DNA of 64,000 nt from Bacteroidota bacterium (GTDB lineage: Bacteria; Bacteroidota; Bacteroidia; AKYH767-A; OLB10): the NCBI GenBank assembly GCA_023251535.1, contig JAHEYP010000014.1:11726-75725 (forward strand), written 5' to 3'. Below the pieces are notes generated by a model, which worked only from the letters and a program-made list of their open reading frames with translations, was not told the DNA's origin and ran no database searches. Position numbers and translations under genes: made by a program. Positions 1 to 64,000 of this stretch are shown in pieces. Position 1 is the first letter of the stretch. Each line of letters begins with the position of its first letter.

Positions 1-326
1 GCAATAGTATTTCGGCGTCATCATGTTTGTTCTTTAAGATTGACATCGGTTGCGGATTTCAAGTACTGCCTTCGATATTGGTGAATTATGAAAAGACGAA
101 GGGTGAGTACCTGAAGGATGTATTGCAGAGCCGTACAGGAATGCAAACCCTATTAGGTGGAGTTGGAGTGCAAGTATCATACAGGAAATTTGCTCTTGAT
201 ATTATGGCACAGAAAGCTATTAGCGAACCGAAGTCGAGCAATACGATGTTTACCACATTACGATCGGTGATAGGTTTAACCTATAACTTCTCGCAGGACA
301 ATTTTATCTTCCAAAAAAAAGATTAA
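1..326 (+). CDS. 3' end of a gene that starts upstream of the window; C-terminal fragment of an unknown, possibly outer-membrane, protein
   Basis: Frame is open from base 3 with no upstream stop; stop codon at 324-326; a hairpin terminator follows directly. Confidence 0.4.
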   Translation, partial: NSISASSCLFFKIDIGCGFQVLPSILVNYEKTKGEYLKDVLQSRTGMQTLLGGVGVQVSYRKFALDIMAQKAISEPKSSNTMFTTLRSVIGLTYNFSQDNFIFQKKD

Positions 327-343
327 AAATAGTCCAATCGAAA

Positions 344-382
344 CAGGGCAGGGGATAAGTAGTTCTCCTGCCCTGTTTATTT
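344..382 (+). terminator. Rho-independent terminator: perfect 9-bp stem cagggcagg/cctgccctg followed by a T-run
   Basis: Inverted repeat 344-352 / 367-375 followed by tttattt. Confidence 0.6.
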
Positions 383-447
383 AGCGATAGTTGGCAATTG
401 TTTGATGCTCCCTTTTTTCGTAATATTGCAATACACAAAGTCAATCC

Positions 448-1239
448 ATGAAAAAGCAAAACTCCCTACTTCTATTCATTAGCGTGTTATTGATAACCTT
501 TTCGGCATGCAAGAAAGACGATGAACAATCGGGAGGAACAGGAAGCAATACCTCAACAGGATCAGCCAAAATTATCTTCAATAACATGGCAGGTTCGGTT
601 CCTTTGAATGTTGCGGGAGATTCGGTTTATACCAATTCATCGGGTGAGACTTTTACGGTTACGGCACTTCGATACTATGTTTCTAATTTCTCTTTTGTAA
701 AGGATGACGGTACTGTAGTTACTCTTCCAGCCGATTATTATTTGATAGATCAGTCGGGCAAGACGGGCTTCAAAAGAACCATCAGCGGACTTCCTGTAGG
801 CTCTTATAAAGGTGTACGATTCCTAATAGGAGTAGATAGTGCGAAGACCGTTCAAGGAGCTCAAACGGGCGATTTAGATCCGTCGAACGGCATGGTTTGG
901 GACTGGAATACCGGCTATATCTTTGTTAAATTGGAGGGGAATTCTCCGGTTGCAGGAACAATTGATAGCACTTATCAATACCATATCAGCGGATATAAAA
1001 CATCTAATAATACCTATGCTTTGCATTGGGCTGATATCTCATTTGGCAGTCAGCCGTTAGTTATAACAACAACAACTTTACCTCAACTTAACCTCAAAAC
1101 GGATATTCTGGAATTTTTCAGAAATCCTTATGATCTCTCAATTGTTGATAATCCTGTAGTCACAGCGAGTGGAACAACTGCAGTAAGTATTTCGAATAAT
1201 TATGCAGATATGTTCTCATTTGACCATATTCAAAACTAG
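448..1239 (+). CDS. Hypothetical lipoprotein (signal peptide plus lipobox Cys); possibly a periplasmic metal-binding MbnP-like fold
   Basis: N-terminus MKKQNSLLLFISVLLITFSACKKDD; W-rich motif DPSNGMVWDWNTGYIFVKLEG; no recognisable catalytic motif. Confidence 0.55.
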   Translation: MKKQNSLLLFISVLLITFSACKKDDEQSGGTGSNTSTGSAKIIFNNMAGSVPLNVAGDSVYTNSSGETFTVTALRYYVSNFSFVKDDGTVVTLPADYYLIDQSGKTGFKRTISGLPVGSYKGVRFLIGVDSAKTVQGAQTGDLDPSNGMVWDWNTGYIFVKLEGNSPVAGTIDSTYQYHISGYKTSNNTYALHWADISFGSQPLVITTTTLPQLNLKTDILEFFRNPYDLSIVDNPVVTASGTTAVSISNNYADMFSFDHIQN

Positions 1240-1518
1240 TTGACCATTACTTTTTAAGAGGCGTTAAATGCAAATTGCGAGGGAGCAGAATATGCAGTTT
1301 GTTGGTTTAAATCAAAATTTAAATTAAAATATATCGAGAGGTCACTCTGCGAGTTTTAATTTATTTCATTCATTAAATTAATATATATATTCATAAAATA
1401 TATTATTTAGTGTATTCGTATTTTCATGTATTCTATTAACATTGATATGTAGATAAGTGCATCACTCACGGTGTGCATTAACGAAGTCATGTGACGTAGC
1501 TTTGAGAAACTCCGGTAC

Positions 1519-4185
1519 ATGAAACGTGTTGTTAGCTCATCGATTATTTCAGTTGTCATCCTTTTGTTGGTGGCAGGTGGGTTTCTATACTATCAATATT
1601 ACCGTGGTGAGTCGTCGAAAGCCTTCGAGGCAGTTCCATCTGACGTAGCGTGGTTGATCTCAGTTGATCCTTCATCAGGGAACTTACAACAGTTAGCACG
1701 CACTGGATTTTTTAAGGAGCATGATTCCGTTCCTGTTCTTGATTCATGGTACAAAAGTTTGATTCGTCTCGATTCGGTGATGGTGAACAATAAAGTGATG
1801 AAGGATATTTTTAAGGATAGTCCTTTAATCATCTCAGGACATGTTACCGGTCCAAATAGCTTTAGCGAGTTGTTTTATATCCGCCTAGTGGGTGCCAATC
1901 CCGATGGCGAAGCCGATGAATTAGTAAAAGCATTACTGCATTCTACCGATGATATTCAACTAAGAAACTATAACGGGGTTGATATTCGCGAAATGACTAC
2001 TAGTGATCGTCAGACATTTTCGTGGACGGTTTCAAAAGGGATGTTTATTGGAAGCTATACTCCATATTTAGTAGAAGATGCCATACGTCAGCAGCGTTCA
2101 GCTAAGAGTCCTTCGCCTGCTTTGCGTTTGCTTCCTTTCACAGAAGGAAAAGAAAAGAGTTTATTGGTTGCGATTCGTTACTCAGGATTTTACAAGTGGG
2201 TAAGTTCGCAATTGAATGTCCAGGCAGGCATAAAAATGGATGCTTTACAGAGAGTAGGGGATTGGTCGATAGCTAAAATGGATTTGCATCCTAACCAAAT
2301 CACCTTTCAAGGTACAACGATCGTAAACGACAGTATTCAATTTTTATCGTTGTTTAGTGAGCAGAAAAGCGTTCCTATTAAAGTTACTTCGATCATGCCA
2401 TCACGTACGGCTGCAGCGGTAGTATGGGGAATTAGTGATCCTCAATTATGGTTAACGAACCTTGAGACCTATTTAAATCGCAATGCATCGGGTCCTGATG
2501 AGATAAAACGTAATGCAGGATATCGCAAATATTTTTCTGGATGGATGGGCAATGAAATTTCACTTATTGTGACTCAGCCTGTATCGACTGGAAACGACAA
2601 TCATTACTTTACTGCTATCAGTGTAAAAAACGAAGCTGTTTGTAAGAAACAATTGAGTGATTTATCGGCAACCGTTGCTGGTAGTACCAATGCTGAAGAA
2701 TCATATAACGGCAATGCTATACGTTATATTCCTGTTCCCGATGTGCTTCCTTCAGTTTTCGGGCCTTTATTCGGACGCATGAATCGTTGTTATTATACTA
2801 TCATTAATGGATACTTCCTTGCATCTAATCAAGTCTCGTCGCTAAGAGGTTATATTAATGACATAAAGACTAACAACCTCTTAAATTCTGATCCTCGTTT
2901 CTCTTCATTGGTAAGTGCTGTTCCTCAGCAAGGAAGTTTATTCTTTTATGGTAGTATACCTCAAAGTGAAAAAATATTCAGAAGCGTTGCAGCTCCTCAA
3001 TGGGTAAGCTGGTTAGCGAAATACAGTGAGAAATTGAAGAGCTGGAATGGACTCGTATTAAATATTGCAAGTAAAGACGGTGTATTTAATACCAATGGCT
3101 GTTTAGGATATTATGATGATGGAGTAAAAGGTCCACATTTAGTATGGAATACGAAGTTGGATACAACTATTGCAGCGGGTCCATTTATTCCTGTTAAAGA
3201 AGGTGATTTAATCTTTGCGCAAGATGAGCGTTTGCAATTATATGCTATAGGAAGGGATGGAGTAGTGAAATGGAAGAAAACCTTAGAAAGTACGATAAAG
3301 GGAAGCGTTAATGCAATAGATATGTATGGTGCAGGTGATCACCAATACCTTTTCAATACGGGTTCGTTTATTTATCTACTTGATTCGACCGGCGCTAATG
3401 TTGGGAATTATCCGATTCGATTGCCAGCAGGTGCGTCAGCAGGAATGTCGTTGCTACCATTAAATCCTTCTGTAAACGGACAATTCTTTATTCCATGTTC
3501 CAACATGCGTTTATATGGGTATTCTTATACTGGGAAGCCATTAGAAGGCTTTAGCACCGTTAAATTGCAAGATGTAGTACAGATGCCAGTTTGGTTATCA
3601 ACGTTAAATGGAGTTAGTTATTTAACGATAAATGATAAATCGGGAACTTGCTTCTTTGCCGATAAAAAAGGTGATCGAAAATTCACGCTAAAGGAAAAGT
3701 TAGTGGACATAAAAGAGAGTGCCATTTTCGCACCTGCTGATACATTAAGCTTATTCATGTTTTCACAAAATGGAGCAGTGAAGGTTGCTAAGGCTGATGG
3801 CATAACAGCTGATTTATTTATTACGGAGCAAACAGATATTTCTTCAATATTACCTATTGATGTTAATGGAGATAATGAAAATGACTTTTTGGTTTTCAAG
3901 CCGGGTGAAATTCAAGCAACAACTGCTGATGGTGTTGTGATTTTTAAATACAAAACCGATGCAGGAGAGTTGACTGATGCATCCATTTTAACATTACAAG
4001 GTAAGTCGTTAATTACTTTCCGCGGAGTGACCGACAACCGTTTTTACCTCTTAAACAGAAACGGAACGGTATACGAAGGTTTCCCTCAAGCAGGTATCAG
4101 TATACCGATAATTGTATCGGATAGTGAAATGATGTTTGTTGTGAAGTCGGATGAAAAAAGCTTGAGTTTATATCAAGTAGATTAA
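1519..4185 (+). CDS. Large (888 aa) membrane-anchored hypothetical protein with beta-propeller-like repeats
   Basis: Single N-terminal TM helix (IISVVILLLVAGGFLYY); long soluble domain with repeated G-rich/aromatic blades; no enzymatic motif recognised. Confidence 0.55.
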   Translation: MKRVVSSSIISVVILLLVAGGFLYYQYYRGESSKAFEAVPSDVAWLISVDPSSGNLQQLARTGFFKEHDSVPVLDSWYKSLIRLDSVMVNNKVMKDIFKDSPLIISGHVTGPNSFSELFYIRLVGANPDGEADELVKALLHSTDDIQLRNYNGVDIREMTTSDRQTFSWTVSKGMFIGSYTPYLVEDAIRQQRSAKSPSPALRLLPFTEGKEKSLLVAIRYSGFYKWVSSQLNVQAGIKMDALQRVGDWSIAKMDLHPNQITFQGTTIVNDSIQFLSLFSEQKSVPIKVTSIMPSRTAAAVVWGISDPQLWLTNLETYLNRNASGPDEIKRNAGYRKYFSGWMGNEISLIVTQPVSTGNDNHYFTAISVKNEAVCKKQLSDLSATVAGSTNAEESYNGNAIRYIPVPDVLPSVFGPLFGRMNRCYYTIINGYFLASNQVSSLRGYINDIKTNNLLNSDPRFSSLVSAVPQQGSLFFYGSIPQSEKIFRSVAAPQWVSWLAKYSEKLKSWNGLVLNIASKDGVFNTNGCLGYYDDGVKGPHLVWNTKLDTTIAAGPFIPVKEGDLIFAQDERLQLYAIGRDGVVKWKKTLESTIKGSVNAIDMYGAGDHQYLFNTGSFIYLLDSTGANVGNYPIRLPAGASAGMSLLPLNPSVNGQFFIPCSNMRLYGYSYTGKPLEGFSTVKLQDVVQMPVWLSTLNGVSYLTINDKSGTCFFADKKGDRKFTLKEKLVDIKESAIFAPADTLSLFMFSQNGAVKVAKADGITADLFITEQTDISSILPIDVNGDNENDFLVFKPGEIQATTADGVVIFKYKTDAGELTDASILTLQGKSLITFRGVTDNRFYLLNRNGTVYEGFPQAGISIPIIVSDSEMMFVVKSDEKSLSLYQVD

Positions 4186-4197
4186 GCACTTAAAAAA

Positions 4198-4506
4198 TTA
4201 CATTGCATCGAAACACTTATAAAGTGTATTGATGAATTTCTGTTCCGCTTTAGCTTCATATTCATCGGGGGTAATCCATGATTTATCGGAAATGGATTTA
4301 ATGTCGAGTGAAGTTTGCGTGTCTGAAACAGGCTTAATTTCTAATTCGATTTTAATCGATGGTTTTAAAAGTTTTTTCTTGGTACTTGCCTTTATGATAC
4401 CAGTGTTTTGGTCCATTTCCTCAATAATAAAGTCGCGCTTAACTAGCGCTTTCAAACTCACCTTGTAGACTGAGTTTGAGTCGTAGAAGAAAGATATTTT
4501 GCTCAT
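4198..4506 (-). CDS. Small hypothetical protein (about 102 aa from MSKISFFYD)
   Basis: ORF lies between the upstream gene end and the OmpA-gene terminator; a plausible start is the internal Met of the tracked ORF; no family recognised. Confidence 0.3.
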   Translation of the reverse strand: MSKISFFYDSNSVYKVSLKALVKRDFIIEEMDQNTGIIKASTKKKLLKPSIKIELEIKPVSDTQTSLDIKSISDKSWITPDEYEAKAEQKFINTLYKCFDAM

Positions 4507-4604
4507 AAAGAAATTGCCCTGAAACAAATGTAACAAACTAAGTTCAACATATCAACAACAAAAAATAATATTTGTTTCTTTCAAATGAAACAGGGAACGT
4601 TTGA

Positions 4605-4650
4605 AAAGAAAAAATCCCGAGACAATTGAATGTCCCGGGATTTTTATTTT
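4605..4650. terminator. Bidirectional hairpin terminator (about 10-bp stem, one mismatch) flanked by an A-run and a T-run
   Basis: atcccgagac...gtcccgggat with gaaaagaaaaaa upstream and tttttatttt downstream; lies just 3' of the minus-strand OmpA-family gene. Confidence 0.5.
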
Positions 4651-4674
4651 AAGCTTTTCAGCTAAATTCTTGAA

Positions 4675-6174
4675 TTATTTTTGATCAACAGCGAAATCAA
4701 CGCGGCGATTCATAGCGTTCAACTTGCTAGCCATAGGATCTTTTTCTCCTTTACTTTCAGTTGTTAAGCGAGCTGCATCGATACCAAATTCGCTTACTAA
4801 GATTTTCTTCACGTTTTCTGCGCGACGTAGTCCTAGTTTTTGATTTTCGTTATCACCACCTTTCACATCGCAATTACCAGTAATAGTAATTTTAAGATCT
4901 GGGTTAGCCTTCATTACTTTAGCGATTACTAAGATACGATCGTGGTAGATATTTTTAACTCCAGCATTTCCTAAATCGAAGAATACGCTAGGTAAGAATC
5001 CTGTTCCGTTTTTACCGTTAGATCCAGATCCTGAAAGACCATCTTTACCAAATTCACCTGGTTTAGCTAAAGTAATACCTTGGAAGTTTACCAATGAACC
5101 TTGAGGAGTTCCTGGTTCTAAGTCGCGGCTATCAGCAACACCGTCACCATCAGTATCAGTTTCAGCACCATTTGCATCAACTTTAGCTCCTTTAGCAGTA
5201 AACGGATCAGCATCTTTACTGTCAATTACACCATCACCATCAGTGTCAACTGCAGTTCCGTCGCCATATACTTTCGCACCTTCCGGTGTATTATTGTCTT
5301 TGTCGAATAAGTCAGATACTCCGTCTTTGTCTTTATCTCCTGAAAGGATATCGATTTTCTCTTTCATGTCGGCAAGGTCGTTGTAAACAACTTCCATAGG
5401 GTTAACCCATTCCATCGGTTTGTTTTTCTTACCGAATGTATAGTTTACACCTGCTGTTAACATTAAGTAGTTATCGTATTCAGAGAAAGTTTTTACTGTA
5501 GCATCTACATTATCGGTGAAGGATTTTCTATATTCAAAAGCCATTCCTACATCAACTTTGTTGATTTTGTATTTAAATCCTAATGAAACAGGTACCATTA
5601 ATTCAGTAATGTTACCAGATTCACGAAGTATTCGGCTTCCTACAGAATCTTCCTTTACAGTTGCATCGAAATTGAATAATCCAATACCTAATGTGGCTAC
5701 CATATGAAAATTCTTATTTCTATCGAGGAAACTGATATTTCCAAAGTTATAAGTCATTTCTAATGAGCTTTCAAACATTTTACTTTCCATTACTTCACTG
5801 ATAGGATAAGTAGAAGAGTGATTAGATCCTCCAATAGAAACTGGTTGATTTGTTAATGTATCGAGATAATCAGCATCTCTTGCTCCAAATTTCGAAACGA
5901 TTCCGCGAGCACGTAATCCGATTGAGTGAGTTAATTGGTAGTGTACTTGGGCACCAAAAGCAGGCTTCATTTCAGCTTGCTCTAGGAAACGATTGTTATT
6001 TTGTTTGCCTTTCAAAAGGTCGCCTAACAAGTGACTAACGCCAACTGTTACTCCTGCCGATAAACGGTCGTATTCCTTCGTTTTTGGTAGTCCGTAATTC
6101 GTGTTGCCCGACTGCGCAAACAACTGTCCGCCGAAACATACTAACAGGACAAGTGGTAAGTGCTTGATTTTCAT
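4675..6174 (-). CDS. OmpA-family outer-membrane protein with thrombospondin type-3 (calcium-binding) repeats
   Basis: C-terminal OmpA domain (NCDVKGGDNENQKLGLRRAENVKKIL...NRRVDFAV); multiple DTDGDGV.DS.D repeats; signal peptide starts at the internal Met MKIKHLPLVLLV. Confidence 0.8.
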   Translation of the reverse strand: MKIKHLPLVLLVCFGGQLFAQSGNTNYGLPKTKEYDRLSAGVTVGVSHLLGDLLKGKQNNNRFLEQAEMKPAFGAQVHYQLTHSIGLRARGIVSKFGARDADYLDTLTNQPVSIGGSNHSSTYPISEVMESKMFESSLEMTYNFGNISFLDRNKNFHMVATLGIGLFNFDATVKEDSVGSRILRESGNITELMVPVSLGFKYKINKVDVGMAFEYRKSFTDNVDATVKTFSEYDNYLMLTAGVNYTFGKKNKPMEWVNPMEVVYNDLADMKEKIDILSGDKDKDGVSDLFDKDNNTPEGAKVYGDGTAVDTDGDGVIDSKDADPFTAKGAKVDANGAETDTDGDGVADSRDLEPGTPQGSLVNFQGITLAKPGEFGKDGLSGSGSNGKNGTGFLPSVFFDLGNAGVKNIYHDRILVIAKVMKANPDLKITITGNCDVKGGDNENQKLGLRRAENVKKILVSEFGIDAARLTTESKGEKDPMASKLNAMNRRVDFAVDQK

Positions 6175-6272
6175 TAATATCGTGTTTTTTGGTGATTTGA
6201 TAGTGCAATAATAAATAAAAGTTGGATAAATGACCACATTTCAGCGCTTTAAGTGGCTGATTAATGCATTTT

Positions 6273-6926
6273 TCATCCCAAATCAGGCTTGATTCTTTGT
6301 AAGCCTTTAGGGTGGGAATTTTGAACAAGTTCAAGTAAATACCTCAAATGAGCTGGTTCTTCTACGAAATCGAGATCATCACTTTCAACAATAATTACAG
6401 AATCTGAAGGACTATGCTTTAGATGATGCAAGTACTGACCAGTAACTTTATCGAGATACTCACCTGGGATCGATTTCTCATAATCTCGTCCGCGTTTGGC
6501 AATATTGCTAAGTAAAGCAGGGGTCGTTTTATGAAGGTAAAGTATTAACTCAGGTTTATTTAACGATTGATTAATCATCATGAAAAATCGTCGGAATAAG
6601 TCCAATTCATGATTACTCAAATTTACTTGCGCAAAAAGCATCGATTTCTCGAAGATATAATCACTAATTAATAAATTATTCTGAGCAGTGCTTAATTCTT
6701 GTTGTGATTTTAATTGCTGATATCGTTCTGCTAAAAATGACATTTCTAGAGGGAATGCAAATCGCTCAGGATTTTCATAAAATTGAGGCAGAAAAGTATT
6801 GTCGGCGAATTCTTCTAATGCTAAATCGGCATTGAATTTAGTCGACATAATTTTAGCCAATGAAGTTTTTCCTGCTCCAATGTTTCCTTCTATGGCAATA
6901 TACGAATATGGTAAAGAGGTGTTCAT
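6273..6926 (-). CDS. Deoxynucleoside kinase (dAK/dGK/dCK family)
   Basis: P-loop IAIEGNIGAGKTSLAK and the overall dNK-family layout. Confidence 0.8.
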   Translation of the reverse strand: MNTSLPYSYIAIEGNIGAGKTSLAKIMSTKFNADLALEEFADNTFLPQFYENPERFAFPLEMSFLAERYQQLKSQQELSTAQNNLLISDYIFEKSMLFAQVNLSNHELDLFRRFFMMINQSLNKPELILYLHKTTPALLSNIAKRGRDYEKSIPGEYLDKVTGQYLHHLKHSPSDSVIIVESDDLDFVEEPAHLRYLLELVQNSHPKGLQRIKPDLG

Positions 6927-6928
6927 GG

Positions 6929-7420
6929 TTAAGGTTGACTAAATAGCTTTACTTCACTTTGATCGTTGCATAAATCTAATAATTCAATATTACTTTTTTT
7001 TACTATCGGATGAATGTAATCGGCAGCAATATCACATAATGGCACTAACGTAAATCGTCGGTTGGCGATTTCAGGATGAGGAACGGTAAGATTTGTTGTA
7101 ATAATGACTTCCGTGTTGAAATATAAAATATCGAGGTCGATGGTTCTTGGGCCCCATTTCTCGTGCCTTACTCGCCCCAATTTTAATTCAGCTTCCAGTA
7201 AAATATTTAGCAGCGCTTCGGGAGAATGTGGCGTTGTGATTTTAATTACTTTATTCAGGAAGGAAGATTGATTGGTATTTCCCCAGGCTGCAGTTTCATA
7301 AACTTTTGATACTGCAGAAATTATACCTGCATTAGTTGCAATTAAGGCTTCTGCATCTAACAGCATTTTCATCCTGTCGCCAAGATTACTTCCCGATAAA
7401 ATGTAAGCAGTAGATTGCAT
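6929..7420 (-). CDS. folK: 2-amino-4-hydroxy-6-hydroxymethyldihydropteridine pyrophosphokinase (HPPK)
   Basis: AYILSGSNLGDR...GPRTIDLDIL motifs typical of HPPK; 2-nt gap to the deoxynucleoside kinase gene. Confidence 0.85.
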   Translation of the reverse strand: MQSTAYILSGSNLGDRMKMLLDAEALIATNAGIISAVSKVYETAAWGNTNQSSFLNKVIKITTPHSPEALLNILLEAELKLGRVRHEKWGPRTIDLDILYFNTEVIITTNLTVPHPEIANRRFTLVPLCDIAADYIHPIVKKSNIELLDLCNDQSEVKLFSQP

Positions 7421-7543
7421 AATGCAAAAGTAAGATTCGATTTCTTTTTTTAGATTTGTACAGCTGTTTATTTTAGCCTTCCAACAGTTAATGATATTAG
7501 TTTATTCATTTATAGCCATATTACTTATTAACATTCAAAGTAT

Positions 7544-8056
7544 TTGAAAAAGTCATTGTCGGGCATATTTTTGGTGATTCTCCTTCTTCAAGGAGGCGGA
7601 TTTATGCTGCTATTACTTTTTCAACAACAGGCACTTAAATCCGAAATTCATTCGAAGATGAATCGTGGTGAGGTTGATTTCGAACAGATCGTTTTATCAA
7701 AAGCCGATTATCAAAAAGCTTTGGTCGAAGAAGGGGAGATTCTTATTGATGGAAAATTGTTTGATATTCAAAGTGAAACCATCATTCATAATAAAATTGT
7801 TTTAAGTGTTGTTTTTGATGAGAAGGAAGATGATGTTGTAAATGAAATTAAAAGCTTCATTCGAAGGAATTGCAGAAGTAATAAGTCTCTTCCCGATACT
7901 AGTGCGCATTTGTTTTCGTTAAGTTTTATCGGCACTACATATGCTTATTTTGTTCCTCTTTCATTTTCTTGTGAATTATATTCTTTGAGAAGTAAAATAT
8001 TTTTCTCTTGTCCTTCTTCTGAGGTTTTTACTCCTCCACCTCAGTTAATCGCTTAA
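7544..8056 (+). CDS. Hypothetical protein with an N-terminal hydrophobic segment
   Basis: ORF only; lies upstream of the TonB-dependent receptor gene. Confidence 0.35.
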   Translation: MKKSLSGIFLVILLLQGGGFMLLLLFQQQALKSEIHSKMNRGEVDFEQIVLSKADYQKALVEEGEILIDGKLFDIQSETIIHNKIVLSVVFDEKEDDVVNEIKSFIRRNCRSNKSLPDTSAHLFSLSFIGTTYAYFVPLSFSCELYSLRSKIFFSCPSSEVFTPPPQLIA

Positions 8057-8121
8057 TATACTGCTTTATTCACTTCGTGTATACGAAGTGTTGGTCTATT
8101 ATGTCTGATTAAATCATTACT

Positions 8122-10344
8122 ATGAAAAAAATTACATTCTTAAGTTCTATATTACTTAGTTCTATGGCTTGTGCTTCTTATGCACAAACTGTAAATATCG
8201 ATACCACTGTGTCGAAAAAAGTCTCTTTAAAAGAGGTCGTTATTTCAGTGAACAAAACGGAAGAGTCGCGAAAGACGGTTTCTCAGGAGGTGAAAGTTTT
8301 AACTTCTTCTGATATTGAAAATTCTCATGCACAATCTACAGGCGATTTACTCGCTAAGCAAGGTCTGCAAGTGCAAATGAGTCAGCAGGGTGGAGGTAGT
8401 CCAACTTTACGCGGATTCGAAGCCAGTCGTATCGGATTAGTAATCGATGGTGTTCGTTTGAATAATTTAATTTATCGTGCTGGTCACTTGCAAGATATTA
8501 TTAAAACCGATAATAATTCCTTAGATCGCGTTGAGATTCTTTATGGACCTTCTTCTACTATCTATGGTAGTGATGCTTTGGGTGGAGTGATTCATTTATA
8601 CACTAAAAAGCCAATGCTCGCAGGAGCTAACGGAAAGGCTAATATGAAGTTAAATGTATTTACTCGATACGGTTCAGTAAATAATGAATCGACTTCTCAT
8701 CTCGATTTCAACTATGGAGGAAAAAAACTCGCATCAATGACTTCGTTTACTTATTCAACTTTCGATGATTTGATGGGAGGGAAAAACCAGAATCCTTTCT
8801 ACAATGGTTCTTATGGCGAACGTCCGTATTATGTTGAACATATCAATGGCGTAGATTCGTTAGTGAAAAATAGCGATCGTTATCTTCAAGTGGGAAGCGG
8901 ATATTCTCAATATGATTTAGTGGAGAAGTTATTGTTTCAACAAAATGAACATATCAGCCACGGATTGAATATTCAATATTCAAATTCTACTGATGTTCCT
9001 CGTTATGATCGTTTGACAGATCCAAAGGGTAGCGGATTGAATTCTGCTGAATGGTATTATGGTCCCCAAAGCCGTTTGTTAACTGCTTATGATCTCAATA
9101 TAAAAAATGAAGAATCGTTATTTCAGCAAATTCATTTCGGATTGAATTACCAAGCATTGGAAGAAAGTCGTCATAATAGAGGATTCGGAAGTAAAAACAG
9201 AAATAACAGAATCGAAAAAGTTGGAGTAGTGGGAGCGAATCTCGATTTGCAGCGTTCAACTAAAAACCATGTAATTCGTTTCGGACTCGATGCTCAGTTG
9301 AATAATTTAAAATCAACTGCGAACAAAGAGAACATCGAAGATGGATCAACAGTTGCTTTAGATACTCGTTATCCAGATGGTAAAAATAACATGAATAATT
9401 ATGCTGTTTATTTCTCTCATACATGGACGATCAACGATCAATTAACATTAACTGACGGAATTCGCGGAGGCTATTCAACTTTGCACTCAACTTTGGTTGA
9501 TACTGCATTGTTATTCCATTTGCCATATACTGATATCGAACAAAAAACTCCAGTAGTTTCAGGAAGCATCGGATTGATTCATTCTCCTTCTGATGATCTC
9601 AAATTATCGTTGTTATTATCAACAGGATTCAGAGTTCCTAATGTAGATGATATGTCGAAAATATTTGGATCAGCTCCAGGAATGGTTATCGTTCCGAATG
9701 TCGATTTAAAGCCTGAGAAAACTATCAACTATGAGTTAGGAATAACTAAAATCTTTAATGGTAATTCACGTTGGGAAAACACCATGTATTTCACTACTTT
9801 CAAAGATGTAGCTGTAGTTGATACATTTACATATAACGGAAGTGATTCATTGATGTATGACGGAACAATGAGTAGAGTATATGCTAATCAGAACAAAGAT
9901 AAAGCGTATATCTTCGGATTCTCATCGAACTTCATCAGTAAACTTGATGATCATTTTATGATGTCGTTGGGATTAAATTACACGTATGGAAGAGTGAAAA
10001 CAGATTCAACAGATGCACCACTCGATCATATCGCTCCATTCATGGCTCGCACGTCATTCAGCTATTCGAACAATAAATTCAATGCTGATTTCTTTATCAA
10101 TTTTAGCGGTGCTAAATTGTTAAAGAACTACTCTTTAGGCGGAGAAGATAATGAGCAATATGCTACTGATATGGGAATGCCGGCTTGGTTCACTTTAAAC
10201 TTAAGAGCAGGATATCAAATTTATAAAGGCATCTCAATTCAAGCGGGTGTCGATAATATTTTCGATCTTCAATACCGTACGTTTGCCAGCGGAATTAATG
10301 CTCCGGGAAGAAATGTATTTGTATCATTGAAAGGAACATTCTAA
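8122..10344 (+). CDS. TonB-dependent outer-membrane receptor (non-SusC type)
   Basis: Signal peptide; plug-domain motif DRVEILYGPSSTIYGSDALGGVIHLYTKKP; 22-strand barrel length; C-terminal Phe. Confidence 0.85.
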   Translation: MKKITFLSSILLSSMACASYAQTVNIDTTVSKKVSLKEVVISVNKTEESRKTVSQEVKVLTSSDIENSHAQSTGDLLAKQGLQVQMSQQGGGSPTLRGFEASRIGLVIDGVRLNNLIYRAGHLQDIIKTDNNSLDRVEILYGPSSTIYGSDALGGVIHLYTKKPMLAGANGKANMKLNVFTRYGSVNNESTSHLDFNYGGKKLASMTSFTYSTFDDLMGGKNQNPFYNGSYGERPYYVEHINGVDSLVKNSDRYLQVGSGYSQYDLVEKLLFQQNEHISHGLNIQYSNSTDVPRYDRLTDPKGSGLNSAEWYYGPQSRLLTAYDLNIKNEESLFQQIHFGLNYQALEESRHNRGFGSKNRNNRIEKVGVVGANLDLQRSTKNHVIRFGLDAQLNNLKSTANKENIEDGSTVALDTRYPDGKNNMNNYAVYFSHTWTINDQLTLTDGIRGGYSTLHSTLVDTALLFHLPYTDIEQKTPVVSGSIGLIHSPSDDLKLSLLLSTGFRVPNVDDMSKIFGSAPGMVIVPNVDLKPEKTINYELGITKIFNGNSRWENTMYFTTFKDVAVVDTFTYNGSDSLMYDGTMSRVYANQNKDKAYIFGFSSNFISKLDDHFMMSLGLNYTYGRVKTDSTDAPLDHIAPFMARTSFSYSNNKFNADFFINFSGAKLLKNYSLGGEDNEQYATDMGMPAWFTLNLRAGYQIYKGISIQAGVDNIFDLQYRTFASGINAPGRNVFVSLKGTF

Positions 10345-10360
10345 AAAAAAAGTTCATTAA

Positions 10361-10400
10361 AATAAAAAGGTCTCGTAACAATTAACGAGACCTTTTTTTA
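10361..10400. terminator. Bidirectional terminator between convergent genes
   Basis: aaaaaggtctcgt...acgagaccttttttt. Confidence 0.6.
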
Positions 10401-10883
10401 TTGCTTTTTGAATCTTTCATAAATGAATTCAATTGTTTTAGTTCCTCCGTTTTCATCGGGACCACTTATACTCGCTTTCATATGGTTAATGTCGGTGAGC
10501 CAATATTCGATTGTTTTCGGGAAGTCGTGTGAGTTATTTGTAAATCGCCAATACGATTCTTCTTCCTTTTCTAGCATAAAGGGAGTTGATTTAATTTTCC
10601 CATTCACACGTATCGAAGGAATATAAAATGTCATTCCTCGGATGATCGATATCTTTAATGATTCTGTTTGAACGGTATCACCTTTTTCATTGATTGTTGC
10701 GCCGCTGCCATACATCAAATGGGGATTCACATACATCCAACTTTCGAGAACTTTCGATTGTCCGCTTGTTCCTACCCAGCCACCCGCAAGTTTTTTAAGT
10801 CCTGCCGGAAGTTGATTCTGAGCTAGTCCGCTTTGGTAAAATAAACAGAATAGGATAGCGATATACAAGGTTGTCTTTTTCAT
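10398..10883 (-). CDS. Hypothetical secreted protein (lipocalin-like/DUF)
   Basis: Signal peptide MKKTTLYIAILFCLFYQSGLAQ; no catalytic motif. Confidence 0.5.
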   Translation of the reverse strand: MKKTTLYIAILFCLFYQSGLAQNQLPAGLKKLAGGWVGTSGQSKVLESWMYVNPHLMYGSGATINEKGDTVQTESLKISIIRGMTFYIPSIRVNGKIKSTPFMLEKEEESYWRFTNNSHDFPKTIEYWLTDINHMKASISGPDENGGTKTIEFIYERFKKQ

Positions 10884-10970
10884 GAAATCGAACTTAAGAT
10901 GATGCGAAAGTAGTTATTTGATCGTCTATCTCCATATCCCTTTGAAAATAGATATAATATTACCCTAACT

Positions 10971-11621
10971 TTGCAACTAAATTTTGTAGCTATGTTGGTA
11001 AGTTATATTGAAGCAGCTGCGGTTGTGGTTTCTGCTTTGTCGGGAATGATTAATGCTGCCGAGAAGAAAATGGACATCGTTGGCGCATATAGTTTGGCCT
11101 TGATAGTAGCCTTTGGTGGAGGAACCTTGAGAGATGTTTTACTGAACCGTAGGCCTTTTTTCTGGGTAGAACACGAGGAATATCTTATTGTGGTATTAGT
11201 TATAACAATAGCTTTTGTTTATATACCGTTGTTTCATCGATTAGCTAAGAAGATGCATCGCCGAACAAATACGGTTGAAGCAATCGGACTTGGATTATTT
11301 TCGATGGCGGGATTGGTAGCTGCATTGAATGCAGGATTGCCTATATTTCCCGCTTCATTAATGGGAGTTATTACTGGAGTAGCTGGAGGCGTTTTTCGTG
11401 ATATCGTAAACAATGAAATGCCTGTTATTTTTCGCCCTTCCGGCGGATTATACGCAGTAGCATCATTTGCTGGTTGTTGGTTGTTTTTAGCGATTTGGAT
11501 GCTTTTTAAGGCAGCCTTCATCGGATTTGTATTAGGAGCAACCTTTATTGTTGTTCTTCGCTTAGTATCGATTTATTTAGGTATACGCTTACCTAATCCA
11601 CTATGGGTAGAGGATAAATAA
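10971..11621 (+). CDS. UPF0126/TRIC-type membrane protein (YadS/YicG family)
   Basis: Two internal repeats with GGGTLRDVLL and GVAGGVFRDIV motifs. Confidence 0.7.
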   Translation: MQLNFVAMLVSYIEAAAVVVSALSGMINAAEKKMDIVGAYSLALIVAFGGGTLRDVLLNRRPFFWVEHEEYLIVVLVITIAFVYIPLFHRLAKKMHRRTNTVEAIGLGLFSMAGLVAALNAGLPIFPASLMGVITGVAGGVFRDIVNNEMPVIFRPSGGLYAVASFAGCWLFLAIWMLFKAAFIGFVLGATFIVVLRLVSIYLGIRLPNPLWVEDK

Positions 11622-11657
11622 AAAACACCGCTGATGTTATTCGTCAGCGGTGTTTCT
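11621..11657. terminator. Bidirectional terminator
   Basis: acaccgctga...tcagcggtgt with flanking A- and T-runs. Confidence 0.6.
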
Positions 11658-11672
11658 ATATTGATTGAATAA

Positions 11673-12371
11673 TTATTTTCTTCTTCCGAATAATCTTAAG
11701 AGTAACAAGAAAAGGTTAATGAAGTCGAGATAGAGTGAAAGAGCACCCATTATCGACGCTTTTTGGTAATTCTCGGTATCGTCAGGTGAAATTGCAGCAT
11801 ACCCTTTGATTTTTTGAGTATCGTAAGCAATTAATCCTGTGAAGATTAAAATTCCTGCATAAGTCGTGATCCAATAAATAGTTTCACTTTTCATGAACCA
11901 ATTAGCAATTGAAGCGATTACCATTCCAATTAATGCCATCATTAGGATTGATCCTAATTTACTTAAATCGCGTCCCGTAACGAATCCCAAAACAGCCATT
12001 ACTCCGAATGTTGCTCCAGTGATGAAAAAGGTTGAAGCAATAGATGCGGAAGTGTAAACGACAAATATCGTTGAAAGTGTTATTCCTGTTAACGTTGCAT
12101 AAAGGACAAATATGAAGGTCGCTACAGAAGCCGATAGTTTGTTAACGAATATTGCTAAAGATCCTACTGATAGAATTTGAGCAATAAATAATCCAATTAC
12201 AACCATAGAATTACTGAAAATCAAATTCATGATTTCAATGTTTCCTGATATTAGAAATGATATTCCACCTGTAATGATTAATGCAAGCGTCATCCAGCTG
12301 AATACTTTTGCCATGAAACGGGTTTGTGCCGTTGCAATGGCTAATTGTTGTTCGGTGAATTGTTGTTCCAT
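11673..12371 (-). CDS. Bax inhibitor-1/YccA family membrane protein
   Basis: 7-TM protein with characteristic C-terminus GALSLYLDFINLFLLLLRLFG. Confidence 0.75.
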   Translation of the reverse strand: MEQQFTEQQLAIATAQTRFMAKVFSWMTLALIITGGISFLISGNIEIMNLIFSNSMVVIGLFIAQILSVGSLAIFVNKLSASVATFIFVLYATLTGITLSTIFVVYTSASIASTFFITGATFGVMAVLGFVTGRDLSKLGSILMMALIGMVIASIANWFMKSETIYWITTYAGILIFTGLIAYDTQKIKGYAAISPDDTENYQKASIMGALSLYLDFINLFLLLLRLFGRRK

Positions 12372-12385
12372 ATTATACTTTGTTG

Positions 12386-14566
12386 TTATAAATTATTGAG
12401 GATAAAGTTAGTCATTTTTGTATAAAGATGTAATCGCGCACCACCGCCACTAATTCCGTGGTTACGGTTAGGGTAGATGAAGAAATCGAATTGCTTGTTA
12501 TTCTTCACGAGAGCATTTACGAAGTCCATTGAGTTTTGCATATGTACATTGTCATCTGCTGAGCCGTGAATCAACATGAAGTTTCCTTTAAGTTGTTTAG
12601 CGTAGGTGATAGGGGAGTTCTTATCATATCCATCGGCATTTTCTTGAGGTGTCTGCAAATATCGTTCCGTATAAATATTATCGTAATATCTCCAATTGAT
12701 TACAGGAGCCACAGCGATTCCAGTTTTGTAAACTGTATTCACTTTCGTCATTAAAAGCGAGGTCATGTATCCTCCGAAACTCCATCCCCAAACTCCTACA
12801 CGGTCTTTGTTGACATAAGGCAAACTCTTCATGTAATTAGCGGCCGCTACTTGATCTTCTACTTCTAATTTACCCATGTCTTTGTAGATGCAATTAGCAA
12901 AATCAATTCCTCGTCCAGGGGTACCTCTATTGTCGACACTAACAATGATATATCCTTTTTGTGCTAAAAGTTGATGCCATAAATAGTTTGGACCATCCCA
13001 ATCGTTCGTCACTGTTTGTACTCCGGGACCTCCATAAACATTGAATAAAACAGGATAAGTTTTAGTGCTGTCGAAATCAGGAGGTAAAATCATCCAACCT
13101 AATAGTTCGGTTTGATCGGATGTTTTGAATGAGAAGAAACGATATTTTCCAAAGCGGAATTTCTGCATTTCTGCACGCATATCGCGATTGTCTTCTAATG
13201 TCCTTAGCGTTTTACCTTTATTACTTATAACAGTACATGTAAACGGATTTCCGAATGATGAATAAGTGTCGACAAAATATTTACATCCTTCGCTGAATTC
13301 TGCATTGTGAACTCCTTGCGACGGTGTTAAATTAGTTTTCTTTCCTGTTAATGTGATTGAATAGATATTTTTTTCAGTCGGACTCATCTCGGTACTTTGA
13401 TAGTAAAAAGTTCCGGATGCTTCGTCAAATCCATAGTAGTGAGTTATTTCAAATTTACCAGAAGTGACTTGTTTTACTTGCGTGCCATCGAGGTTGTATA
13501 AATAAATATGGTTGTATCCGTCGCGCGCCGATGTCCATATAAACTGCTTGCCGTTCGATAAAAATGTTAAATCATCAGTGATTTCGATAAATGATTTATT
13601 TTCATCTTTTAAGATTACTTTCGATGATCCGTCAGTAGCATTACAGAGTAATAATTCCAAAACATTTTGATGGCGATTGCTACGTTGAATACTTAAAGTG
13701 TTGGCGTCTTTTGTCCATTGTATACGAGGAATGTATTCACGCTCAGAGCCTGTCTCAGCCTTAATTGTTTTTCCTGAGACTATGTTAGCAATATAAATAT
13801 CTACCTTAGAATTATCTTCACCAGCTTTCGGGTATTTATATTTTTCTTCACGCGGATAAAGTTCTCCATAGTAAGTCAAATTGAATTCTTTTACATTGCT
13901 TTCATCGAATTTATAAAAAGCAATTTTTTTTCCGTCAGGCGACCATTGAAAGGCCACATCCATGCTAAATTCTTCTTCATATACCCAATCGGTAGCACCA
14001 TTTATAATTTCATTCTTTTTTCCGTCGGTAGTTATTGCAGTTTCTTTCCCGTCTGACAAATTATAATAATAAAGGTTATTATCTCTCACATATGCCAATT
14101 TGTCGTTTTTAGGCGAAAAAGTGCAGTACATCATTTTGCCGTTTTGTGAGATCTTGCGAATATTTCCCGTAGTTCTGTTTAGAACATAGTAGTCGGAACG
14201 GCTTGAATGACGGTATATGGCTTCGGTATTGGCAGATAATAAAACCAAGTTTTCATCGGGACTAAAAGTGTAATTCACGAAGTCAACAGTATCTTTTCCA
14301 TTGATCAATTGACTTGGCTTTACTAGGGTGTCAATAGCCTTTCCGGTAGCAAAGGAGTATTTAACAATATATGTGCCTGTCGATCCATTTGCGGTGTTGG
14401 TATAGAAATCTCCGTTTTTCATCGAACTAAAGCCTCCTTCCGTTTTGGCAAATAATTTCGGGCTACCCCATATATCTTCCAATTGAATTGCCCCTTGCTG
14501 AGCCTGTACCGTAGTTATGGAAAGCAATATTATTCCACAAAGGTTTCTCAAATTAGATTTAAACAT
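12386..14566 (-). CDS. Dipeptidyl-peptidase IV, S9B prolyl oligopeptidase family
   Basis: Signal peptide; N-terminal DPPIV beta-propeller; C-terminal catalytic GWSFGGYMT and DNRGT motifs. Confidence 0.85.
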   Translation of the reverse strand: MFKSNLRNLCGIILLSITTVQAQQGAIQLEDIWGSPKLFAKTEGGFSSMKNGDFYTNTANGSTGTYIVKYSFATGKAIDTLVKPSQLINGKDTVDFVNYTFSPDENLVLLSANTEAIYRHSSRSDYYVLNRTTGNIRKISQNGKMMYCTFSPKNDKLAYVRDNNLYYYNLSDGKETAITTDGKKNEIINGATDWVYEEEFSMDVAFQWSPDGKKIAFYKFDESNVKEFNLTYYGELYPREEKYKYPKAGEDNSKVDIYIANIVSGKTIKAETGSEREYIPRIQWTKDANTLSIQRSNRHQNVLELLLCNATDGSSKVILKDENKSFIEITDDLTFLSNGKQFIWTSARDGYNHIYLYNLDGTQVKQVTSGKFEITHYYGFDEASGTFYYQSTEMSPTEKNIYSITLTGKKTNLTPSQGVHNAEFSEGCKYFVDTYSSFGNPFTCTVISNKGKTLRTLEDNRDMRAEMQKFRFGKYRFFSFKTSDQTELLGWMILPPDFDSTKTYPVLFNVYGGPGVQTVTNDWDGPNYLWHQLLAQKGYIIVSVDNRGTPGRGIDFANCIYKDMGKLEVEDQVAAANYMKSLPYVNKDRVGVWGWSFGGYMTSLLMTKVNTVYKTGIAVAPVINWRYYDNIYTERYLQTPQENADGYDKNSPITYAKQLKGNFMLIHGSADDNVHMQNSMDFVNALVKNNKQFDFFIYPNRNHGISGGGARLHLYTKMTNFILNNL

Positions 14567-14665
14567 AATATCATGTATTTTATGGGGATAAACCTACAAA
14601 TTTTATATTGATTTTTGCAGTACTGCGAATAATTTTTACCTTAGCAAAAAATTAGCATTTCGTCG

Positions 14666-15295
14666 ATGAATCGCATTTGTTTTTTGGCAATCTTTTTTGT
14701 CATAACTTTATGTAATAACGTTGTTGCTCAAATTAGTGAAGGTAAAATAACATATTCTTTATCTTATCCTGATTTAGATCTCCCTGCTGCTCAGAAGGCA
14801 TATTTGCCGACCGAGTCAGTTACCTATTTCAAAAACGGTAAAAGTAGAAGTGAATCAGAAGGGCTGATGGGAATGAAAACTGTTACCATAAGTACCGACA
14901 AAGAAATAATCATGTTGTTGGATGTGATGGGGAATAAGTCGGCTATTAGGAAGGAAATTAGTGCTGCAGAAAAGCCAAATAAGGTTGATGTTACTTCTGA
15001 GAAAAAGAAAATTGCCGGGTATGATTGTCAAAAGGTAATTATTTCAACTGGCGGAGATGATAAAATAGTTATGTGGATTACCAAAAGTATTATCGGTGGC
15101 GGAAATTGGGGTGGAACATTTGATAAAATTGAAGGAGCTCCTATGGAATTTTCCATGAGTAATGGAGGATTGAACTTTAAAATGACTGCCGTTTCTGTGA
15201 AAGAAGAGAAAGTGAATTCTAACTTGTTTAGTATTCCTGAGGGTTATAAAGAAATGACCGAGGATGAACTAAAAGAAAATATGTTTAATAAGTAG
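14666..15295 (+). CDS. Hypothetical secreted protein (DUF4412-like)
   Basis: Signal peptide MNRICFLAIFFVITLCNNVVAQ; no known motif. Confidence 0.45.
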   Translation: MNRICFLAIFFVITLCNNVVAQISEGKITYSLSYPDLDLPAAQKAYLPTESVTYFKNGKSRSESEGLMGMKTVTISTDKEIIMLLDVMGNKSAIRKEISAAEKPNKVDVTSEKKKIAGYDCQKVIISTGGDDKIVMWITKSIIGGGNWGGTFDKIEGAPMEFSMSNGGLNFKMTAVSVKEEKVNSNLFSIPEGYKEMTEDELKENMFNK

Positions 15296-15327
15296 TAAAT
15301 TCTAAATTTTGTTTTAATTATTTTGTA

Positions 15328-15693
15328 ATGAATATAGTTTTGTTGTCTTGCGTCTTTATTGTGCTGATTTTATTCAGTATTGGTGTTAAATTTAGTCTCG
15401 ATCCAGGCGACGTAGGAAGTTATTTTGCGTATCGAACGAAGAACAGTATGCGAAGTGAACATACTTGGGTAGATGGTAATAATTATGCCGGACGATGTTT
15501 GATGATTGCATCGCCATTGCAAATAATTTTGTTGATTACATCTGAAAATTATCTGCCGCTGCATCCCACACGAATTTTTGTGATTTTAGTATCCGGTACT
15601 ATAATTTCTATCCTTGCTACTCGAATACTAACAGAAAATCGTTTGTCACGTCTGTATTTTAAAGATGGCAAACGCCGACCAAACTCTTTGTGA
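15328..15693 (+). CDS. Small hypothetical membrane protein
   Basis: ORF with 3-4 predicted TM helices. Confidence 0.4.
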   Translation: MNIVLLSCVFIVLILFSIGVKFSLDPGDVGSYFAYRTKNSMRSEHTWVDGNNYAGRCLMIASPLQIILLITSENYLPLHPTRIFVILVSGTIISILATRILTENRLSRLYFKDGKRRPNSL

Positions 15694-15745
15694 TTTGATC
15701 TTTGTTGATTTTTTGTTTTAAATTTATCCTGTTAAAAATCACAGG

Positions 15746-17512
15746 ATGTTTAAAAAAATTATTGTAGGATTTCTGCTTATCGCTTGTGCTCAATTGTCAA
15801 GAGCTCAGGATTACAAGCTTATTTTTGATGAGCCTCAAACTCATTATGTAACTGTACAAATGAGTCTTAACGCCAAAGGTGGTGACCTCGAGTTACATAT
15901 GCCTGTTTGGGCTCCTGGTTCTTATTTGGTTCGTGAGTTCTCTAAGAATGTTGAAGCCTTTTCTGCTAAAAATGAAAGTGGCAATTCATTAACTGTTGTG
16001 CGTAACAGAAAGAATTCATGGGTGATAAAATCAGCTAAGGGGAAAATTTCTATCTCGTATAAGGTCTATGCTTATGAGTTAACTGTGCGTACAAGTTTTA
16101 TTGATGCCGACCATGCTTACTTAAATGGCACTAGTATTTTTATGTTTGTTAAGAATCAGTTGCAGTCGCCTTGCACAGTAGAGGTAGTTCCTTTTTCGAA
16201 ATGGAGTACTATTTCTGTAGCCTTAGATCCTGTTGATGCAGCGAATCCTTGGAAAGTTAAAGCCGATAATTACGATGATTTAGTTGATGCACCATTTGAG
16301 ATTGGGAATCACAAGGTGCTTAAATTTACTTCTTCGGGCGTTCCTCATGAAGTTGCCATGTTTGGTGATGCCAATTACAATGCAGAGAAAATTACCGCCG
16401 ATATGGCTCGCGTTACAGCTGAATGCGCTAAAGTTTTCGGATCACATCCTTGTAAACGTTATTTATTCATTGTCCATAATCTGAGTTCGGGTGGCGGTGG
16501 ACTAGAGCATAAAAATTCAACCACATTACAGACTTCTCGAACTGGTTATGGTTCCGAGTCGGGGTATACCGGTTTTATGAATCTCGTAGCTCATGAATAT
16601 TTCCATTTATGGAATGTGAAGCGTATGCGTCCTGCAGAACTAGGTCCGTTTGATTACGATAATGAGAACTATACAAACATGCTTTATGTTTCTGAAGGAT
16701 TCACAGCTTACTACGATGATTTGATTACTCGTCGCTGTGGATTTTACAGCGATGCTCAATATTTCGAGAAGGTAGCATCAGGATTTTCTTATTGCATGAA
16801 TCAATTGGGTGCAACGTTGCAGCCTGTTAGTGAATCGAGTTTTGATGCATGGATTAAGTTCTATCGTCCGAATGAGAATTCAAACAATAGTACAGTGAGT
16901 TATTATACTAAAGGAGCAGCTGTAGGCGCCGTTCTCGATATGATGATTAGAGGTGGCTCTAATGGCAAATCCTCACTCGATGATGTAATGAAGGCGATGT
17001 ATGATTTATATGCTGTAAAACTCAATAGAGGCTATACTGACAAAGAGTTTATTGATTTGGTATCAAAGTATGCAGGAAGTGATATGCAATCGTTCTTCGA
17101 TAAGTATGTTTACGGTGTTGAAATGATGCCATTTGCCACGGCACTAAAATCGGTTGCTTGCGAAATCACCACAACAAATATCAATTCTCAAAAGACATAT
17201 TTAGGTATTGCAGTTAATTCAAAAAGTACTATCACATCCGTCGATCGCAATTCACCTGCTTGGATTGGCGGATTAAACGTGAACGACGAAATTATAGGTA
17301 TTGACCAATATCGTTTTACTGACGACATCTCAAAATATGTAGCAGCATATAAACCGGGTGATACCATGAAAGTTTTGGTGAATAGGGGAGGACTGCTTCG
17401 ATCTATCGAAGTGAAATTAACGAAATCTCCTTTTGTTGAATACCTTATTACGGATGCTGATAAGGCTAGTGAAACAGCTAAGAAAAATATGTTGAATTGG
17501 CTTGGTAAGTAA
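15746..17512 (+). CDS. M61-family metallopeptidase (glycyl aminopeptidase-like) with C-terminal PDZ domain
   Basis: Signal peptide; HExxH in VAHEYFHLWN; PDZ-like segment near the C-terminus. Confidence 0.6.
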   Translation: MFKKIIVGFLLIACAQLSRAQDYKLIFDEPQTHYVTVQMSLNAKGGDLELHMPVWAPGSYLVREFSKNVEAFSAKNESGNSLTVVRNRKNSWVIKSAKGKISISYKVYAYELTVRTSFIDADHAYLNGTSIFMFVKNQLQSPCTVEVVPFSKWSTISVALDPVDAANPWKVKADNYDDLVDAPFEIGNHKVLKFTSSGVPHEVAMFGDANYNAEKITADMARVTAECAKVFGSHPCKRYLFIVHNLSSGGGGLEHKNSTTLQTSRTGYGSESGYTGFMNLVAHEYFHLWNVKRMRPAELGPFDYDNENYTNMLYVSEGFTAYYDDLITRRCGFYSDAQYFEKVASGFSYCMNQLGATLQPVSESSFDAWIKFYRPNENSNNSTVSYYTKGAAVGAVLDMMIRGGSNGKSSLDDVMKAMYDLYAVKLNRGYTDKEFIDLVSKYAGSDMQSFFDKYVYGVEMMPFATALKSVACEITTTNINSQKTYLGIAVNSKSTITSVDRNSPAWIGGLNVNDEIIGIDQYRFTDDISKYVAAYKPGDTMKVLVNRGGLLRSIEVKLTKSPFVEYLITDADKASETAKKNMLNWLGK

Positions 17513-17524
17513 GATGGTATAATA

Positions 17525-17568
17525 AAAAGTAAAGGTCAATTCTAATATAGAGTTGACCTTTTTTATTG
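17525..17568. terminator. Bidirectional terminator
   Basis: aaggtcaa...ttgacctt plus tttttattgctttttt. Confidence 0.6.
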
Positions 17569-17573
17569 CTTTT

Positions 17574-19496
17574 TTATTTGCTTAAGATTACAAATTCAGT
17601 TCGTCGGTTTTGTGCTTTTCCGTCTTCACTATCATTGCCGGCAACAGGCTTTGTTTCTCCAAAGCCTTTATATGATAATCGCATTTTTTCTATTCCACAT
17701 TGCGCTAAAAAATCATAAACAGATTTTGCTCTATCTTCCGAAAGTTTCATGTTGTCTGCGGGATTTCCTGCATTATCTGTATGTCCTTGGATAGTTACTT
17801 TTAATCCTTGATTTAATTTTAAATAATCACTAAAATCGGTAAGTATGTTTTTGTCTTGAGGATTTAATTCCGATGAACTTGTTGAGAATAAAATATTATT
17901 GAGTTTATAGCTTTGCCCTACTTCCGTTTTCTTTAATTGCAGATTTACTTTCTTTGGCGCTTCTAAAGTACTGTCTTCTTTTGAGAAGTAGGCTGAGTTA
18001 TATGCGTAACCTTGTTTTTTAACGGTCAACATCAAGTCGTCGTTAAAGGCAACTACCGATGCATATTTACCAGTGATGGTATCATAGGTTACTTCGTAAT
18101 TCTCTTTTCCTTTCGCTTTCTTTAATTCAATTTTAGCAGAAGCAATGGCATCTTTATCTCCTTCAACTTCTCCTTTTATGAATAGTACTTTTTCGGGACG
18201 AACTTTTTCGGGTAAGTCGAATTCATAAATATCATAACCTCCGATTCCTTTTAGGCTGTTTGATGCGTAATATCCTTTTTTACCGTCGGTACTAACAAAA
18301 AAACCTACTTCATCAGCTTCGGTATTTATTGGATATCCAACGTTTATTGGCGTCGACCAGCCGCCGTCTGCCTTTAATTTGGTCATGTAAATATCGTACC
18401 CTCCCATTCCAGGTAATGCATCTGAACTGAAGTAAAATGTTTTATTATCGGGATGCATAAACGGAGTTTTTTCATTCCCTTTTGTATTGATAGGAGCAGG
18501 TAACGGTTGCGGCTTACCCCAATTTCCTTTTTCGTCTTTTTTCGTGACATAAATATCACTTGTCATGTTAATTGAGTCACGGAAACTGGCGAAATAAAGC
18601 GATCTTCCATCAGGAGCAACACTTGGTTGACTATCCCATAATTTCGGGTCATTAACATTACTTCCGATACTTGCCGGTTCTGTCCACTTTCCTTTTACTT
18701 CATCACTTGTATAAATGTCGAAGTTACCTGATTTGTTTACGGTAAAAAATAGATGTTTGTTATCGATTGTTACAGTTGCTCCGCCTTCGTTTCCGTTTAC
18801 AGCTTTATTGAACGGTGGTGGCATAGGCTCACCTTTGTTGAATTCGCCATTGGTACGAGTCGCCATCATGAATTTCTCAACGTTGCTCGGATATAACGAT
18901 CCTTTTTTTACTTCATCAAAACGACGCGTGAAAAAGCAAATTTCTTGATCGGGTGAAATCACTGCCAAGTATTCAGGATCACCACCTGAGACATTCTTCA
19001 ACGGTACTGGATTAAATGGCACAGGATTCGACATGATTTTCGCTCTCTGAATTTTCTGAGCTGCATCTAATCCATTTTCTTCTTTTACTTTATTGAAGTC
19101 TAAAAACGATTGTAAATTGTCGATTGCCGCTTTATAGTTTTTAGTTTGGTATTGATAATTCCCTAAACGATAATAAGCTTCGGCACTGGCATCAGGACAA
19201 ATTTCAATAACCTTGGCATAAGCTTTAGCCATGTTTTCATCGTCATGGTTAGTGAAAGCAATATCGCCATAAAGCAACCATGCATTTCCATTTAATGAAT
19301 CTTCTTCCAGCGATTTTAATACAAGTTCCTTAATCTTTTTATAAGGATCTCGTGATTTCTTCGCGTCTTTGGCATCATCTAAATATTTGTTCGATTTTTT
19401 AACGGTCGATTCAGGACACCTAGCCTTATTTTGGGCCGAAACGGGTGTCGAAACAAAAATGAATATTGCGATGAAACTGCCTATAACCTTAAACAT
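17574..19496 (-). CDS. OmpA-family protein with TPR region and TolB-like (PD40) beta-propeller
   Basis: Signal peptide; TPR-like N-terminal region; PD40-type repeats; C-terminal OmpA domain (TIQGHTDNAGNPADNMKLSEDRAKSV...NRRTEFVIL). Confidence 0.75.
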   Translation of the reverse strand: MFKVIGSFIAIFIFVSTPVSAQNKARCPESTVKKSNKYLDDAKDAKKSRDPYKKIKELVLKSLEEDSLNGNAWLLYGDIAFTNHDDENMAKAYAKVIEICPDASAEAYYRLGNYQYQTKNYKAAIDNLQSFLDFNKVKEENGLDAAQKIQRAKIMSNPVPFNPVPLKNVSGGDPEYLAVISPDQEICFFTRRFDEVKKGSLYPSNVEKFMMATRTNGEFNKGEPMPPPFNKAVNGNEGGATVTIDNKHLFFTVNKSGNFDIYTSDEVKGKWTEPASIGSNVNDPKLWDSQPSVAPDGRSLYFASFRDSINMTSDIYVTKKDEKGNWGKPQPLPAPINTKGNEKTPFMHPDNKTFYFSSDALPGMGGYDIYMTKLKADGGWSTPINVGYPINTEADEVGFFVSTDGKKGYYASNSLKGIGGYDIYEFDLPEKVRPEKVLFIKGEVEGDKDAIASAKIELKKAKGKENYEVTYDTITGKYASVVAFNDDLMLTVKKQGYAYNSAYFSKEDSTLEAPKKVNLQLKKTEVGQSYKLNNILFSTSSSELNPQDKNILTDFSDYLKLNQGLKVTIQGHTDNAGNPADNMKLSEDRAKSVYDFLAQCGIEKMRLSYKGFGETKPVAGNDSEDGKAQNRRTEFVILSK

Positions 19497-19588
19497 GTAG
19501 CTCTAACGTAAATGAGCTACAAATATTGAGACTAAACACGCTCTCTTTCCTGTTTCTTCATAAAGTCTTTCAACAGGTTGAGGTGCAT

Positions 19589-19620
19589 AAAAAAAGGCCT
19601 CTGAATAGGAGGCCTTTTCT
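19589..19620 (-). terminator. Hairpin terminator downstream of the T9SS cargo gene
   Basis: aaaaaaaggcctc...gaggcct. Confidence 0.5.
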
Positions 19621-19635
19621 ATGATATAATGCTAA

Positions 19636-21990
19636 TTATTGTTTAGTGATTTTAATATCGGTGCTCGTTCCGTCCGATTTCATCAATCTTGCGATGTATA
19701 AACCTACAGGTAATGTTTTACCCATTTCAACTTTTTGATTGCTTCCCATAACTTGGATTTGCTCTAAAACGCGTCCTGTGATGTCGGTAATAACCAAAGT
19801 CGAAGCTAATTTATCGTTACCCGCTAAGGTAAACGTAATGCTGTTTGTAAAAGGATTAGGGTAGGCATTAAGAATACCATTGTTGCCGTTAACTGTCGAT
19901 AAACCAACTGTTTCGTCGATTTTGAAATTGTCTAATCCACCTTCAACAATATTGAAAACCGGAGCTGGGTCGCTAATATTCACAATCAAGTGCATATTGT
20001 TCGATAAGGTAATATAGTTGCTTAAAAGGTAACTCTCGTTTACCCATTGGCTTTGTAAAGGTTGTCCGGCATACGTACGTCCTAAAAGAACAGTGCTTGT
20101 TCCGTTAGAAATATAAACGCTCATCGTATCATCCGGTTGACCGTTTGTAGTGCCACCGTTATAGAACCAACGAGCATAAGATAATCGTGGAGCAGTATAT
20201 AAAGTTCCATCAAATGAAGGTGAAGTAAGGATCGTAGCTCCGTTATCAACATCGTTATCCCATGGACCACCACCTCCATTATCTGTAACAAATGCTAAAT
20301 CTCCACAATCTCCCGTTACATCACTTCCTGGATTAGCCATTGCTGTGTTATTCATTGTAGCAACAGGTAATGCGCGTTCCCATGCATTAGCTGAAGGACC
20401 TGAAACTGTCCATCCGAAATCAAGCGCGAAATCGTCGTAATAACCTGGTGTTAAATAGATAGTTAAGGGAGTAGCAGTTACCGCTTGGTTGCTACAATCG
20501 TTACGGAATCCCCATTTTCCTGCAGTAATATCGTACGTTCCTCCATAGAAACTATTCAAAGTATATTGTCCTGATGCATTAGTTGTGGCAGTAACATCGA
20601 ATTGAGAGTTGCTGAAGTGGATAGTTGCATTAGCAACTGGTGCGCCTGTATTAGAGTTTATAACGGTACCTGTAGCCGTAATTGTGGCAAAGCTTGCCAA
20701 CTGAACATTTAGATTCGTTAAAACACCATTTTGAAGTGATACACCTGTAATAGTTTTAGTAACATAACCTGCTTTCGAGAATTGAACATCGTATGTTCCT
20801 GCTGTAGCTAATCCGGTTTTGTAATCACCAGTAATTTTAGTTTGCTTGCTAATTGATGTAGTTAAGATTGTTACCGTAACTCCGTTTAAAGGAGAACCGC
20901 TAATCGAATCTGTTACATTACCTTCTAAATAACATCCTCGTATATACGTCGGCGTTAGTACATATAGTCCGTTGTCGATATCTGACACTACTAAATTTCC
21001 TGAAGGTAAATAAGGGTAAACTCCCCAACACCCGTTAAATCCATCTCCTGATCCTTGAGCATAAGTATCATAACTTCCTGTAACAATCATGTTGTCGGGG
21101 TGACTTGCATCTACAATAGCAATTCCGTCTTTGTACCAGCTCACCACTTCATAGTCGTTTATCGTATGTGTATTATGAACAATTGATCCCGATCCAGGAG
21201 TAAGTTGAATTCGGTTAAGTTCGGTGATATTGTTTAAGTCGGAGATATCGTAAGAAGCTAAATAAGAATCACTCACTTCATCAGTCGTAAATAGCACATT
21301 GCCTGCATCATTTAACCACGAATTATGCGTAAATAAATTTGGAGTGTTTTGAGTAGTGATAGTTACTGGATTCGCTTTGTTCGTTACGTCAATAACAGAG
21401 AAGTATCCATCATAAATATGACATCCGTATAAAGTATCATTGCGAACATATCCGTCGTGAATATAAGTTCCTGGGGAATGGCCTACATAGTTAGGTGACC
21501 ACGGGTTACTTAAATCTAAAATTACAGCTGCACCGTTAAAAGCACTACTTCCGTAAATGTAAGCATAACCTGCATCAATATGTAAAGCATGAATAGTGTT
21601 CAATTGATTATTAACAGCACCGTTTCCTTTGTAATACTTCATCGGAACTGAATCAGGAAGATATCCTAAGTTTAAAATTTGCAATCCGTTGCAGCATCCT
21701 TCAGTAGTAACATAAGCGTAGTTCTGCCATGTTTTAACTTCTCTCCAGTCGCTATTTGTTCCGGGGATGTTAAATTTAATAACGGGATTAGCAGGGTCAG
21801 TTACATCCACAATTGATAATCCGTTATAAGTACCTACTAATGCATACTCGTTGCCTGAACTGTCAACATATCCTCCGATATTCGATAATGCTACCGAAAA
21901 TGGTAAATGCGATCTCAAAGTGACATTTAGCTGTCCAAATGAAATCATGCTGATCATCATTAAGATGACCAATGAGTAAATTTTCTTCAT
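19636..21990 (-). CDS. T9SS-secreted protein with LVIVD/choice-of-anchor-B-like beta-propeller repeats and a carboxypeptidase-regulatory-like domain
   Basis: Signal peptide from the internal Met MKKIYSLVILMM; LxIVD-like repeats (GLSIVDVTDPANP); C-terminal T9SS sorting domain (...LYIARLMKSDGTSTDIKITKQ). Confidence 0.65.
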   Translation of the reverse strand: MKKIYSLVILMMISMISFGQLNVTLRSHLPFSVALSNIGGYVDSSGNEYALVGTYNGLSIVDVTDPANPVIKFNIPGTNSDWREVKTWQNYAYVTTEGCCNGLQILNLGYLPDSVPMKYYKGNGAVNNQLNTIHALHIDAGYAYIYGSSAFNGAAVILDLSNPWSPNYVGHSPGTYIHDGYVRNDTLYGCHIYDGYFSVIDVTNKANPVTITTQNTPNLFTHNSWLNDAGNVLFTTDEVSDSYLASYDISDLNNITELNRIQLTPGSGSIVHNTHTINDYEVVSWYKDGIAIVDASHPDNMIVTGSYDTYAQGSGDGFNGCWGVYPYLPSGNLVVSDIDNGLYVLTPTYIRGCYLEGNVTDSISGSPLNGVTVTILTTSISKQTKITGDYKTGLATAGTYDVQFSKAGYVTKTITGVSLQNGVLTNLNVQLASFATITATGTVINSNTGAPVANATIHFSNSQFDVTATTNASGQYTLNSFYGGTYDITAGKWGFRNDCSNQAVTATPLTIYLTPGYYDDFALDFGWTVSGPSANAWERALPVATMNNTAMANPGSDVTGDCGDLAFVTDNGGGGPWDNDVDNGATILTSPSFDGTLYTAPRLSYARWFYNGGTTNGQPDDTMSVYISNGTSTVLLGRTYAGQPLQSQWVNESYLLSNYITLSNNMHLIVNISDPAPVFNIVEGGLDNFKIDETVGLSTVNGNNGILNAYPNPFTNSITFTLAGNDKLASTLVITDITGRVLEQIQVMGSNQKVEMGKTLPVGLYIARLMKSDGTSTDIKITKQ

Positions 21991-22118
21991 GGTTAATGAG
22001 GGGTGATTGGGTAGTTTTGGTCTCTCAAAATTAGCTGAAATACCCCAACATGGCAAATTGCTGTTTGTACTTTTCGGTAAAACGCTTGTGTATAGGGGTG
22101 CAAAGGGTCATATTAAGC

Positions 22119-22829
22119 TCAAGATGAAATTTTCTTCATCAAAACTTCCTTATAAGAGCTGCCGATGGGGAGTCGAACTGACTTTAATTCAAGTTCGTTG
22201 CCGCTAATTGATTTTATGGCATCTAAGTTTACAATGTACGACTTATGTATTCGCATGAAATTGCCTGCGGGAAGATTACTCTCGAAGTATTTCATAGTAT
22301 GAAGAGTTACAATCATTTTCTCTGTTGTATAGATCTTCACATAGTCTTTCATTCCTTCAATATAATCGATGTCGCTAAATCGTATTTTGATGAGTTTTTG
22401 ATCACTCTTAACAAACATGTAATCTACTTTGGTAGGCTTCACTTCTTGAGCGGGCAAAGGATTAATAGCTTTAATACGTTCTACAGCTTTGTTAACTCCT
22501 TTCATGAATCGCTCTAATGAGACAGGCTTCACGAGGTAGTCGACAACATCGAGTTCGTATCCTTGTAATGCATAATCGGGATAAGCGGTGGTAATAATTA
22601 CAGCAGGTGCTTTCCTTAATGAACGCAAGAAATCAATTCCTGAAATTACAGGCATCGAAATATCTAAAAACATTAAATCGATATGTTCGGTATGAAGCAC
22701 TTCAAATGCTTCCAATGCATTCGAACACTTTTTTACCAATTCAATTTCTCTGATGTTTTCGAGATATCTTTCCAATACTTCTTGCGCCAATGGTTCATCA
22801 TCAACGATAATACATTTTAGCTTAATCAT
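22119..22829 (-). CDS. LytTR-family two-component response regulator
   Basis: CheY-like receiver (IVDDEPLA...D) plus C-terminal LytTR DNA-binding domain; start overlaps the kinase stop (ATGA). Confidence 0.85.
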   Translation of the reverse strand: MIKLKCIIVDDEPLAQEVLERYLENIREIELVKKCSNALEAFEVLHTEHIDLMFLDISMPVISGIDFLRSLRKAPAVIITTAYPDYALQGYELDVVDYLVKPVSLERFMKGVNKAVERIKAINPLPAQEVKPTKVDYMFVKSDQKLIKIRFSDIDYIEGMKDYVKIYTTEKMIVTLHTMKYFESNLPAGNFMRIHKSYIVNLDAIKSISGNELELKSVRLPIGSSYKEVLMKKISS

Positions 22830-23899
22830 GATAGTTGAAGTGATAAGTTAATTTCAAATGTTTCTTCTGTTTCCGCAATTTTTAGTTGATGCGATTCGCC
22901 GTAAATGAGATCTAAACGCCTTTGTACATTTTGAAGTCCGATGCCTTTGCGTTTGATATTTCCTGCAGGTAAATCTTCGTCGTTTTGTCCTTTTGAATTG
23001 ACTACAAGTAACGTTACTAAGTGGTTTTCAATAGTGAACTTAGCTGACACAAATCCGTCGTTAAATCGTCGTTCTAGTCCGTGTTTAAATGCGTTTTCAA
23101 TGAAGTCAATAAACAAAAGCGGTGCCACTTTTAATTCTCCAAAATCACCTGTAGTTTCAAACGTAATGCTGTATTTATCTTGATATCGGATGCGTTGTAA
23201 ATCGACATAGTTTTTTGCGAATTCTATCTCTTTTTTTAAGTCGACTTGTTGCTCGTTTGCTTGATATAAAACATAACGCATAATGTCCGATAGCTTAAGA
23301 ACTACTTCTGATGCTTTCTCTGAATTTTTAAGCGTTAAAGAATAAAGGTTATTCAAAGTGTTGAATAAAAAGTGCGGATGTATTTGTGCTTTTAATGCAT
23401 TCAATTCAAGTTGCAATTTTTCTTTTTGCAACTTCAACAGTTCTGTTTGTGTGATAAAGGCAATTAATGTATACTTCAATGCATAAGTAAGAATCACCAC
23501 TATCATGCCTTCTAATAAATCGAAGTTAGGTTGAATCCTACTTAAAAATCGCAACATGATATCAGGCATACCTTCACGTGGCAAAGCCATCAAAATGCTG
23601 TAATTGCAAAATGAATAGAGATAGATTAGCGATCCTATGCTGATGAAATGAGCAATATAGTGCCGCCTATTTAATAGCTTCGGCACCAACAGATAAAGGT
23701 GGATATATACTAATGGTGCTTGGCAAATAAAAATTACTCCAATGTATAGCAAACTCCAATTCCATCCCCATAAATCTTTGATGTCGTACATAGTACGCGA
23801 TAGCCATACAAACCAGAAAAGAGAGTGGAGAAGGATACTTCTCAATTTCGGATTGGGCAGTTGTCGGTTGTAATGATCTAATAATCGGTCTATCATCAA
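22826..23899 (-). CDS. LytS/YehU-type sensor histidine kinase (membrane, His_kinase + HATPase)
   Basis: Multiple N-terminal TM helices; IHPHFLFNTLNNLYSL His-kinase motif; GHKL ATPase region. Confidence 0.8.
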   Translation of the reverse strand: MMIDRLLDHYNRQLPNPKLRSILLHSLFWFVWLSRTMYDIKDLWGWNWSLLYIGVIFICQAPLVYIHLYLLVPKLLNRRHYIAHFISIGSLIYLYSFCNYSILMALPREGMPDIMLRFLSRIQPNFDLLEGMIVVILTYALKYTLIAFITQTELLKLQKEKLQLELNALKAQIHPHFLFNTLNNLYSLTLKNSEKASEVVLKLSDIMRYVLYQANEQQVDLKKEIEFAKNYVDLQRIRYQDKYSITFETTGDFGELKVAPLLFIDFIENAFKHGLERRFNDGFVSAKFTIENHLVTLLVVNSKGQNDEDLPAGNIKRKGIGLQNVQRRLDLIYGESHQLKIAETEETFEINLSLQLS

Positions 23900-24101
23900 T
23901 TCAAAGATAGCTTTAAGGGTGATTGTAATGTGCGAATTTCGCTCAAATCGACAATCATTCCGATCAAACCGTTTATTTATTCGACAAGACAGTTTTTCAG
24001 GTCATTTTGAGTACTTTATCAGGAAAATAGGGTGAATGGTCTAAATGTTTTGCTTTCTATGAGATTGTTTTATTACTTCGGGCCACAAATAAAAAGGATC
24101 G

Positions 24102-26135
24102 ATGAATAAAATGAAAATGTTAGCAGGCTTTGCCGTTACTACTGGTGCGGCGTTAGCTCTTGCATTTATGGCTGATCAAACATCTTTAAAGGGAATCGAC
24201 TTCGATTCTATCGATAAGACTGTTAGCCCTAAAGATGATTTTTACCATTATGCAAATGGTAATTGGCTGAAAAATAATCCTATACCAGGCGATCAAAGCC
24301 GTTGGGGCAGCTTCGATGTATTAGCCGACGAGAATAATAAGAAGATTCGATTAGTAGTTGAATCGGTGGCGAAGGATACAAAAGCTGCTCAAGGTACGCT
24401 TCACCAAAAGTTGCGCGACTTTTACTTGATGGCAATGGATTCGGCTAAAGCTGAACAACAAGGCATTTCGTTGATAAAGCCGGATATCGATATGATTGGC
24501 GGATTGAAAACGAAAAAGGATATCGCTAAATGTATGGCAGAACTAACCGTTAAAGGTGTTGATAATGCATTTGGTTTTTATGTAGCTCGCGATTTAAAAA
24601 ATAGCAGTGCTTATGTTCTTTATATTTCGCAAAGTGGACTAGGATTACCTGATCGCGATTATTATTTAAAGTCAGATGAACGCAATGTTAACTATCGTAA
24701 GGCTTATGTAGAGCACATGACTAATATGCTTACGATGATTAATTATGCTAATCCTAAACAAACAGCAGAGAATATCCTTGCTATTGAAACAGAATTAGCT
24801 AAAATTTCAATGTCTCGTGTGGAGATGCGTGATGAAGAAAAAACGTACAATCCGCGTACATATGCTGAGTTAACGAAACTTACTTCATCGTTTGATTGGG
24901 ATGTATACACTAAAACCAATTCAATTCCTACCGACGGAAAAATCATCGTTAACCAACCTGATTACTTTAAAAGTTTCAGTACGATCTATGATTCGGTTTC
25001 TGTTGACTCATGGAAGGCTTATTTAACTTGGCATTATGTTACTACGTTCGCTAACCAATTAAATAGCGCGATGGTAAATGAGAACTTTAATTTCTACGGC
25101 AAAACATTAAATGGTACTCAAGCAATGCGTCCTCGTTGGAAGCGTGCCCTAGGAGCTTGCGATGGATCATTGGGTGAGGTTGTAGGACAAATTTATGTCG
25201 ATAAGTACTTTAGCCCGGATCTCAAAGTTCGTGTTCAGGCGATGGTTAAAAATATCCTTGCTGCTTATAAAATCAGAATCAGCAAACTGGATTGGATGAG
25301 TGAAGAAACTAAGAAGAAAGCGCTTGAGAAATTAAGTCGTTTCAATACTAAGTTAGGATATCCTGACAAATGGAAAGATTATTCTAAACTAGAGGTGAAG
25401 GCCGATGCTTATGTATTAAATGTAATGCGTGCAGAAGAGTTTTCATATCGTACGATGATTGATAAGTTAGGTAAGCCTGTTGATAAAGCCGAATGGCAAA
25501 TGCTACCTCACCAAGTTAATGCTTATTATGAGCCAACCTTGAATGAAATCGTATTCCCTGCTGCTATCATGCAACCTCCATTCTATTATCCAGAAGCTGA
25601 TGATGCAACTAACTACGGTTCGTTAGGCGCTGTTATCGGACATGAAATCACTCACGGTTTCGATGATCAAGGATCGAAATACGACGGCAGTGGTAATATG
25701 ATTGATTGGTGGACAGATAATGATCGTAAATTATTCGAAGAAAAATCGAAAGTGCTTATCGAGTGCTTTAATAAGTTCGAAGCGCTACCTGGAGTATTTG
25801 TAAATGGTGAATTAACGATTGGTGAGAATATCGCGGATTTAGGCGGATTAAGTACTGCATACCAAGCATTGCAAATGGCGAAAGAAGGCAAGACATCTTC
25901 TGTGATTAATGGATTTACTGAAGAGCAACGTTTCTTCCTTGCCTTCGGACAAGTTTGGAAACAAAATATCAAAGAAGAAATGTTACGTAAACGTATCTTA
26001 ACAGATGTTCACTCTCCTGCTAACTTCCGTGTTCTTGGAACATTAGCTAACATGCCTGAGTTCTACAAAGCATTCGAGGTGAAAGAAGGTAACGGAATGT
26101 ACCGTAACGATAAAGACAGAGCTAAAATCTGGTAA
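24102..26135 (+). CDS. pepO: M13-family zinc metallopeptidase (neprilysin/PepO-like)
   Basis: HEITHGFDD zinc motif, ENIADLGG motif, C-terminal W. Confidence 0.85.
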   Translation: MNKMKMLAGFAVTTGAALALAFMADQTSLKGIDFDSIDKTVSPKDDFYHYANGNWLKNNPIPGDQSRWGSFDVLADENNKKIRLVVESVAKDTKAAQGTLHQKLRDFYLMAMDSAKAEQQGISLIKPDIDMIGGLKTKKDIAKCMAELTVKGVDNAFGFYVARDLKNSSAYVLYISQSGLGLPDRDYYLKSDERNVNYRKAYVEHMTNMLTMINYANPKQTAENILAIETELAKISMSRVEMRDEEKTYNPRTYAELTKLTSSFDWDVYTKTNSIPTDGKIIVNQPDYFKSFSTIYDSVSVDSWKAYLTWHYVTTFANQLNSAMVNENFNFYGKTLNGTQAMRPRWKRALGACDGSLGEVVGQIYVDKYFSPDLKVRVQAMVKNILAAYKIRISKLDWMSEETKKKALEKLSRFNTKLGYPDKWKDYSKLEVKADAYVLNVMRAEEFSYRTMIDKLGKPVDKAEWQMLPHQVNAYYEPTLNEIVFPAAIMQPPFYYPEADDATNYGSLGAVIGHEITHGFDDQGSKYDGSGNMIDWWTDNDRKLFEEKSKVLIECFNKFEALPGVFVNGELTIGENIADLGGLSTAYQALQMAKEGKTSSVINGFTEEQRFFLAFGQVWKQNIKEEMLRKRILTDVHSPANFRVLGTLANMPEFYKAFEVKEGNGMYRNDKDRAKIW

Positions 26136-26172
26136 TAGTTTATTGCAAATAAAACGTACCAAGTTCTTATTT

Positions 26173-26200
26173 AAGCGGGATAATTTATCCCGCTTTTTTT
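26173..26200 (+). terminator. Terminator of the pepO-like gene
   Basis: aagcgggataatttatcccgctt followed by ttttttt. Confidence 0.6.
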
Positions 26201-26215
26201 GTGACCTATACGAAA

Positions 26216-26245
26216 TAAAAAAGGGAGCTGTTGAGCTCCCTTTTT
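26216..26245 (-). terminator. Terminator of typA
   Basis: aaaaaagggagctgttgagctcccttttt. Confidence 0.55.
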
Positions 26246-26264
26246 GGTATTTATAGAATGGTGA

Positions 26265-28076
26265 TTAAACCGTTTCTTCTTTCTTCGACATTCTCTTTCT
26301 CGTATTTTCATCGAGGTGAACTTTACGCATTCTCAATGATTTCGGAGTGATTTCTAAGTACTCATCTTTCTCGATATATTCCATCGACTCTTCTAATGAA
26401 AACTTAACAGCCGGAGCAATACGAACGTTATCGTCGCTACCAGAAGCACGCATGTTCGTGAGTTTCTTTGCTTCGCAAACGTTGATTACTAAATCATCGG
26501 GACGAATATGTTGTCCGATAACTTGTCCCGCATAAACTGCTTCACCTGGATCAGTAAAGAAGAATCCGCGATCTTGCATACGATCGATAGAGTAAGGGGT
26601 AGCTGTTCCTGTTTCTTTCGCTAACAATACTCCTGAAATACGTCCAGCGATTGGGCCTTTCCAAGGTTCGTAGCTTTTGAAACGGTGAGCCATTGTTGCA
26701 CGTCCTGCAGTAGCTGTAAGTACGTTACTACGTAAACCGATTAATCCGCGAGCAGGGATTTCAAACTCAAGATGCTGAAGGTCACCCTTTGGCTCCATGA
26801 TTTTTAATTCACCTTTCTTCTGCGTTACTAATTCAATTACTTTACCTGCAACTTCTTCAGGAGTATCAACTGTTAAATGCTCAACAGGTTCGTGACGTTG
26901 TCCGTCGATTTCTTTAATGATTACTTGAGGTTGTCCTACTTGCAATTCATATCCTTCGCGGCGCATCGTTTCAATCAAGATCGATAAGTGAAGTACTCCA
27001 CGTCCGTATACTAAGTATGAATCAGGTGATTCAGTCTCAACTACACGCATCGCTAAGTTCTTCTCTAACTCTTTGTATAAACGATCACGAACGTGACGAG
27101 ATGTTACGAAACGACCTTCTTTTCCGAAGAAAGGACTGTTGTTGATGGTGAAAAGCATACACATTGTAGGCTCATCAACAGAGATAGGAGTAAGGGCCTC
27201 TGGATTTTCAAAGTCAGCAATAGTATCACCGATATCGAAATCTTCAATTCCCGTTACAGCACATAAGTCACCACATGTTACGATATCTGCCTTACGACGA
27301 CCTAAGCCTTCGAAAACGAACATTTCTTTTATACGTGATTTCTTCATAGTTCCGTCGCGCTTCATTAAAGTTACCGGTTGGTTTTCTTTTAATGATCCGC
27401 GGCTGATACGTCCGATAGCAATACGACCAACGTATGAAGAGAAGTCTAATGATGTAATTAACATCTGAGGCGTTCCTTCAACGATTTCCGGTTTCGGAAT
27501 GTAATCGATGATCGTATCTAATAAAGCCGTTACGTCGGTAGTAGGATTTTTATAATCGTAACTCATCCAACCTTGTTTCGATGAACCGTAAACAGTAGGG
27601 AATCCTAACTGATCTTCAGTTGCGTCGAGGTGGAAGAATAAGTCAAATACTTTTTCGTGTACTTCTTCTGGGCGACAATTTTCTTTATCTACCTTGTTGA
27701 TAACCAACACGGCACGCTTGCCCATTTCAATTGCTTTTGTAAGTACGAAACGCGTTTGCGGCATCGGACCTTCAAAGGCATCAACTAACAAAATTACTCC
27801 GTCAGCCATGTTCATTACACGCTCAACCTCACCTCCGAAGTCGGCGTGGCCTGGTGTATCAATGATGTTGATTTTATGTCCTTTGTAGTTAACAGAAACG
27901 TTTTTAGCGACAATGGTAATTCCGCGCTCACGTTCAAGGTCGTTGTTGTCAAGAATCAAATCTCCCGTTTTTTCATTGTCACGGAACAATTGAGTTTGAT
28001 GTAAAATTTTGTCGACCAATGTAGTTTTGCCGTGGTCAACGTGGGCGATAATGGCGATGTTGCGAATTGATTGCAT
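26265..28076 (-). CDS. typA: Translational GTPase TypA/BipA
   Basis: IAIIAHVDHGKTTLVD G-domain; EF-G-like domain order; 603 aa. Confidence 0.95.
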   Translation of the reverse strand: MQSIRNIAIIAHVDHGKTTLVDKILHQTQLFRDNEKTGDLILDNNDLERERGITIVAKNVSVNYKGHKINIIDTPGHADFGGEVERVMNMADGVILLVDAFEGPMPQTRFVLTKAIEMGKRAVLVINKVDKENCRPEEVHEKVFDLFFHLDATEDQLGFPTVYGSSKQGWMSYDYKNPTTDVTALLDTIIDYIPKPEIVEGTPQMLITSLDFSSYVGRIAIGRISRGSLKENQPVTLMKRDGTMKKSRIKEMFVFEGLGRRKADIVTCGDLCAVTGIEDFDIGDTIADFENPEALTPISVDEPTMCMLFTINNSPFFGKEGRFVTSRHVRDRLYKELEKNLAMRVVETESPDSYLVYGRGVLHLSILIETMRREGYELQVGQPQVIIKEIDGQRHEPVEHLTVDTPEEVAGKVIELVTQKKGELKIMEPKGDLQHLEFEIPARGLIGLRSNVLTATAGRATMAHRFKSYEPWKGPIAGRISGVLLAKETGTATPYSIDRMQDRGFFFTDPGEAVYAGQVIGQHIRPDDLVINVCEAKKLTNMRASGSDDNVRIAPAVKFSLEESMEYIEKDEYLEITPKSLRMRKVHLDENTRKRMSKKEETV

Positions 28077-28401
28077 GGGCGATCTGCGATGCAGTATTGA
28101 TTTTTTGTTGTTTTACTCCCTAAAACTCAAAGTTATTGTCGATTTACTATTCTTTTATCGCTTATTGATTAATCCTCAATAAATACAATAGGTTGAATTT
28201 CAGTCGGCTATGCACTTCATGCCTTTTGGGACTGCAAAGGTACGGCTTTTCCTTGGCACCTGATACAAATCAGTGAAATTGAATTGACATTTCTTTGACA
28301 AAACTCGAAAACTTTATTGGTTTAAGTTTTGTTTAATATTTTAAGTAAAAAGTTAAACAAACCTAAAAACAAACAAATTAAACCCCACAAATCAATTCAT
28401 T

Positions 28402-29103
28402 ATGAAACAATCAATTTTAAAATTTTCAACTTTAGCGCTAGCAGCTGCTGTAATTATGACTTCATTTTCATCTTGCAAGGATGACGACGATGACACAGCT
28501 ACACCATCATTAGGTACTGCAAAAATGATGGTAGTACATGCTTCTCCCGATGCTCCGGGCGTTGATCTTTATGTTGCGGGATCAAAAGTGAATACCGATC
28601 CAGTAGAATTCCTTGATGCTACAGGTTATTTATCTGTAACTGAAGGCACTAGAAATGTAAAAGTGAATGTAGCAGGTACTTCAACTACGGTTATTAATGC
28701 CGATTTACCTTTCACTAAAAATGTGAATTACACACTTTTTGCAGTCGACAGCGTTTCTAAATTATCAACAGTACGTTTGACCGACGATCTTACTGCTCCT
28801 GCTGCAGGAAAGGCTCATGTTCGTTTCGTTCACCTTTCACCGAATGCACCGGCAGTTGATGTTGCTGTTACAGGCGGAGCAGTAGTATTTGCGAATAAGT
28901 CGTTTAAGCAATCAACCGATTTTACGCCGTTGGATGCAGGTACTTATAACTTAGAAGTTCGTGTTGCAGGTACTTCTACGGTTGCTTTAGATCTTGACCC
29001 AATAACATTAACAGCAGGTAAAATCTATACTGTATATGCAGGCGGATTTTTAGGTGGAGTAGGTAGTCAAGCTTTATCAGCGAATATCATCGTTAACAAT
29101 TAG
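28402..29103 (+). CDS. DUF4397-domain lipoprotein
   Basis: Lipobox SSCKDDDDD; duplicated HASPDAPGVDLYV / HLSPNAPAVDVAV halves. Confidence 0.65.
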   Translation: MKQSILKFSTLALAAAVIMTSFSSCKDDDDDTATPSLGTAKMMVVHASPDAPGVDLYVAGSKVNTDPVEFLDATGYLSVTEGTRNVKVNVAGTSTTVINADLPFTKNVNYTLFAVDSVSKLSTVRLTDDLTAPAAGKAHVRFVHLSPNAPAVDVAVTGGAVVFANKSFKQSTDFTPLDAGTYNLEVRVAGTSTVALDLDPITLTAGKIYTVYAGGFLGGVGSQALSANIIVNN

Positions 29104-29217
29104 AGTTCTTATAGGTAGGTTGAAGGGAGTTTGGCTTAATTGTCATTCTCCCTTTTTTTATGCGGCTAACTTTATGCAATATTTTGATTGGGTTCTTGTA
29201 TCTTTGTCCTCTCTTAT

Positions 29218-30144
29218 ATGAAACTCCAGAAATCTTATCCGCTGAGCGAATTAGCTGCTCTTGTTGATGCCCGCGTTATTGGCGATGGCAGTATGTTGGT
29301 TACAGGTATTAACGAAATTCACCGTGTAGAAGCTGGTGATCTTACTTTCGTTGATCATCCGAAGTATTATGATAAGGCGCTGAATTCTGCGGCTACTTTT
29401 GTGATCATTAATAAAGAGGTGGAAGCTCCTGCGGGCAAAGCACTCATTTTTTCGGACGATCCTTTTAGAGATTATGTTTGGCTATGCAAGAATTTCATGC
29501 CTTTCGTGCCTTCTACTTCTGCCATTCATCCTACTGCGAAAATTGGTGAGGGTACCGTTATTCAACCTAACGTTTCTATAGGACCCAATGCCGTTATCGG
29601 AAAAAATTGTCTCATCCACAGCGGTGTCGTTATTTACGATCATTCGGTTATTGGCGATAATGTAGTTATTCATGCTAACGCAGTTTTAGGTGCTGATGCT
29701 TTCTATTTTAAACGTCGCCCTTCGCATTACGAAAAAATGCATTCTTGCGGTCGTGTAGTGATTCACGATGATGTTGAAATCGGAGCTATGTGTACGATCG
29801 ATCGTGGTGTTTCTGCAGATACTATCATCGGACAAGGTTCTAAGCTCGATGATCATGTGCATGTTGGTCACGATACGGTTATCGGTAAGAATTGCTTGTT
29901 CGCTGCTCAAGTAGGTATTGCAGGTTGTGTGAATATTGAAGATGAGGTTATCTTATGGGGACAAGTTGGCGTTCAGAAAGATTTAACGATTAGCAAAGGC
30001 ACAGTTGTCCTAGGACAAAGTGGTGTTCCTAAATCGCTTAAAACAGGAACGTACTTTGGTAGTCCGGTGAAAGAAGCTCGAGAGAAAATGAAAGAACTAG
30101 CACTCATGAATCGCTTGCCTGAGCTTGTTGAAAAGTTAAAGTAA
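29218..30144 (+). CDS. lpxD: UDP-3-O-acylglucosamine N-acyltransferase
   Basis: N-terminal LpxD region LSELAALVDARVIGDG...; left-handed beta-helix hexapeptide repeats; the tracked ORF begins at a TTG, and ATG at 29218 is the likely start. Confidence 0.85.
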   Translation: MKLQKSYPLSELAALVDARVIGDGSMLVTGINEIHRVEAGDLTFVDHPKYYDKALNSAATFVIINKEVEAPAGKALIFSDDPFRDYVWLCKNFMPFVPSTSAIHPTAKIGEGTVIQPNVSIGPNAVIGKNCLIHSGVVIYDHSVIGDNVVIHANAVLGADAFYFKRRPSHYEKMHSCGRVVIHDDVEIGAMCTIDRGVSADTIIGQGSKLDDHVHVGHDTVIGKNCLFAAQVGIAGCVNIEDEVILWGQVGVQKDLTISKGTVVLGQSGVPKSLKTGTYFGSPVKEAREKMKELALMNRLPELVEKLK

Positions 30145-30185
30145 TATCCATCACCAAAGGTTTATCTTGTATGTAGTTTCGTACA

Positions 30186-31421
30186 ATGACCTTGGTAAAA
30201 GAACCTGCATTGGGATCGCATTCAGAATTGAACGTAAAAAAGCTGCAATTGCACTGGCTCTTGCAGATTACCAAGGCAATTAATTATAATTTGCCGGCGG
30301 CTCAGCTTTTTGAAATTTACGAGACCGTTATGCGTGATCAGCTGAAGGTTAAAAAATTATTGTTGTTCATTCATGAGCAAACGTGGCATAAAATGCTATC
30401 GTACGGACTCGACGAAGATTTTCATGTTGATCAAGTAGAAGAACGGCTGAATGAAATCAGTCAGATGCAACTCAATAATGTGGCGATGCCAGATTGGGTG
30501 CACGGATTCGAAAGTATCATTCCCGTATTTCATAATAACCAAGCCCTTGCTTATGCATTTATCGGTGGTACCGAGCATGAAGAGATTACGGGATTAAAAG
30601 AAGTTTTGCCTTTCATTCATACTATTACCAATATTATTGTTGTAGCGATCGAGAACAAGCGTTTAACACGTGATACTATTCGACAAGCTCAAATGGAGAA
30701 GGAGTTAGAACTAGCGGCACGAATGCAAAACATGTTGTTCCCTGCTCACCTTCCCTCGAATAAAAAAATCGATTTAGCTGCGACGTATCTTCCACACGAA
30801 TTAGTTGGTGGTGATTACTACGATTATATCGAATTGAATGAGCATGAACTGATGATTTGTCTAGCTGATGTTTCAGGAAAAGGAATTTCAGCGGCTTTGT
30901 TGATGTCGAATTTTCAAGCCAACTTAAATGCAAAAGCGCTTTATTCGAATTCATTAAAAGAGCTGATTCACGATTTAAATAGTAGTGTAAATAAATCGGC
31001 CAAAGGCGAGAAATTTATTACCGTTTTTATTGCGGTGTTGAATACACAAACGCATATTGTTAAATACATCAACGCGGGACATAATCCTCCGTTCATTTAT
31101 GCCGATGGTGAATTTGTTTTACTCGATAAAGGAACTACAGGACTAGGCATGTTTGAAGAGTTACCATTTATCCACGAAGGAATGGTACATCTGAAACCAG
31201 GATCTACTTTGTTTTGCTATACCGATGGAGTAGTAGAGCAAGAAAATGAAAGAGGTGATATTTTCGGAATGGAAATTTTAATGGATTTAATTAAAGATAA
31301 TGCCGATGCTTTTACCATGAAAGATTTGCATTATAGAATAATTGAATCCTTTACTAAGTTCAAAAACAACACCGAAGCAATTGATGATGTTACGTTGTTA
31401 AGCTGCCGATCGCTCGCTTAA
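30186..31421 (+). CDS. PP2C/SpoIIE-family serine phosphatase with an N-terminal GAF-like sensor region
   Basis: LADVSGKGISAALLMSNFQA PP2C metal-binding motif in the C-terminal half. Confidence 0.7.
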   Translation: MTLVKEPALGSHSELNVKKLQLHWLLQITKAINYNLPAAQLFEIYETVMRDQLKVKKLLLFIHEQTWHKMLSYGLDEDFHVDQVEERLNEISQMQLNNVAMPDWVHGFESIIPVFHNNQALAYAFIGGTEHEEITGLKEVLPFIHTITNIIVVAIENKRLTRDTIRQAQMEKELELAARMQNMLFPAHLPSNKKIDLAATYLPHELVGGDYYDYIELNEHELMICLADVSGKGISAALLMSNFQANLNAKALYSNSLKELIHDLNSSVNKSAKGEKFITVFIAVLNTQTHIVKYINAGHNPPFIYADGEFVLLDKGTTGLGMFEELPFIHEGMVHLKPGSTLFCYTDGVVEQENERGDIFGMEILMDLIKDNADAFTMKDLHYRIIESFTKFKNNTEAIDDVTLLSCRSLA

Positions 31422-32873
31422 TTTTTGAGCCGTATGGTCGTCGTAGTAGATTTCTAAAGCTACTAGTGCAGCTATGAATCCCCAAAATGGAACCGCCGCT
31501 TTTTCAGTATCAAGGAAGTAGTTTAATCCTCCGTGTATCCAATAAGTTACTAATCCCATTAATAGTCCTTTAACTAATCCTCTTGTGCTTTTGTCGTTGC
31601 AGCGACGCAAGAATTTAGCTGATCGTTGAATAACGACTGCGGCTATGAGAATAAAAGTGATTGGTCCAAATATGCCTTGCTCCGCTAATGGCCCTAAGTA
31701 TTCGCTATGTGATCCTCCTCCTTCAGCAAAGTTGGTACTGATGCCCGAACGTTCTGAGTATTTTTGATAGCGTCCGTATTGGAACATGTATGTCCCCGGA
31801 CCATATCCAAAAATCGGTTTGTCTTTAAACATCCTCAACGCACACGACCATCGATTCAATCGTTCAATATTTGAGTCGTCGGTTGAGATATTTCCAATCG
31901 ATTGCACGTGCGCCGAAAAATCGGTCGATGATGTTTTGTCGTTTCTTTCAAGGTACATTGTGATTTGTACATGAAATAACGCGTAGGTAATTACTACTAA
32001 TGCAATTCCGGTATAAACCATCCAGTCTTTAATGCGAAATACATAAACCAAATAACAAGCTAATCCTCCCGCTAATGCTACCCATGCCGCTCGCGTATAA
32101 GAAAGTACAATAGCAGTTACTAATAAGACAAACATTAAGATGGCATTGGTTCTTGCTTTCTTAGTCTCCTCGGGGTTAACAATTAAAGCGATTAACAGAG
32201 GAATAAAGAATGCAATTACTGCAGCGTAAGCCGTATGATCGTTGTAAAACGGAACCATGGCAATATGTGCGTTTTTCTCTGTGAATCCTGCGGCTGCTTG
32301 ATTAGCCATTGTAATCAAACAAACTATTCCTAAAGGAATCATGTATAGCCACAAGAATTTCTTGATGTTCTTGTAGTACGAGAATAAATACAATACCATG
32401 AAATAGAAAACCGAGATGTAGCAGAATCGTGCTAAAGTCGATTTAAACGATACCATTGGCATTGAGCTCGTTGCTGTTGTAATCGAGTACCAAAACAAAT
32501 GGAAGAATATCATCCAAGTTACAGGGTGATTCGTGATGCGTTTGTCTAATCCACCTTCCGATAAAATCTTTAACCAGAAGACAAGGAATAATCCAAACAT
32601 GATTGGCTCACTTGGTAAACTAACTCCAATGCCAATACTCGTTTTAGCAAGATTGATTGAAAACGGTGTTACAAATACTGCTAAATAAACTACTAAATCG
32701 AGACGAAATATCGTCATGAGTAGTAGGATAAGTGCAAAGGGTAGTCCGACTGAAAATAAATATCCTTTAATCAATCCGTACCCAATCACAGCACATATAA
32801 GTACTGTAATCGCATAAAACCAGCGAACCTGATTTTTGTCGAGTTGATAGAAAGATGATTTAAGCGGCTGCAC
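31398..32873 (-). CDS. O-antigen ligase/polymerase-like (Wzy/WaaL family) membrane protein
   Basis: About 12 TM helices; YTRAAWVALAGG motif; periplasmic loop. Confidence 0.6.
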   Translation of the reverse strand: MQPLKSSFYQLDKNQVRWFYAITVLICAVIGYGLIKGYLFSVGLPFALILLLMTIFRLDLVVYLAVFVTPFSINLAKTSIGIGVSLPSEPIMFGLFLVFWLKILSEGGLDKRITNHPVTWMIFFHLFWYSITTATSSMPMVSFKSTLARFCYISVFYFMVLYLFSYYKNIKKFLWLYMIPLGIVCLITMANQAAAGFTEKNAHIAMVPFYNDHTAYAAVIAFFIPLLIALIVNPEETKKARTNAILMFVLLVTAIVLSYTRAAWVALAGGLACYLVYVFRIKDWMVYTGIALVVITYALFHVQITMYLERNDKTSSTDFSAHVQSIGNISTDDSNIERLNRWSCALRMFKDKPIFGYGPGTYMFQYGRYQKYSERSGISTNFAEGGGSHSEYLGPLAEQGIFGPITFILIAAVVIQRSAKFLRRCNDKSTRGLVKGLLMGLVTYWIHGGLNYFLDTEKAAVPFWGFIAALVALEIYYDDHTAQKLSERSAA

Positions 32874-32879
32874 CGTTTT

Positions 32880-33857
32880 TTACGCTTCTAGTTGTTGTAA
32901 AAGTCGGTCGCGGTATTGCTCTTGATATACAATTACAATAACTGCAACTAACATCGCCGCCAATGAAAACATAATCATAATCAACGCACGCTTAGGTGAA
33001 TCTTTTTTCTCTGGCACTAGCGGAGGAGAAACGGTATTGTGGAAATCAAGATCTTTTTGAGAGTCGTTTATTGCAGCTTCGTAATTCTTTCTGTAATCGT
33101 TATAAGTTCCGCGAACTCTCCAAAGTGTTTCTTTCAAGAACATATATTCTGCACCTTTTTCTTCGAAGTTCTTTTGCATTGTAGCCATCTTCGCATTTGC
33201 TCCGCCTGACGCCATCACTCTGTAATATTCACGGGCGAAACTTCCAACTTGTTGCTCGAAATCGGTAATACCGTATTCTTTACGAATAGTAGTCATTTGA
33301 GCATCCAATGAATCCAAAATCAATTTCTCATGATCCATCATTTCTTTATTTACTCTCGCTGCTTCTAAAGCGCGAATGTGAATTAACGATTTCGCTTTTT
33401 GATCCATGAAATGAATTAATCCTGCACAAAGTTGTTGAGCCATTTTAGGATCTTCATCGAATACAGCAACTTCAATAGCTTCATATTGATTTTTTCCAAC
33501 GCTGATGTTGTCATCCATGCGTTTCATCATCTCGTACCATGGATAACCATTTACTGAGTCAATGCCGTAGTGCTTATAAAGATGATAGGTCTTAACTAAG
33601 CTGTCTCGCACATCTTCCGAGCTTAGAAGCTGTACCATTTGTTCCGTAGGCGTTTCTTTCGAATACGGTGATAAATTGGCAGGGTAAAGCACTGCTGATG
33701 ATTTATACATCGGCTTCATGATAAAAGGAAGCGTAATGATGAATCCGGCAATAGCCGATGCAACGAAAATCTGAAGCAGTTGCTTTTTCCACTTCTTCAA
33801 GATTCGTAGTAATTTAATGGTATTCAACTGATCGGTTTCTGGCGCCGCGTTGTTCAT
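32880..33857 (-). CDS. Polysaccharide chain-length determinant (Wzz/GumC-like)
   Basis: N- and C-terminal TM helices flanking a coiled-coil periplasmic domain. Confidence 0.55.
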   Translation of the reverse strand: MNNAAPETDQLNTIKLLRILKKWKKQLLQIFVASAIAGFIITLPFIMKPMYKSSAVLYPANLSPYSKETPTEQMVQLLSSEDVRDSLVKTYHLYKHYGIDSVNGYPWYEMMKRMDDNISVGKNQYEAIEVAVFDEDPKMAQQLCAGLIHFMDQKAKSLIHIRALEAARVNKEMMDHEKLILDSLDAQMTTIRKEYGITDFEQQVGSFAREYYRVMASGGANAKMATMQKNFEEKGAEYMFLKETLWRVRGTYNDYRKNYEAAINDSQKDLDFHNTVSPPLVPEKKDSPKRALIMIMFSLAAMLVAVIVIVYQEQYRDRLLQQLEA

Positions 33858-34010
33858 GGTACTGTAGATTACATATTAAGGGTCGGCAAAAATAACGTAA
33901 AAGAGGCTGCTTTCCTTGCCTGAACTGCAAAATAGATTTGTATGAAAATGAAGATTTGAAAGCGTAAGATTATTAATTAACGAAAAATCGTAAATGATTG
34001 ATAAACAATA

Positions 34011-35474
34011 TTATGCTTGTTCTGATTTGATTAATTTCACTAGCTCCCGTGGTCTGATGAGGTATAAAAGGAGCGAAATCATGAAGCAAGATGCTACTCC
34101 CAACATTCCTTTTATCATCCAATGGCCTTCTGTTGAGTGCAGGAAAAAGAAGATTCCAAAGCTTAATCCGATGAATAATAAATAGCGCAAGCCTAAATTC
34201 CACTGGAATTTAAATTTGAAAACGCGATGTGCTAACCAGATTTGTAATCCCGCCGTAATGAATTGAGTGGTCATACTCGCCGTAGCCGCTCCCAGCGATT
34301 GCATTTTCGGTATTAATATCAAGTTAAGTGCAATGTTCATGATCATTCCCGACATCGCTACTAAATTCAAATATTTAAGATTACCGTTTGCTGTTAGTAA
34401 TGTCCCGAAAATATAAACAGAACTTATTGCTAAAAAGCAACTCATAATTAGTCTGAATACTGCTGCCGATTCAGCTACATGCGCATGGTATAATAATCCC
34501 ATTATGTCAGTGCTGAAGAAGAAACAGAATGATATAACTGTAATAGCAGGAATTGCTATAAATGAGAATGATAATTCAACTAGTTCTTCTAGCGGTTGCT
34601 TCTTTTTTATCATCTGTGAGAACATAGGTAATAATAACCCGCTGAAGAGATAAGCTATCATATTGGATGCATCTAACAGTCGATAGCTTTGGGCATAAAT
34701 ACCTGCTTGCTCGGCTCCATTCGGCAAAAGTCGTTCAAGCATAACCGAGTCGATTCGGTTATAGAAGGTCATCAGTAAAATCAAAATTGCAAAGGGATAG
34801 CTTTGCTTAAGGATAATTAAGAAGAACTTAGGATTCCATTGCAAACGGTTGAGCTTAGCTTTGCTGCTAACGATCAGGAAGGTGACCAAAATGGTAATTA
34901 GGTACGCAAAGGTCTGCGCCCATACAAACCACTCAATCCGGAATTGTCCCCCAGTGCAGTTGCCCCATAATAAAACCGAACAAATAATGATCATAATGGC
35001 TCTGTCGAGTACCGAAATCATACTGTCGATACGGAATAAGTGGAGGCCGGCGATATTAGAACGGAGGTAGAGGATAAAGGAAATAAGCCCTTGATTCAAT
35101 AACAAGATTCCTAACATCCATAGCTGAGATCCTTTATATCCGAGTATCAAGGCAACGCCTAAGCTCACAATCGCATATACTCCTGCCAATACTAAGCGAA
35201 GCATGATAATTCCGCTTAAGTGCTTCTGCAGTAAGTGATTATGTTGAGCAATATTACGATTATTGAAGTTCGTGATCCCTATATCCAGTAAAATATTGAA
35301 TAAAAAGCTGAAGTTGAAGAGGGCAGAATACAAACCATACGACTCGGCACCTACAGTATTTTGTACCGCACGGTCGATGCCTAAAAGCCAAAAGGGCTTG
35401 ATAAGCAGGTTCAACAGTAGCAAAAATGCCAGGTTGGTGATAAATTTTTTCTGCATCACTTGATTCGGGCGCAA
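34011..35474 (-). CDS. Polysaccharide/oligosaccharide flippase (Wzx, MOP superfamily)
   Basis: 487 aa with about 12-14 TM helices and Wzx-like architecture. Confidence 0.7.
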   Translation of the reverse strand: MRPNQVMQKKFITNLAFLLLLNLLIKPFWLLGIDRAVQNTVGAESYGLYSALFNFSFLFNILLDIGITNFNNRNIAQHNHLLQKHLSGIIMLRLVLAGVYAIVSLGVALILGYKGSQLWMLGILLLNQGLISFILYLRSNIAGLHLFRIDSMISVLDRAIMIIICSVLLWGNCTGGQFRIEWFVWAQTFAYLITILVTFLIVSSKAKLNRLQWNPKFFLIILKQSYPFAILILLMTFYNRIDSVMLERLLPNGAEQAGIYAQSYRLLDASNMIAYLFSGLLLPMFSQMIKKKQPLEELVELSFSFIAIPAITVISFCFFFSTDIMGLLYHAHVAESAAVFRLIMSCFLAISSVYIFGTLLTANGNLKYLNLVAMSGMIMNIALNLILIPKMQSLGAATASMTTQFITAGLQIWLAHRVFKFKFQWNLGLRYLLFIGLSFGIFFFLHSTEGHWMIKGMLGVASCFMISLLLYLIRPRELVKLIKSEQA

Positions 35475-35518
35475 AAATACATCAATTTAGAGGAGATTTT
35501 GTAGAAAATCGATAGCAA

Positions 35519-36124
35519 ATGCTCAATCTTCATTATAATAACAGAGTTTTAGAGGCCGGTATCGACGAAGCGGGACGAGGTTGCTTAGCCGGCCCCGTGG
35601 TTGCTGCTGCTGTTATTTTACCTGTAGGGAAGAAGCTCGATTGGTACGAAGCGTTGAATGATTCAAAGCAATTACCCGAATCGATGCGTGATCGCTTGCG
35701 TACGCTCATTGAGCAAGAAGCTTTGTCATGGTCGGTCGCAATGATTAGTCCCGAGGAAATCGATCGTATTAATATTCTCAATGCAACTTATAAGGCTATG
35801 CATACCGCAATCGCCGGATTAAAGGTAGAACCCGAGTTATTATTGATCGATGGTAATCGCTTTAAACGGTACGCTGGTATCGATCATGTAACCATCGTTA
35901 AAGGCGACGGCAAGTATCTTTCAATTGCTGCTGCATCGGTGCTAGCAAAGACTCATCGCGATGAGCTCATGAAAAAGCTGCACAATGAATTTCCTCAATA
36001 TGCATGGGATCGAAATAAGGCTTATGGTACGGAAGTACATGTGCAAGCAATCCATAAATACGGATTAACCCCACATCATCGTAAAAGTTTTCAGTTGAAA
36101 GAACAACAAATGGCGTTGTTCTAA
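35519..36124 (+). CDS. rnhB: Ribonuclease HII
   Basis: GIDEAGRGCLAGPVVAAAVIL active-site motif. Confidence 0.9.
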   Translation: MLNLHYNNRVLEAGIDEAGRGCLAGPVVAAAVILPVGKKLDWYEALNDSKQLPESMRDRLRTLIEQEALSWSVAMISPEEIDRINILNATYKAMHTAIAGLKVEPELLLIDGNRFKRYAGIDHVTIVKGDGKYLSIAAASVLAKTHRDELMKKLHNEFPQYAWDRNKAYGTEVHVQAIHKYGLTPHHRKSFQLKEQQMALF

Positions 36125-36130
36125 TATCTA

Positions 36131-37480
36131 TTATTCTACAATTAGTTTTTGAGTGTATGTAGAATTTTCAGTTGTCGTTACTTTAACTAAATAAATTCCC
36201 GGCGATAAATGGCTAATATTTAACGTCGACTTTTCTTTGTTAGTTAAAGTGAAAGCTGATTGCAGTTTTCCCGTGATATCAAAAATGGCAGCTGACTGTA
36301 AATTCAATTTACTGCTGATATTTATCTCTTCTTGAGCAGGATTCGGGAATAGTTGGAAACTATTTTCTGCAGTAGCATTTTCTATTACTGATGTTGCAGA
36401 GTTTGAACGAATAGCAACTGCTTCTTTGCAATTGTCGAAGTTTCTAAACATATCAAAGTACTGCGCTCCGTTGAAGATGAATGGCAAATTACTAGTTACT
36501 AATCCTGTTACCATTGATACTCCAATCATGTTTGTTCCGTCGCTGTAATAGTATGTCATTGTGAAAGGATCGATGGCCGCTCCTCCGTTTAATACATATC
36601 CACCTTTTGATGCTGCAATTGGTGAAATGATAGTAACAGCGCCAGTCGATGGATTTATTTTTCCCAACTTAATTGTTGTTGAATCTACATGTGCAACTGA
36701 ATCACCCGGCACCCAAGGGCTAGGAGTATAGCTGATATGATTTGTTCTTACTAAACCATATAAAGCAGTGTCAGCGCAACTATAAGTGAAATTGTCGAAA
36801 TATTGATTTGTTACTGTTCCAATAGTGGCATTGGTATAGATGCTTCCATTATACATATCGAGTCCTATCAGATTTGATCCTGTAGAATAGTAATACACCA
36901 TTTGATATGGATCAATGGCACTTCCTGCCAATGCAAATCCTTGTCCAACTGATGAAGGTGAAATTTCTGTAATCACCCCTGTATTCGTATTGGCTTTCGC
37001 TAAATAAAGCGCCCCAACTGTCATCATTAATGTTGAATCGAAATAATTTCTTCTGGCAAGTCCGTACATAGCACTGTCAGAATTACAGAAACGGAAGTTG
37101 TCGAAGTAACTAGCGCCATTCGGATTACTTAATGTCGCTTGATTGATCAATTGTCCTGTGCTCAAATCAAGTGTATTCATCTTTGATGCACCAATGAAAA
37201 TATAGGTATTGTCATATGGATTTAATGCTGCTCCAGTAAGATTTATGGCATCGTTAAATCCTGTTGCACTAGCCGGTGTAACCACACCTGTAATGGTATT
37301 GTATAGTCCTAAGCGTATTGATGTAGAATCGTAAACCTGACTGATAATTGTAGAATCAAATGGGTTTACAACATACGAATAATAGTTCTGACGAGCTATG
37401 CCATAAATCGTATTGGCTGTTTGAGCCATTGCGAAATTTGCAGTAAGTAAGATTGACAGAGAGAGTAGGATTTTTTTCAT
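36131..37480 (-). CDS. T9SS-secreted hypothetical protein
   Basis: Signal peptide from the internal Met MKKILLSLSILL; C-terminal T9SS sorting domain (...GIYLVKVTTTENSTYTQKLIVE). Confidence 0.6.
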   Translation of the reverse strand: MKKILLSLSILLTANFAMAQTANTIYGIARQNYYSYVVNPFDSTIISQVYDSTSIRLGLYNTITGVVTPASATGFNDAINLTGAALNPYDNTYIFIGASKMNTLDLSTGQLINQATLSNPNGASYFDNFRFCNSDSAMYGLARRNYFDSTLMMTVGALYLAKANTNTGVITEISPSSVGQGFALAGSAIDPYQMVYYYSTGSNLIGLDMYNGSIYTNATIGTVTNQYFDNFTYSCADTALYGLVRTNHISYTPSPWVPGDSVAHVDSTTIKLGKINPSTGAVTIISPIAASKGGYVLNGGAAIDPFTMTYYYSDGTNMIGVSMVTGLVTSNLPFIFNGAQYFDMFRNFDNCKEAVAIRSNSATSVIENATAENSFQLFPNPAQEEINISSKLNLQSAAIFDITGKLQSAFTLTNKEKSTLNISHLSPGIYLVKVTTTENSTYTQKLIVE

Positions 37481-37605
37481 GGTGTTGATTTGGCTTATCA
37501 AATATAAAACAAAATGTTTTAACAAAAGGGAGAGGGAAAAGTTTTTTTGATGATAATATTTGAGATCGTCCCGGTTAAATTCGGTTTTGTGGCTATTTTC
37601 GCCCT

Positions 37606-38097
37606 ATGAATAGAGAGGAGTTGATGGCATTAGCGCCCAGTGAAAAGGTGGTTTTTAAGCAAAGATTTATCGATCATTGCCATGCTATTTTGAATAACAG
37701 GGTGGCAATGTTGGAGGAGGCCGTTAAAGATGCCCAGGATTCAGCCAATAATGAGGATAAAAGTTCGGCTGGCGACAAGCACGAGACCGCTAGGGCCCTT
37801 AGCCAGAATGCTCGCGACTTAAATGCTTCGGTTTTGGCCGAGGCTTTGCGTGAGCGCGATTTGTTGCTAGGAGTGAAGGATGCCGATTGTGCAGCATTTG
37901 TGAAGAATGGCGCTATTGTTCTGACTTCTTCATTCAACACTTTTATTTGTGTTAATTTAGGGAAAGTCGACTTTGAAGGGCTTTCAATTATGAGTATTTC
38001 TCCTTCAGCTCCCATTGCTCAACAGATGTTGAAGCTTAAAAAGGGCGACAAATTCAATTTTAATAACCGCGAAACGATGCTATTGGATGTGTTTTAA
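37606..38097 (+). CDS. GreA/GreB-family (Rnk-like) protein
   Basis: N-terminal coiled coil plus C-terminal FKBP-like Gre domain (ISPSAPIAQQMLKLKKGDKF). Confidence 0.45.
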   Translation: MNREELMALAPSEKVVFKQRFIDHCHAILNNRVAMLEEAVKDAQDSANNEDKSSAGDKHETARALSQNARDLNASVLAEALRERDLLLGVKDADCAAFVKNGAIVLTSSFNTFICVNLGKVDFEGLSIMSISPSAPIAQQMLKLKKGDKFNFNNRETMLLDVF

Positions 38098-38118
38098 TAG
38101 CTTTGTATCGGAAAAAGA

Positions 38119-38379
38119 TTGCTTATGCTAACCAATAACGATATCCTTAAGAAAATTCGTGTAGCCTTAGAGCTGCGTGACGACGATATTATTGAGATTT
38201 TAAAATTGAATGATTTCGAAATTACGAAGAGTGAGTTGAACGCTTTATTTCGAAAAGAAGATCATCCGAATTATGTGCCTTGCGGCGATCAGTTGCTAAG
38301 GAATTTTTTAAACGGACTCATTACCTATAAAAGAGGGCCAAAGCCTGATTCAGCAGCAAAAAAAAGAGGTGATTTATAA
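38119..38379 (+). CDS. DUF1456 (YehS-like) protein
   Basis: Duplicated NNDILKKIRVAL-type repeats. Confidence 0.6.
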   Translation: MLMLTNNDILKKIRVALELRDDDIIEILKLNDFEITKSELNALFRKEDHPNYVPCGDQLLRNFLNGLITYKRGPKPDSAAKKRGDL

Positions 38380-38395
38380 TCACCTCTTTTTTTGT
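38361..38395. terminator. Bidirectional terminator
   Basis: aaaaaaaagaggtgatttataatcacctcttttttt. Confidence 0.6.
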
Positions 38396-38404
38396 ATTTA
38401 TTGT

Positions 38405-38926
38405 TTATTTTTCGTCAGCACTCGGGCCATATAATCCCGGTACCGCTACATCATTAAGACGTAAATAAACCGAAAGTTGTCCACGGTGGTGAATAATATG
38501 ATTGAATACCATCGTTCTCAATACAACTCCTTTCGGTAATGTAAAGATAACATGCTCTCCGTTTCTTAATGTCCACATTTTACCGTATTCTTCGTCAGAA
38601 GCTCCGCTAAAAGCAGCCTTCGCTTGCTGATACATCTTTTCGTGTAGAGCTAATAACTCTTCAGTATTGTGAACTTCTGGAGTAGGAATATAATTAACAG
38701 AGAAATCAAGTTGATCTTGATTTATGGTTACAGCAGCCCATCCCCATAATTCGGCAACGTGACGAGCAAGGCGCTCCATCGACATCGATTTCTCATGCGG
38801 TTTGTAAGCAGGATCATTAAACGGTACTCGTTCTAGTATTCTTTTCGAACTTGCGAATTCATGCTCAAGTTCTGCTAGGTAGGATTGACTTAGTGACATA
38901 GTGATATGTTTTATTTGTGCAAACAT
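38405..38926 (-). CDS. DinB/YfiT-like (DinB_2) family protein; last gene of the metal-efflux operon
   Basis: Conserved-His helix bundle pattern (...HIIHHRGQLSVYL); 11-nt gap to the MFP gene; alternative start at 38899. Confidence 0.55.
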   Translation of the reverse strand: MFAQIKHITMSLSQSYLAELEHEFASSKRILERVPFNDPAYKPHEKSMSMERLARHVAELWGWAAVTINQDQLDFSVNYIPTPEVHNTEELLALHEKMYQQAKAAFSGASDEEYGKMWTLRNGEHVIFTLPKGVVLRTMVFNHIIHHRGQLSVYLRLNDVAVPGLYGPSADEK

Positions 38927-38937
38927 ACATTTTTTTC

Positions 38938-40068
38938 TTATTCTTCTGCTTTATTCAGCAGCTTTGATAGAAGAGCATAGGAACCTTTGCTTACCACTTT
39001 GATTCCTTCTTTGATTGTCTCTGAGGACATTAATTCCGTAAATCCATTTTCGGTAACGCCTGGCTTTACTTGAACTTTCCTGTATTTTAAACTACTTTCT
39101 TCAATAAATACAAAAAAGTCGTTTCCATGTTGAGTCACTGATTCATTAGGAACTGCTATCGCCATGCGCATTTCGGAAGCGATTTTTCCTTTCATCGTCA
39201 TTCCGGGAATAAGGTCTTTATACTTTTTCGCAAAATGACAATGTAGTTCAGCATTATGATTCTCATCGAGGTTTCTGTTGATCATATGCACTTTGGCTTC
39301 AAATTGCTCGTTTGGTAACGATGTTGTTGTTGCCATTACAGTCATACCTTCTTTAATCAAATGCAAATCATTTTCGAAAACATATAGCACCAAATGTGTA
39401 TCACTATCGTCGATGATTTCAAATAACGTATTCGATTCGTTGATTAGTTGCCCGGTGTTGATGCTGACTTTCGAAATAAATCCATCAGTAGTTGCCTTGA
39501 TTTCTGCAATTGATGATAAATTGTTTTCCGTTAGCGATTTCGCATTGACGCCTATTAATGAAAGGCTTTCAATTAATGATTTTAAATGCAACTTTTCAGT
39601 CTCGTATTCATTCTTTGCCTTTTCAAATATTTTATCACTACCCGTTTTGTCGGAGTTTAGTTTAAGTTGGCGATTATATTCCGCTTCCAACATTAAAACT
39701 TTCGATTGACTACTTAAATATTCCTGTTGCATATTTAGTATACCTGAGTGTTGAACAATCGCAAGCGTTTGTCCTTTTCTAACCTTTTCTCCTGGTAAAA
39801 CGTTTATCTTTTTTACTGATGCAGGAATTGGAAAGCTTATATAGATCTCGTTTTGTGGAGGAAGTTCTATTTTCCCATTCACAGAAATTTCCGGCGACAT
39901 TTCTCTTAAGCCCGCCGAAACTGTTTCTAATGAGATAGTGTTCTTTTGTGCAGCGGTAAGTTGCACTATAGTTTCATCTTTTTCCGATAATGTTTCTTTA
40001 GTTGGAGATGATTTATCACCACAAGAAATAAAGATGATGGATATTAGAATATATAATATGTTCTTCAT
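38938..40068 (-). CDS. Efflux RND periplasmic adaptor (membrane fusion protein, CzcB/HlyD-like)
   Basis: Lipoprotein-like N-terminus; coiled-coil hairpin plus beta-barrel domains; 4-nt gap to the RND gene. Confidence 0.8.
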   Translation of the reverse strand: MKNILYILISIIFISCGDKSSPTKETLSEKDETIVQLTAAQKNTISLETVSAGLREMSPEISVNGKIELPPQNEIYISFPIPASVKKINVLPGEKVRKGQTLAIVQHSGILNMQQEYLSSQSKVLMLEAEYNRQLKLNSDKTGSDKIFEKAKNEYETEKLHLKSLIESLSLIGVNAKSLTENNLSSIAEIKATTDGFISKVSINTGQLINESNTLFEIIDDSDTHLVLYVFENDLHLIKEGMTVMATTTSLPNEQFEAKVHMINRNLDENHNAELHCHFAKKYKDLIPGMTMKGKIASEMRMAIAVPNESVTQHGNDFFVFIEESSLKYRKVQVKPGVTENGFTELMSSETIKEGIKVVSKGSYALLSKLLNKAEE

Positions 40069-40072
40069 TGTT

Positions 40073-43000
40073 TTAGTTGTTTGTATAGAAAAGAATTTCG
40101 TTTAACGATTCACGTTGATTTGTCCAATTGTCGATTGTAGTTAAATAGGTTCGCAGAATTAACTCACCGGTAAGTACCCATTCGGTATAGTTGATTTCTC
40201 CTTCGTTGAGTTTATTCTTTAATCCGTTCTGTAATTGTCCAACTAATAGTAAGTCGGTACTAAGCGACCTTTCCAATATCGCTGTGCTAATTCGATATTT
40301 CGACAGCGCAATATTGATGTCATTGTCGATTTTTATACTCGATTTGGTTTTGTTCAGTTCATTGATTCGCAATCTGGCTTTCGATTTCTTTAAACCACTT
40401 CCGTAGTTGAAGCAAATCAACGGAATTTGTATTCCCGCATCAAATGATTGGTAGTTGATATTTGATAGGTAAGAAGAGGAAGTGCCTTCGCTGTTAAATG
40501 ACTGTAACGAATATCCTGCTCTAAACTTGGGGAAGAATTTAGCTTTTTCGATTTGGATAGCTCTGTTTAGAATTTCACTTTCTAATGTTATATGTTTTAT
40601 CGATAACTGTTCGGATTTTGAAATTGAGGATGTATCAATTTTCTCTATTGATAGTGATTTTAACATCGTAGGCTTAATGTAGTAATCAACTTGTATCAAT
40701 GATCTTAAATTACTTCCAACTTCAAATATTTGCTGGTTATTGTTTTGTAATTCGTTTAACAGATTATTTCTCCTTAGTTTCATTTGCAGTAATTCTCCAA
40801 CTCCGATTTCTCCTGCGTCGAACATTTGCTGGAATCTTTCTTGTGCTTTTGCGAATAAGCTATCCGTTTGAGTGAGTAAGGTTGCTTTGTATTGTAATGC
40901 GCTTAATTCATCGTAAAGATTTCGCACTGATTTGCTGATTTCTTTTTCGAATAATTTTCGCTCGTTTTCATTCTGTAAAAGCTTTATGTTGTTTTGCTTT
41001 TTAGCGGCAATAATTTCAGGGATATTTGGAATGTTTTGAATGAAGGTTATCCTGCTATCATTTGTGTTTCCATTCAAGTTTCCGAAGGATGTCGATATAT
41101 CTAATGGGTCAAATTTTGAATTTGATCTTGATTCGGAATTCATGATTTCAGCATTTAATGAAAACGCTTTTAATGCGCTGTTGTTTTCAATTGCAAGCCG
41201 AACGGCTTCTTCTTTTGAAACTACTTTTATTTCTTGTGCTTCTGCAGTGAAACCGATCATTAATGAAATTGCAATAATCCCTGCCTTGCTGAAATTCAAA
41301 TTCCTTATTTTAGGTTTTCTTTGTTCGAACATCACATAAAGTATTGGTAATACAATTAAGGTTAGTAGCGTTGCAGTTATTAATCCCCCAATCACCACCG
41401 TTGCTAATGGTCGTTGGACTTCAGCACCCGCACCATTGCTTAATGCCATTGGCAAAAATCCTAATGATGCTACACAGGCAGTCATTAATACAGGACGAAG
41501 TCGAATAGATGTTCCTTTTAGTACCAATTGCTTTGGATCTTTCATGCCTTCACGTTTTAATAAATTGAATTCGGTTATGAGTACAATTCCATTGAGTACT
41601 GCGACACCAAACAGAGCAATGAACCCTATACCTGCTGATATACTGAATGGCATATCTCGTAGCCATAAAGCGAATATTCCTCCCATTGCCGACAAAGGAA
41701 TAGCACTAAAGATTAATAGTCCTTGTTTAATTTTGCCGAAAGCAAAATAGAGCATTAGCAAAATTAGAAGAAGAGCAATTGGTACAGCAATCATTAATCG
41801 TTGCCTTGCTTGAATTAGATTTTCAAATTGTCCTCCGTAGGTAATGTAATACCCAGTCGGGAATTTAATTTGATTTTCTGTTTTTTCTTTTAATTCTTTT
41901 ACGATACTCTCGACATCTCTTCCTCTAACATTAAATCCGATTGTTATTCTTCGGTGAGCATCTTCCCTTTGAATTTGATTTGGACCAACTTCAATATTTA
42001 CATCTGCAACTTCTCTCAAAGGGATTATTATTCCATTGTTTTTAACGATTGGTAACGATCCGATATCTTCTGTTTTTGTTCGCGAAGTTGAATCGAGACG
42101 GATAGCAATGTCATAACGTTCTTCGTGCTCATAAACTGACCCTGCTAAATATCCACTGTATGAAGTAGCTATCGCTTTGTTAACTTCTTTTACTGTTATG
42201 TTGTGCTTTATTAATCCATCGCGGTTTACTCTAATAACTAATTGTGGTAATCCTGTGGTCGATTCAACATATAAATCGCGTGCTCCATCAACAGTATTGA
42301 TTATTCTTCCCAGATCATCAGCATATTTACTTAAGCTATCCAAGTCATCGCCGAATATTTTACAAACTACATCTTGGCGTGCGCCCGTCATAAGTTCATT
42401 AAATCGCATTTGCACTGGATATTGAAATCCTGTTGTTACACCCGGCAAATCTTCAACAGCTCTACTCATTTTCTCAGCTAATTCGTCGAAAGTTTTAGCG
42501 CTGGTCCATTCTGATTTGTCTTTCAGAATCACCATCATGTCGCTGGCTTCAATGGGCATAGGGTCGGTTGGAATTTCTCCACTTCCAATTTTAGTTACCA
42601 CTTTTTCGACTTCCGGAAATTTAGACTTTAATATTTCAGCAGTTTTTTGTGTTGCTTGTATAGTTGTGGTTAATGAACTTCCTGTAAGTGTTCTGGTGTC
42701 GACAGCAAAGTCTCCCTCTTCTAATTCAGGAATGAATTCTCCTCCAAGTTGTGATAGTACAACAACCGATAAAACAAATAGAATAATTGACGCTGCTACA
42801 ATTTTCCTAGGTATTAGAAGTGCTTTTTCTAAGATTTTTTTGAATTTGCGTTCAATGGCGATAATTATTCTTTCTGATAAATTACTGCCTTTTTTTATTT
42901 TGCGACTTAATACCAATGAACTCATCATTGGGATATAAGTCAATGAAAGTAGAAATGCACCTAAGATGGCAAACGATACTGTTTGTGCCATAGGCTTAAA

Positions 43001-44428
43001 CATTTTCCCTTCAATTCCTTCAAGTGATAAAATTGGGAGGTATACAATTAGAATAATGATTTGTCCGAATACCGCTGCATTCATCATTTTTCCTGATGAA
43101 GTACGAACTTCTCCGTCCATTTGTAGTTTGCTTACTTCGGTTAATTCAGCGAATTGTTTATTATGGTGAAGTCGATGTAAGATGGCTTCAACAATAATTA
43201 CAGCACCATCAACAATTAGTCCGAAGTCGAGTGCTCCTAAACTCATTAAGTTTCCGCTCACACCAAAGACATTCATTAGAATTATCGCGAACAACATTGA
43301 AAGAGGAATTACTGAAGCTACCAATAATCCTGCTCTGAAATTGCCTAAGAATAATACTAAAATCAATACTACAATTAGTGCCCCTTCAATCAAGTTTCGC
43401 TCTACAGTGGAAATGGCATTGTTCACCATTTTAGTTCTGTCGAGGAATGCTTCGACTTCGACTCCCTCGGGTAAAGTTTTGTTGATTTCTGCGATTTTTT
43501 CTTTTACTTTTTTAATAACTTTAGATGAGTTTTCGCCCTTTAACATCATTACAACTGCTCCGCATACCTCACTTTTATTGTTGTATAGTACTGCTCCATA
43601 TCGAACCGCAGAACCAATTTTCACTTCAGCCACATCTTTAACCTTTACCGAAGTTCCATTGCTGGTTTGCTTAATTGGAATGGATTCAATTTCTTGTTGA
43701 TTTTTTACAAGTCCCTCACTGCGTATGTATAAAACACTTGGACCCTTTTCTATATATGCACCTCCTGTATTTTGATTGTTTTGTTCAACCGCATCAATCA
43801 CATCTTGCAATGAAACTTGAAGAGATTTGAGCTTTTCAGGATTAATGGCTATTTCGAATTGCTTTAATTTACCCCCGAAAGAGCTGACATCGGCAACACC
43901 TTCGGTTCCGAGTAATTGTTTACGGATAATCCAATCTTGAATACTTCGAAGTTCCTGCAATGAATATTTGTTTTCATATCCTTTAGCAGGTTTTACTACG
44001 TATTGATAAATTTCTCCTAGACCAGTTGTTACTGGACCTAATTCAGGTCTTCCTACTTCAGGAGGAATTATTGAGGCGACTTGTTGGAGACGTTCGTTTA
44101 CTTGAGTCCTAGCCCAGTAAATATCAGTTTCGTCTTTAAATACTATCGTAACAACTGATAATCCGAAGCGAGAAAACGATCGTTGTTCGATGATACCCGG
44201 TATGTTTCGAGTTACTTGCTCGATAGGAGCAGTGATGATTCTTTCTATATCGGCAGCGCCATAAGAAGGAGATGATGTAATAATTGTTACCTGATTATTG
44301 GTAATATCGGGAACGGCATCGATAGGAAGTTGAGTAGCATTATAAACTCCGCCCACTATAAGTAGTAGAACAAATAAGCCTACAATCAACTTGTTTTTTA
44401 TCGATAGCCGGATGATTTTTTCCAGCAT
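40073..44428 (-). CDS. CzcA/CusA-family heavy-metal efflux RND pump fused in frame to a TolC-like outer-membrane factor (1451 aa)
   Basis: First ~1040 aa match the full 12-TM CzcA architecture and end ...VLPILYVMFEQRK; then a signal-peptide-like hydrophobic segment (NFSKAGIIAISLMIGFTAEAQ) and a ~400-aa OMF-like alpha/beta domain. Confidence 0.8.
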   Translation of the reverse strand: MLEKIIRLSIKNKLIVGLFVLLLIVGGVYNATQLPIDAVPDITNNQVTIITSSPSYGAADIERIITAPIEQVTRNIPGIIEQRSFSRFGLSVVTIVFKDETDIYWARTQVNERLQQVASIIPPEVGRPELGPVTTGLGEIYQYVVKPAKGYENKYSLQELRSIQDWIIRKQLLGTEGVADVSSFGGKLKQFEIAINPEKLKSLQVSLQDVIDAVEQNNQNTGGAYIEKGPSVLYIRSEGLVKNQQEIESIPIKQTSNGTSVKVKDVAEVKIGSAVRYGAVLYNNKSEVCGAVVMMLKGENSSKVIKKVKEKIAEINKTLPEGVEVEAFLDRTKMVNNAISTVERNLIEGALIVVLILVLFLGNFRAGLLVASVIPLSMLFAIILMNVFGVSGNLMSLGALDFGLIVDGAVIIVEAILHRLHHNKQFAELTEVSKLQMDGEVRTSSGKMMNAAVFGQIIILIVYLPILSLEGIEGKMFKPMAQTVSFAILGAFLLSLTYIPMMSSLVLSRKIKKGSNLSERIIIAIERKFKKILEKALLIPRKIVAASIILFVLSVVVLSQLGGEFIPELEEGDFAVDTRTLTGSSLTTTIQATQKTAEILKSKFPEVEKVVTKIGSGEIPTDPMPIEASDMMVILKDKSEWTSAKTFDELAEKMSRAVEDLPGVTTGFQYPVQMRFNELMTGARQDVVCKIFGDDLDSLSKYADDLGRIINTVDGARDLYVESTTGLPQLVIRVNRDGLIKHNITVKEVNKAIATSYSGYLAGSVYEHEERYDIAIRLDSTSRTKTEDIGSLPIVKNNGIIIPLREVADVNIEVGPNQIQREDAHRRITIGFNVRGRDVESIVKELKEKTENQIKFPTGYYITYGGQFENLIQARQRLMIAVPIALLLILLMLYFAFGKIKQGLLIFSAIPLSAMGGIFALWLRDMPFSISAGIGFIALFGVAVLNGIVLITEFNLLKREGMKDPKQLVLKGTSIRLRPVLMTACVASLGFLPMALSNGAGAEVQRPLATVVIGGLITATLLTLIVLPILYVMFEQRKPKIRNLNFSKAGIIAISLMIGFTAEAQEIKVVSKEEAVRLAIENNSALKAFSLNAEIMNSESRSNSKFDPLDISTSFGNLNGNTNDSRITFIQNIPNIPEIIAAKKQNNIKLLQNENERKLFEKEISKSVRNLYDELSALQYKATLLTQTDSLFAKAQERFQQMFDAGEIGVGELLQMKLRRNNLLNELQNNNQQIFEVGSNLRSLIQVDYYIKPTMLKSLSIEKIDTSSISKSEQLSIKHITLESEILNRAIQIEKAKFFPKFRAGYSLQSFNSEGTSSSYLSNINYQSFDAGIQIPLICFNYGSGLKKSKARLRINELNKTKSSIKIDNDINIALSKYRISTAILERSLSTDLLLVGQLQNGLKNKLNEGEINYTEWVLTGELILRTYLTTIDNWTNQRESLNEILFYTNN

Positions 44429-44502
44429 TGAATAAATAAGTTAAGAGTAATTAAAATGGAATTCCAAAGCGCTAAACGGCGCTAATTTGCACTTAATAAA
44501 AA

Positions 44503-44880
44503 TTATGCACGCGGCGGTTGCCAAACGGTATTCGGAATATGAATAGTATTATGTTCCTGATAATCGAAAAACAGGGTGGTTTCTATGTCATTGAAAACAA
44601 AACCGGGGAATTCTATTTTTTCTGTATTAGCAATTGGAGCAGATGCGAAATTGTACTCGAAACTTTTAAATGGAAGCTTCATGTCTTCATGTGCATCGCT
44701 ATCGTAGTTCTCTAATTCACGGTAATGGAGGAACAAAAACTCTGCAATGCCCAATTCTGGTTCAGTAATTCTATGTTCGTTAAAATGATGCGTAAGTGCC
44801 GGCAGCTTCATTAGCTGATACAATCCCGCTTGAGGGAAAGCTACAGCTAACAATAAAAATAAGGCTATGGCACGCTTCAT
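44503..44880 (-). CDS. Small secreted His/Asp/Glu-rich hypothetical protein at the head of the efflux operon
   Basis: Signal peptide MKRAIALFLLLAVAFPQAG; HHFNEH and HYRELENYDSDAHEDM segments. Confidence 0.45.
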   Translation of the reverse strand: MKRAIALFLLLAVAFPQAGLYQLMKLPALTHHFNEHRITEPELGIAEFLFLHYRELENYDSDAHEDMKLPFKSFEYNFASAPIANTEKIEFPGFVFNDIETTLFFDYQEHNTIHIPNTVWQPPRA

Positions 44881-44953
44881 AATCGCAAATATAGTGTCTA
44901 TAGACTAATATGTGAAATAAAACTTCTGAATCGGGAAAATCTATACTTGAAAC

Positions 44954-45652
44954 TTATTTTTTACTTGACAGATGAATGTAAAATGTATGATCCAAACATT
45001 TTCCGTTTGTGTCTGAATGTATTTTAACCTTATGTTGTCCGCTTTCGTCAAGGACATATTCTTCCATTTCTTTCAACTCGGGCACGGGCTTGTCAGATTT
45101 TATAACCCATACTTCTGTATTCGTTTTCACGTGGTCTTTGTAATAAGATTTGTAGGTAATACAATCATTCGGACTATAACAAGTTGTATTTAGAAACTCA
45201 TTTCCCAAGCTATCCAATACTATACGTTGTTCAACGGTAGGAATTGAATCTCCTTTAAAACTCCAATAAACAATCCATCCCCTTGGCATTGTATCCTTAA
45301 TACGCATTAAAGCCATGCTAAAACTACTATCGGCATTAAAAAGACTATCGGCAAACCACTCTTGATTTGGTTGGTAATACACTTTGTTGAACTTCTTTAG
45401 CTTCCCGTTTTCGTCAAAAGATGTCTTTTTATACAACTTTCCCGAAGAATTATAATAGTAATAAAGTGTAGTGGGAGGGAAGTCGCGCCTTACTTTCTTT
45501 ACAAGCTGTTCTTCTCTGTTAAAGTAACTCACCGAAACAGTATCACATACCTTTTGATCACAATCGCATTTTAGCTCATAAGTGATTTTTTGGGCATTGC
45601 TTTGGAATATACCCAATGTGCAAAATAGAAGAAGTAAAAGAATTCGTTTCAT
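44954..45652 (-). CDS. Hypothetical secreted protein
   Basis: Signal peptide; CDCDQKVC cysteine cluster; no family recognised. Confidence 0.45.
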   Translation of the reverse strand: MKRILLLLLFCTLGIFQSNAQKITYELKCDCDQKVCDTVSVSYFNREEQLVKKVRRDFPPTTLYYYYNSSGKLYKKTSFDENGKLKKFNKVYYQPNQEWFADSLFNADSSFSMALMRIKDTMPRGWIVYWSFKGDSIPTVEQRIVLDSLGNEFLNTTCYSPNDCITYKSYYKDHVKTNTEVWVIKSDKPVPELKEMEEYVLDESGQHKVKIHSDTNGKCLDHTFYIHLSSKK

Positions 45653-45764
45653 AGGGTGGCAAAAATAGCGAAGGGGAATAGATTCATTCGATTTCCTTTG
45701 TTATTTGAATCAGATTTGGATAAATCTTGGTAAATAGGTATATTTACGGCAAATAGCTATAGTT

Positions 45765-46193
45765 ATGGAGAATTTAACCGATATTAAATGTCCGAAGTGC
45801 CAGTCCTATAGGGTCATTAAAAGTGGAATTGTTAATAGTAAACAGCGCTTTTGTTGTAAGAATTGCAGTTATTATTTTACGGTTGATAAGCTGGGCAAGC
45901 GTATCGATTCATATTATGTGACCAAAGCTCTGCAGTTGTATATCGAAGGACTTAGCTCTCGAGAAATTGAACGTTTGTTAGGTATTAGTCATGTTTCTGT
46001 AATGAATTGGGTGAAGCAATATGGTTTGAAACGTCCGGTGAATAGTCAGTATCATCCAAGCTATAAAGTTTTGAATCATTCCGAGTTGGTGGAGTATATG
46101 AGTAAAAAGGAGAATCTTAGTGGTGCAGGATCGGTAATTACTGAGTTGGGTGATAAGTTTATGTTGATTAAATGGGAGCGGTTTAGATCCTGA
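45765..46193 (+). mobile_element. Truncated IS1-family transposase remnant (InsA-like zinc finger + HTH; no DDE/InsB part)
   Basis: CPKCQSYRVIKSG...FCCKNCSYYF zinc ribbon followed by HTH LSSREIERLLGISHVSVMNWV; the ORF ends after 142 aa and no catalytic ORF follows. Confidence 0.55.
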
Positions 46194-46348
46194 TTTTTTA
46201 AAATTTGAGTTTTTACCTCTTAAAATTGTTGTTTTTTAAGTAACTATTGTAAATTAACAAATAGCTACATTTAATTTGCAAAAAGAGGGTAGGTGTTTGC
46301 ACATTTGGTCGTCGGGTCCGGACTCCCAACCAATTAAAACATCTAACC

Positions 46349-47767
46349 ATGAAAAAAAATCTATTAACTATTGCCGGTGTTTGCTGTCTGTTGTTAAATG
46401 CATTCGTAGCTTCTGCTCAAGGAGGCGAAGGTTATGGCAGCGGAATCAAAATAAATTTGGATACCACCGGTACCCGATTTATTCGAATTATAAATTGGCA
46501 CCAAGTCTGGGTTCGATATAATGAAAACAATCCCGGTAGTACTGCTAATGGTGAGGCTTCAAATAGTCAAGTTGATTTCGCTATTCGTCGCTCTCGTTTT
46601 TTATTCATGACGCAAATTAGTCCGAAGTTTTTAGTAGTAACTCACTTTGGTATCAATAATCAAACCTTATTAAGCGGGGGCGCTTCGGGACAAGGAGCTG
46701 CCGGTACTGATGGTAAAAAACCTCAATTGTTTTTACACGACCTATGGGCTGAATATGCCATCAAAAAAGAGGTGATGTATTTCGGTGCAGGGTTGAATTA
46801 CTGGCAGGGTCCTTCCCGAAAAGCGAATGCAAGTACACTAAATTTCATGACGCTCGATGCACCGATTCATAATTGGTATAATATCGATGCTACAGATCAA
46901 TTCGGACGTTATCCAGGTATGTATATCAAAGGAAAAATCCTAAAAAGCAGAAAGCTTGATTATCGCTTAGCATTGAACTTTCCTTTTGCTATGCCTGCTG
47001 CAAATGCGCTCACAAAACTTGATACAACTGCTGCTAAAAACAATAAAGTAATAGCTTCTTATCGTGGTTTAGGAATGCAAAAAACAATGACTACAGGATA
47101 TATCATGTATCAGTTTAAGGAGAAAGAAAGTAATGTTCTTCCTTATACTGTCGGTACTTATTTGGGTTCAAAAAAAGTTATCAATGTAGGATTCGGAGGA
47201 AGCTATACTCCTGAAATGATGTGGGCACTTCAGAAAAATTCTTCTACAGGAAAATTAGATACAGTTCGTCAAGATCAACTGCTTTTGGCTGCCGATTTTT
47301 TCATGGACCTGCCGCTTAATAAAAGTAAAGGAACCGCAGTTACTTTGTATGCTTCTGCTCAGTATTGTAATATGGGCGATAACTTCGTTCGTTTAGTGGG
47401 ATTATCGAATCCTACTAATGGATTGAATTCGGAAAGCACTTATTCGGGGACTGGCAATAATGTTCCTGTTGTTGGTACCGGTACAATCATGTACGCTGAA
47501 GCAGGTTATCTTTTTCCTGCAACAAAAATCGGGAAATTTCAACCTTATGTTGCTTGTAACTATGCACAATATGATCGGATATCCGATGCCGTTATGATTA
47601 ATGATGTTGGTGTAAATTACTTAGTGAATGGCCATCATGCAAAAATTACACTCAATTATCGCTCTCGCCCTTATTTCGATTATAAAGATCCAGCTGTTAA
47701 ATATGGTGATATCGTGAAGAAGGGAAATAAGAGTGAAATTACTATGCAATTCCAAGTTTACTTGTAG
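46349..47767 (+). CDS. Outer-membrane beta-barrel porin-like protein
   Basis: Signal peptide MKKNLLTIAGVCCLLLNAFVASAQ; alternating amphipathic strands; C-terminal ...FQVYL. Confidence 0.55.
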   Translation: MKKNLLTIAGVCCLLLNAFVASAQGGEGYGSGIKINLDTTGTRFIRIINWHQVWVRYNENNPGSTANGEASNSQVDFAIRRSRFLFMTQISPKFLVVTHFGINNQTLLSGGASGQGAAGTDGKKPQLFLHDLWAEYAIKKEVMYFGAGLNYWQGPSRKANASTLNFMTLDAPIHNWYNIDATDQFGRYPGMYIKGKILKSRKLDYRLALNFPFAMPAANALTKLDTTAAKNNKVIASYRGLGMQKTMTTGYIMYQFKEKESNVLPYTVGTYLGSKKVINVGFGGSYTPEMMWALQKNSSTGKLDTVRQDQLLLAADFFMDLPLNKSKGTAVTLYASAQYCNMGDNFVRLVGLSNPTNGLNSESTYSGTGNNVPVVGTGTIMYAEAGYLFPATKIGKFQPYVACNYAQYDRISDAVMINDVGVNYLVNGHHAKITLNYRSRPYFDYKDPAVKYGDIVKKGNKSEITMQFQVYL

Positions 47768-47794
47768 GAGTTCTTACCTCAAAAAAATTAAATT

Positions 47795-49360
47795 ATGTCA
47801 GAACAAGCATTTAAAAAGACAATACGTAGTGTAATTGCCGCAAGCTCGGTGGGTACACTTATCGAATGGTACGATTTCTACATCTTTGGTAGTTTGGCTA
47901 CAATCATTTCTACACAGTTTTTCCCTGATGATAAATCTTCAGCTGCGTTACTTTCTACTTTAGCAATATTTGCCGCCGGCTTTATTGTGCGCCCTTTTGG
48001 TGCATTAGTATTTGGACGTTTAGGCGATATGATTGGGCGTAAGTATACTTTCTTGTTAACCCTTGTATTAATGGGCGGATCTACTTTCGCTATCGGATTA
48101 ATACCTACTTATAAAACAATTGGTGTTGCCGCTCCTTTGTTGGTGCTATTGCTTCGCCTCATTCAAGGTTTAGCTCTTGGTGGTGAATATGGTGGTGCTG
48201 CTACTTATGTCGCCGAACATGCTCCTGCTGGTAAAAGAGGATTCTATACCAGCTGGATTCAAACTACAGCAACTCTAGGATTATTCCTTTCATTAGGTGT
48301 GATCCTTACTACAAGAACTACCCTGGGCGTAGAAACATTTAACGATTGGGGATGGAGAATTCCTTTTCTCGTTTCTTCAATCTTGGTTGTAGTTTCCATC
48401 TACATCCGCATGAAGATGCATGAGTCGCCAATGTTTACTAAACTTAAAAAAGAAGGAAGGATTTCTACTAATCCTTTGAAAGAAAGTTTTGGTAAGAAGG
48501 AAAATCTTAAGATGGTTTTATTGGCTTTATTTGGTGCAGTTATGGGACAAGGAGTAATTTGGTATACTGGACAATTCTATGCTCAATCATTCATCGAAAA
48601 TACTTGTAAAGTCGATTTCGCTCAGTCACGGACAATGTTACTTTGGGCTATTGCTTTCGCAACTCCTTTCTTTGTGGTGTTTGGTAGTTGGAGTGATAGA
48701 GTAGGACGTAAATGGATTATGTTAGGAGGGATGTTCCTCGGATTGATTTCTTACCGTAGTATCTATCAAGAGTTGTTGGATGTAACTAACGATAAAAACA
48801 AAGTGGAAGTTGTTGCTGAAAAAACACAATCTTACGAATCAAAACTCGTAACAGGAACTGCTGATTCATTAACCAAAACGATCACTATTCGTAAGTTTGA
48901 AGATGGTGCTGTGTTCAAGGAGACTAAAACAGATACTTTATATGCTGAAGTAGGTAAAGTTACTATAAAACCAACCATTAAAATGGAAAAGACTTTGGGT
49001 AATCATGATTACCGCTGGATGATTTTCTTGGTGTTTATTCAAATCATTTTTGTTACGATGGTATATGGTCCTATTGCTGCCTTCCTCGTAGAAATGTTCC
49101 CAACGCAAATTCGTTATACTTCAATGTCACTGCCATACCATATTGGTAATGGTGTCTTCGGAGGATTGGTACCGTTTATATCAACTCTAATTATTGAGTA
49201 CACTAAAACACCTGATAATCCCGCAGGACAACCTTTAGCAGGGTTGTGGTATCCAATGTCAGTTGCTGCTATCTGTTTAATTATAGGAGTCTTTTATCTG
49301 AGCAATAAAATTGATCAGAATGTAAAAGATGAAGAAAATGCTTACATCCACCATCAATAA
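47795..49360 (+). CDS. MFS transporter, metabolite:H+ symporter (MHS) family, KgtP/ProP-like carboxylate permease with a ~95-aa inserted hydrophilic segment
   Basis: GTLIEWYDFYIFG, RLIQGLALGGEYGGAATYVAEHAPAGKRGFYTS and WGWRIPFL motifs parallel KgtP. Confidence 0.8.
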   Translation: MSEQAFKKTIRSVIAASSVGTLIEWYDFYIFGSLATIISTQFFPDDKSSAALLSTLAIFAAGFIVRPFGALVFGRLGDMIGRKYTFLLTLVLMGGSTFAIGLIPTYKTIGVAAPLLVLLLRLIQGLALGGEYGGAATYVAEHAPAGKRGFYTSWIQTTATLGLFLSLGVILTTRTTLGVETFNDWGWRIPFLVSSILVVVSIYIRMKMHESPMFTKLKKEGRISTNPLKESFGKKENLKMVLLALFGAVMGQGVIWYTGQFYAQSFIENTCKVDFAQSRTMLLWAIAFATPFFVVFGSWSDRVGRKWIMLGGMFLGLISYRSIYQELLDVTNDKNKVEVVAEKTQSYESKLVTGTADSLTKTITIRKFEDGAVFKETKTDTLYAEVGKVTIKPTIKMEKTLGNHDYRWMIFLVFIQIIFVTMVYGPIAAFLVEMFPTQIRYTSMSLPYHIGNGVFGGLVPFISTLIIEYTKTPDNPAGQPLAGLWYPMSVAAICLIIGVFYLSNKIDQNVKDEENAYIHHQ

Positions 49361-49372
49361 AATCACTTTGCT

Positions 49373-49600
49373 ATGTCACAGTTAAGGAAAATATTAGGCA
49401 TCGTATGGATGCTTCTAGGGCCGGCTACTATTATATTTTTAATCAGTCAGGCTTCGCATAAAATCTCTCAACCTACAAGTACAACAAACGATGTGCTGCA
49501 GTGGGGAATCATCATCACCATCTTTGTTCCAATAGCTATCGGACTGATGATATTCGGGTACTATGCCGTAAAAGGAGAGTACGCAGAAATAGAAGAATAA
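49373..49600 (+). CDS. Small 2-TM membrane protein, unknown function
   Basis: 75-aa ORF starting 13 nt after the MFS gene, with two hydrophobic helices. Confidence 0.4.
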   Translation: MSQLRKILGIVWMLLGPATIIFLISQASHKISQPTSTTNDVLQWGIIITIFVPIAIGLMIFGYYAVKGEYAEIEE

Positions 49601-49688
49601 ATTAGTAATTACAATCAGGCCGGTATCGTCGCAGGTCCGGCTTGGTTGTTCTTAATTTATTATGTTGAATTTTGTTTAAATTAGTGCA

Positions 49689-49880
49689 ATGAATAATAGG
49701 GTGTCGTTGAAGCTTGGCGTTTTAGCAGTAGTTGGTTTATTACTGTTCAATTTTCCGTTGCTGAAAACGGTTAATTCTGCTGCCTTTTCTTCGAATTTAC
49801 CGATGATGCCTATTTATTTGTTTGTTTGCTGGATTCTTTTTGTCGCCCTCATTTTTTTAATCGTAAGGAGAAAGATATGA
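49689..49880 (+). CDS. Small 2-TM protein translationally coupled to the sensor kinase (CbrX/DUF485-like)
   Basis: 63-aa ORF; its TGA stop overlaps the kinase ATG (ATGA at 49877-49880). Confidence 0.45.
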   Translation: MNNRVSLKLGVLAVVGLLLFNFPLLKTVNSAAFSSNLPMMPIYLFVCWILFVALIFLIVRRKI

Positions 49881-52579
49881 ATCCGGTGATATTATCGATC
49901 GTATTTGTAGCGTACTTGCTATTACTGTTTTTCATCGCCTTTAAAGCTGAAGGATGGAAGTGGAAGGGACGAAAGATTACTTCATTACCTTTAGTTTATG
50001 CTCTTTCCGTTTCGGTGTTTTGCACGGCGTGGACTTTCTATGGAAGCTTAGGATCTGCATCAACAGGTTCACTTAATTTCTTGGCGGTTTATTTGGGTCC
50101 AACCATTATGGCGCCTTTAGGGTTTTTATTACTTAAAAAATTAGTACGTGTTTGTAAATTACAACAAATAACTTCGTTAGCAGATTTGATCTCATCTCGC
50201 TATGGGAAAAATATTTCATTGGGTTCTATTGTTACTGTTTGTTGTTTTATAGGTATCGTACCTTATCTTTCTCTTCAGTTAAAAGCTATCTCCGAAAGTT
50301 TTAGGATTTTAGGAGGGTATTCGTTCGATTATAAAGGCGTTGATACAATTGCTCTTGTAATCTCTTTCGTCTTAATTGGTTTTACTGTATTGTTTGGGTC
50401 TCGTAAAACACTGACTAGCGAACAGCATAGTGGATTATTAGCAGCAGTAGCTTTTGAATCGATTGTTAAGTTATTTGTATTCCTTCTTGCAGGATTAATT
50501 ATTTCGTATTTGGCATGGAATTCGCTTTCTGTCGGATTGAATTCAGATAGAATTGTGTCGGGATTCGCTTCTTTTTTTAAGGAAAAAGAGCATAGTACTT
50601 TTAATTTTGGTGATTGGTTCTGGGTTGCTTTAATCTCTGGATTTGCTTCTATTTTATTGCCTCGAATGTTTCAAATTAATGTGGTTGAGAATGATTCTGA
50701 ACATAATCTTACGCATTCAGTATGGGTATTTCCTTTTTACCTTTTATTGATTAATATTTTTGTTTTGCCGATTGCTTATGCAGGTTATTTGTTTCTCGGG
50801 AACAATACTATAACAGATTATACTTTATTGCTGCTTCCTTTAAAGTATAATTTGCCTTGGTTGGCTGTTTTCGTTTTTATTGGTGGGATTTCAGCTGCTA
50901 CGAGCATGGTAATTGTAGAAACGATTGCATTGAGTACAATGTTTAGTAATAGTTTAGTAATTCCTTTTTTAGCTCGTCAAGCTAATAGTAATTCGAAGAT
51001 TTCTTCTATTGGAAACAGTACTTTGTTTATCCGGAAGTTCGGCGTGTTCTTTACTATTTTGTCGGCTTATTTGTATTATGAGTTTGTGAGTCATTATACA
51101 AGTTTGATTTCAATCGGATTAATTTCTTTTGTTTCTGTTGCTCAATTTGCTCCTTCAGTTTTTGGAGGATTATATTGGAAGTCAGGAAATAAATACGGTG
51201 CATTGTCAGGTATTATAATAGGGTTCGTTGTTTGGTTTTTTACACTCATCGTTCCTTCGCTCGCACAAAATAATATTTTAAGTCGCGATATAATTGATTA
51301 TGGTTTGTTTCATCTAGCTTGGCTTAAGCCAAATTCATTGTTTGGTCTCGATGGATGGGGTTCAATTGCACATGCTTCGTTTTGGTCACTGTTGTTTAAT
51401 TTTGGTTGTTATATTGTTGTTTCTGTGTGGACAAATCAAACAGAGGAAGAAAAAGCTCAAGCCGAATTATTTGTCGATATTTTCAAGTATTCTGAAGTGT
51501 ATGAGTCTTCGGTTGTTTATAAGGGTGTAGCTTATATTCCCGATGTGAAAGCTTTACTTGCGAACTTTGTAGGTGATGTTCGTGCCAATAACTTAATTAA
51601 CGCCTTTTCTAAACGCCATAAAATTGAAAATGATATTTCTGCAAAGGCAGATCCTCGTATGGTGGCTTTCGTTGAGCGTACATTAAGTGGAATCGTGGGA
51701 TCGGCATCATCTCGTTTAATGGTTGCTACTGTCGTTAAAGAGGAAGAAGTGAGCGTCCAAGAGTTGATGGGTGTACTAAAGGAATCGCAGAGCCTTATCG
51801 CTTTGAACAATGAATTGAAACGAAAAACAATTGAGTTGAATAATACTAAAAGTGATTTGGAGGATACAAATCGTAAGTTAATTCAGCTTGACGAATTGAA
51901 GGACGATTTTTTAACTACCGTAACTCATGAATTGCGTACTCCAATTACTTCTATTCGTGCATTTTCTGAAATTTTGTATGATAATCCTGATATGGAGATC
52001 GAAGATCGTCAACATTATACTAACATTATAACTCGCGAAACGGAACGTATTACTCGATTAATTGCTCAAGTTTTGGACTTAGAGAAATATGAATCGGGAC
52101 GGCAAAAATTGCACCTTACTCGATTTGATTTATATGATGTTGTTATAAGTGTTATTGAAGGTATGCAACAGCTGGTTGCTGAAAAGCAAATCAATATCAA
52201 TGTCACAGAATTTTCTCACTTAGTGATTGCTGATGAAGATAAAATTACACAAGTACTAATCAACTTAATTAGCAATGCAGTGAAATTTGTCCCTCAAAAC
52301 ACAGGAGAGATTTCTATCGAATGTTCATTAGTTAGTGGTATGATTAATTTAGTGGTATCTGATAATGGTAAAGGAATCGATCCTCAGTTTCATGAGTTGA
52401 TTTTCGATAAATTCTATCAAGCAGAAAATCAAACTATACGTAAACCGAAAGGTAGCGGATTAGGTTTAGCAATCTGCAAAAAAATTATGCAACTGCATGG
52501 CGGTGATATTTCGTTGAGAAGTATTCTTGGTCAGGGCAGTGAATTCACAATAATATTTCCAATTAATAGGGAGGTTTAG
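49877..52579 (+). CDS. Sensor histidine kinase with N-terminal sodium:solute symporter (SLC5/SSS) domain, CbrA/CrbS-like, no receiver domain
   Basis: N-terminus YALSVSVFCTAWTFYGSLGSA...SLADLISSRYG parallels the CbrA SSS domain (about 13 TM helices); coiled coil; HisKA H-box LTTVTHELRTPITSIRAFSEIL; HATPase_c (DNGKGIDP...GSGLGLAICK). Confidence 0.8.
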   Translation: MNPVILSIVFVAYLLLLFFIAFKAEGWKWKGRKITSLPLVYALSVSVFCTAWTFYGSLGSASTGSLNFLAVYLGPTIMAPLGFLLLKKLVRVCKLQQITSLADLISSRYGKNISLGSIVTVCCFIGIVPYLSLQLKAISESFRILGGYSFDYKGVDTIALVISFVLIGFTVLFGSRKTLTSEQHSGLLAAVAFESIVKLFVFLLAGLIISYLAWNSLSVGLNSDRIVSGFASFFKEKEHSTFNFGDWFWVALISGFASILLPRMFQINVVENDSEHNLTHSVWVFPFYLLLINIFVLPIAYAGYLFLGNNTITDYTLLLLPLKYNLPWLAVFVFIGGISAATSMVIVETIALSTMFSNSLVIPFLARQANSNSKISSIGNSTLFIRKFGVFFTILSAYLYYEFVSHYTSLISIGLISFVSVAQFAPSVFGGLYWKSGNKYGALSGIIIGFVVWFFTLIVPSLAQNNILSRDIIDYGLFHLAWLKPNSLFGLDGWGSIAHASFWSLLFNFGCYIVVSVWTNQTEEEKAQAELFVDIFKYSEVYESSVVYKGVAYIPDVKALLANFVGDVRANNLINAFSKRHKIENDISAKADPRMVAFVERTLSGIVGSASSRLMVATVVKEEEVSVQELMGVLKESQSLIALNNELKRKTIELNNTKSDLEDTNRKLIQLDELKDDFLTTVTHELRTPITSIRAFSEILYDNPDMEIEDRQHYTNIITRETERITRLIAQVLDLEKYESGRQKLHLTRFDLYDVVISVIEGMQQLVAEKQININVTEFSHLVIADEDKITQVLINLISNAVKFVPQNTGEISIECSLVSGMINLVVSDNGKGIDPQFHELIFDKFYQAENQTIRKPKGSGLGLAICKKIMQLHGGDISLRSILGQGSEFTIIFPINREV

Positions 52580-52581
52580 TT

Positions 52582-52944
52582 ATGTATAAAATATTGATTG
52601 CCGATGATGAGCCAAACATCCTTTTATCGCTTGAATTTTTAATGCGAAAAAGTGGATATAATGTGTTTATTGCTCGAAATGGCTCGGAAGCTATGGAAAT
52701 CATAAATCGTGATAAACCTCAGTTGGTGGTATTAGATATTATGATGCCGGATATTGATGGATATCAAATTTGCACTCATATCAAATCATCAAAAGAACTG
52801 TCAGATTGCAAAGTAGTATTTCTTTCCGCCAAGGCAAAAGAAGGTGATATTAAAAAAGGATTAGAAATTGGAGCGGATGCGTATCTGACAAAACCGTTTT
52901 CTACCCGTGTATTAATGCAAAAAATAAGTGAACTGTTAAAGTAA
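52582..52944 (+). CDS. Stand-alone CheY-like response-regulator receiver domain (no output domain)
   Basis: ILIADDEPN...VVLDIMMPDIDG...AYLTKPF; 120 aa; starts 3 nt after the kinase stop. Confidence 0.85.
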   Translation: MYKILIADDEPNILLSLEFLMRKSGYNVFIARNGSEAMEIINRDKPQLVVLDIMMPDIDGYQICTHIKSSKELSDCKVVFLSAKAKEGDIKKGLEIGADAYLTKPFSTRVLMQKISELLK

Positions 52945-52957
52945 AATTCATATCACC

Positions 52958-54880
52958 ATGACACCATATCGTCAATTATATCGTCGTAGTATTGAAAACC
53001 CTGAGGCTTTTTGGGGTGAGCAAGCATCGTTAATTAAATGGTTTAAATCGCCAGAGAATATTCTTTCTCGTGATGAAAAAGGACTTTATCGATGGTATAG
53101 TGATGGTGTAATGAATACTTGTTATTTAGCGGTCGATAAACATGTGGAAGAGGGCAGAGGTGATCAAGTTGCTTTGATTTATGATTCTCCCGTTACAAAG
53201 GTTGTAGAGAAGTTTACTTATAATGATCTGCAAAAAAATGTTTCTACGCTTGCTGGTGGATTGCAAAAATTAGGAGTACAAAAGGGTGATCGTGTTGTGA
53301 TTTATATGCCTTTAGTTCCCGAAGCTTTATTTTCAATGTTGGCTTGCGCTAGAATTGGAGCCGTGCATTCAGTGGTGTTCGGCGGATTCGCTCCACATGA
53401 ATTAGCTGTTCGTATTGATGATGCGCAACCGAAAGTAATAATTTCTGCTTCTTGCGGAATAGAAATCGATCGCGTGATTGCTTATAAGCCAATGCTCGAT
53501 GATGCAATTAGTAAATCGATTTTCAAACCTCAGCATACTGTGATTTTACAACGTCCTATGATGACCGCCGATATGTGGCCCGGTCGCGATGTTGATTATA
53601 ATGAATTGGTGCAAAATTCCCCTTCTGCAGATTGTGTTCCATTAAATGCGAATGATCCTCTTTATATTCTTTATACGAGTGGAACAACAGGTAAACCGAA
53701 AGGAATATTACGCGATAATGGAGGTCATGCTGTAGCATTACGTTTTAGCATGGATCATATTTATAATGTTAAAGCCGGTGATGTGTTCTGGGCTGCAAGT
53801 GATGTGGGTTGGGTTGTAGGACATAGCTATATGGTTTATGGTCCTTTGTTGCAAGGCTGCACTACATTGCTCTATGAAGGAAAGCCTGTCCGCACTCCCG
53901 ATGCAGGAGCTTTCTGGCGAGTTGTGGAACAACATAAAGTGAATATTCTATTTACTGCTCCAACTGCATTCCGTGCTATTAAGAAAGAAGATCCCGAAGG
54001 TGAGTTGCTTCACAAGTATGATATTTCTTCATTGCATCGTTTGTATTTGGCAGGTGAACGTTGTGATGTCCCAACTTGGTATTGGGCTACTGAAATGTTG
54101 AAAGTTCCTGTTGTTGATCATTGGTGGCAAACAGAAAGCGGATGGCCTATCGTGGCTCAAATGCCTTCTATTGAGGAACATCTTTTATTGAAGCCTGGCT
54201 CTGCAGGTAAACCGATTCCGGGATATAAAATTGATGTGCTTAATGAAGAGGGTGAATTATTGATTCCTAATCAAGAGGGATTTGTTGCAATCAAATTACC
54301 TCTTCCTCCCGGATGCTTACCTGATTTGTACAACGATACTGATCGTTTCATTTCATCCTACCTTGAGAAATTCCCTGGTTACTATTTAACAGGTGATGGC
54401 GGATATAAGGATGAAGAGGATTATGTTTATATTATGGGTAGAGTTGATGATGTGATTAATGTCGCAGGACATCGATTATCTACCGGTGAAATGGAGGAGA
54501 TGGTGGCAGCTCATCCGTTCGTTGCAGAATGTGCTGTAGTTGGCATAGCCGACGAATTAAAAGGTCATCTTCCTCTTGCTTATGTTGTAGTTAGAGATGG
54601 TGTTGTGCCCAACGAATTACTTATCGAAAAGGAATTAGTAAAGTTGATTCGTGATAATATCGGAGCCGTTGCTTGTTTTAAAAATTGTGTTCTCGTTAAG
54701 CGCTTGCCAAAAACGCGATCAGGGAAAATTCTTCGACGCTTACTTCGAAATATCGCCGATGGTGAACATTATATTGTTCCAAGTACTATCGATGATCCTC
54801 TAATTTTAACAGAGGTTCATGATGCACTAAAGGCCCGCCGTATAGGGCAGGCCTTCATAGGTGTGGTGGATGATGAGTAA
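52958..54880 (+). CDS. prpE: Propionate--CoA ligase (PrpE; acyl-CoA synthetase, Acs-like)
   Basis: N-terminus and core (YRRSIENPEAFWGEQA..., LACARIGAVHSVVFGGFA, YTSGTTGKPKG, ...PKTRSGKILRR, C-terminal IDDP...) track PrpE closely. Confidence 0.7.
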   Translation: MTPYRQLYRRSIENPEAFWGEQASLIKWFKSPENILSRDEKGLYRWYSDGVMNTCYLAVDKHVEEGRGDQVALIYDSPVTKVVEKFTYNDLQKNVSTLAGGLQKLGVQKGDRVVIYMPLVPEALFSMLACARIGAVHSVVFGGFAPHELAVRIDDAQPKVIISASCGIEIDRVIAYKPMLDDAISKSIFKPQHTVILQRPMMTADMWPGRDVDYNELVQNSPSADCVPLNANDPLYILYTSGTTGKPKGILRDNGGHAVALRFSMDHIYNVKAGDVFWAASDVGWVVGHSYMVYGPLLQGCTTLLYEGKPVRTPDAGAFWRVVEQHKVNILFTAPTAFRAIKKEDPEGELLHKYDISSLHRLYLAGERCDVPTWYWATEMLKVPVVDHWWQTESGWPIVAQMPSIEEHLLLKPGSAGKPIPGYKIDVLNEEGELLIPNQEGFVAIKLPLPPGCLPDLYNDTDRFISSYLEKFPGYYLTGDGGYKDEEDYVYIMGRVDDVINVAGHRLSTGEMEEMVAAHPFVAECAVVGIADELKGHLPLAYVVVRDGVVPNELLIEKELVKLIRDNIGAVACFKNCVLVKRLPKTRSGKILRRLLRNIADGEHYIVPSTIDDPLILTEVHDALKARRIGQAFIGVVDDE

Positions 54881-54883
54881 AAA

Positions 54884-55400
54884 TTATTGAATCGCAACTC
54901 GACTTTGATATAATCCTTTGTCGGTTGTTACATTGATAATGTAAATGCCTTTAGCGAACAAACTCTTGTCGAAGCTAACTGTTGATTCTTGATTCTGTAT
55001 TTCTGTAATTAAACTTCCGTTGCTGTTGAAAATTTGTGCCGATTCAATTTTGGTTGAGTTCATGGCAACTATTTCAATGCTGTTTGCAAGATTCTTAACA
55101 ACTAGATTATTGCTGTTGCTGATTTCTTGTATTCCAACGCCATTAACAATTACCGGTGCAGATGTCGCCGGACAACCAATCGAGTCTACAATTGTAACAG
55201 TGTATGTTCCGTTTTGTGTTGCAGTATATGATTGATTTGTTCCTGTTACTATCGGCTGACCATTATAGTTCCATTGGTAAGTTGTTGCTGAAGTTGACGT
55301 TAATACGGCACCGTTAGTAGTAATAATAGGAGTTAATGATCCTTGATAGAAAGGAACGTTAGTTGATAGTGATCCTGATGTTAATGTTCCCGCATTTCCA
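54884..55400. repeat. Near-identical (>95%) direct repeat, copy 1 (3' half of the LamG/T9SS gene)
   Basis: Aligns at offset +1220 to 56104-56620 with only scattered SNPs. Confidence 0.8.
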
Positions 55401-56098
55401 CTTGTTGTTTGATCAGGAATATTAGTTCCGCTTGCTACATTAAAGTTCCAATACCCCACTAACCCCGGTGATGTTGGTGAAATATGACGATTGTATCCTG
55501 CTAAAATTTCAGAACGTGATAAAGCTCGATCCCAAATTCTGGCTTCATCAATTTGTCCACTGAAAAATCTACTTGGTGTTCCACTTCCTTCCGACCATCT
55601 TCCTATACATAATGGAAATGCTGTTGATGGAACTATCGATCCTCTAAATGCAGTAGCCCCAACTTCAATTGTGTTTAGGTAGATTTTTAAACTGTCGCCG
55701 TCATAAACTCCCGCAACATGTTGCCAAGTGTTTAGCGAAAGTGTGTTAATAGGACTTATTATTTCTTTCCATGTTGCCACTAATCCTGAACTGTCGGTGC
55801 CTGCAATTGCAAATGATAATTGCCCCATTCCACCACATCTAATTACATAACCTTGCTTTCCTTGGCTAGAACTGTGTTTGCATATAATGGAATTTGTAAA
55901 CGACGAAGTCCCGAAAGTTGATGGTTTAATCCATGCTTCTAAGGTTACTGTACTATCAAGTGATAAATTGGTGCTATTTACAAAGGAAACATAGCCTGAA
56001 GTTCCACCCAATAAAATCGATTTTGTATTGGCAGTGCATTGTGCATTACAATTTACATAAATTGAGCATAACAATACTAAGGTTGCAAGATGTTTCAT
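54884..56098 (-). CDS. T9SS-secreted LamG (concanavalin-like) domain protein, downstream copy of a tandem paralog pair
   Basis: Signal peptide; LamG-like jelly-roll domain; Ig-like domain; T9SS C-terminal domain (...GIYIINVTTDKGLYQSRVAIQ). Confidence 0.65.
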   Translation of the reverse strand: MKHLATLVLLCSIYVNCNAQCTANTKSILLGGTSGYVSFVNSTNLSLDSTVTLEAWIKPSTFGTSSFTNSIICKHSSSQGKQGYVIRCGGMGQLSFAIAGTDSSGLVATWKEIISPINTLSLNTWQHVAGVYDGDSLKIYLNTIEVGATAFRGSIVPSTAFPLCIGRWSEGSGTPSRFFSGQIDEARIWDRALSRSEILAGYNRHISPTSPGLVGYWNFNVASGTNIPDQTTSGNAGTLTSGSLSTNVPFYQGSLTPIITTNGAVLTSTSATTYQWNYNGQPIVTGTNQSYTATQNGTYTVTIVDSIGCPATSAPVIVNGVGIQEISNSNNLVVKNLANSIEIVAMNSTKIESAQIFNSNGSLITEIQNQESTVSFDKSLFAKGIYIINVTTDKGLYQSRVAIQ

Positions 56099-56103
56099 AG
56101 TTC

Positions 56104-56620
56104 TTATTGTATCGCAACACGACTTTGATATAATCCTTTGTCGGTTGTTACATTGATAATGTAAATTCCTTTAGCGAATTGGCTTTTATTGAAGCTAACT
56201 GTTGATTCTTGATTCTGTATTTCTGCAATTAAACTTCCGTTGCTGTTGAAAATTTGTGCCGATTCAATTTTGGTTGAGTTCATGGCAACTATTTCAATGC
56301 TGTTTGAAAGATTCTTAACGACTAGATTATTGCTGTTGTTGATTTCTTGTATTCCAACGCCATTAACAATTACCGGTGCAGATGTCGCCGGACAACCAAT
56401 CGAGTCTACAATTGTAACAGTGTATGTTCCGTTTTGCGTTGCAGTATATGATTGATTTGTTCCAGTTACAATCGGCTGACCATTATAGTTCCATTGGTAA
56501 GTTGTTGCTGAAGTTGACGTTAATACGGCACCGTTAGTAGAAATAATAGGAGTTAAAGATCCTTGAAAGAATGGTACATTCGTTGAAAGTGATCCTGATG
56601 TTAATGTTCCCGCATTTCCA
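56104..56620. repeat. Near-identical direct repeat, copy 2
   Basis: See copy 1; the 5' halves (LamG domains) diverge to roughly 65-70% identity. Confidence 0.8.
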
Positions 56621-57318
56621 CTCGATGTTTGATCAGGTAAACTTGTTCCTGCTGCAATATTGAAGTTCCAATACCCTGCTAATCCAGGTGAAGTAGGAGA
56701 GATATGACGATTGTATCCTGCAGCTAGTTCAGTTTGCGATACAGCTCTGTTCCATACTCTTACTTCATCAATTTGTCCACTAAAATATCTGCTGGCACCA
56801 ACTCCAGGATCCGACAACCTGCCAATAACGGCCGGGAATGATGTTGATGGTACAATAGATCCTTTGAATGCATATGCGGTAACTTGAATTGTATTTACAA
56901 ATAATCGGGCTGTATCACCATCATATGTAGCTGCAACATGTTGCCATGTATTTAATGTTAATGCACTTGTAGGGCTAACTACATTCTGCCAACTAGTTGG
57001 TGTGCCGGTACTATCAAGACCTGCAAAATTAAAGGATAGCTGTCCGCTGGCACCACATCTTAAAACATAACCCATTTCTCCTTGCGTCCAACTGTGTTTG
57101 CAGAATATGGAATTGGTGTAGTTGTTGGCTCCAAATGCTGTTGGTTTTATCCAAGCTTCCACCGTGATAGCACTGTCAATTTGTAAATTGCTATCTGTCG
57201 TAAATGACACATAGCTACTCGTACCATTTAATACAATTGATTTGGTGTTTGCTGTACATTGGCTGTATGCTTGTGTGCCAAATCCTAAGGTTAAAATAAG
57301 CAGTAGAATTCTTTTCAT
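56104..57318 (-). CDS. T9SS-secreted LamG domain protein, upstream copy of the tandem paralog pair
   Basis: Same architecture as the 54884-56098 gene; C-terminal ~170 aa nearly identical; 5-nt intergenic spacer. Confidence 0.65.
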   Translation of the reverse strand: MKRILLLILTLGFGTQAYSQCTANTKSIVLNGTSSYVSFTTDSNLQIDSAITVEAWIKPTAFGANNYTNSIFCKHSWTQGEMGYVLRCGASGQLSFNFAGLDSTGTPTSWQNVVSPTSALTLNTWQHVAATYDGDTARLFVNTIQVTAYAFKGSIVPSTSFPAVIGRLSDPGVGASRYFSGQIDEVRVWNRAVSQTELAAGYNRHISPTSPGLAGYWNFNIAAGTSLPDQTSSGNAGTLTSGSLSTNVPFFQGSLTPIISTNGAVLTSTSATTYQWNYNGQPIVTGTNQSYTATQNGTYTVTIVDSIGCPATSAPVIVNGVGIQEINNSNNLVVKNLSNSIEIVAMNSTKIESAQIFNSNGSLIAEIQNQESTVSFNKSQFAKGIYIINVTTDKGLYQSRVAIQ

Positions 57319-57339
57319 GTTCTTTAATATGTTTGGGTG

Positions 57340-58719
57340 TTATTGTTTAATTATTTTGTGATTATAAGTTTTTCCGTCGACATCTATTTTTATAAAATAA
57401 ATTCCTGAAGGGTATTTTTCAATGTTTATTTCTGATTCTGTAGTGTCAATTTTCTTCTCTAAAATTAATATCTTTCCTTCTGGATTAATTAATTGAATAG
57501 AACTCATTTTTAAAGGTGACTTTATCTTTATGATGCCTGATGAAGGATTAGGTGAAATTTCGAATTTAATATTATCAACATCATTTATTCCGGTTCCAAT
57601 ATTTACCGAATTACCGCATGTAGAATTGTAGAATGAATTCGATACTAGTAATGTCGGGTTATATATTCCCGCGCTTGCATATCGTTTAATGGCAGCTCGT
57701 TGAAGTATCGTTTGTCCGTCGTTACATGAATAGCTATATGCATTGGCACCTATTGATTCTACTCTAAATACACAGTAATCGGTGTGATTTGGATCAGGAG
57801 TCTCAATAAATGGCATACAGTAAATCATTGTAAGATTGTTGCTCCCCCAACCTCCTGAATTGATATCATAACCATATGTGAAGGTTGAGGATCCAATAAT
57901 GTATTGCACAGTACCATTGGTAATACTTAACACAGGATTAGTTCCTGTACTTCCTCCTCCGCTTACCCATTGATTTTGCAATGGATCGAATGTTGCATAA
58001 TGCACGCTGCCTCCTGGTGTAGCATACGCAACAACTCCATCTTGATTAACAATTGTTGGATTTACACCTGTACTTCCACCATAGGTACTCCATTGTTTTG
58101 AAATATGGCTATATGCCGCATAATGCACGCTTCCTCCAGGTGTAGCATATGCCACAATGCCTTCTGCTACACTAAGTGCCGGATTTACTCCTGTTGATCC
58201 TCCATAGGTAATCCATGCATGTTGTGAATACTCATATATGCCAAATGATACACTACCGCCGGGTGTACTGTATGCCGCAATTCCTTGGTTAAGAATAAGA
58301 GTTGGATTTGTGCCCGTAGAACCTCCATAAAAACTCCAAAATTTAATTATAGGATCATATGTCCCAAAATAAATTGATCCTCCTGTTGTAGCCCAACCTA
58401 CAACTCCATCTTTATTATGTATTACTGTGCTGCTTCCTGTGCTGGTAGATCCCGTTTTCCACTGATGCTCTTCTGTATCATATGTAGCGTATTCCACATG
58501 AGATCCGTTTGTGCCAATTACACAACCGTCTTCTATGATATAGCTGGTAATACTACTCATTTGACTAGTGATTATTCCTAAAGCTGGATCGTTTACATAA
58601 AGTTGTAAAGTGGAACCTACTAATTGCGCATTGATTACTAAGCCGTATCCGAAGTTGTTGAATTGAGCTTGAAGCAACACAGGTATGAAAATAAATAAAA
58701 GGAGTAATCGTTTTTTCAT
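57340..58719 (-). CDS. T9SS-secreted protein with internal ~45-aa tandem repeats (YATPGGSVHYA-type)
   Basis: Signal peptide; at least 5 copies of the G..AY(A/S)TPGGSV.(Y/F).. unit; T9SS C-terminal domain. Confidence 0.6.
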   Translation of the reverse strand: MKKRLLLLFIFIPVLLQAQFNNFGYGLVINAQLVGSTLQLYVNDPALGIITSQMSSITSYIIEDGCVIGTNGSHVEYATYDTEEHQWKTGSTSTGSSTVIHNKDGVVGWATTGGSIYFGTYDPIIKFWSFYGGSTGTNPTLILNQGIAAYSTPGGSVSFGIYEYSQHAWITYGGSTGVNPALSVAEGIVAYATPGGSVHYAAYSHISKQWSTYGGSTGVNPTIVNQDGVVAYATPGGSVHYATFDPLQNQWVSGGGSTGTNPVLSITNGTVQYIIGSSTFTYGYDINSGGWGSNNLTMIYCMPFIETPDPNHTDYCVFRVESIGANAYSYSCNDGQTILQRAAIKRYASAGIYNPTLLVSNSFYNSTCGNSVNIGTGINDVDNIKFEISPNPSSGIIKIKSPLKMSSIQLINPEGKILILEKKIDTTESEINIEKYPSGIYFIKIDVDGKTYNHKIIKQ

Positions 58720-58790
58720 TGGTTGGTTTTGGTAAAATAAAGATAGGAATTTTTACTTTCTCTTCGATGTTTTAAAATTATCTTTGCAAA

Positions 58791-60032
58791 ATGATGCAGG
58801 ATCCGCGACATTTATCGATACTCAATTTCACTTATGATTTACCCGATCATCGAATAGCTGCTGTGCCGCTTGAATGTCGTTCTGATTCTAAATTATTGAT
58901 TTTTAAGGGGGAAAAGATATTTTCAAGCTCGTTTTCTGTCCTGAGCAATTATCTTCCGACAAATTCGATGTTGGTTTTTAATAACACGAAAGTAATTTTA
59001 GCTCGACTCATTTTTACTCGTTCTACAGGTGCTCGTATCGAATGCTTTTGCCTTGAACCTGAAGCAGGAATTACCCCTGAAGTGTCCTTTCGAAGTAATA
59101 GTTCTTGCCGTTGGTGGGCTATGATCGGTAATGCCAAGAAATGGAAGGCCGATGAAATTATTGAAAACCGATTTTCTTTAAATGGTACGGAAATTGTTCT
59201 AACAGCTAAGAGACTTGAAGTAAAAGGTCAGGAGTCGTTGGTAGAATTTCATTGGACTCCGACCGATTTTGCTTTTAGTGAAATATTAGAAGGTACAGGT
59301 ATTTTACCACTACCTCCGTATATGAATAGAGAAGCAAATAGCGATGAGCTAGTTCGATATAATACTGTTTATGCGAAGCATGATGGATCTGTTGCTGCAC
59401 CTACTGCAGGGCTTCATTTCACCGACGAAATATTGTCTGAACTGCAAAGTAAAAATGTTGAGCTTGCTTATTTGACATTGCATGTGGGGGCAGGGACTTT
59501 CAAACCCGTGAAGTCGGATACTATGGCTGAGCATGATATGCATGCCGAAAGATTGAACTTTACCGAAGAGTTTCTTGATCGTTTAATTGCTCAAAAAGCT
59601 TCAGGAAAAGTAATTCCAGTTGGGACTACTGCCACTCGTTCTTTGGAGAGCTTGTATTGGTGGGGAGTAAAAATTTTAAATGGTACTGCTATTGGGACTG
59701 ATATCGATATTCATCAATGGGAACCTTACGATTACGATAAATCGCAACTTCCATCTACCAATGATGCTTTAACAGCAGTGAAAAATCGTCTTAATGAAAG
59801 TGGTGCTAACGAACTTACAGGGTTTACTCGTATTATTATCGCACCTGGTTATCAGTTTCGAGTAATTGATGCTTTAATCACTAATTTCCACCAGCCGCAA
59901 AGTACTTTGTTGCTCTTAGTTTCAGCTCTAGTGGGTGATGCTTGGAAAGATATTTACAAATACGCAATGGACAACGATTTTCGTTTTTTAAGTTATGGCG
60001 ATAGCTCGTTATTATTCCCTGCAAAAAAATAA
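58791..60032 (+). CDS. queA: S-adenosylmethionine:tRNA ribosyltransferase-isomerase
   Basis: YDLPDHRIAAVPL N-terminus; LITNFHQPQSTLLLLVSAL...FLSYGDSSLLF C-terminal motifs. Confidence 0.85.
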   Translation: MMQDPRHLSILNFTYDLPDHRIAAVPLECRSDSKLLIFKGEKIFSSSFSVLSNYLPTNSMLVFNNTKVILARLIFTRSTGARIECFCLEPEAGITPEVSFRSNSSCRWWAMIGNAKKWKADEIIENRFSLNGTEIVLTAKRLEVKGQESLVEFHWTPTDFAFSEILEGTGILPLPPYMNREANSDELVRYNTVYAKHDGSVAAPTAGLHFTDEILSELQSKNVELAYLTLHVGAGTFKPVKSDTMAEHDMHAERLNFTEEFLDRLIAQKASGKVIPVGTTATRSLESLYWWGVKILNGTAIGTDIDIHQWEPYDYDKSQLPSTNDALTAVKNRLNESGANELTGFTRIIIAPGYQFRVIDALITNFHQPQSTLLLLVSALVGDAWKDIYKYAMDNDFRFLSYGDSSLLFPAKK

Positions 60033-60034
60033 TT

Positions 60035-61465
60035 TTAACATTCAGGAACGTTAACCGAAATGTTAGTTGCGAGTCCGCCTTCTGATGTTTCTTTGTATTT
60101 TGAGTTCATGTCTTTTGCTGTTTCCCACATGCTCTTGATTACATCTTCTAAACTAACTCTGGCCGATAAAGGGTCGCTTTCGATAGAAATATTCGCAGCG
60201 GTAATTGCTTTGATAGCACCCATGCTGTTTCGTTCAATACATGGTATCTGCACTAATCCTCCTATTGGGTCACATGTCAATCCTAAATGATGTTCCATCG
60301 CGATTTCAGCAGCCATCAATACTTGTCCCGGTGATCCTCCCATACATTCTACTAATCCTGCTGCTGCCATAGCACTGCTCACGCCTATTTCGGCTTGACA
60401 TCCACCCATCGCTGCGCTAATAGTTGCGTTCTTTTTGAATAGCGTTCCAATCTCTCCAGCAGTAAGTATAAAGCGTATTACTTTTTCTTCGTCAAAATCT
60501 TTTAAGAAACAGTATGCATACATTAGTACAGCAGGAATAACTCCAGCAGCTCCATTTGTTGGTGCTGTGATGATTCTTCCGAAAGATGCATTTTCTTCAT
60601 TAACTGCAAGTGCAAAACAACTGATCCATTTATTCACTAAGGTGAAATCGTGACTTTCATTTCTTATTGCTAAAATCCAACTTTCTTTATCTTCAAAAAT
60701 TCTTCCTCCAATCAGTTTGCTATTGATTTCAGCAGCACGACGCTTTACTTGCAATCCTCCAGGAAGTATTCCGTTTTTATGTGTTCCTCTCCAGATGCAA
60801 TCTTTTATCTCTTCCCAAATTCTTAACGCTTCATGCTTAATTTCAGCCTTCGGACGCCAAGCTTCTTCATTGATATACACTAAATCAGATACACTTAATT
60901 TTAATTGCTCACAATATTCTGTTATACTTCCCGGAACATGACAAGGGTAGGGAGTTGATATAGCGTGTTTGTTGATCGTGTTGTTTTCATCCGTTGCAAC
61001 AAATCCGCCGCCTACCGAATAGTAATTTCTTTCAAGTTTAGAACCATCTTTTAAATAAGCTTCGAATACCATAGTATTCGGATGTTGAGGCATGCTGATA
61101 TCTTTATGAAAGAGTAATTCTGTTTCATAATTGAATGCTAATGGTCTTTTTCCCCCTAATAGAATGTTCTTTTCAGCAACTATCTTGTCAAATCGCTCTC
61201 CAATTGTATTTGTGTCGATTGTGGTGAAATTTAATCCGCTTAAACCCATCAATAATGCAACATCGGTTCCGTGTCCTTTGCCTGTTTTTGCTAAGGATCC
61301 GTATAGATGAATTTTAATTGATTCTACTTGATTAATATCCGATAAGTGATCGATTCTCTTTAAAAACATTTCGGCAGCAATCCAAGGACCCATTGTGTGG
61401 GAGCTCGAAGGACCAATGCCTATTTTTATCATTTCGAAAACGCTGATGCTTTCCATTGTTTGCAA
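60035..61465 (-). CDS. sdaA: L-serine dehydratase, single-chain Fe-S type
   Basis: ISVFEMIKIGIGPSSSHTMGP N-terminus; alpha+beta fused; about 476 aa. Confidence 0.9.
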   Translation of the reverse strand: MQTMESISVFEMIKIGIGPSSSHTMGPWIAAEMFLKRIDHLSDINQVESIKIHLYGSLAKTGKGHGTDVALLMGLSGLNFTTIDTNTIGERFDKIVAEKNILLGGKRPLAFNYETELLFHKDISMPQHPNTMVFEAYLKDGSKLERNYYSVGGGFVATDENNTINKHAISTPYPCHVPGSITEYCEQLKLSVSDLVYINEEAWRPKAEIKHEALRIWEEIKDCIWRGTHKNGILPGGLQVKRRAAEINSKLIGGRIFEDKESWILAIRNESHDFTLVNKWISCFALAVNEENASFGRIITAPTNGAAGVIPAVLMYAYCFLKDFDEEKVIRFILTAGEIGTLFKKNATISAAMGGCQAEIGVSSAMAAAGLVECMGGSPGQVLMAAEIAMEHHLGLTCDPIGGLVQIPCIERNSMGAIKAITAANISIESDPLSARVSLEDVIKSMWETAKDMNSKYKETSEGGLATNISVNVPEC

Positions 61466-61526
61466 TTGTTTGGGAGGGTAAATTTAGTGTTTGTACAACT
61501 ACTAACCGTTGTATTTACCGAATAAA

Positions 61527-62525
61527 TTATCGTTTGCTTTTTAATAATTTGGAAGCCATCTTTTCAGCGATGATTCCCCCTATAATCAGCTGCCCGGCAT
61601 GATAAATCATTATCGGCAAGAGGTAAATGCCTGCATAAGGACTCCCTGAAAATAGCACTTTCGACATTGTAGTGCCATGAACTAGCGATTTTTTCGATCC
61701 GCAAAAAAGGGCTGTCTTGAAGTCTTTTTCTTCAAATTGCAAATATTTACTAGCGAGCTTAATTATTCCCATTGTAGTGAAGAACATTAATAATGTAACC
61801 GCACCTAAGATGATTATCGAATTTGTTTGAATCGAAGTGAATAGATGTTGATGGAATGATTCTGCAAAAGATTGATAGATAATTAGCACTATGATTGTTT
61901 GATCAAAAAGTTTTAAACGTGATTTGTTTGTATTATAAAATGTGCTTAGTTTTTGATGCAGTATCATTCCGACAATTAACGGTGCTATTACTTGAAGTAT
62001 CAGTTTGATGATTACATCAGATAATTCAATACTTTCTCCTGGTGAAGAATGCAAATAAATACTCATTATTAGTGGCGTAATAAATACTCCTGCTAAACTT
62101 GATACTGCAGCATTGAAAATTGCTGAGGCTATATTTCCTCCGGAAATGGATACCATTACTACCGATGATGAAACGGTAGAGGGTAAACTGGCTAGAAATA
62201 TAATTCCTGTTTTTAAAACCGGATCAAAATTAGATGGTAATATGTAGGTAATTGCTAAGGCCGTTAAAGGGAAAAAGATAAAAGTGGAACCGTGAATTAA
62301 CGCATGTAAACGATAGTTTTTAAGATCACTTCGCAATACTTTTCGATCTAGTCCAATGCCATACAAAAAAAATATAACCGACACGCCAATGTTGGTTATA
62401 TTCTTTATGTTGCTTGTTATTATTTCGATGTTTGATGGCTGATAAATATAGCCAAGTAAAACAGCAGCAAAAATGCTGATTATAAATCCGTTTATACCTG
62501 CTTTTTTTAATGTATCAAACAACAT
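61527..62525 (-). CDS. Bile acid:sodium symporter (BASS/SBF-like) family transporter
   Basis: 332 aa, about 10 TM helices, BASS-like topology. Confidence 0.65.
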   Translation of the reverse strand: MLFDTLKKAGINGFIISIFAAVLLGYIYQPSNIEIITSNIKNITNIGVSVIFFLYGIGLDRKVLRSDLKNYRLHALIHGSTFIFFPLTALAITYILPSNFDPVLKTGIIFLASLPSTVSSSVVMVSISGGNIASAIFNAAVSSLAGVFITPLIMSIYLHSSPGESIELSDVIIKLILQVIAPLIVGMILHQKLSTFYNTNKSRLKLFDQTIIVLIIYQSFAESFHQHLFTSIQTNSIIILGAVTLLMFFTTMGIIKLASKYLQFEEKDFKTALFCGSKKSLVHGTTMSKVLFSGSPYAGIYLLPIMIYHAGQLIIGGIIAEKMASKLLKSKR

Positions 62526-62527
62526 TT

Positions 62528-63733
62528 CTATCGCTTGCTATAGTTTGTTTTCTTTTTGTGTCGGAAGTCTTTTTTCGTGTTTTCTTTTGGCTCTGCTTTT
62601 TTATCTTTCTGAGTTAAAGAATTAGCACTATTCATGAACTTTATTTTTTTGCCTATGAGTTTTTCGATGTCTTTTAAACATCCTAATTCTTCGTAGTCGC
62701 AAAAGCTGATGGCCGATCCAGTTGCTCCGGCACGTCCTGTTCTTCCTATTCTGTGGACATACGTTTCAGGGACATTCGGTAAATCGAAATTGATTACGTG
62801 ACTTAAATTTTCAATATCAATTCCTCTGGCTGCGATATCCGTTGCTACTAATACTCTCGCTTCTCCTGCTTTAAATTTACTTAAAGCATTCTGACGTTGA
62901 TTTTGTGATTTATCACCGTGTATCGCCTCTGATTTAATTCCAGCTTTGTTCAAGTGTTTAGATACTCGATCTGCACCATGTTTAGTACGCGTAAATATAA
63001 TGGCTGATTGAATATGTGCTTCGCTTAACAGTGAGGTTAAGAAAGTTCGCTTTTCTTCTTTGTCAACATAATACAATTGTTGATCGATGGCTTGCACAGT
63101 ACTCGATACCGGCGTCACTTCAACATATTTAGGATGTTGTAATATGTTCTTTGCTAAGTCAGCAATTTCCATTGGCATAGTAGCAGAGAAGAATAAGGTT
63201 TGTCGCTTATTCGGTAATTTAGTTACTACTCGTCTTACGTCATTAATAAAGCCCATGTCGAGCATTCTGTCTGCTTCGTCTAATACGAAGTATTCAATAT
63301 GTTTCAAACTTACATGTCCTTGTTGCATAAGGTCAAGTAATCGTCCCGGTGTTGCAATTAATATTTCAATGCCGTTGTCGAGTGATTTTGTTTGCGGATG
63401 TTGTGAAACACCTCCGTAAATTACTAGATGTTTGATTGGTAAATGTCGACCGTATGCCGCAAAACTTTCACCTATTTGAATAGCTAATTCGCGTGTAGGC
63501 GTTAATATTAAACACTGAATATGATGAGCAGGCTTTTTGTTGTAGATAAGTTGTAAAAGAGGGATAGCAAAAGCAGCAGTTTTGCCGGTTCCTGTTTGAG
63601 CACATCCTAATAAATCGTCATGTTGTAAGATAACGGGAATAGCTTTTTCTTGTATTGGAGTAGGTTCTGTATATCCTTCTTCGCTTAAGGCTTTTAGGAT
63701 AGGAGTTATAATGTTTAGTTCTTGGAATTTCAT
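62528..63733 (-). CDS. DEAD-box ATP-dependent RNA helicase (RhlE-like)
   Basis: AQTGTGKTAAF, DEAD, SAT and HRIGRTGRAG motifs; basic C-terminal tail; start at the internal Met MKFQELN. Confidence 0.9.
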   Translation of the reverse strand: MKFQELNIITPILKALSEEGYTEPTPIQEKAIPVILQHDDLLGCAQTGTGKTAAFAIPLLQLIYNKKPAHHIQCLILTPTRELAIQIGESFAAYGRHLPIKHLVIYGGVSQHPQTKSLDNGIEILIATPGRLLDLMQQGHVSLKHIEYFVLDEADRMLDMGFINDVRRVVTKLPNKRQTLFFSATMPMEIADLAKNILQHPKYVEVTPVSSTVQAIDQQLYYVDKEEKRTFLTSLLSEAHIQSAIIFTRTKHGADRVSKHLNKAGIKSEAIHGDKSQNQRQNALSKFKAGEARVLVATDIAARGIDIENLSHVINFDLPNVPETYVHRIGRTGRAGATGSAISFCDYEELGCLKDIEKLIGKKIKFMNSANSLTQKDKKAEPKENTKKDFRHKKKTNYSKR

Positions 63734-63766
63734 AGAATGTTTGCACGCATTTTTATCGCTGTGCAT

Positions 63767-64000
63767 TTAAGATGGATAATAGGTAATAAAGAATGGCTAC
63801 AATAGTCATTGTTTTAAGCCATAATTTGCTTTGGTATGTTTTGAATGTAAATAGAAAACTTCCTGTAAGTAACCCTAGTACTATAAATAGGGAAAGAAGA
63901 TATTCGTGTGTTGTATTTGGTGGATAGTATGTTTTGCCGTTGCTGAGTGTGTAACTTTTTAAGTAATGGAATAGGGGAGTTTCGTGAATGATAATCGGCA
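63767..64000 (-). CDS. Possible 3' end of a membrane-protein gene that starts beyond the window end
   Basis: Open minus-strand frame with hydrophobic stretches (...LLSLFIVLGLLTGSFLF..., MTIVAILYYLLSIL*); no start codon within the window. Confidence 0.25.

Follow-up and report, generated by a model that had tools for sequence, protein, structure and literature searches.

Two old tandem LamG-domain T9SS cargo genes of an uncultured Bacteroidota bacterium, with 3' parts very probably homogenised by recurrent gene conversion

Two neighbouring genes on contig JAHEYP010000014.1 of a Bacteroidota bacterium raise the question how a pair of proteins can have nearly the same C-terminal part and widely different N-terminal domains. 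We analysed the stretch of 64,000 nt that contains them, hereafter called the window. The initial annotation of the window proposed a recent duplication after which the ligand-binding domain diversified; gene conversion of the secretion and anchoring module was named as an alternative.

Both genes, here called UP and DOWN, were found as open reading frames exactly at the positions that had been annotated, and they are indeed only 5 nt apart (Table 1). This spacer length is kept in all four lineages known to bear the tandem; the spacer sequence varies. Upstream of UP and outside the homogenised repeat lies a further T9SS cargo gene, which ends 21 nt before UP and is syntenic in the loci L080, L085, L087, and L092. 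A terminator scan found no terminator-like sites between this gene, UP, and DOWN, and judging from the sequence the three genes are probably co-transcribed. The number of sites returned by a sigma-70 promoter scan, which is ill-suited to Bacteroidota promoters, was not above that of shuffled sequence. For a neighbouring kinase we considered the idea of a CrbS/CbrA-type sensor with an SSS domain controlling acs, but Pfam shows no SSS domain.

Table 1. Features of the UP/DOWN locus (positions in the window; gene nt are counted in gene orientation)
Feature	Position	Strand	Description
T9SS cargo gene upstream of UP	57340..58719	(-)	459 aa, 41-aa repeats; TIGR04183 44 bits
UP gene	56104..57318	(-)	404-aa ORF; orthologs P0001-P0008
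UP divergent part (LamG, UP type)	56638..57258	(-)	gene nt 61-681; 63% nt identity to DOWN; UP crown clade 98%
UP homogenised tract	56104..56637	(-)	gene nt 682-1215; LamG end and linker, Ig-like domain, CTD
UP youngest core tract	56191..56540	(-)	gene nt 779-1128; ~98% to DOWN; identical runs of 70, 97, and 80 nt
UP/DOWN intergenic spacer	56099..56103	(-)	5 nt, GAACT (gene orientation)
DOWN gene	54884..56098	(-)	404-aa ORF; UP-like architecture, LamG domain diverged; orthologs P0009-P0011
DOWN divergent part (LamG, DOWN type)	55418..56038	(-)	gene nt 61-681; DOWN clade 100% bootstrap in nt and protein trees
DOWN homogenised tract	54884..55417	(-)	gene nt 682-1215; repeat family D1, 95% over 300 nt
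DOWN youngest core tract	54971..55320	(-)	gene nt 779-1128

The architecture read earlier from the sequence, a LamG domain followed by an Ig-like domain and a T9SS sorting domain, was confirmed for both proteins. Pfam places Laminin_G_3 (PF13385) at aa 31-199 (E 1.6e-31 in UP and 1.3e-29 in DOWN; 103.8 bits in one protein and 109.9 in the other, with a cut-off of 27.6; profile positions 1-151 covered). The T9SS type A sorting domain TIGR04183 matches aa 341-404 with 30.9 bits in UP and 29.4 bits in DOWN (cut-off 23), and PF18962 scores 25.3 bits in one protein and 26.6 bits in the other, slightly under its cut-off of 27. Between aa 259 and 318 the AlphaFold model of UP (pLDDT 88.9, mostly >90 in the LamG region) clearly displays an Ig/PKD-like beta-sandwich, a domain that stays below the Pfam threshold, and a second beta-sandwich in the CTD region at aa 332-403. 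The segment at about aa 201-220 is almost invariant throughout the family. This LamG family of 404-407 aa is widespread and uncharacterised.

The N-terminus has a hydrophobic segment, for which the model shows a helix at aa 2-12, and Q20-C21 come after it. In the 77 homologs that we compared Q20 is at least 90% conserved and C21 is invariant. Sec signal peptides of Bacteroidota usually expose a Gln at the mature N-terminus (the Q-rule; PMC5837995), and judged from sequence and model both UP and DOWN have such a signal peptide. Both proteins end in -SRVAIQ. Taken together these features suggest that the two proteins are exported by the T9SS and attached to the cell surface. A Foldseek search with the N-terminal domain gave 4dqa (BACOVA_03559) as the best PDB match (E 3e-11, 24% identity over 245 columns), followed by PAPP-A (E ~1e-10) and pentraxins (E 1e-8 to 1e-7). 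These structural neighbours of the N-terminal domain, 4dqa, the LamG module of PAPP-A, the pentraxins, and BoNT H_CN, are all concanavalin-like or LamG jellyrolls used for binding. The likeness is one of fold only, the ligands being as different as glycans, proteins, and gangliosides. The best match, 4dqa, is labelled a "putative carbohydrate binding protein" and is itself uncharacterised. On the basis of the modelled fold a lectin-like function appears plausible, and UP and DOWN may have distinct ligands. A match to the TafC family fimbrial protein model (NF052521) was discarded, since its 38-43 bits are far under the cut-off of 410 and it was limited to the shared LamG region.

UP and DOWN align gap-free across 1215 nt, and their identity changes strongly along the gene. 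It amounts to 38% for gene nt 1-60, to 63.1% for nt 61-600 (59% aa; the annotation had estimated two-thirds), and to about 85% for nt 601-780, and then rises to about 98% for nt 781-1080 and about 92% for nt 1081-1215. For the final 520 nt, which had been described as more than 95% identical, we measured 95.0% (26 differing sites); the exact figure is therefore borderline, whereas the homogenised tail itself is real. The final 435 nt are 96.1% identical. The maximum likelihood change point lies at gene nt 681 (2-lnL interval 679-697; 37% mismatch before and 5% after), and its LRT of 200 was matched by none of 500 permutations, which argues against uniform divergence along the gene. Within the tail the window pair shows what appear to be at least two nested conversion events, at nt ~690-780 (89%) and at nt ~781-1127 (98%).

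We considered several explanations for this mosaic profile. First, the whole gene could have been duplicated in tandem recently, with positive selection diversifying the LamG domain while the 3' half remained static. Such a history would produce a mosaic, and the long stem branch of the DOWN LamG domain is what an earlier burst of amino-acid change would leave. However, the LamG half is saturated at synonymous sites (pS 0.74, dN 0.31), and its omega of 0.10 equals that of the 3' part (nt 781-1212; pS 0.12, dS 0.13, omega 0.11). In addition, three other lineages possess separate orthologs of both LamG types, and a single event cannot make the 3' parts cluster by genome in every lineage. We regard this history as extremely improbable, and the recent duplication put forward in the initial annotation has to be given up. 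Its second proposal, conversion of the secretion and anchoring module, is strongly supported by the contrast between the dS of 0.13 in the 3' part and the pS of 0.74 in the LamG half, and by tails that cluster by genome.

Second, stronger constraint could act on the 3' half without any recombination, either on the Ig-like domain and the CTD or on an overlapping nucleotide element. The near invariance of aa ~201-220 in the family is in line with this, as is the need of the CTD to be recognised by the secretion machinery. Nevertheless, the homogenisation reaches the synonymous sites and is therefore not explained by constraint at the protein level. Between more distant lineages the 3' part diverges as fast as the LamG half or faster (ortholog dS 0.7-1.3, dN 0.04-0.10). 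In the comparison of UP with the 406-aa clade, amino-acid identity is about 67% for LamG and only about 45% for the C part, so slow evolution is not a property of the 3' module as such. The ORF list contains no opposite-strand ORF of at least 80 aa over the pair, and constraint cannot cluster paralogs by genome. We give this explanation hardly any credence at all.

The behaviour of the two gene parts was compared among the four tandem-bearing lineages, the window, L080, L091, and L092, which form six lineage pairs. The LamG parts group by type: nucleotide identity between lineages is 76-84% for UP-type and 82-89% for DOWN-type orthologs, whereas UP and DOWN types are always 63-67% identical, and the neighbour-joining (NJ) tree of the LamG half holds a DOWN clade with 100% bootstrap. 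The 3' parts (nt 781-1212) group by genome. Here the two copies within a genome are 96.1, 91.9, 88.9, and 87.7% identical, against 77-84.5% between more distant lineages, and the NJ tree of this part unites the window pair (100%), the L092 pair (98%), the L091 pair (87%), and the L080 pair together with L087 (100%). The same switch in topology is seen in the quartet sites, which flip from orthology to the concerted pattern in every one of the six lineage pairs, in one case from 82:5:12 to 3:50:0 (Fisher p 8e-15 to 1e-28 over the six pairs); in the LamG half 82-114 sites favour orthology and 2-6 the concerted pattern. The tail pairs coalesce later than the lineages split. Since LamG is grouped by paralog type and Ig+CTD by genome, conversion must have taken place independently and recurrently in each lineage. 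Concerted evolution is thus visible in tract paralogs that are closer within a genome, in discordant trees, in homogenised synonymous sites, and in recurrent independent events.

The position of the boundary was determined for several pairs. Change points were found at nt 681 in the window and L095, at 793 in L091, and at 795 in L080, in sequences that are all metagenome assemblies and in which a consensus of mixed strains could blur fine tract maps. In three lineages the tract begins near nt 795 and thus at a domain boundary, the start of the Ig-like domain. Compared with the L091 pair, both window copies share one 3' mosaic that is mostly DOWN-type, and the L091 pair itself is monophyletic in the 3' part.

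A boundary at a domain edge could also be the trace of a one-off swap, in which an unrelated LamG gene received its neighbour's Ig+CTD cassette a single time and no conversion followed. A model for this exists in the KLIKK-type T9SS cargo, where a common tail is found on unrelated heads (PMC4404884). UP and DOWN, in contrast, are collinear and gap-free over their whole length, their LamG domains, which form sister clades and share 59% aa identity, are genuine paralogs, and the window lineage differs in its boundary (681) and has nested tracts. Within genomes the dS of the 3' part is 0.13 in one lineage, 0.31 in another, and 0.56 in the remaining two, and this variation, together with pairs that are younger than the lineage splits, requires several events. 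A single swap is consequently very unlikely.

How old is the duplication itself? In the protein tree DOWN is sister to UP plus L003 (84%), within a 404-aa group that is set apart from the 406-aa clade (92%). The duplication would thus be younger than the branching-off of the single-copy 406-aa clade and older than the divergence of L003 and all four tandem lineages, a timing that rests on an NJ protein tree and is open to long-branch effects. A duplication node before the L003 split is a further point against a recent origin, as are the orthologs that each LamG type has in other lineages. The DOWN LamG domain has a long stem branch and a short crown, indicating that it changed in a burst long ago and then came under purifying selection. 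The postulated diversification of LamG therefore did occur, as a past burst on the DOWN stem; it is neither recent nor ongoing (DOWN LamG ortholog dN 0.03-0.05). Purifying selection on both LamG types suggests that two binding specificities have been stably maintained. The likeness to an expanding adhesin or lectin family was overstated, given that copy number is at most two and often back to one. Pseudogenisation is occasional among the strains and lineages of the family.

L085 and L086 represent a single-copy variant of the locus. Up to and including nt 1143, L085 agrees with the UP copy of L091 at 74 diagnostic sites in a row, and at the final four sites it is identical to the DOWN copy; it also bears the downstream flank of DOWN. 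By its sequence the variant is the exact product expected from a crossover between UP and DOWN. The junction falls within nt 1144-1163, a stretch of 20 identical nt that lies outside the 126-nt identical run. An assembler collapse or chimera is disfavoured, as a de Bruijn collapse would be expected in the 126-nt run.

This junction also bears on the more general concern that the alike 3' halves, or the second copy as a whole, might be an artefact of repeat mis-assembly or strain mixing in short-read metagenomes. Indeed, all contigs come from short-read metagenome assembly (k141 names), a number of the family's MAG contigs end within the gene, and single-copy and tandem forms occur in the same population. 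On the other hand, the identical pair is recorded in three assemblies and the tandem arrangement in four diverged lineages from different sources (JGI, ENA, Logan, NCBI). The LamG halves are unique sequences with orthologs of their own, and the copies carry their own SNPs, 26 of them in the final 520 nt, with a longest identical run of 97 nt that is shorter than k=141. Judged from these sequences an artefact is unlikely, and we assign it a very small probability.

Strain variation was also examined in the tail. The window and L095 show 52 differences, 15 of them inside 304 nt of the 3' part of UP (p 1.6e-9). The UP copies of both carry some private 3' alleles for which the DOWN copy cannot be the source, so a further donor or recombination between strains may also contribute. 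A tblastn search of the window and 96 loci found no extra Ig+CTD copies beyond the known genes. The Ig+CTD module alone as protein query gave two weak matches in a search that also missed known family members.

From these results we consider it very probable that UP and DOWN are old tandem paralogs whose 3' parts have been homogenised repeatedly within genomes by recurrent gene conversion. The tandem duplication would have followed the split of the 406-aa clade, the DOWN LamG domain would then have changed quickly, and both LamG types would subsequently have been kept under purifying selection. Non-reciprocal homologous recombination between the two direct repeats, presumably of RecA type, would keep the 3' parts alike, anew in each lineage and usually from the start of the Ig-like domain (gene nt ~795), in the window lineage from nt ~681. 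The process may sustain itself, in that conversion keeps the tails similar enough for more recombination. The LamG halves with their ~63% identity would be too diverged to recombine, and selection may protect them as well. Unequal crossover at the same repeat would remove the 5' part of DOWN and leave one chimeric gene, as in L085/L086.

A selective advantage of the homogenisation is conceivable but doubtful. On this view the Ig+CTD module, with its 45% aa identity to the 406-aa clade against 67% for LamG, would evolve fast between lineages, in step with T9SS components for recognition and attachment that are specific to each lineage. Gene conversion would keep several cargo tails matched to this drifting code; the boundary at the Ig start would be the edge of a selected module, and the private 3' alleles would derive from exchange with further tail-bearing cargo genes in a KLIKK-like tail pool.

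Comparable systems are known. In the outer-membrane adhesin paralogs babA/babB and homA/homB of Helicobacter pylori, the 5' and ligand-binding segments are described as alike between strains and the 3' segments as alike within a strain (Pride & Blaser 2002, summarised in PMC3960876). There the pattern is attributed to RecA-dependent intragenomic gene conversion, and chimeras and copy-number variation occur (PMC3960876). It is the membrane-anchoring or export module that is homogenised there, with ligand binding located in the diverged part, as predicted for UP and DOWN. The bab and hom genes differ from UP and DOWN in that they belong to another phylum, encode beta-barrel outer membrane proteins of the Hop family in place of proteins with a cleavable T9SS CTD, and lie at dispersed loci. 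Beyond what is seen in UP and DOWN, bab conversion also exchanges the binding region, and in the host it drives antigenic and phase variation.

Within the Bacteroidota, the KLIKK proteases of Tannerella forsythia are clustered T9SS cargo with a near-identical 86-aa CTD and a conserved 30-aa motif; their N-terminal functional domains differ, and the shared repeats led to assembly errors (PMC4404884). Their heads are unrelated protease families, which amounts to tail sharing or domain shuffling, whereas the heads of UP and DOWN are LamG paralogs in two genes only. The KLIKK paper (PMC4404884) contains no region-by-region phylogenetic demonstration of concerted evolution. The KLIKK proteins end in -KLIKK and UP and DOWN in -VAIQ; membership of UP and DOWN in this group was rejected, as Pfam and NCBIfam show no protease domain and the C-terminus differs, and the relation is one of analogy only. 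In Porphyromonas gingivalis the T9SS surface proteins RgpA, Kgp, and HagA rearrange and exchange C-terminal adhesin and CTD modules by homologous recombination or gene conversion (PMC5266723). Unlike UP and DOWN these are large multi-domain protease-adhesins at dispersed loci, with mostly allelic exchange between strains, and they have no LamG domain.

The mechanism is thus already well known, and the locus is a clean, ordinary example of concerted evolution without a new mechanism. It provides a compact natural case of concerted evolution at the level of a module in the T9SS cargo of uncultured Bacteroidota, in which four lineages and their strain variants display recurrent conversion, a tract boundary shared at the edge of a domain, a deletion by crossover, and occasional pseudogenes. 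For annotators and assemblers it is a caution, as paralogous tails of T9SS cargo can lead to wrong orthology calls and broken contigs, and identity taken over the whole gene would misdate the UP/DOWN duplication. For the 404-407-aa family, UP and DOWN are natural LamG variants on one stalk and sorting signal, and as such useful for the study of ligand specificity.

The two 404-aa open reading frames, here designated UP and DOWN by their order of transcription, are separated by a spacer of 5 nt and align over 1215 nt with zero gaps. Identity between them is strongly non-uniform along the gene. It amounts to 38% in the signal-peptide codons, to 63% at the nucleotide and 59% at the protein level over gene nt 61-600, to about 85% over nt 601-780 and to about 98% over nt 781-1080; over nt 1081-1215 it is about 92%, with seven mismatches bunched at nt 1129-1140. 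The final 520 nt are 95.0% identical. Maximum likelihood places the change point at nt 681 (LRT 200, reached by 0/500 permutations; 2-lnL interval 679-697). Identity profile and change point thus bear out the initial annotation, which had described two 404-aa frames with a diverged LamG half and near-identical tails (Ig-like domain and T9SS sorting domain); uniform divergence over the gene length was not seen.

Coordinates of the genes, loci and protein segments (window positions unless a homologous locus, L, is named)
Feature	Position	Strand	Remark
UP	56104-57318	-	404 aa; first in transcription order
DOWN	54884-56098	-	404 aa; second in transcription order
459-aa CTD protein	57340-58719	-	~41-aa repeats at 57983-58417
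Block adjoining DOWN	49826-54880	+
Tandem pair, L091	732-3166
Single-copy gene, L085	5001-6215
Single-copy gene, L086	680-1894
Truncated UP copy, L090	437-1651		nonsense mutation at nt 803
Truncated DOWN copy, L095	2450-3664		W168* (nt 503)
Terminator (GC-rich hairpin and T-run), L087	4305-4400		straight after LamG gene
Terminator, L083	5909-6000		straight after LamG gene
Terminator, L003	3547-3640		straight after LamG gene
Strain-level hotspot	56167-56470		UP gene nt 849-1152; L095 2078-2381
Jellyroll	up to about aa 250		AlphaFold model
Small beta-sandwich	aa 259-318		AlphaFold model
Disordered linker	aa 322-328		AlphaFold model
C-terminal beta-sandwich	aa 332-403		AlphaFold model

Both proteins match the whole Laminin_G_3 profile (E about 1e-30) and lie above the cut-off of TIGR04183, the curated model for the T9SS type A sorting domain (CTD); a PKD/Ig signal at aa 267-304 is sub-threshold. 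The closest solved structure to the confident AlphaFold model (77 homologs, pLDDT 88.9) is the Bacteroides ovatus 'putative carbohydrate binding protein' 4dqa (E 3e-11), other near structures being the PAPP-A LamG module, pentraxins and the H_CN lectin-like domain of clostridial neurotoxins. A Gln directly after the predicted signal peptide is at least 90% conserved, in agreement with the Bacteroidetes Q-rule (PMC5837995), and is followed by an invariant Cys. By analogy with established type A CTD proteins, UP and DOWN would be exported via the Sec pathway, and the T9SS would then recognize their CTD and either release them or fix them to the cell surface. The LamG domain would be a putative binding head, with the Ig domain as its spacer. 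The family is of fixed length (404-407 aa) and comes so far only from uncultured Bacteroidota in metagenomes, one close relative being from an activated-sludge assembly.

Homolog searches returned two ortholog sets, one for UP (P0001-P0008, LamG 79-100% aa identity) and one for DOWN (P0009-P0011, 93-94%). Complete tandem pairs were compared from the window, from the lineages L091, L092 and L080, from L095, which is another strain of the window species, and from the identical contig L001. Common to them is the order QueA, a 459-aa CTD protein, UP, DOWN, convergent acetyl-CoA synthetase, response regulator and kinase. The LamG half sorts by type, with 76-84% nucleotide identity among UP-type and 82-89% among DOWN-type sequences, and UP and DOWN are always 63-67% identical here, whether from the same genome or from different genomes. 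The 3' part sorts by genome: within-genome identity is 96.1, 91.9, 88.9 and 87.7%, compared with 77-84.5% among the more distant lineages, and within-genome dS (0.13-0.56) is below ortholog dS (0.7-1.3, more distant lineages). Quartet informative sites switch from orthology to the concerted pattern in 6/6 lineage pairs (Fisher p 8e-15 to 1e-28); the window and L080, for instance, give 82:5:12 for the LamG half and 3:50:0 for the 3' part. In bootstrapped trees the LamG half gives a DOWN clade (100%), and the 3' part groups the window pair (100%), the L092 pair (98%), the L091 pair (87%) and the L080 pair with L087 (100%). The combined pattern is the signature that concerted evolution typically leaves; the conversion events are younger than the lineage splits and therefore independent. 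Stronger constraint on the tail as the cause of its similarity fails, as the tails sort by genome across lineages. Nor is the tail intrinsically conserved, because the next single-copy clade out (406 aa) is about 67% identical to UP in LamG and only about 45% in the C part.

The 459-aa CTD gene (TIGR04183, 44 bits) precedes UP at a distance of 21 nt, and all three genes probably share a transcript. Most relatives have this gene in synteny, whereas it is absent from L083/84 and L003. Its product contains the internal repeats (123 nt each) and no other confident domains. The block adjoining DOWN, conserved in all tandem genomes, encodes a 917-aa histidine kinase, a 120-aa receiver-only response regulator and acetyl-CoA synthetase, a layout reminiscent of transporter-like sensor kinases controlling acs. 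That assignment was set aside as lacking Pfam support: a Pfam match was not found for the N-terminal multi-TM part of the kinase (about 680 aa).

Two readings had been offered initially, a recent duplication followed by diversification of the binding domain and, as the alternative, gene conversion of the secretion/anchoring module. The proposed comparison of dN/dS per domain (Nei-Gojobori estimates) separates them. Between UP and DOWN, the LamG half has a saturated pS of 0.74, dN 0.31 and omega about 0.10; the 3' part (nt 781-1212) has dS 0.13, dN 0.015 and omega 0.11. The intensity of selection is equal in both parts and the age differs. A recent duplication with adaptive divergence of the head is incompatible with the same omega at a different synonymous age, and it also fails on the separate orthologs of each head and on the sorting of the tails by genome, whereas conversion of the tail predicts the observed dS contrast. 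Among the LamG regions (gene nt 61-600) of the window, L091, L092 and L080, dN is low in both types; dS of the UP type is about twice that of the DOWN type for the same lineage pairs (1.30 vs 0.54; 1.71 vs 0.91).

To date the duplication, LamG-region proteins were placed in a neighbour-joining tree together with distant outgroups. The tree recovers the DOWN clade (100%), DOWN as the sister of UP plus L003 (84%) and the 404-aa group apart from the 406-aa clade (92%). DOWN has a long stem and a short crown, and ortholog dN within each LamG type is only 0.03-0.08, so that the duplication is old and the DOWN head underwent a burst of change and has been conserved since, long-branch effects being possible. 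This would fit two stable predicted binding specificities.

A single domain swap fails, since dS and tract boundaries are lineage-specific. In L091 and L080 the change point is close to gene nt 795 (aa ~265), where the Ig-like domain has its first strand; the broad interval of L092 is compatible with nt ~795, and both strains of the window species have their change point at nt 681. With the L091 pair as reference, the window copies are orthologous to nt ~683 and then continue as one mosaic common to both. Their identity rises from 89% over nt 690-780 to 98% over nt 781-1127, which suggests one older, longer tract and one younger, shorter tract.

An assembly artefact fails as an explanation, the identical pair being present in three assemblies and its longest identical run (97 nt) being shorter than k=141. 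The proposed survey of copy number in relatives found tandem, single-copy and nonsense-bearing forms. Two samples of the L091 population (L085, L086) carry one gene in tandem synteny, with DOWN's downstream flank. Of the 78 sites from nt 600 onward that distinguish L091_UP from L091_DN, the first 74 (through nt 1143) have the UP state in this gene and the last four that of DOWN; it is exactly the product expected of unequal crossover between homogenised tails. The junction falls within a 20-nt identical stretch (nt 1144-1163) and not in the 126-nt run of identity beside it, a position that speaks against collapse by the assembler without being conclusive. L083/84, L087-89 and L003 have only the UP-type gene in a different context, followed by an intrinsic terminator and a block encoding 232-aa and 125-aa proteins (zero Pfam hits for either) and an ACR_tran efflux pump; tandem genomes lack the terminator, and their stop codons of DOWN and acs are 3 nt apart. 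In the UP tree, L083 and L087 fall among lineages that bear the tandem, which means that DOWN was lost in these two. The single-nucleotide nonsense mutations in L090 and L095 may be real pseudogenes or metagenome consensus errors. Several MAG or metagenome contigs (L010-L014, L050, L053, L055, L056) end inside a family gene, which suggests repeat- or strain-induced assembly breaks here in other lineages too.

The window and L095 are 99.3% identical over 7.4 kb, and 15 of their 52 differences fall within 304 nt of the UP tail (p 1.6e-9). The alleles are interleaved: some equal the DOWN allele, nine are private to UP of L095 and five to UP of the window. DOWN is excluded as the origin of the private alleles, which may stem from a third donor at another place in the genome, from recombination between strains or from a consensus of mixed strains. 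A third tail copy was not found in the window or any fetched flank.

Three known systems come closest. In Helicobacter pylori babA/babB and homA/homB, as far as the account in PMC3960876 goes, 5' and middle segments are alike between strains and 3' segments alike within a strain, which is ascribed there to RecA-dependent intragenomic conversion (citing Pride & Blaser 2002); UP and DOWN match this pattern and lie outside the Hop/Hom family. Among T9SS cargo the nearest parallel is the KLIKK proteases of Tannerella forsythia, clustered genes with different catalytic heads and nearly identical CTDs (PMC4404884), although UP and DOWN have neither a protease domain nor the KLIKK motif. The third is gingipain/HagA of P. 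gingivalis, with adhesin modules rearranged by recombination (PMC5266723). We consider it quite improbable that conversion was selected to match cargo tails to a fast-evolving, lineage-specific T9SS recognition, possibly within a larger tail pool. At the sequence level, the locus shows every feature of concerted evolution by gene conversion and is a well-supported example of this known phenomenon in an uncharacterised LamG-Ig-CTD family.
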